A stretch of 5,762 nt of DNA from a virus. Position 1 is the stretch's first letter. Every line of letters starts with the position of its first letter. Shown here piece by piece: positions 1 through 5,762 of the stretch. Location of the stretch: positions 1 through 5,762 of IMG/VR virus record IMGVR_UViG_3300045988_001067; one strand, written 5' to 3'. The notes beneath the pieces were generated by a model. The model searched no databases. It saw only the letters and a program-made list of their open reading frames with translations, and was not told where the DNA came from. Made by a program: the position numbers and the translations under genes.

Positions 1-79
1 GTCCGAAAAGCAAGTTTTGACCCACAGTTTCTAAAGAGCCTGTCACAAGGAGCACTTGAAGGAACAGAAGTAGATATCA
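1..79. repeat. Terminal redundancy: 1..79 is identical to 5684..5762 (circular-genome assembly overlap; unit length 5683 nt)
   Basis: Base-by-base reading shows gtccgaaaagcaagttttgacc...gaagtagatatca at both ends. The VP3 reading frame runs across the junction without a stop. Confidence 0.97.
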
Positions 80-219
80 CCGAATTTCCGCAAAACATTC
101 ACGAGTATCATCGCATGATAGCGACCGCACAAGCAAACGCAATGAAGCTTGAAGAGCTGCAAAAAATGGCAGCAGAAGAAGCAAAAGCAAAACCTGAAGC
201 AAAGGAGGAAGAAAAGTGA
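1..219 (+). CDS. VP3: Internal scaffolding protein VP3, C-terminal part (continuation of 5504..5683 across the circular junction; whole protein 132 aa)
   Basis: Frame 1 is open from nt 1 to TGA 217..219 (VRKASFDPQFLKSL...KLEELQKMAAEEAKAKPEAKEEEK*) and is in phase with the ORF starting at ATG 5504 once the 79-nt overlap is removed. It sits immediately upstream of VP1, as in gokushoviruses. It has the acidic ESYSDECDIKSIV motif typical of gokushovirus VP3. Confidence 0.7.
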   Translation, partial: VRKASFDPQFLKSLSQGALEGTEVDITEFPQNIHEYHRMIATAQANAMKLEELQKMAAEEAKAKPEAKEEEK

Positions 220-1892
220 ATCGAAACAATGAACGGCACTTCAACCAAATTCCAGAAATGAAAGCAAGTCGAACACGGTTCAACCGTGACCAGACAATTC
301 TCACGACATTCGATTCAGGAAAGCTGATTCCATTCTACGTTGACGAGGTATTGCCGGGCGATACCTTCAACGTAAACACCTCAGCAATCATCCGAATGAC
401 GACACCGAAATATCCGGTGATGGACGATGCATTCATCGACTTTTACTATTTCTATTGTCCTAACAGAATTTTGTGGGACGACTTCAAACAGTTCATGGGA
501 GAAGCTGAAAGCACGCCATGGATGCCAACGAAAGAATACAAAGTGCCAAAAATAACTATAAACGGAACGCAATCAAACGGATATCCATACGAAGCATCAA
601 TTCTAGACTATATGGGTGTACCAACAAAAGTAAAAGCAAAATTTTCAATAAACGCCTTACCAATTCGCGCTTATGTCATGATTTGGAACGAATTTTTCAG
701 AGACGAAAACGTAGACAATGCAGCAGTATGGAAAAGTGACAGTCAAGACGTGGCATACCAAGACACGCAAAATGAAAATAAAATAGAAGACAACCTTAGA
801 AACGCAATCAACGGAGGACGATGCTTACCGGTAAACAAGTTCCACGACTACTTTACAAGCTGTCTGCCTTATCCGCAGCGTGGACCGGAAGTAACGCTGC
901 CGATGGAAGGTAATGCACCGGTAGGAATGTACAAAAACCTCGAACTTACAGAATACGGAACAACAAGCGGAAAAAACTCAATCTACTTCAACCAAAAAGC
1001 CACAGATTCTTACATACCAGGAATCACGAACAACCAATCAGGAAACAGAATTTCGCAGGTAGCGGGAAGCTCGAGCGCTACAGCTCATGTAGCAGATGTG
1101 GCATATCTAGGCGCCGACCTAAGCGCAGTAACCGCAGCAACCATCAACGACTTAAGAAAAGCCATAGCAGTACAGCAGTACTACGAAGCGCTCGCACGAG
1201 GCGGCAGCCGATACCGCGAACAGGTACAAGCACTGTGGGACGTGACCATCAGCGACAAAACGGCACAAATCCCGGAATATCTTGGCGGTGGACGCTATCA
1301 CGTCAACATGAACCAAATCGTACAGACAAGCGGGCAGCAGACCGAAACGGACACACCTATCGGTGAAACTGGTGCAATGTCAGTAACGCCAATCAACGAA
1401 AGCAGCTTTACAAAATCTTTTGAAGAGCACGGATTTGTAATTGGTGTCTGTTGTGTACGGCACAATCACAGTTACCAGCAAGGCTTGGAACGTTTCTGGA
1501 GCAGAGAAGACAGGCTGGACTACTATGTACCGCAGTTCGCAAATCTGGGCGAACAGCCTGTAAAAAAGAAAGAAATCATGCTCACCGGCACAGCAACGGA
1601 CGAAGAAACGTTCGGCTATCAGGAAGCCTGGGCAGACTACAGGATGAAGCCTAACCGGGTATCCGGTAAAATGCGAAGCAACGCAACGGGCACGTTGGAT
1701 TTCTGGCACTATGCAGACAACTATTCAACCGTGCCAACGCTGTCACAGGCGTGGATGGCAGAAGAAAAAACGGAGATCGCAAGAACGTTGATCGTGCAGA
1801 ATGAACCGCAATTTTTTGGTGCAATCCGAGTAGCAAACAAAACCACAAGACGGATGCCGTTGTACAGCGTACCGGGCTTGTACAAACTGTAA
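216..1892 (+). CDS. VP1: Major capsid protein VP1 (phiX174 F-like, gokushovirus type), 558 aa
   Basis: Motifs FDSGKLIPFYVDEVLPGDTF near the N-terminus and INDLRKAIAVQQYYEALARGGSRYREQVQALWDV mid-protein are hallmark Microviridae capsid motifs. AGGAGG at 203..208 lies 7 nt before GTG 216. In-frame ATG 258 is a less likely alternative start, because the residues upstream of it resemble the N-terminus of gokushovirus VP1. Confidence 0.95.
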   Translation: MNRNNERHFNQIPEMKASRTRFNRDQTILTTFDSGKLIPFYVDEVLPGDTFNVNTSAIIRMTTPKYPVMDDAFIDFYYFYCPNRILWDDFKQFMGEAESTPWMPTKEYKVPKITINGTQSNGYPYEASILDYMGVPTKVKAKFSINALPIRAYVMIWNEFFRDENVDNAAVWKSDSQDVAYQDTQNENKIEDNLRNAINGGRCLPVNKFHDYFTSCLPYPQRGPEVTLPMEGNAPVGMYKNLELTEYGTTSGKNSIYFNQKATDSYIPGITNNQSGNRISQVAGSSSATAHVADVAYLGADLSAVTAATINDLRKAIAVQQYYEALARGGSRYREQVQALWDVTISDKTAQIPEYLGGGRYHVNMNQIVQTSGQQTETDTPIGETGAMSVTPINESSFTKSFEEHGFVIGVCCVRHNHSYQQGLERFWSREDRLDYYVPQFANLGEQPVKKKEIMLTGTATDEETFGYQEAWADYRMKPNRVSGKMRSNATGTLDFWHYADNYSTVPTLSQAWMAEEKTEIARTLIVQNEPQFFGAIRVANKTTRRMPLYSVPGLYKL

Positions 1893-1902
1893 GAAAGGAG
1901 GA

Positions 1903-1928
1903 AGCCCGGAGAAATCCGGGCTATTTTT
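1903..1928 (+). terminator. Rho-independent terminator between VP1 and VP2
   Basis: Perfect 8-bp stem agcccgga (1903..1910) / tccgggct (1915..1922) with a GAAA tetraloop, followed by ATTTTTAA (T-run 1924..1928). Confidence 0.75.
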
Positions 1929-1930
1929 AA

Positions 1931-2788
1931 ATGGGAGCATTATCAGGATTCTTAACAGCACTAAACGTAGCGGGAAACGTGGCAAACACAATCGGAACTT
2001 TTGCAGGAGCAGCAAAAAACATCGCTGGAGCTTTTGGCGGATACGGACAAGAAGGCAACAGCCAAAGCCAGGGCGGAAGCACAAGTCAGGGCGGTGGACA
2101 TTCCGAAAGCGGAAGCCAGTCGGGCACAAACGTGCAACAGGTCAGTGACTGGCTCAAGCAGGCATACGCATACCAAGGGCAAGAAGCAGCCATGCAGGGC
2201 AAATACAACAGTCAAAGTATGCTTAAACAGATGGGCTATAACACGCTACAAGCAATCATGCAAGGCGTATACAACCACATCGAGAACAATGTAGCAATGA
2301 ACTACAACAGCGCAGAAGCACTAGCAAACCGTGAATGGCAAGAGCACATGAGCAGCACAGCATATCAAAGAGCCGTAGAAGATATGAAAAAAGCGGGACT
2401 TAACCCGATTCTAGCATTCTCAAACGGTGGAGCAAGCACACCAGGCGGAAGCGCAGGAACAATCAGCGGTGCAAGTATGGGACTAGCAAGCAGCAGCGCA
2501 CTAGGCGTAAGCCGAAGCGGAGGATTCGTGCCTAACGCATACGAAAGCAGCAGCTGGAGCAAAAGCGAATGGTACAATGCAGCACAAAGCTGGCAGCAGA
2601 TGCTCAGTTCAACGCATATGACACCATACGGACTACAACGAGTCTTAACAGAAATCGGAGAAGACACAAGCAAAGCAATTGACAAAAACGTACCAAAGAA
2701 AAACGACAAAAAAAGCAACTATCAAGCGCCGCAGGACAAAACAGGATCCTACGGAGAAAAAAGAAAGCCGGGTGACTACTTAAGGTGA
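1931..2788 (+). CDS. VP2: Minor capsid / DNA pilot protein VP2 (phiX174 H-like), 285 aa
   Basis: It lies directly after VP1. The N-terminal half is Gly/Ser/Gln-rich. The conserved block STAYQRAVEDMKKAGLNPILA is typical of microvirus pilot proteins. An in-frame TAA at 1928..1930 fixes ATG 1931 as the first possible start. Confidence 0.85.
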   Translation: MGALSGFLTALNVAGNVANTIGTFAGAAKNIAGAFGGYGQEGNSQSQGGSTSQGGGHSESGSQSGTNVQQVSDWLKQAYAYQGQEAAMQGKYNSQSMLKQMGYNTLQAIMQGVYNHIENNVAMNYNSAEALANREWQEHMSSTAYQRAVEDMKKAGLNPILAFSNGGASTPGGSAGTISGASMGLASSSALGVSRSGGFVPNAYESSSWSKSEWYNAAQSWQQMLSSTHMTPYGLQRVLTEIGEDTSKAIDKNVPKKNDKKSNYQAPQDKTGSYGEKRKPGDYLR

Positions 2789-3804
2789 GTTGCTACAAGC
2801 CATTAATAAGGCTGTACAACCCTAACGACAAAAACATTAGCGGGAAGGTGTATTCACTCTCCCGCTTTTCTCAGTTAGCGGGAAAACAGCTAAAATATGA
2901 AGATTTGATGTATAGAAGAGATGTAATGCTGATACCATGCGGGCAGTGCATCGGATGCAGAATAAGACAAAGGGAGGACTGGACAACACGAATAGAATTA
3001 GAAGCACGAGATTATCCAAGAGAAGAAGTTTGGTTTATCACACTCACATATGATGACGATCACGTACCGGGCATGATAGTAAACACAGGCGAAATCATGC
3101 GAAAAGTACAATACGTCTGGAAACCGGGAGAGAAGAGCCCTGAAAGCGTCCAAACGTTAATGTATACTGACGTTCAAAAGTTCTTAAAACGTCTCAGAAA
3201 GGCTTATAAGGGCAAATTACGCTATTTTGTGGCGGGAGAATACGGAGAACAGACAGCTAGGCCGCATTATCATATGATATTATACGGATGGACGCCAACA
3301 GATCTAGAACACCTATACAAAATACAACACAACGGATATTTCAAAAGTAAATGGCTAGCAGACCTATGGGGCATGGGTCAAATACAGATAGCGCAAGCAG
3401 TACCGGAAACATACAGATATGTTGCAGGATACGTCACAAAAAAAATGTACGAAATAGACGGAAAGAAAGCTAACCAATACTACGAGTTAGGTCAACAAAA
3501 ACCATTCGCGTGCATGAGCTTAAAACCCGGACTAGGAGACCACTATTACCAAGAACACAAAGAAGAAATATGGAGACAAGGATACATCCAATGTACAAAC
3601 GGAAAGAAAGCCCAAATTCCACGTTATTATGAAAAAATGATGGAAAATGAAAACCCACAAAGGTTGTGGAGAATTAAACAGAACAGACAAGCAACAGCCA
3701 TAGCAGAAAACAGGCTAAAGTATGAAAATGCAGACTTTGAAGAGCAATGTAAGACAAAAGAAAGAGTAATCAAAAAGCAAATGAAGAAGAGAGGGACACT
3801 CTAA
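2785..3804 (+). CDS. VP4: Rolling-circle replication initiator VP4 (HUH endonuclease, phiX174 A-like), 339 aa
   Basis: It has motif I FITLTYDD, the HUH motif RPHYHMILYG (cat tat cat at 3265..3273) and the double-tyrosine motif YVAGYVTKK (compare phiX A protein YVAKYVNK). It also has the N-terminal Cys cluster PCGQCIGCR. GTG start 2785 overlaps the VP2 stop (GTGA). Confidence 0.93.
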   Translation: MSCYKPLIRLYNPNDKNISGKVYSLSRFSQLAGKQLKYEDLMYRRDVMLIPCGQCIGCRIRQREDWTTRIELEARDYPREEVWFITLTYDDDHVPGMIVNTGEIMRKVQYVWKPGEKSPESVQTLMYTDVQKFLKRLRKAYKGKLRYFVAGEYGEQTARPHYHMILYGWTPTDLEHLYKIQHNGYFKSKWLADLWGMGQIQIAQAVPETYRYVAGYVTKKMYEIDGKKANQYYELGQQKPFACMSLKPGLGDHYYQEHKEEIWRQGYIQCTNGKKAQIPRYYEKMMENENPQRLWRIKQNRQATAIAENRLKYENADFEEQCKTKERVIKKQMKKRGTL

Positions 3805-3814
3805 CGGTGTCACC

Positions 3815-3847
3815 TAGCCCAGTACCTATCAAGTAAGTACTGGGCTA
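3815..3847 (+). other. Perfect hairpin (11-bp stem, 11-nt loop) just after the VP4 stop
   Basis: tagcccagtac (3815..3825) is the exact reverse complement of gtactgggcta (3837..3847). There is no downstream T-run, so it is not a classical terminator. Confidence 0.8.
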
Positions 3848-3890
3848 ATGTCGTCTAAAGACTCCATGTATCACACTATTCAGTGATTCA

Positions 3891-3918
3891 AAGGGGTTGA
3901 CTTAAAAGTCAACCCCTT
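3891..3918 (+). other. Perfect hairpin (11-bp stem, 6-nt loop)
   Basis: aaggggttgac (3891..3901) pairs with gtcaacccctt (3908..3918), with loop ttaaaa. No T-run follows. Confidence 0.8.
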
Positions 3919-3925
3919 GCGTCAC

Positions 3926-3941
3926 GCCCCAGTCTTGGGGC
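3926..3941 (+). other. Short GC hairpin (6-bp stem, 4-nt loop)
   Basis: gcccca (3926..3931) pairs with tggggc (3936..3941), with loop gtct. Confidence 0.6.
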
Positions 3942-3947
3942 TGCCGC

Positions 3948-3999
3948 TGTACGCACGTGCGCACATGCGCGTAAGCGCGCACGCGCACACGCGCGCATA
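3948..3999. repeat. GC-rich alternating purine-pyrimidine tract (two blocks of 26 and 25 nt, CG/CA type), potentially Z-DNA or cruciform forming
   Basis: 3948..3973 and 3975..3999 alternate Y/R without exception, separated only by one extra A (3974). The tract contains the palindrome cgcacgtgcg (3952..3961) and the inverted pair atgcgcg (3965..3971) / cgcgcat (3992..3998). It runs directly into the AT-only palindrome ataatattat (3997..4006). Confidence 0.85.
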
Positions 4000-4098
4000 A
4001 TATTATATAACTTGTTGTAGACGTAGTAGTAGGCAATGTGGAAAAGTTGAAAAGTACTAAAATTTAACGCTAAAGCGTAAATAAAAAGCAAAAAACAC

Positions 4099-4211
4099 TG
4101 TTGAAAGATTTGTTGAAAACTTGTTGAAATGTTGAATGTTCGTCAAAATGACGAAAACCTTTGTGCAACTTTATGTTGAAAACCTGTTGAAAGTGTTGAA
4201 AGTGTTGAAAA
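4099..4211 (+). repeat. Iteron-like array: 8 exact direct copies of TGTTGAA(A) in two clusters of four
   Basis: Copies start at 4099, 4111, 4122, 4130 and at 4174, 4185, 4194, 4203. The last three form a 9-nt tandem, tgttgaaag x3 with one mismatch. Degenerate copies lie upstream: tgttgtag at 4013, tgtggaaaa at 4037 and gttgaaaa at 4046. All copies share the same orientation. Confidence 0.9.
4139..4155 (+). other. Inverted repeat at the centre of the iteron array (7-bp stem, 3-nt loop)
   Basis: ttcgtca (4139..4145) pairs with tgacgaa (4149..4155). Confidence 0.7.
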
Positions 4212-4221
4212 CGCGCACAGC

Positions 4222-4261
4222 GCTAAAAAAGAAACCATTTTCGTGAAGACACGAAAATGGT
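4222..4261 (-). terminator. Intrinsic terminator oriented for the minus strand (12-bp hairpin followed by a T-run on the - strand)
   Basis: accattttcgtg (4234..4245) pairs with cacgaaaatggt (4250..4261), with loop aaga. On the - strand the stem is followed by ttcttttttagc (complement of 4222..4233). On the + strand no T-run follows. Confidence 0.55.
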
Positions 4262-4328
4262 GATTAGCCGAGCTCCGCGTGCGCTCCGCACGGCAAGGCG
4301 CTAAAGCGCCATTCAAACCAAAAAGCAA

Positions 4329-4357
4329 TTGACAGCCGACAAAAAAAATGATATCAT
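4329..4357 (+). promoter_or_regulatory. Near-consensus sigma70/sigmaA promoter with extended -10
   Basis: TTGACA (4329..4334), a 17-nt spacer, then TATCAT (4352..4357) preceded by TGa (4349..4351). An A-rich tract lies upstream. The first gene behind it is the peptidase: SD AAGGAG at 4391..4396 and ATG at 4404. Confidence 0.7.
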
Positions 4358-4403
4358 CTAAGATAGAAAGCAAAACGCCATGAACGAATAAAGGAGCAAA
4401 AGC

Positions 4404-4796
4404 ATGGAAATCAAAGCGTATGTAGCAGAAGAGCAAGGAAACGAACAAGTTACAGACCACTTCAAAGTAAAAGAATTTGCATGCAAAGACGGGACACCAA
4501 TCGTATTCGTAGACGATTATTTAGCAGTCATTCTAGAAATCGCAAGAAAAAAAATCAATAAACCAATCATCATCACAAGCGGATACCGCACAATAAGCCA
4601 CAATAAAAAAGTAGGAGGAGCAAAATACAGCTACCACACAAGAGGCATGGCAGCTGACATCAGAGCGAACGGAGTAACACCAAAAGAGCTCGCAAAAGTG
4701 CTAGACAGAATCGTACCAAACAGTGGCGGTATCATCGTGTATGACAATTGGGTACATTTCGACACAAGAAATGAAAAATACAGAAAGGGGGTGTAA
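4404..4796 (+). CDS. Zinc metallopeptidase of the LAS / peptidase M15 superfamily (M15_3 / YcbK-MepK-like cell-wall peptidase), 130 aa; candidate endolysin
   Basis: It has N-terminal DHFKVKEFACKDG, then SGYRTISHNKKVGGAKYSYHTRGMAADI (H78-x6-D85; cac at 4635..4637 and gac at 4656..4658) and WVHFD (H118; cat at 4755..4757). This is the canonical H-x6-D...H zinc-ligand pattern of this family. There is a strong SD and no signal peptide or TM segment. Confidence 0.85.
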   Translation: MEIKAYVAEEQGNEQVTDHFKVKEFACKDGTPIVFVDDYLAVILEIARKKINKPIIITSGYRTISHNKKVGGAKYSYHTRGMAADIRANGVTPKELAKVLDRIVPNSGGIIVYDNWVHFDTRNEKYRKGV

Positions 4797-4798
4797 AA

Positions 4799-4915
4799 AT
4801 GGCACTTATTTCCATTAAAGACGTCAAACAGGCAATTCGACTAATGATGCAGATTCTCGAAAAACTTGACGAGATTTATCACGCACTGCACGATGACGGC
4901 GAAAAAAAGGAGTAA
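4799..4915 (+). CDS. Small hypothetical protein, 38 aa, predicted amphipathic helix (absent from the supplied ORF track)
   Basis: ATG 4799 lies 2 nt after the peptidase stop and is preceded by aaaggggg (4785..4792). Translation is MALISIKDVKQAIRLMMQILEKLDEIYHALHDDGEKKE*, with stop TAA 4913..4915. Its 3' end carries the SD of the next ORF. Confidence 0.45.
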   Translation: MALISIKDVKQAIRLMMQILEKLDEIYHALHDDGEKKE

Positions 4916-4919
4916 AGTC

Positions 4920-5147
4920 ATGATGCACAAAACATGGAACGTAAGAGACGAGACCAAAGAAGCACTAGAAGAGCTGCTCGCACGAAAATACAAAGAAATT
5001 GATGGCAATTATAAAATGCTTAGAAAAGTGTCAAACATAGAAGATGCTAAAAGACTAGTAGACGAAATTTGGCAAATGAAAAACTTTACAAACGCCATCG
5101 AATTAGAGCTAATGCGAAGGGAGTACACTAATGGCACAGCATCGTAA
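4920..5147 (+). CDS. Hypothetical protein, 75 aa, helical and charged
   Basis: Same frame as track ORF 4866..5147, but ATG 4920 is preceded by AAGGAG (4907..4912) at 7-nt spacing, whereas 4866 is a TTG without an SD. I recognise no motif. Confidence 0.55.
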   Translation: MMHKTWNVRDETKEALEELLARKYKEIDGNYKMLRKVSNIEDAKRLVDEIWQMKNFTNAIELELMRREYTNGTAS

Positions 5148-5253
5148 GAAGATGAACGGCGCAAAAGACAAGCGAATGTTCAACGTAACCGCACGAAAAA
5201 CCAAAGCTATCAACCTCAGCCAGAAGCCTATGCGCGGTGGCATCCGACTGTAA
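5131..5253 (+). CDS. VP8: Small basic DNA-binding protein (gokushovirus ORF8/VP8, phiX174 J-like), 40 aa (absent from the supplied ORF track)
   Basis: Translation is MAQHRKKMNGAKDKRMFNVTARKTKAINLSQKPMRGGIRL*. It is highly basic with the C-terminal PMRGGIRL signature seen in gokushovirus small DNA-binding proteins. SD aagggag (5117..5123) lies 7 nt before the ATG. It overlaps the preceding ORF by 17 nt. Confidence 0.7.
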   Translation: MAQHRKKMNGAKDKRMFNVTARKTKAINLSQKPMRGGIRL

Positions 5254-5271
5254 AAAAAGGAGAAACAAAAA

Positions 5272-5511
5272 ATGAAACACAATTACTACGGCATTTGGGA
5301 CAGAGTGGCAAAGTGCTATGCATGGGTAGGCGAAAACAGAAGCGACGCAACGTTTGCACGGATGTGCAACGTAATGGCAAAGGACGAAAAAACTTTCATC
5401 GGGCAGAGCCCAGAGGACTACACCGGATTTAGGCTGGCAGTGTTTGAAGACGAGCTCGGCACGTTCACGAACGACACTGAAAAGGTATGGGAGGGAAAGC
5501 CGAATGAATAA
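5272..5511 (+). CDS. VP5: VP5-like non-structural protein (phiX174 C-like function proposed for gokushoviruses), 79 aa
   Basis: Size, its position just upstream of VP3, and the pattern Y.IWD.VAK.Y....A.R......D....I...PEDY..F.LA.F.D..GTF resemble gokushovirus VP5. SD AAGGAG (5257..5262) lies 9 nt before the ATG. Confidence 0.6.
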   Translation: MKHNYYGIWDRVAKCYAWVGENRSDATFARMCNVMAKDEKTFIGQSPEDYTGFRLAVFEDELGTFTNDTEKVWEGKPNE

Positions 5512-5762
5512 ACGATATGAAGAAGGGCGAGAGCCCTTCTTTTCTGAATCAGGCGAAACCATGCGAAAGCAATACGTCTGGACAAAGGACGAAAAAGGGC
5601 AAGAAGTGCTGCAAGAGACCGAACCAATCGACATCCAACAGGAAATTGAAAGCTATTCGGACGAATGCGACATCAAAAGCATCGTCCGAAAAGCAAGTTT
5701 TGACCCACAGTTTCTAAAGAGCCTGTCACAAGGAGCACTTGAAGGAACAGAAGTAGATATCA
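5504..5762 (+). CDS. VP3: Internal scaffolding protein VP3, N-terminal part (runs off the window end and continues at nt 80 of the window after removing the 79-nt overlap)
   Basis: ATG 5504 is the first ATG after in-frame stop TGA 5444..5446. gggaggg (5489..5495) lies upstream. It overlaps the VP5 stop by 8 nt (ATGAATAA). The frame is open to the window end and in phase with 1..219. Confidence 0.7.
   Translation, partial: MNKRYEEGREPFFSESGETMRKQYVWTKDEKGQEVLQETEPIDIQQEIESYSDECDIKSIVRKASFDPQFLKSLSQGALEGTEVDI
5520..5545 (+). terminator. Terminator-like hairpin inside the first codons of VP3
   Basis: agaagggc (5521..5528) pairs with gcccttct (5533..5540), with a GAGA loop, extendable by a5520-t5541. 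It is followed by TTTCT. The T-run is shorter than at 1903..1928. Confidence 0.4.

Follow-up and report, generated by a model that had tools for sequence, protein, structure and literature searches.

The window, which is the whole 5,762-nt stretch of viral DNA analysed here, carries a gap of 599 nt (10.4% of its length) between the stop codon of VP4 (3802-3804) and the ATG of M15 (4404). The flanking genes were assigned by Pfam to REP_ORF2-G2P (VP4) and Peptidase_M15_3 (M15), and the remaining gene junctions of the genome either overlap or measure 38 nt or less. An earlier note on this DNA had described a non-coding block at 3805-4403, about 10.5% of the genome, among junctions of that size; the block is real and its coordinates are right. 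Of the relatives in which both genes could be placed, 75 of 76 keep the VP4-M15 gap, at a length of 377-990 nt. More than 100 independent GenBank and IMG/VR assemblies share this block architecture, so the assembly artefact that the earlier note had considered can be set aside.

Protein-coding signal was absent from the gap, as had been proposed. A PHROGs search of its ORFs returned no match, and the two long minus-strand ORFs are open in just 5 of 75 and 23 of 73 relatives; these results rule out a protein-coding gap. Rfam and tRNA scans yielded nothing relevant, the sole signal being a sub-threshold mir-297 match on the GC tract. In most relatives VP4 is ~92% and M15 ~62% identical, which makes the gap a mosaic boundary. 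The evidence supports a dense, selected cis-element region serving replication and regulation, not spacer DNA. The block is organized in four parts: the hairpin hp1; an optional insert of GC hairpins; a 215-nt core; and GC hairpins with the M15 promoter. Its features are as follows.

3807-3847, minus strand: hp1, GTGTCA followed by a hairpin of 11-13 bp; putative VP4 nick/origin site
3891-3918, no strand assigned: hp2, fold z -7.3; part of the optional insert
3926-3941, no strand assigned: small GC hairpin, z -1.7, not significant on its own
3945-3998, no strand assigned: GC-rich alternating purine/pyrimidine tract; optional insert, a composition feature
3997-4017, plus strand: AT-rich stretch (18 of 21 positions A/T); putative DNA unwinding element (DUE)
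4018-4032, plus strand: DnaA-trio-like repeats TAG ACG TAG TAG TAG, followed by the spacer GCAA to 4036
4037-4053, plus strand: trio-proximal tandem pair of predicted DnaA boxes, TGTGGAAAA then GTTGAAAA
4099-4137, plus strand: distal DnaA-box array, left; three exact TGTTGAAA plus TGTTGAAT, spacing 9-11 nt
4139-4155, no strand assigned: central inverted repeat TTCGTCA-AAA-TGACGAA, z -5.0, separating the two box arrays
4174-4210, plus strand: distal DnaA-box array, right; four exact TGTTGAAA, spacing 9-11 nt
4234-4261, minus strand: hp3, perfect 12-bp hairpin with a T-run on the minus strand only; terminator-like consensus match
4278-4310, no strand assigned: GC2 block, two short GC hairpins including GGCGCTAAAGCGCC, z -1.5
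4329-4357, plus strand: predicted sigma-70-type promoter, TTGACA-17-TGnTATCAT, with an extended -10
within 4329-4403, plus strand: Shine-Dalgarno AAGGAG ahead of the M15 ATG at 4404

The hairpins, AT stretch, repeat array, central inverted repeat and promoter that the earlier note had listed were all borne out in the sequence. The comparison with relatives that it had suggested found the block in 75 of 76, with an optional insert and a conserved core. In its present form hp2 occurs in 11 of 77 gaps; three genomes (L144, L151 and L180) have analogous hairpins with different stems, and six (L088, L096, L105, L112, L160 and L163) are without the insert. The GC tract is present in 57 of 77 gaps and, as read directly from the junctions, forms the boundary of an in-place inversion of the core in relatives. 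As a feature of composition the tract stands; as a structured hairpin it was rejected, folding no better than shuffles (z 0.0). That the core is invertible and that hp2 and the GC tract constitute an optional insert had not been noticed before.

Downstream of the core, hp3 is optional (43 of 77 gaps). The minus-oriented terminator claimed at this position holds as a hairpin (z -9.3), and its terminator status is a consensus match only. The GC2 block is present in 73 of 77 gaps; it moves together with the promoter that follows it, and in L004 it lies ~20 nt past the annotated VP4 stop. The promoter at 4329-4357, with 11 of 12 matches, is the best in the window, and relatives carry equivalent TTGACA/TATAAT promoters.

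The hairpin beside VP4 and the polarity of the packaged strand

By its stem and loop sequence, hp1 is identified as a conserved pan-Gokushovirinae hairpin. Its folded part (3815-3847; DNA fold z -5.2) exposes in the loop the exact octamer TACTTGAT on the minus strand (3828-3835), which reads ATCAAGTA on the plus strand. The hairpin was found in 101 of 103 clade genomes, mostly 2-10 nt past the VP4 stop and in a few up to ~100 nt away, while in L004 and L129 it stands immediately upstream of the VP4 start. Covariation supports the stem: 94% of cells are paired and 7 of 13 pairs show compensatory changes on both sides, as in none of 500 shuffles. A uniform scan placed TACTTGAT on the minus strand of 100 out of 103 clade genomes. 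Among 125 other gokushoviruses, 94 have a homologous hairpin, Chp2 included, and carry its motif on the coding strand; that survey left out SpV4 (L203), whose motif is likewise on the coding strand. hp1 is homologous to the strongest hairpin of both Chp2 and SpV4. Gokushovirinae Rep hairpins are characterized by a 10-15 bp stem with compensatory changes, which hp1 has, and by a loop (C)TACTTGAT on the gene-coding strand, whereas the motif of hp1 is on the minus strand. Neither the family-wide nature of this Rep hairpin nor the flip of its loop to the non-coding strand had appeared in the earlier note. Experimental demonstration of the function of this hairpin in any gokushovirus was not found in the literature searched.

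Positive polarity is assumed for the whole microvirus family. The flipped hairpin, together with a reversed A/T skew, suggests antisense packaging. It also occurs in four contigs of the L271 lineage, whose VP4 is 51-53% identical to that of coding-strand relatives and 31% identical to that of the window. In every flipped genome the A/T asymmetry at four-fold degenerate sites is reversed, with A minus T ranging from +0.20 to +0.46 in the clade and from +0.33 to +0.35 in the L271 lineage, against a median of -0.18 in coding-strand genomes, only 1 of 94 of which exceeds +0.2. Genes of the host family have A.25 and T.33; in M15, an acquired gene, drift has brought the values to A.69 and T.06. We tentatively raise the possibility, about which we remain doubtful, that the clade and, independently, the L271 lineage are 'negative-sense' microviruses in which the complement of the coding strand is both nicked by Rep and packaged into the capsid. 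Two observations run counter to it: in L332 the coding strand bears the hairpin motif and is itself A-rich, and a second candidate site, described below, is on the coding strand. The spectrum of rare-variant mutations offered too few polarised four-fold sites to indicate the packaged strand. With the flipped hairpin and the reversed skew in hand, the polarity of that strand is now directly testable.

The 215-nt core and the origins of the probable host family

No other genome region in the comparison is as well conserved across lineages at the nucleotide level as the core, which has 69-84% identity versus 63-67% for the VP4 and VP1 genes (39-48% amino-acid identity for VP4 and 43-49% for VP1 in the same comparison). 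Its most invariant section runs from the DUE through the trios to the proximal boxes, and its most conserved columns are those of the AT-rich stretch. This stretch holds AACTTGTTG (4009-4017), a phage-specific and near-invariant motif matching the hairpin loops of SpV4 (ATTACTTGTTATA) and of L207/L208 (CTTGTTGTA); it is a candidate for a second VP4 recognition motif. Adjacent to it, three consecutive perfect trios (TAG TAG TAG, 4024-4032) end 4 nt from the box at 4037, and the fourth trinucleotide, ACG, is no trio. Of 103 clade genomes, 75 carry the pattern of (TAG)3, 1-8 nt and two boxes, which none of 2000 shuffles reproduced. The first box, TGTGGAAAA (4037-4045), has the reverse complement TTTTCCACA, which fits TTWTNCACA. 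The motif TGTKGAAA has eight exact copies, all on the plus strand and all within 4037-4210, where 0.56 would be expected (0 of 200 shuffles). Clade-wide, a core carries on average 9.5 copies, spaced by 8, 9, 11 or 12 nt, and the copies of each clade genome lie essentially all inside the core. The right array shows 100% tandem-repeat matches with a period of 9. Other lineages have different small hairpins in place of the central inverted repeat.

The core is found in three arrangements and in either orientation, with one copy per genome, and its DUE end abuts hp1 in two of the three. The AT-rich element is just 20-30 nt from hp1 in the simplest lineages; in window-type genomes GC hairpins spanning ~140 nt lie between hp1 and the DUE, and in seven relatives with an inverted core the DUE is ~400 nt from hp1. 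Inverted cores are 86% identical to one another versus 73% (maximum 80%) to direct cores; because they form a sequence cluster of their own, the inversion is old and fixed. This separate cluster and the absence of a recombinase gene rule out an active invertible (phase-variable) switch. A search with a degenerate dif consensus, allowing up to 3 mismatches, gave 0 matches; the candidate dif/XerCD site GCGCATAA was rejected, as it resembles an XerC arm only, has no XerD arm and is not conserved in relatives. A Spo0A-box reading of TGTTGAA and of the central-repeat sequence TGACGAA was set aside: the CGAA core is missing from the repeats, and the central repeat is confined to particular lineages.

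Three adjacent copies of TGTTGAAA were found at more than 120 loci in 185,579 species genomes, against ~0.1 expected, and many of these loci are from Oscillospiraceae, Ruminococcaceae or Ruminococcus. Genes for dnaA and/or dnaN are present at 10 of 120 such loci, and the largest arrays sit between dnaA and dnaN (DnaA and DNA_pol3_beta by Pfam). These dnaA-dnaN origins of the probable host family consist of an AT-rich element, (TAG)4-5, GGG, two boxes, a spacer of ~40 nt and more boxes, in the same order and orientation as the parts of 3997-4210. The succession of (TAG)4-5, GGG and boxes lies in the dnaA-dnaN regions of L339, L344, L392 and L420, with a variant in L354; the placement of the AT-rich DUE with respect to the TAG repeats in L339, L344, L354 and L392 agrees with that in the core. 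The logo of the phage boxes closely resembles, flanks included, that of 138 oriC boxes from six Oscillospiraceae/Ruminococcus origins, and the variable position is T or G at 0.86/0.14 in the phage and 0.85/0.15 in the host logo. From its position and its mixing with TGTGGAAAA, we infer that the variant box TGTTGAAAA acts as a DnaA box in Oscillospiraceae.

When the gap was compared by BLAST with the sampled bacterial origin loci, matches were at repeat level only, the best being 72% over 123 nt; the lack of a long match of high identity therefore indicates mimicry or ancient capture rather than recent transfer. A prophage and host search with the strict core pattern recovered 0 gokushovirus copies in 185,579 genomes, and no DnaA-box cluster was detected in 122 other gokushoviruses. 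The basal unwinding system (BUS) of bacterial chromosome origins comprises one or two DnaA boxes, in tandem arrangement, with at least three trios no more than 16 bp from a box, a DnaA-trio being defined as 3'-NAN-5' with the consensus 3'-GAT-5' (PMC8287927). In the core, TGTGGAAAA at 4037-4045 matches the species-specific motif, at least three trios (4024-4032) lie within 16 bp of it, and the AT-rich element (3997-4017) follows beyond the trios. The core is located between VP4 and M15 and not beside dnaA/dnaN. Judged by its parts, it may work like a BUS, yet it would be no chromosomal oriC.

Oscillospiraceae are probably the host family. Gokushovirus M15 peptidases are closest to those of Faecalibacterium (PMC3394797), which belongs to Oscillospiraceae, and the phage promoters, of sigma-70 type with GGAGG Shine-Dalgarno sites, are consistent with the probable host. 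In the literature searchable, which leaves most subscription journals uncovered, no iterons, DnaA boxes or module of this kind were found in Microviridae, and to that extent a host-origin look-alike in this family is undescribed.

Possible replication control by host DnaA and its alternatives

The reading that we favour, with a probability of roughly 0.6, is that the block is a replication-control region in which host DnaA would open the duplex beside the Rep hairpin. In this model, hp1, directly past the rep gene VP4, would be the likely VP4 nick site at which rolling-circle replication starts. The core would copy a Firmicute dnaA-dnaN origin, with its unwinding element, trios, G/C spacer, tandem boxes and distal arrays, and would use the variant box TGTTGAAAA/TGTGGAAAA of Oscillospiraceae origins. 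On the double-stranded RF, host DnaA would occupy the boxes, oligomerise onto the trios and melt the AT-rich element; melting could expose the Rep site as single-stranded DNA or a hairpin, load the host helicase, or both. RF replication would in this way be tied to the host initiator, and the downstream GC hairpins and promoter would serve to express the acquired operon of the M15 lysis enzyme. That DnaA binds, that it unwinds the DNA and that this is coupled to VP4 are the steps that we infer from the observed architecture, conservation, hp1 covariation and match to host-family origins. Tight physical coupling between hp1 and the DUE is not essential, because the two are ~140 nt apart in window-type genomes and ~400 nt apart where the core is inverted. 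The earlier note had offered two explanations, a replication or regulation control region and a captured plasmid-like module. Core conservation and hp1 covariation back the former, and the match of the repeats to host-family DnaA boxes, with trios and an unwinding element, argues for replication control over a plasmid module.

The arrays could instead bind host DnaA without opening the DNA, either as a sink in which the multicopy RF titrates DnaA (datA-like) and perturbs host initiation, or as a switch in which a neighbouring promoter (that of the M15 operon, or of VP4 in L004-type genomes) responds to the DnaA level. Such roles would suit a multicopy RF with ~10 boxes in each genome, a promoter 120-290 nt downstream of the boxes and a module whose orientation varies and which can precede or follow VP4, always in an intergenic position upstream of a gene. 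We regard them as unlikely: the most invariant elements are the AT-rich element, the trios and the proximal pair, none of which titration or transcription control needs, and the layout reproduces the unwinding side of oriC beyond a mere box cluster. It is less probable still that the repeats are VP4 sites, comparable to the pMV158 'bind' or CRESS-DNA iterons, with hp1 as 'nic'. The repeats do have TTGTTG in common with the phage-specific motif AACTTGTTGTAG, AACTTGTTG recurs within the array at 4118-4126, and a hairpin with distal direct repeats is the pMV158 layout. Iterons of the pMV158 and CRESS types co-vary with their own Rep, whereas the core repeats are unchanged across VP4 lineages that are 39-100% identical; moreover, they are missing from 122 other gokushoviruses with a homologous VP4, they are indistinguishable from origin boxes of bacteria without VP4, and the TAG trios and G/C spacer play no role in such a model.

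Least probable of all, and by our estimate very improbable, is that the block is selfish or neutral DNA, in the form of a plasmid module, a miniature mobile element, a recombination scar or an invertible switch. The mosaic boundary at the gap (VP4 ~92%, M15 ~62%), the three arrangements of the core and the coming and going of hp2 and the GC tract speak for such a reading. Against it, the core is more conserved than essential genes, the inverted cores form their own cluster with the inversion fixed, and there is one copy per genome with no transposase or recombinase and no dif site. BLAST against 72,556 plasmids produced just four chance-level matches of 23-28 nt, and the sole Rep of the genome is the HUH-type VP4. 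A theta-plasmid iteron origin or captured plasmid, as the earlier note had envisaged, was abandoned on the absence of plasmid similarity and of a plasmid-type initiator gene and on the match of the repeats to chromosomal DnaA boxes.

Microviruses are textbook rolling-circle phages, thought to need just Rep and host elongation factors. To our knowledge, the abundant gut gokushoviruses have no defined origin, and their hosts are uncultured guesses. If DnaA does act at the core, this gut gokushovirus group would gain a concrete, testable origin, and the phage would depend on, or manipulate, the host initiator DnaA, a link that might account for persistence in a carrier state or for the phage being coupled to the host cell cycle. 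The core would also serve as a sequence-based host predictor pointing to Oscillospiraceae/Faecalibacterium-like bacteria, key gut commensals, and would document a variant DnaA box and trio architecture in these bacteria.

Comparison with known systems

The stem of hp1 (TAGCCCAGTAC) is homologous to that of the Gokushovirinae hairpin (TAGCACAGTTAC) and the loop octamer is identical, the difference being that the hp1 motif is carried by the non-coding strand. As in SpV4, whose hairpin begins 6 nt past the rep stop, the hairpin adjoins the rep gene. The phiX174 origin is CAACTTG^ATA, and the hp1 loop TACTTGAT is phiX-like in comparison.

The incC of B. subtilis has two subregions, with proximal and distal boxes (PMC6669920). 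The core has the same parts as a BUS and as incC, in the same two-subregion layout, with distal arrays 45-160 nt away. It differs from a BUS in residing in a 5.8-kb rolling-circle ssDNA phage, where it adjoins a Rep hairpin, in the presence of AACTTGTTG in its AT-rich element and in occurring in either orientation. With pMV158-type origins the block shares a hairpin and a repeat array within a few hundred nt, and it resembles plasmid origins in which DnaA boxes accompany an initiator of the plasmid's own and host DnaA is an accessory on a foreign replicon. In contrast to both, its repeats are host-type DnaA boxes with trios and not Rep iterons, and it belongs to a phage without a plasmid initiator gene or plasmid sequence similarity.

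The long intergenic gap and its distribution

The window represents a complete or near-complete gokushovirus genome with plus-strand genes, in which the sole long gap, 3805-4403 (599 nt, 10.4% of the genome), separates the VP4 stop from the M15 peptidase gene.

Features of the window
216-1892, +, VP1
1931-2788, +, VP2
2785-3804, +, VP4 (Rep; Pfam REP_ORF2-G2P)
3807-3847, hairpin hp1
3891-3918, hairpin hp2
3945-3998, GC tract
3997-4210, core (215 nt)
4139-4155, central inverted repeat of the core
4234-4261, hairpin hp3
4278-4310, GC2, two short GC hairpins
4329-4357, promoter (11/12 consensus positions, extended -10), top-scoring in the window
4404-4796, +, M15 peptidase (Pfam Peptidase_M15_3)
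3' of the M15 peptidase gene, +, several small genes

All elements that the earlier note had listed in this gap were found in place on sequence inspection. DNA folding identified hp3 (z -9.3), hp2 (z -7.3), hp1 (z -5.2) and the central inverted repeat (z -5.0) as real hairpins; the GC purine/pyrimidine tract gave no fold signal (z 0.0), indicating a composition effect, and the small GC hairpins fell short of significance on their own (z -1.3 to -1.7). TGTKGAAA occurs in eight copies, on the plus strand only and all inside 4037-4210, against 0.56 expected. Because the ORFs in the gap lack PHROG matches and are open in just 5/75 and 23/73 relatives, and Rfam and tRNA scans of the gap found nothing, the gap is non-coding. 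The earlier description of a non-coding, element-dense gap is confirmed. Near the window start, the match of a 34-aa ORF (115-216) to the virion structural protein PHROG 24309 is confined to that protein's C-terminal end (102-135 of 136), so a gene of the circular genome was probably split by the linear window ends.

BLAST against GenBank phages located the block in dozens of gokushoviruses of the gut, with human, pig, monkey, mink, dog and raccoon as sources; the GenBank genomes carry no annotation at that place. Eighty relatives whose VP4 is 88-94% identical to that of the window were collected from IMG/VR. Where VP4 and M15 could both be placed on a unit-length genome, their gaps measured 377-990 nt, the exception being relative L046 (81 nt). 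Three contigs with this VP4 (L013, L039 and L043; 8.8-10.9 kb), far above one genome in length and probably made up of related genomes joined as concatemers or chimeras, were left out of these statistics. The terminus of another IMG/VR contig (L279, 4215-4272) is a perfect 55-bp palindrome that probably arose artificially during assembly or amplification.

Presence of sub-blocks in the 77 gaps scored
hp1: 76/77
Box arrays and central repeat: 76/77
AT block: 74/77
GC2: 73/77
GC tract: 57/77
hp3: 43/77
Window-type promoter block: 14/77
hp2: 11/77

In most relatives, compared with the window, VP4 is ~92% identical (range 88-94%; relatives L005-L084) and M15 only ~60-65% (about 62%), so a recombination or module boundary lies inside the gap. 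Relatives with gaps of 700-990 nt (L016, L030, L034, L037, L002 and L019) possess an extra small gene (~60-70 aa), absent from the window, between GC2 and M15 (e.g., gap positions ~560-790 in L037); a TTGACA/TATAAT promoter and a GGAGG Shine-Dalgarno site of its own accompany this gene.

The hp1 hairpin and strand polarity

Within the clade of 103 unique window-related genomes, 101 carry GTGTC(A/G) followed by a hairpin, a unit that mostly starts 2-10 nt 3' of the VP4 stop (in a few, up to ~100 nt); in clade members L004 and L129 it lies immediately upstream of the VP4 start. Stems are wholly unlike between lineages (TAGCCCAGTACC; GTGGGCCTAATCC; ACCGGCACAAG; CTGGCCCAAG), whereas the loop is constant, ATCAAG(T/A)A or AGACAAG(G/T)A. 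In hp1 alignment A1, 94% of cells are paired and 7/13 pairs show compensatory changes, a result equalled by 0/500 shuffles. The loop reads TACTTGAT on the minus strand (3828-3835), the sole exact copy in the window, and resembles the phiX174 origin CAACTTG^ATA. In Chlamydia phage Chp2 the strongest hairpin bears the loop TCTACTTGAT; in SpV4 it bears ATTACTTGTTATA and begins 6 nt past the rep stop. Among 125 further gokushoviruses collected by VP4 profiles, 94 carry the motif hairpin on the coding strand, typically TAGCACAGTTAC-CTTACTTGAT-GTAACTGTGCTA, relative to which the clade motif is flipped. These likenesses make hp1 a homologue of a pan-subfamily hairpin, most plausibly the VP4 nick site; no paper or experiment defining such a gokushovirus hairpin was found in the literature searched.

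In every genome with the flipped hairpin, the lineage of contig L271 included, the A/T asymmetry at four-fold degenerate sites is reversed.

Composition at four-fold degenerate sites
Window clade, 103 genomes: A minus T +0.20 to +0.46
L271 lineage, 4 contigs: A minus T +0.33 to +0.35
94 coding-strand genomes: A minus T median -0.18; L332 alone above +0.2
Chp2, VP1 gene: T.51 / A.26
SpV4, VP1 gene: T.65 / A.28

Since L271 VP4 is 51-53% identical to coding-strand relatives and 31% to window VP4, its flip is independent of that in the window clade. Genes of the putative host family lack an A-rich bias (A.25 / T.33). M15, a gene gained by horizontal transfer (window 4404-4796; A.69 / T.06), has drifted to the phage's own strand bias. 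The virion strand of phiX174 is the T-rich strand carrying the origin motif. If the T-rich, TACTTGAT-bearing strand were likewise the virion strand here, the window clade would package the antisense strand, a tentative reading that we rate as somewhat less likely than not. Counting against it are L332, with a coding-strand hairpin yet A minus T of +0.33; a second exception, the A-rich L294, whose hairpin is weaker or unclear; and a candidate site, AACTTGTTG, on the coding strand. The hairpin-skew link has further exceptions in L330, A-rich with no clear hairpin, and phiMH2K (L201), which lacks a TACTTGAT hairpin and whose coding strand is rich in A (A minus T +0.20).

The core and chromosome origins of the probable host family

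Across lineages, the core retains 69-84% nucleotide identity, with the VP4 and VP1 genes at just 63-67% (amino-acid identity 39-48% for VP4 and 43-49% for VP1). It holds ~9.5 repeat copies, spaced 8, 9, 11 or 12 nt apart, with the consensus T-G-T-(T 86% / G 14%)-G-A-A-A-(A/G) and including perfect DnaA boxes (TGTGGATAA or TTTTCCACA). A trios-then-two-boxes pattern is present in 75/103 clade genomes and in 0/2000 shuffles, and a DnaA-box cluster in 0/122 other gokushoviruses. The central inverted repeat, TTCGTCA-AAA-TGACGAA, comprises two inverted copies of TGNCGAA, the Spo0A-box consensus; other lineages have unrelated small hairpins in its place.

One genome per bacterial species was scanned for three adjacent copies of TGTTGAAA, yielding >120 loci against ~0.1 expected, many from Oscillospiraceae, Ruminococcaceae or Ruminococcus. 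Ten of 120 loci include dnaA and/or dnaN, and the largest arrays lie exactly between these two genes (both Pfam-confirmed).

Layout, in order, of the window core and of the bacterial origins
1: AT-rich stretch ATAATATTATATAACTTGTTG; AT-rich stretch
2: TAG ACG TAG TAG TAG; (TAG)4-5
3: GCAA; GGG(G)
4: box pair TGTGGAAA-A-GTTGAAAA; TGTTGAAA-C-TGTKGAAA
5: 45-nt spacer; ~40-nt spacer
6: two arrays, four boxes apiece; more boxes, in arrays

Box logos from phages (909 boxes) and host origins (138 boxes) coincide, flanks included. In the Oscillospiraceae/Ruminococcus dnaA-dnaN origins, the DnaA box takes a variant form (TGTTGAAAA 85%, TGTGGAAAA 15%) and adjoins (TAG)4-5 GGG trios, an architecture that we have not seen described for this family (bacterial loci L339 1936-2279; L344 6511-7584; L354 1641-2075; L392 4985-5390; L420 about 4932-5628). 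No close nucleotide match to the core was found among the sampled bacterial origins; the core, which resembles oriC, is a mimic or an old capture, retained by selection. Gokushovirus M15 peptidases are nearest to those of Faecalibacterium (PMC3394797), a member of Oscillospiraceae, so this independent evidence fits Oscillospiraceae as the host family.

A putative DnaA-type origin module

Most genomes have hp1(+) followed by core(+). Seven relatives (L002, L008, L016, L019, L030, L034 and L037) have hp1(+), the GC tract and a core inverted in place, core(-), and L004 and L129 have core(-), hp1(+), then VP4. The orientation of hp1 relative to the genes is therefore constant and that of the core variable, which is consistent with a hairpin that is strand-specific and an origin-type module that acts bidirectionally on the duplex. 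Inverted cores cluster apart in sequence, which makes the inversion an old one and not an active switch. In the simplest lineages 20-30 nt separate hp1 from the AT-rich end of the core, which also abuts hp1, on the opposite side, in L004 and L129; hp2 and the GC tract form an optional insert between them.

Judged from sequence, the block appears to be a DnaA-type origin module within a rolling-circle ssDNA phage. Host DnaA would bind the proximal pair and distal arrays on the duplex replicative form (RF) and extend along the TAG trios, melting the AT-rich element. Melting could give VP4, an HUH nuclease requiring single-stranded DNA, access to a nearby Rep site (in the loop of hp1, or else at the phage-specific AACTTGTTG within the melted stretch), or could load the host helicase, or both; with either outcome, replication of the RF would be coupled to the host initiator.

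Were the box arrays to serve DnaA titration or DnaA-dependent promoter control, conservation of the trios and AT-rich element would be left unaccounted for. The core repeats could instead be iterons bound by VP4, but they are invariant across Rep lineages and identical to bacterial boxes, and conservation of the core likewise argues against neutral or mobile DNA. The earlier proposal of a replication or regulation control region was right in kind; its alternative, a captured plasmid-like module, is unsupported, since the model is a host chromosome origin and no plasmid similarity of the block was found.

An origin module of this kind would offer this very abundant, uncultured group of gut phages a testable origin and a host predictor; the flipped hairpin and skew also raise a question of polarity. 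In the literature searched, which covered few subscription journals, no account was found of Microviridae with DnaA boxes, DnaA-trios or iterons. In B. subtilis and other bacteria, the basal unwinding system consists of tandem DnaA boxes, DnaA-trios (with 3'-GAT-5' as consensus, within 16 bp of the boxes) and an adjacent AT-rich element (PMC8287927), with distal boxes contributing by raising the local DnaA concentration (PMC8287927; PMC6669920). The core shares this layout of boxes, trios, AT-rich element and distal boxes.

Follow-up and report, generated by a model that had tools for sequence, protein, structure and literature searches.

A tandem repeat block with the layout of a bacterial DnaA-dependent unwinding core in a human gut gokushovirus genome

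The Microviridae rank high in abundance and persistence among human gut phages, and hosts and life cycles have been established for very few of them. To our knowledge, the described Microviridae replicate by a rolling-circle mechanism, for which Rep together with the host helicase and polymerase is thought to be sufficient. The presence of DnaA boxes in the origins of plasmids and phage-plasmids (P1 oriR, pSC101, F, RK2) has long been known.

In bacterial chromosomes, a basal unwinding system (BUS) has been described for boxes 6/7 and the DnaA-trios of B. subtilis incC, and for C. difficile oriC2 (Richardson 2016/2019; Pelliciari 2021; Oliveira Paiva 2020). A BUS is defined by a DnaA box with at most 2 mismatches to the standard or species motif, a spacer of at most 16 nt and at least three NAN triplets; the trio consensus is 3'-GAT-5', and the spacer to the proximal box averages ~4 bp and is G/C-rich (PMC8287927). 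The AT-rich region comes after the trios (PMC8287927; PMC6669920). The C. difficile oriC2 element, 5'-CACCTACTACTATTACTACTATGA-3', is located downstream of three boxes and upstream of the duplex-unwinding element (DUE) (PMC7561715). The proximal box of B. subtilis is non-consensus, and box 7 overlaps box 6. The upstream boxes of incC act from some way off, and additional DnaA compensates for their loss (PMC6669920). Outside the chromosome, a theta minireplicon without Rep is found on the L. reuteri plasmid pTE15; it consists of DnaA boxes and AT-rich DNA together with predicted trios (PMC9743546).

The window analysed in this study, a stretch of 5,762 nt, is the complete circular genome of a gokushovirus (Microviridae) from a human gut metagenome, with every gene on the + strand. 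A preliminary description of this sequence had drawn attention to an array of TGTTGAA repeats resembling DnaA boxes. The array was compared with its counterparts in related phages and in bacterial genomes.

Architecture and conservation of the repeat module

The array is located in the sole long non-coding stretch of the genome (3805-4403; Table 1). ORFs overlapping it (36 aa on the + strand; 32 and 105 aa on the - strand) were discarded as candidates, as the 8/9/11/12 spacings of the repeats break the frame and no family matches were obtained. A strong promoter (4329-4357) lies ~120 nt downstream of the array; this promoter and the ribosome-binding site are of the Firmicute type, and in relatives the promoter and its distance to the module are variable. 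No function could be assigned to the small ORFs (38 aa, 93 aa and VP5-like), in which no DNA-binding domain was detected except for the generic Phage_ORF5 family. The carriers of the VP1 of this phage were 5.4-5.8-kb circles only.

Table 1. Genes and module elements in the 5,762-nt window.
Feature	Position	Strand	Description
VP1	216-1892	+	major capsid protein
VP2	1931-2788	+	pilot protein
VP4	2785-3804	+	replication initiator
GC-rich quasi-palindrome	3948-3996		alternating purine-pyrimidine; flanks the AT-rich end of the module
AT-rich stretch	3997-4011		ATAATATTATATAAC; 14 nt AT-only; candidate DUE
Whole module	4001-4212	either orientation in relatives	autonomous 212-bp block: AT-rich stretch, triplets, 2+4+4 boxes
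DnaA-trio-like run	4012-4032	+	TTG TTG TAG ACG TAG TAG TAG
Spacer	4033-4036	+	GCAA, 4 nt, triplets to first box
Proximal box pair	4037-4053	+	TGTGGAAAA (4037-4045) and AGTTGAAAA (4045-4053), 1-nt overlap
Small hairpin/palindrome	4067-4078		ACGC TAAA GCGT, between proximal pair and cluster 1
Box cluster 1	4099-4138	+	four TGTTGAA(A): 4099, 4111, 4122, 4130
Central palindrome	4139-4155		TTCGTCA AAA TGACGAA, between the clusters
Box cluster 2	4174-4211	+	four TGTTGAAA: 4174, 4185, 4194, 4203
Right GC-rich flank	4211-4223		ACGCGCACAGCGC
Endolysin	4404-4796	+	peptidase-M15
ORF5	5272-5511	+	VP5-like protein
Scaffold gene	spans window ends	+	

TGTTGAA was present exactly eight times, and within the whole 5762-nt window there was no copy on the - strand and none on the + strand outside the array. 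In dinucleotide-preserving shuffles of the sequence the motif occurred 1.11 times on average (maximum 5), and none of 200 shuffles reached eight. The eight exact copies in one orientation, their arrangement as two clusters of four and their spacings (12, 11, 8 and 11, 9, 9, with 44 between the clusters) were found as first reported, as were the 7-bp inverted repeat (TTCGTCA, 4139-4145; TGACGAA, 4149-4155), the AT-only run ATAATATTATATAA at 3997-4010, and the upstream copy TGTGGAAAA, which is the reverse complement of TTTTCCACA and fits the relaxed DnaA-box consensus TTWTNCACA. The spacing had been called near-helical; this is a loose term for actual distances of 8-12 bp, which are not strictly helical. 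The repeat unit measures 8-12 bp with a core of 7-9 nt, and the 8-9 bp spacings leave no gap between 9-mer boxes, unlike the 2-bp gaps of E. coli arrays.

The AT stretch followed by an array is present as described earlier, but the TAG run, the second proximal box and the inversion of the block in relatives had been overlooked. The boxes amount to ten, all same-oriented (2+4+4), in 175 bp. The TAG run proper (TAG ACG TAG TAG TAG, 4018-4032) is placed after the AT stretch and before the first box. Written in the other direction, 5'-TAG-3' is 3'-GAT-5', the trio consensus, and the three triplets nearest to the box are all TAG. The fourth triplet is ACG in this phage, which breaks the NAN rule, and GAG in most relatives. 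The run of most relatives reads TAG GAG TAG TAG TAG or (TAG)5, and its length in relatives is five to seven triplets. At the homologous places, relatives have a spacer of GGAG, AGGC or GGGC and, in all cases, an AT-rich run of 15-27 nt; xGTGGAAAA occupies the proximal-box position in 57 of 69 distinct relatives. The small hairpin is retained in the centroid fold; its sequence varies between lineages, and some palindrome is always there. The central palindrome is clade-specific, and other lineages have TGCACAAA..TTTGTGCA or CTTTAC..GTAAAG at this place.

The block is carried by 47 GenBank gokushovirus records and by well over 100 IMG/VR contigs. Loss of the array in close relatives was looked for, as the preliminary description had proposed, and the block was complete in 57 of the 58 with enough sequence downstream of VP4; the exception (L041) is an odd 8.8-kb contig that diverges past the VP4 hairpin and whose far end was not covered, and is thus uninformative. 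Mean identity to the window was 90.2% for the block, 76.4% for third codon positions of VP4 and 94.6% for its first and second positions. This retention, and an evolution slower than that of the VP4 third codon positions, indicate that the array is under selection. As to repeat number and phase, which had also been put forward as a check, the modal layout (12,11,8,44,11,9,9) was shared by 39 of 87 sequences, and most of the others were one mutated copy off.

Over 690 copy instances, G2, T3 and A6 were conserved at 99-100%; the core was near-invariant and the spacers drifted. Position 4 was T in 87.5% and G in 12.3%; all but one of the copies had T or G, A was essentially absent and C was never found. 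TGTTGAA and TGTGGAA were swapped for each other at homologous copy positions between relatives. Copy 2 was TGTGGAAAA in 6 relatives and copy 5 was TGTGGAAAA in 20 of 69; in KT264789 and KT264788 copy 2 was the perfect consensus TGTGGATAA, in register, and MG945781 had TGTGGAAAA twice in cluster 1. A single binder tolerating either T or G at position 4 would account for this swapping.

In six of the close relatives (L010, L018, L021, L032, L036 and L039) the segment 4001-4212 was inverted in place with collinear flanks (BLAST against the window). The module of MG945867 was likewise inverted, and several GenBank records show the inversion. The GC-rich tracts bounding the module on both sides are likely to be the substrates of these inversions. 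The smallest version, in KT264799, consists of the AT-rich stretch, (TAG)5, GGAG and two boxes and nothing more, and intermediate versions with six boxes were also found. Two phage lineages with only ~46-48% identical VP4 and ~45% identical VP1 have a near-identical module core.

Relation to bacterial chromosomal origins

When read on the - strand, the module has the order 5'-(8 boxes)...TTTTCAAC-TTTTCCACA-ttgc-CTACTACTACGTCTAC-AACAAGTTATATAATATTAT, that is, boxes, a 4-nt spacer, (CTA)n and AT-rich DNA. The pattern TAGTAGTAG N0-16 TGTGGAWAA had one match in the window and none in 200 shuffles. The individual elements agree with the definition of the BUS. Besides the fit of TGTGGAAAA to the relaxed consensus, TTTTCCACA has one mismatch to TTATCCACA, and TGTTGAAAA has 2 mismatches and is the box type of Oscillospirales origins. 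The spacer falls within the range of 0-16 nt; TAG TAG TAG adjoins it in the same orientation as in C. difficile oriC2 and in two of the bacterial origins described below (L107/L108); and the AT-rich stretch lies beyond the triplets, being short compared to chromosomal DUEs. The location is not that of an oriC, as the module lies between the VP4 and endolysin genes of a 5.76-kb circle. Judged by its sequence, the module thus appears to resemble the working core of an oriC without being a chromosomal oriC. The earlier reading of the locus as DnaA boxes with an unwinding element gains support from this comparison, and is sharpened by the order, orientation and spacing of a BUS.

A scan for three tandem copies of TGTTGAAA/TGTKGAAA was performed on 185,579 species genomes (one per bacterial species). 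It yielded at least 120 loci, a sample from which the proportions given here are taken. About 60 among the loci listed belonged to Oscillospiraceae, Ruminococcaceae, Ruminococcus, Gemmiger and other Clostridia. At least 16 of the scan loci were within 8 kb of dnaA, dnaN or rnpA; by a rough estimate, well under one locus would be expected near the origin by chance, since 8 kb is ~0.3-0.4% of a 3-Mb genome. Pfam searches confirmed DnaA, DnaN (beta clamp) and the RNase P protein in L107 and L108. The bacterial loci were mostly from metagenome-assembled genomes, and some of the matches were coding repeats (L105, L136) or chance occurrences. Among the 120 loci listed, none held VP1 or VP4, and hence none was an integrated copy of the phage. 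No match to the module was obtained by BLAST against 72,556 plasmids.

In Ruminococcus/Oscillospiraceae, TTTTCAACA, the reverse complement of TGTTGAAAA, was the predominant box of the dnaA-dnaN spacers. The ratio of TTCAACA to TTCCACA in such spacers was 23:6, 9:0, 17:4, 24:0 and 12:7, and TTCAACA was rare in the flanks. The preliminary description of the main repeat as one mismatch from the relaxed consensus was therefore an understatement, given the dominance of TTTTCAACA in these spacers. At position 4, however, the T stands where the DnaA-box consensus of E. coli and B. subtilis has a strongly conserved base, which speaks against recognition by DnaA. The bacterial arrays are same-oriented and tandem with 9-11-bp spacing, similar to the phage clusters (e.g. 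the oriC of L107 and L122). Just upstream of dnaN, TTCAACA abuts (CTA)n and AT-rich DNA, as in TTTCCACAgTTTCAACAtaccCTACTACTACTACTAactatatac of L107 and TTTCAACAtTTTCAACAccaCTACTAATACTACTAaaatt of L108; the same succession was found in nine further loci (L125, L130, L172, L185, L100, L102, L122, L139 and L197). The spacers between box and triplets in these bacteria were tacc, cca, ggta and gggg. The oriC of L172 contains TTTCCACTTTTCAACA, comparable to the overlapping box pair of the phage, and the origin core of L150 has the CTACAACAAGTT of the phage next to the triplets.

At the site that reads GGRDHTTV(I/L)HA in DnaA of B. subtilis, E. coli and Aquifex, the DnaA of these bacteria has GGRDHSTIVYA; this change is a possible correlate of the altered box. 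These data indicate that, in a large order of gut bacteria that has been little studied, TTTTCAACA would serve as the working DnaA box. DnaA-box clusters were also observed outside oriC in these bacteria, between aldolase and SpoU-methylase genes (L097, L112), and similar modules were seen beside replication genes in some tailed-phage contigs.

Candidate functions of the module

The repeats are most likely host-type DnaA boxes and not Rep iterons. DnaA is favoured as the binder because it is the sole candidate that also explains the triplets. The box variant, together with the Firmicute-type promoter and ribosome-binding site, suggests that the host belongs to Ruminococcus/Oscillospiraceae (order Oscillospirales). 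We consider it fairly probable that the boxes, which are of the type of this host lineage, form together with the proximal pair, the triplets and the AT stretch a compact copy of a BUS that opens the replicative form. Points against this reading, besides the T at position 4, are the shortness of the AT-only stretch, the ACG triplet, the gapless 8-9 bp spacings and the origin of most bacterial loci from metagenome bins.

From the architecture we infer that DnaA would bind the module and melt it, and that the opening would be used by the phage. DnaA-ATP would fill the ten same-oriented boxes on the double-stranded replicative form, the two boxes adjacent to the triplets would pass the DnaA oligomer onto the TAG strand, and the AT-rich stretch at 3997-4011 would then melt. 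The eight TGTTGAA copies may act as a recruiting platform that raises the local level of DnaA and can be expanded, much as the boxes lying upstream in B. subtilis incC; the opening itself would be carried out by the proximal pair and the triplets, which belong to the constant part of the module. The opening would start or boost phage replication. Most likely the host helicase would be loaded, and the replicative form would be copied in theta mode or maintained like a plasmid, as with the Rep-less replicon pTE15; another possibility is that single-stranded DNA becomes exposed to the phage nickase VP4. Because inversion is tolerated and single-strand structure is absent, the element most likely acts on the duplex replicative form.

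An extension of this proposal, which is tentative and rather doubtful, is that gut gokushoviruses of two lineages acquired the core of their hosts' chromosomal origin, by capture or by convergence, and replicate or maintain their double-stranded form as a DnaA-controlled mini-chromosome. If this were true, phage copying would be tied to the host initiation cycle and a plasmid-like carrier state without an integrase would be possible; VP4 would be needed only to produce single strands to package, and the box variant would be a host-range marker readable from the sequence. If the module is functional as a BUS, a step dependent on the host initiator would be added to microvirus replication. The phage might also gain a means of persisting over long periods or of controlling replication in its host. 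The module would further represent a natural minimal BUS (~60-bp core, 212 bp in full) for mechanistic work, and the box variant would offer a handle for host prediction, because TTTTCAACA points to Ruminococcus/Oscillospiraceae.

Alternatively, the boxes might titrate or sense host DnaA without any firing of an origin, which we regard as improbable. Incompatibility caused by cloned box regions of oriC, and titration by datA, are well established. As a sink, multicopy replicative forms would soak up DnaA and stop initiation of the host chromosome, in the manner of datA or of inc regions cloned from B. subtilis oriC; ten boxes within 175 bp on a multicopy molecule would suit this role, and the clusters in L097 and L112 show that these bacteria do have DnaA-box clusters away from oriC. 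As a sensor, DnaA would be a transcription factor timing the promoter at 4329-4357, whose strength and proximity to the array are in favour of this possibility. However, a sink requires neither triplets nor a fixed 4-nt spacer nor an AT stretch, and yet these are the most conserved parts; KT264799 retains just these elements and two boxes. Because KT264799 keeps exactly the basal unit, opening rather than mere titration is suggested as the core function. A sensor is difficult to reconcile with a module that is invertible relative to the promoter, and with the variation of the promoter and of its distance in relatives.

Binding of the repeats by VP4 (Rep), as iterons of a rolling-circle double-strand origin with a nick in the adjacent invariant AACTTGTTGTAG, is very improbable. 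Comparable bind loci of rolling-circle replicons are the direct repeats of pMV158 and the gpII repeats of f1. AACTTG, which we take to match, in its six bases, the start of the phiX174 nick region CAACTTG^ATA, is invariant in all relatives, and the repeats and this candidate nick site invert together as one block. Against this, arrays of the same motif are common to bacterial origins encoding no VP4, CTACAACAAGTT is also present in the bacterial origin core of L150, and there is no co-variation of the module with VP4, its core being shared across the divergent VP4 of the two lineages and VP4-less chromosomes. Rep iterons, and with them the earlier suggestion of phage-encoded initiator sites, were rejected on these grounds. 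In addition, the unit of 8-12 bp is not that of typical iterons (~17-22 bp), and with inversion the opposite strand would be nicked and packaged. The invertibility of the block, and the presence of the same sequence in a bacterial origin, lower the likelihood that VP4 nicks within the module. Two other candidate sites were also discarded: a nick site of the pMV158 type (TACTACG, the reverse strand of GTAGACGTAGTAG), as its G is not conserved and relatives have GGAGTAG, and a XerCD/dif-like site at 3990-4020, as no conserved 28-bp site is present, its GCGC part being absent in KT264799 and variable elsewhere, and as no integrated copies were found among the carriers of this VP1 or the 120 genome loci listed.

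An operator array for a small phage protein (38-aa, 93-aa or VP5-like) or for a host regulator such as Spo0A is highly improbable. The 0A box of Spo0A is TGNCGAA, and arrays of this box are present in phage phi29. TGTTGAA is one base off TGTCGAA, the central palindrome consists of two perfect TGNCGAA boxes, and the small ORFs would leave room for a regulator of this kind as no function can be assigned to them. Yet position 4 is T or G in 99.9% of the 690 copies and is never C, and the central palindrome is swapped for unrelated palindromes in other lineages, which excluded Spo0A boxes as the main reading. In bacteria the boxes abut DnaA-trios, where only DnaA is expected, and the generic Phage_ORF5 match is the one DNA-binding domain among the small ORFs, so that the operator alternative raised in the preliminary description was left unsupported.

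A single-strand element, folding in the packaged strand or in RNA as a complementary-strand origin or non-coding RNA, is extremely improbable: small hairpins do lie between the clusters, but the fold energy of the module as a single strand is no better than that of shuffles (z = -0.58; 56 of 200 fold equally well), the strongly structured parts are the non-coding flanks (z = -10.2 and -5.4), both orientations function even though inversion changes the single-strand sequence, and an Rfam scan of the whole window gave no family match, its hits in the (CG/CA)n tract being spurious resemblances to miRNAs and snoRNAs below the threshold.

Comparison with known replication systems

In the full-text literature, with few subscription journals covered, no link between Microviridae or gokushoviruses and DnaA boxes was found, and DnaA-trios in a phage were not found either; the motif itself, searched for as text in the literature, was met in primer sequences only. 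As far as is known, a chromosomal-type triplet core matched to the box variant of a host lineage is new in a rolling-circle ssDNA phage.

The module resembles in layout the oriC of Ruminococcus/Oscillospiraceae (L107, L108, L122, L185 and L150, among others), with which it shares TTTTCAACA mixed with TTTTCCACA, same-oriented tandem arrays of 9-12 bp spacing, and a core of two boxes, 3-4 nt, (CTA)n and AT-rich DNA. Unlike the phage module, the bacterial spacers are 300-1300 bp long and contain 9-29 boxes in both orientations, and nucleotide homology between the two is limited to these motifs. With the BUS in general, the module has in common the order of boxes, short G/C-containing spacer, 3'-GAT-5' triplets and AT-rich DNA, the relative orientation of box and triplets, and a tandem, partly overlapping proximal box pair with further boxes upstream. 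It differs from the BUS in being located in a 5.8-kb rolling-circle ssDNA phage, away from dnaA/dnaN, in being only 212 bp long, in occurring in either orientation with a short AT-rich stretch, and in being known from sequence alone. The plasmid pTE15 is likewise an extrachromosomal element with DnaA boxes next to AT-rich DNA, and apparently needs no Rep of its own (PMC9743546).

The DnaA-box clusters and inc regions of B. subtilis, and datA, are similar to the module in their dense boxes, able to hold many DnaA molecules, but unlike it they have no adjoining triplet run and unwinding element. The 30-bp origin of phiX174 (CAACTTG^ATATTAATAAC...) lies inside gene A and has no repeats, DnaA boxes or triplets. 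This origin belongs to the same virus family and resembles the module in its AT-rich stretch and in the AACTTG at the AT-rich edge; the module differs in having repeats, boxes and triplets, and its hexamer is also found in a bacterial origin. P1 oriR, pSC101, F and RK2 are likewise extrachromosomal and use host DnaA boxes beside AT-rich DNA; their boxes, one to four in number, are accompanied by 17-22-bp iterons to which a plasmid initiator is dedicated. The phage has no such iterons; its initiator is an HUH nickase, and the layout of its module is that of a chromosomal, triplet-containing core.

Inversion of the module and structure of its flanks

The module with the candidate DnaA boxes (4001-4212) was inverted in place in approximately 9% of the close relatives (L010, L018, L021, L032, L036, L039 and L092). 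Among 47 GenBank records, about 10 carried the inverted module, as judged from the strand of the match. The likely recombination substrates are the GC-rich tracts of the CGCGCAC type which are present at both borders.

Both non-coding flanks of the module were strongly structured as single strands, and the elements within them are candidates for a complementary-strand origin or for terminators. For the (CG/CA)n quasi-palindrome, conservation extended to the type of element but not to its sequence, and the tract could form Z-DNA or a cruciform. Matches of this tract to mir-297/mir-466 were sub-threshold and were rejected as spurious. The perfect 12-bp hairpin in the other flank is an insertion, absent from the six aligned GenBank relatives, and had a terminator-like score on the minus strand.

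The hairpin at the end of the gene for VP4, the replication initiator, showed compensatory substitutions in its stem across lineages (AGCCCAGTACC/GGTACTGGGCT, GGGCCTAATCC/GGATTAGGCCC and CAGCCAAGTA/TACTTGGCTG), with an invariant loop (TATCAAG) and an invariant 5' flank (TGTCA). The reverse complement of the loop, ACTTGATA, is identical to the phiX174 nick-site core, and this nick-like core is located on the non-coding strand. The hairpin may serve as a signal for Rep or for priming. At the opposite end of the non-coding region, the near-consensus promoter is followed by AAAGGAG, upstream of the peptidase-M15 endolysin gene, and together these two elements read like an expression signal of the Firmicute type.

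Positions of sequence features in the phage genome (window) and in other sequences compared with it (L-numbers)
Feature	Sequence	Position	Details
Hairpin immediately 3' of VP4 stop codon	window	3815-3847	
Counterpart of this hairpin	L087	965-1000	
Counterpart of this hairpin	L089	3480-3515	
Counterpart of this hairpin	L090	3485-3520	
Structured flank, VP4 side	window	3805-3996	z = -10.2
Perfect 13-bp hairpin	window	3891-3918	copy in only part of relatives
(CG/CA)n quasi-palindrome	window	3948-3996	49 nt; alternating purine-pyrimidine; adjoins AT-rich module end
Central palindrome	window	4139-4155	TTCGTCA AAA TGACGAA
Structured flank, endolysin side	window	4212-4328	z = -5.4
Perfect 12-bp hairpin	window	4234-4261	ACCATTTTCGTG AAGA CACGAAAATGGT
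GC-rich block, conserved	window	4262-4320	with hairpin GGCGC TAAA GCGCC
Sigma-70 promoter, extended -10	window	4329-4357	TTGACA, 17 nt, TG-n-TATCAT; 11/12 matches
Origin spacer filled with TTTTCAACA	L107	6478-7750	
Origin spacer filled with TTTTCAACA	L108	4825-5116	
Origin spacer filled with TTTTCAACA	L122	1595-2496	
Origin spacer filled with TTTTCAACA	L185	4942-5574	
Origin spacer filled with TTTTCAACA	L102		
Non-oriC box cluster	L097	3500-3600	
Non-oriC box cluster	L112	4300-4400	
Non-oriC box cluster	L149		
Non-oriC box cluster	L156		

Possible opening modules in larger viral contigs

Complete modules resembling the bacterial basal unwinding system (BUS), with canonical boxes, were present in larger IMG/VR contigs of 9.7-158 kb (L215/L258, L253, L221, L266, L285 and L322), one example being tatatatatatttt(TAG)6GGGGTGTGGATAAGTTGATAAG accompanied by an array of TGTGGATAA. 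Neither dnaA nor dnaN was found near the modules of these contigs. The L221 module adjoins a DnaB-like helicase gene, and that of L253 is close to a RecT-like gene. Phages may make wider use of host-type DnaA opening modules.

A further match, TTTAGTAGTAGATACTTGTGGAAAA, recurred in viral contigs mostly of ~94-97 kb, with some of ~19-122 kb (L224, L225, L237, L249, L250, L257, L265 and others). It was situated in a conserved stretch that is otherwise not AT-rich and had neither a second box nor an AT-rich flank; it looks like a coincidence of coding sequence.

DnaA boxes and palindromes in bacterial genomes

The dnaA-dnaN spacer of Ruminococcus/Oscillospiraceae genomes was filled with TTTTCAACA boxes, not TTATCCACA. 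The DnaA of these genomes has RDHSTIVYA in its DNA-binding signature, as against RDHTTV(I/L)HA. From these sequences, TTTTCAACA looks like a lineage-specific DnaA-box variant that has not previously been described. Triplet-adjoining TGTTGAAA boxes were also present in Anaerolineae (L100) and Thermotogota (L139 and L197). In L150 (CAVEID010000008.1), a bin titled Oxalobacter sp., the origin core had TTTCCACA/TTTCAACA boxes and CTACAACAAGTT, the same as in the phage, and the DnaA shared 56% identity with the DnaA of a Clostridiales bin. The L150 bin is probably mislabelled, and may be near the true phage host.

Outside oriC, the cluster TGTTGAAAACTCTGTKGAAAnTGTKGAAA was conserved, with TTTTCCACA boxes close by. 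One such cluster had a class-II fructose-bisphosphate aldolase gene on one side and a SpoU-family methylase gene on the other in two genera. These are probably regulatory or titrating DnaA-box clusters.

The central palindrome of the phage module comprises two perfect matches to TGNCGAA, the Spo0A-box consensus. At the same place, other lineages had unrelated palindromes of 6-8 bp. In the bacterial origins L107 and L185, a small palindrome (GGCTnnATAnAGCC) likewise separates the box arrays from the core.

Follow-up and report, generated by a model that had tools for sequence, protein, structure and literature searches.

A 130-aa protein encoded between VP4 and VP5 of this gokushovirus genome is probably the phage's endolysin, a small, soluble, Zn-dependent peptidoglycan peptidase. 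Its assignment to the M15/LAS peptidases draws on a family HMM, sequence motifs, a predicted fold, conservation and selection. The proposed role in lysis is supported by characterised M15_3 endolysins of similar size, which are muralytic, and by homologues that occur in holin-linked lysis cassettes. The window, by which we mean the whole 5,762-nt stretch that was analysed, comprises one unit of a circular microvirus genome (unit length 5,683 nt) plus a 79-nt terminal redundancy. The records closest to it in DNA sequence, with 77-85% similarity across most of the genome, belong to human- and pig-gut Gokushovirinae. Every recognisable gene is on the + strand, and the gene map places the peptidase in the VP4-VP5 interval, where the initial annotation had put it:

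216-1892, + strand: VP1, major capsid protein (Pfam Phage_F, 2.6e-139)
1931-2788, + strand: VP2, pilot protein (phrog_8742)
2785-3804, + strand: VP4, replication initiator
3805-4403: non-coding gap between VP4 and the peptidase gene, 599 nt
4404-4796, + strand: peptidase gene, ATG start, 130 aa, single-domain Peptidase_M15_3 / MEROPS M15A
4799-4915, + strand: O38, small ORF of 38 aa, starting 3 nt after the peptidase stop
4920-5147, + strand: O75, small ORF
5131-5253, + strand: O40, small ORF (phrog_10695)
5272-5511, + strand: VP5
5504 to 219, + strand, wrapping around the ends of the window: VP3

In the human gut, few ssDNA phages are as abundant as the gokushoviruses. To our knowledge, lysis is understood only for the phiX-type microviruses, and the human-gut gokushoviruses have neither an established lysis mechanism nor a cultured host. 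phiX174 lyses its host with a single gene, E, whose product inhibits MraY. The peptidase is proposed to do the same job, release of progeny from a tiny ssDNA phage of the same virus family, but protein E is a 91-aa overprinted membrane protein that is non-enzymatic, and it is unrelated to the peptidase both as a protein and in its mechanism. We regard the peptidase as the best candidate lysis gene of the gut gokushoviruses. It is also the best host clue, since its closest non-microviral homologues are found in Faecalibacterium and other Clostridia; should the clue be right, this abundant gut gokushovirus clade would infect Clostridia such as Faecalibacterium, with a Gram-positive-type wall.

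Both the lysis-gene and the host-clue points have been in the literature since 2012, and an M15 peptidase in a microvirus is not new: it was described in that year and is annotated in public records. Roux et al. 2012 (PMC3394797) found M15_3 peptidases in five gut gokushoviruses and six alpaviruses, noted that the closest homologues, in Faecalibacterium prausnitzii, adjoin holin genes, proposed horizontal acquisition from Faecalibacterium-like prophages together with an endolysin role, and speculated on Gram-positive hosts. Kirchberger 2022 holds the same endolysin hypothesis, and microviral peptidases are treated as presumed lysis genes in Kirchberger 2020, Kirchberger 2022, Zhang 2024 and Bardy 2022. 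We found no experimental test of any microviral M15 peptidase in the literature searched, in agreement with the initial annotation, which mentioned reports of such proteins without functional work. NR has an entry identical to the 130-aa protein, 'MAG TPA: peptidase [Microviridae sp.]' (P0001, 199 member sequences), and proteins 60-69% identical to it are labelled 'similar to peptidase' in many pig and human Microviridae records. The 'peptidase M15' of Human gut gokushovirus SH-CHD5 (ARQ16010.1, in KX513868.1) is 93% identical at the amino-acid level; it too lies between VP4 and VP5 and is followed by the same small ORFs. The two do not differ materially, although the upstream accessory region is ~990 nt long there, with extra small ORFs, and 599 nt here. 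The window is a clean, typical example of such genomes, and the clade survey described below shows the gene to be fixed and under constraint within one clade. What is added here is the universality of the gene in complete relatives, purifying selection on it, its absence from sister lineages and a separate non-coding element; the residual interest lies in the host implication and in the way in which an endolysin with no signal could act in a holin-less genome of about nine genes.

In Pfam, the peptidase matches PF08291 (Peptidase_M15_3) over profile positions 2-108 of 108, with an E-value of 4.2e-22 and a score of 78.8 bits (cutoff 23.2), and it matches phrog_894 ('endolysin') in PHROG with an E-value of 8.8e-42. 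The initial description as 'M15_3/YcbK-like' accordingly stands in its first half. Its second half fits only loosely: the score against Peptidase_M15_2 / DUF882 (YcbK/MepK, PF05951) is 26.4 bits, below the cutoff of 27, with partial coverage. Because of this score and the missing signal sequence, the JGI label 'YcbK (DUF882)' is loose. M15A phage endolysins are defined by SxHxxGxAxD and WxH motifs (PMC13461873, PMC5025407), and the gene encodes both:

4587-4589, + strand: codon of R62 in the SGYR motif, counterpart of R138 of the S. albus Zn DD-peptidase
4629-4658, + strand: SxHxxGxAxD motif (S76-Y-H78-T-R-G81-M-A83-A-D85)
4635-4637, + strand: codon of H78, predicted Zn ligand
4656-4658, + strand: codon of D85, predicted Zn ligand
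4749-4763, + strand: WxH motif and acidic residue (W116-V-H118-F-D120)

With H118 predicted as the third Zn ligand, the annotated zinc triad (H78/D85/H118) is intact, and D120 is a candidate general base. In an ungapped phmmer alignment to the S. albus enzyme (1LBU), H78, D85 and R62 pair with H154, D161 and R138; the role proposed for R138 comes from PMC13461873, as does the observation that LysPM1 has the same (W/F)xH..D arrangement, with H104 and D106. None of these five residues (H78, D85, H118, R62 and D120) varies among 120 database homologues (65-100% identity) or among 81 copies from related genomes. Position 116 is W in 69 of these 81 copies and F in the other 12, with no other residue.

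An AF2 model of the peptidase built on 51 sequences (pLDDT 91.4, pTM 0.85) adopts the LAS / Hedgehog-DD-peptidase fold, which agrees with the fold expected in the initial annotation. The top PDB neighbours in Foldseek are all LAS-fold proteins, namely 1LBU, VanY, ChiX, Ply500, LysECD7, LysB4, T5 endolysin and Hedgehog-N (Shh-N), with probabilities of 0.87-1.00 and TM scores of ~0.4-0.5 for 1LBU, VanY, ChiX, Ply500, LysECD7 and Shh-N; the likeness to VanY (5HNM, 6A6A) is at the fold level only. Among predicted viral structures (BFVD), phage M15A peptidases superpose at TM 0.90-0.94, and the matches include peptidases of marine microviruses. The best PDB match is 1LBU, the Zn D-Ala-D-Ala carboxypeptidase of Streptomyces albus G and the M15A type enzyme, both by sequence (E 5e-4, in the catalytic core) and by fold (probability 1.00), and its Zn ligands and Arg align with those predicted here. 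The two proteins share 23% identity, with a TM of 0.49 over 91 columns; 1LBU is secreted and has an extra N-terminal PG-binding domain, whereas the microviral peptidase has neither feature. What counts against the endolysin reading is that 1LBU is a DD-carboxypeptidase, an activity that alone would be non-lytic.

Characterised phage enzymes of the family support the lysis reading. LysPM1 of Proteus phage Homer (116 aa; PMC13461873) is a muralytic, metal-dependent single-domain M15_3 endolysin, and the ST79 peptidase M15A of a Burkholderia phage (PMC5025407) is likewise muralytic and metal-dependent. Together with Spp64, these proteins share with the microviral peptidase the Pfam domain, the SxHxxGxAxD and (W/F)xH motifs, the conserved Arg and a similar size. 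They differ in that they come from tailed phages of Gram-negative hosts and have holin and spanin partners, whereas the microviral protein is known from sequence. The possible enzymatic lysis module of the initial annotation is, on these family and fold comparisons, a plausible lysis enzyme.

The genomic surroundings of the nearest non-microviral homologues point in the same direction. The closest cellular copies, at 40-48% identity, are from Faecalibacterium species, Christensenellaceae, Peptococcaceae and Acutalibacteraceae, and the closest copy from an isolated phage, at 47%, is the annotated endolysin of Faecalibacterium phage FP_Toutatis (AUV56799.1). The FP_Toutatis and Faecalibacterium copies resemble the microviral protein in being phrog_894 members, single-domain, signal-less and of similar size (137-144 aa). 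They are directly followed by small proteins with 1-2 TM segments, a partner that the microvirus lacks. PHROG holins lie just downstream of the peptidase in a Faecalibacterium intestinale locus (L092; phrog_263, 1e-22) and in an Acutalibacteraceae locus (L103; phrog_1129, 1e-23). From this comparison of loci, the microvirus appears to have kept only the enzyme and left the holin behind.

In the sequence of events that we propose, an ancestor of the gut clade would have taken the gene out of the holin-endolysin cassette carried by a phage or prophage of Clostridia, of the Faecalibacterium type, and the gene would have been retained since then under purifying selection. During infection, the double-stranded replicative form would be the template for the main operon, with the peptidase gene as its first cistron; the peptidase would accumulate in the cytoplasm alongside the capsid proteins, and cell-wall cleavage and lysis would follow once the enzyme reaches the murein. 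For this gokushovirus we infer that the protein is muralytic and acts in lysis, that its gene is co-transcribed with the rest of the operon and that the host belongs to the Bacillota.

How the enzyme would reach the murein is less apparent. Its N-terminus (MEIKAYVAEEQGNEQVTDHF) is acidic and not hydrophobic, its most hydrophobic 19-residue stretch (KD 1.16) is an internal strand-helix of the fold, and the protein was found to have no SAR domain and, as first annotated, no signal peptide or TM segment. Using the 19-residue Kyte-Doolittle mean (KD19), with a TM threshold of ~1.6, we examined the ORFs of at least 25 aa in each of the three + frames of the circularised genome. No holin-like or phiX E-like TM ORF was found on the + strand in this size range, where no KD19 value exceeds 1.3 and the maximum of 1.29 falls inside VP1. 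The ORFs that neighbour the peptidase in eight relatives had no TM segments either. The peptidase is thus not part of a canonical holin-endolysin cassette, and the genome has no phiX174 E-type gene in the sense of a small overprinted ORF with an N-terminal TM helix. Since the + frames contain no TM ORF, a second lysis gene cannot be recognised. The coding strand likewise offers no holin, signal peptide, SAR domain or TM ORF, and this counts against the endolysin reading, since the enzyme lacks the canonical way to the murein.

The initial annotation had seen no hydrophobic holin-like ORF in any frame; this is correct for the + frames, whereas minus-strand ORFs are hydrophobic. We rejected these, for example the 105-aa ORF at 4143-4460, as holin candidates: the conservation is at the DNA level and not that of a gene. 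Long matches among the top matches to this 105-aa ORF in relatives carry 1-4 in-frame stops, the ORF overlaps the promoter described below, and the uniform hydrophobicity of the minus-strand ORFs follows from the T-rich complement. A complementary-strand ORF beside one peptidase was also noted by Roux 2012 (PMC3394797).

A variant of the endolysin reading is that the enzyme works without a holin and passes through a membrane lesion made by VP2 or by a conserved small ORF; we consider this variant distinctly doubtful. The Gly/Ala-rich N-terminus of VP2 (ALSGFLTALNVAGNVANTI) could insert into membranes, and no other gene has as hydrophobic an N-terminal segment (KD 1.09), but this value is under the TM threshold. 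O38, conserved and amphipathic, occupies the place 3' of the peptidase at which Clostridia prophage loci have TM proteins and holins. It was nevertheless rejected as a peptidase-specific lysis partner, being acidic overall and having no TM segment; it is also equally conserved in sister lineages that have no peptidase, which argues that its partner is not the peptidase specifically.

The missing export signal and the lack of a holin in any + frame would equally suit an enzymatic 'amurin'. Here the peptidase would stay in the cytoplasm and cleave peptidoglycan precursors (D-Ala-D-Ala, UDP-MurNAc-pentapeptide or the lipid II stem peptide, as the M15 enzymes VanX, VanY and VanXY do), and the starved wall synthesis would lyse growing cells without a holin, following the logic of phiX174 E but by catalysis. 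It fits such a role that the solved structure nearest in both sequence and fold belongs to a D-Ala-D-Ala carboxypeptidase (1LBU), with VanY next, and that amoyvirus vB_RpoMi-Mini, with four predicted genes, still has an M15 peptidase (PMC9865509). We nevertheless consider it quite unlikely. The nearest homologues sit in holin-endolysin cassettes and so act on the mature wall, the characterised M15_3 phage enzymes lyse permeabilised cells from outside (PMC13461873, PMC5025407), no VanY or VanX family HMM in Pfam matches the peptidase at E <= 0.01, and precursor cleavage by M15_3 members is without evidence. That the holin-less M15 microviruses use a new lysis route, either a catalytic equivalent of phiX174 E or a structural (pilot) protein as the membrane lesion, is on the whole unlikely.

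It is very unlikely that the peptidase is an entry enzyme, carried in or on the virion to open the wall locally during DNA delivery in the manner of virion-associated lysins. A thick Gram-positive wall could need local digestion, and tailed phages do have M15A domains within large tail or virion proteins of 400-1191 aa, some of which also contain Gp5 OB-fold domains. The protein encoded here, however, is a free-standing 15-kDa protein with no extension for binding capsid or pilot, VP2 (the pilot protein) has a gene of its own, and sister lineages with homologous VP1 and VP2 have no peptidase. Nor do we know of a minor virion protein of this kind in gokushoviruses. The endolysin reading remains the one that we prefer.

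To place the gene in its clade, we surveyed 88 related genomes with a VP1 identity of 67-86%. Every complete genome among them has the peptidase. Seven missing or truncated copies are in linear contigs whose ends lie in or beside the gene, and an eighth contig (L058) lacks the whole peptidase-to-VP5 interval. The gene is under strong purifying selection: dN/dS is 0.08-0.15 in unsaturated comparisons of relatives with the window, and the pairwise median is 0.15 (820 pairs). Its composition matches that of VP4 (GC 0.41 compared with 0.40, GC3 0.40 compared with 0.41, with A at 0.42 in the peptidase), and the gene is therefore fully ameliorated. We rejected a sporadic or recent acquisition, since all complete clade members carry the gene and its composition matches VP4; the initial annotation mentioned sporadic reports from metagenomic Microviridae, but no complete member of this clade lacks the gene. 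The peptidases of the relatives are 47-95% identical to that of the window, and this identity hardly follows that of VP1 (Spearman 0.19) or VP4 (0.14), while the identities of VP1 and VP2 correlate at 0.45. The missing correlation appears better explained by exchange of peptidase alleles within the clade, an exchange that Kirchberger 2022 noted for another pair of microviruses.

In a neighbour-joining tree that is weak, with no bootstrap, the 81 microviral copies form one group apart from 29 bacterial and tailed-phage copies. The horizontal acquisition that was first suggested is supported, and on the single group of this tree, with the same weakness, we rejected multiple independent acquisitions within the clade. 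Six distant gut gokushoviruses (VP1 45-56% identical) have no peptidase; they share O38, O40, VP5 and the conserved non-coding element, and have other small ORFs in the VP4-VP5 interval. On these comparisons taken together, the peptidase is a clade-specific addition to a variable accessory interval, probably acquired once and long ago. Since these sister lineages have the same gene order without the peptidase, related phages can complete their cycle without it.

The non-coding block upstream of the peptidase has a history of its own. It measures 599 nt (3805-4403), as annotated, and contains several perfect hairpins, an 8-nt-periodic alternating GC tract at 3944-3998, and seven exact copies of TGTTGAAA, all on the + strand within 4099-4210, where 0.33 copies are expected. 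The segment 3959-4214 is 81-84% identical in distant microviruses that have no other megablast match to the window. The TGTTGAAA array is found in ~80% of 95 genomes examined, including those that lack the peptidase, and is almost absent from the minus strand. The suggestion that the block and the peptidase form one acquired cassette was rejected, because the core of the block, with its array, is conserved at DNA level in peptidase-less sister lineages. Instead, the block looks like it contains a conserved cis-acting element; on general knowledge, one may guess at an origin, a complementary-strand initiation site or a protein-binding array. No Rfam family was found in the window, the best match being a sub-threshold chance match to mir-297 (29.9 bits against 90).

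Transcription of the peptidase would start within the same block. The elements that we consider for its expression are:

4329-4357, + strand: sigma-70/SigA-type promoter, with the -35 TTGACA at 4329-4334 and the -10 TATCAT at 4352-4357
4391-4396, + strand: Shine-Dalgarno AAGGAG, read from the sequence, 7 nt before the peptidase ATG
1903-1922, + strand: intrinsic-terminator-like hairpin followed by ATTTTT after VP1, with an 8-bp stem of 6 G-C pairs (terminator scan)

The promoter has a 17-nt spacer and an extended -10 TG at 4349-4350. No other site in the window matches the consensus at 11/12 and all the rest are at 9/12, which confirms its initial description as the best promoter in the genome. 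The ten promoter-like sites in the window are not above the shuffle expectation of 7.1 +/- 2.2, and for this reason only the one at 4329-4357 stands out. GGAG-type Shine-Dalgarno sequences also precede VP1, O38, O75, O40, VP5 and VP3. Among 81 genomes, 48 have a match of at least 10/12 no more than 200 nt upstream of the peptidase, usually 20-26 nt from its ATG and with the TG extension in 28 of the 48; no such match within 200 nt 5' of the gene was found in the other 33. In two relatives (L002 and L004), other small ORFs lie directly upstream of the peptidase. The simplest reading is that the 4329 promoter serves the whole same-strand operon, comprising the peptidase, the small ORFs, VP5, VP3 and VP1, and the hairpin at 1903-1922 would be the likely end or attenuation point of a transcript starting there. 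This reading follows from the sole strong promoter, the co-orientation of all genes and the terminator-like hairpin after VP1, as well as from the 33 genomes with no match of at least 10/12 and from the ORFs that precede the peptidase in L002 and L004. What was first called a promoter-driven peptidase is indeed the first gene behind the promoter, but a promoter reserved for lysis is improbable. Several relatives have a GC-rich hairpin with the -35 TTGACA in its loop or next to it.

Across the clade (L001-L089, related genomes with at least 67% VP1 identity), identity of the peptidase to that of the window ranges from 47 to 95% and does not correlate with identity in VP1 or VP4. In one relative, L010, VP1 is 86% identical to the window and the peptidase only 62%, whereas in L043 VP1 is 78% and the peptidase 95% identical. 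This lack of correlation points to exchange of peptidase alleles by recombination inside the clade. The region between VP4 and the peptidase, with its repeats, hairpins and allelic diversity, also seems to interrupt assembly often, as suggested by linear contigs that break in or beside it in 7 of the 80 IMG/VR relatives among the 88 genomes (L021, L028, L045, L052, L054, L071 and L076). Such breaks could give a false appearance of peptidase absence in surveys.

The non-coding gap between VP4 and the peptidase holds the following elements:
3815-3847, 3891-3918 and 4296-4309, strong hairpins, directly 3' of VP4 and 5' of the promoter
3944-3998, GC-rich alternating purine-pyrimidine tract, CGCACGTGCGCACATGCGCG...
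3959-4214, stretch conserved at the DNA level around the repeat core
4099-4210, + strand, core of the repeat array, 7 exact copies of TGTTGAAA
4136-4246, 36-aa ORF, short counterpart of the ORF that encloses the array in relatives

The seven copies of TGTTGAAA, against 0.33 expected by chance, all lie on the + strand and are grouped in two clusters with a spacing of 9-12 nt. The conserved stretch around them is 81-84% identical to distant gokushoviruses that have no other megablast match, and of 95 related genomes approximately 80% have the array, lineages devoid of the peptidase among them. The array is probably a cis-acting, iteron-like element that may serve for binding, for priming or as an origin. 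Relatives carry the GTTGAA array within a short reading frame, 48-79 aa long, with the sequence M(T/P)KIIVQHFVENLLKVLKVLKTRTAL...LAELR.RYARQGAKAP (L001 1351-1527; L002 3886-4050; L006 1262-1471; L007 1320-1529). The window version is shortened to 36 aa by an additional perfect 12-bp hairpin (4234-4261), and the DNA 3' of it still encodes LAELRVRSARQGAKAPFKPK in a different frame. A GTTGAAA repeat has no stop codon in two of its three frames, so this ORF may be a by-product of the repeat.

The GC-rich tract has an 8-nt periodicity and numerous overlapping palindromes; similar tracts stand 5' of the conserved ATAACTTGTTGTAG motif in close relatives and are missing from two other genomes, L153 and L154. 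The sole Rfam match, mir-297, falls in this tract; at 29.9 bits it is far below the gathering score of 90 and was dismissed as a chance match. The strong hairpins, with stems of 14 bp and of 13 perfectly paired bp and, in the second, TTGAC within the stem, may be terminators lacking a T-run or signals for complementary-strand priming. The peptidase promoter of several relatives has its -35 TTGACA within or next to the loop of a GC-rich hairpin, such as agcccagggTTGACAgccctgggc, with an A-run on the 5' side of the hairpin (L003 at about 1650-1680; also L005, L006 and L007), which could link termination or ssDNA structure to promoter function.

Three small ORFs follow the peptidase:
4799-4915, + strand, O38, 38 aa with its own Shine-Dalgarno, starting 3 nt past the peptidase stop
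4920-5147, + strand, O75, conserved 75-aa helical protein
5131-5253, + strand, O40, conserved, very basic 40-aa protein (phrog_10695; ...FNVTARKTKAINLSQKPMRGGIRL)

O38 (MALISIKDVKQAIRLMMQILEKLDEIYHALHD...) is amphipathic and net-acidic, and a search for a family match found none. Of the 88 relatives, 86 have it conserved; it recurs in 31 microvirus records of GenBank, nearly always without annotation, and occurs in sister lineages lacking the peptidase as well. O75 has no family match, O40 may be the DNA-binding/packaging protein, and both are left unannotated in most GenBank relatives. A related gokushovirus without the peptidase, L158 (KT264790.1), carries another 38-aa ORF (5148-5264, + strand) immediately 5' of VP5. 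Its strong TM segment, MNIIIWIGCIASLIAICSASFALIAMGIDIIKNWKEKE (19-residue Kyte-Doolittle mean 2.36, TM threshold ~1.6), makes this protein, which has no PHROG match, a candidate for an alternative single-gene lysis or holin-like protein.

At the VP1-VP2 junction, a terminator-like hairpin (1903-1922) stands between a Shine-Dalgarno-like AAAGGAGG 3' of VP1 (1893-1933 region) and the VP2 ATG (1931). Folding of this hairpin could tie termination or read-through to VP2 translation, because it would bring the Shine-Dalgarno near the VP2 start codon.
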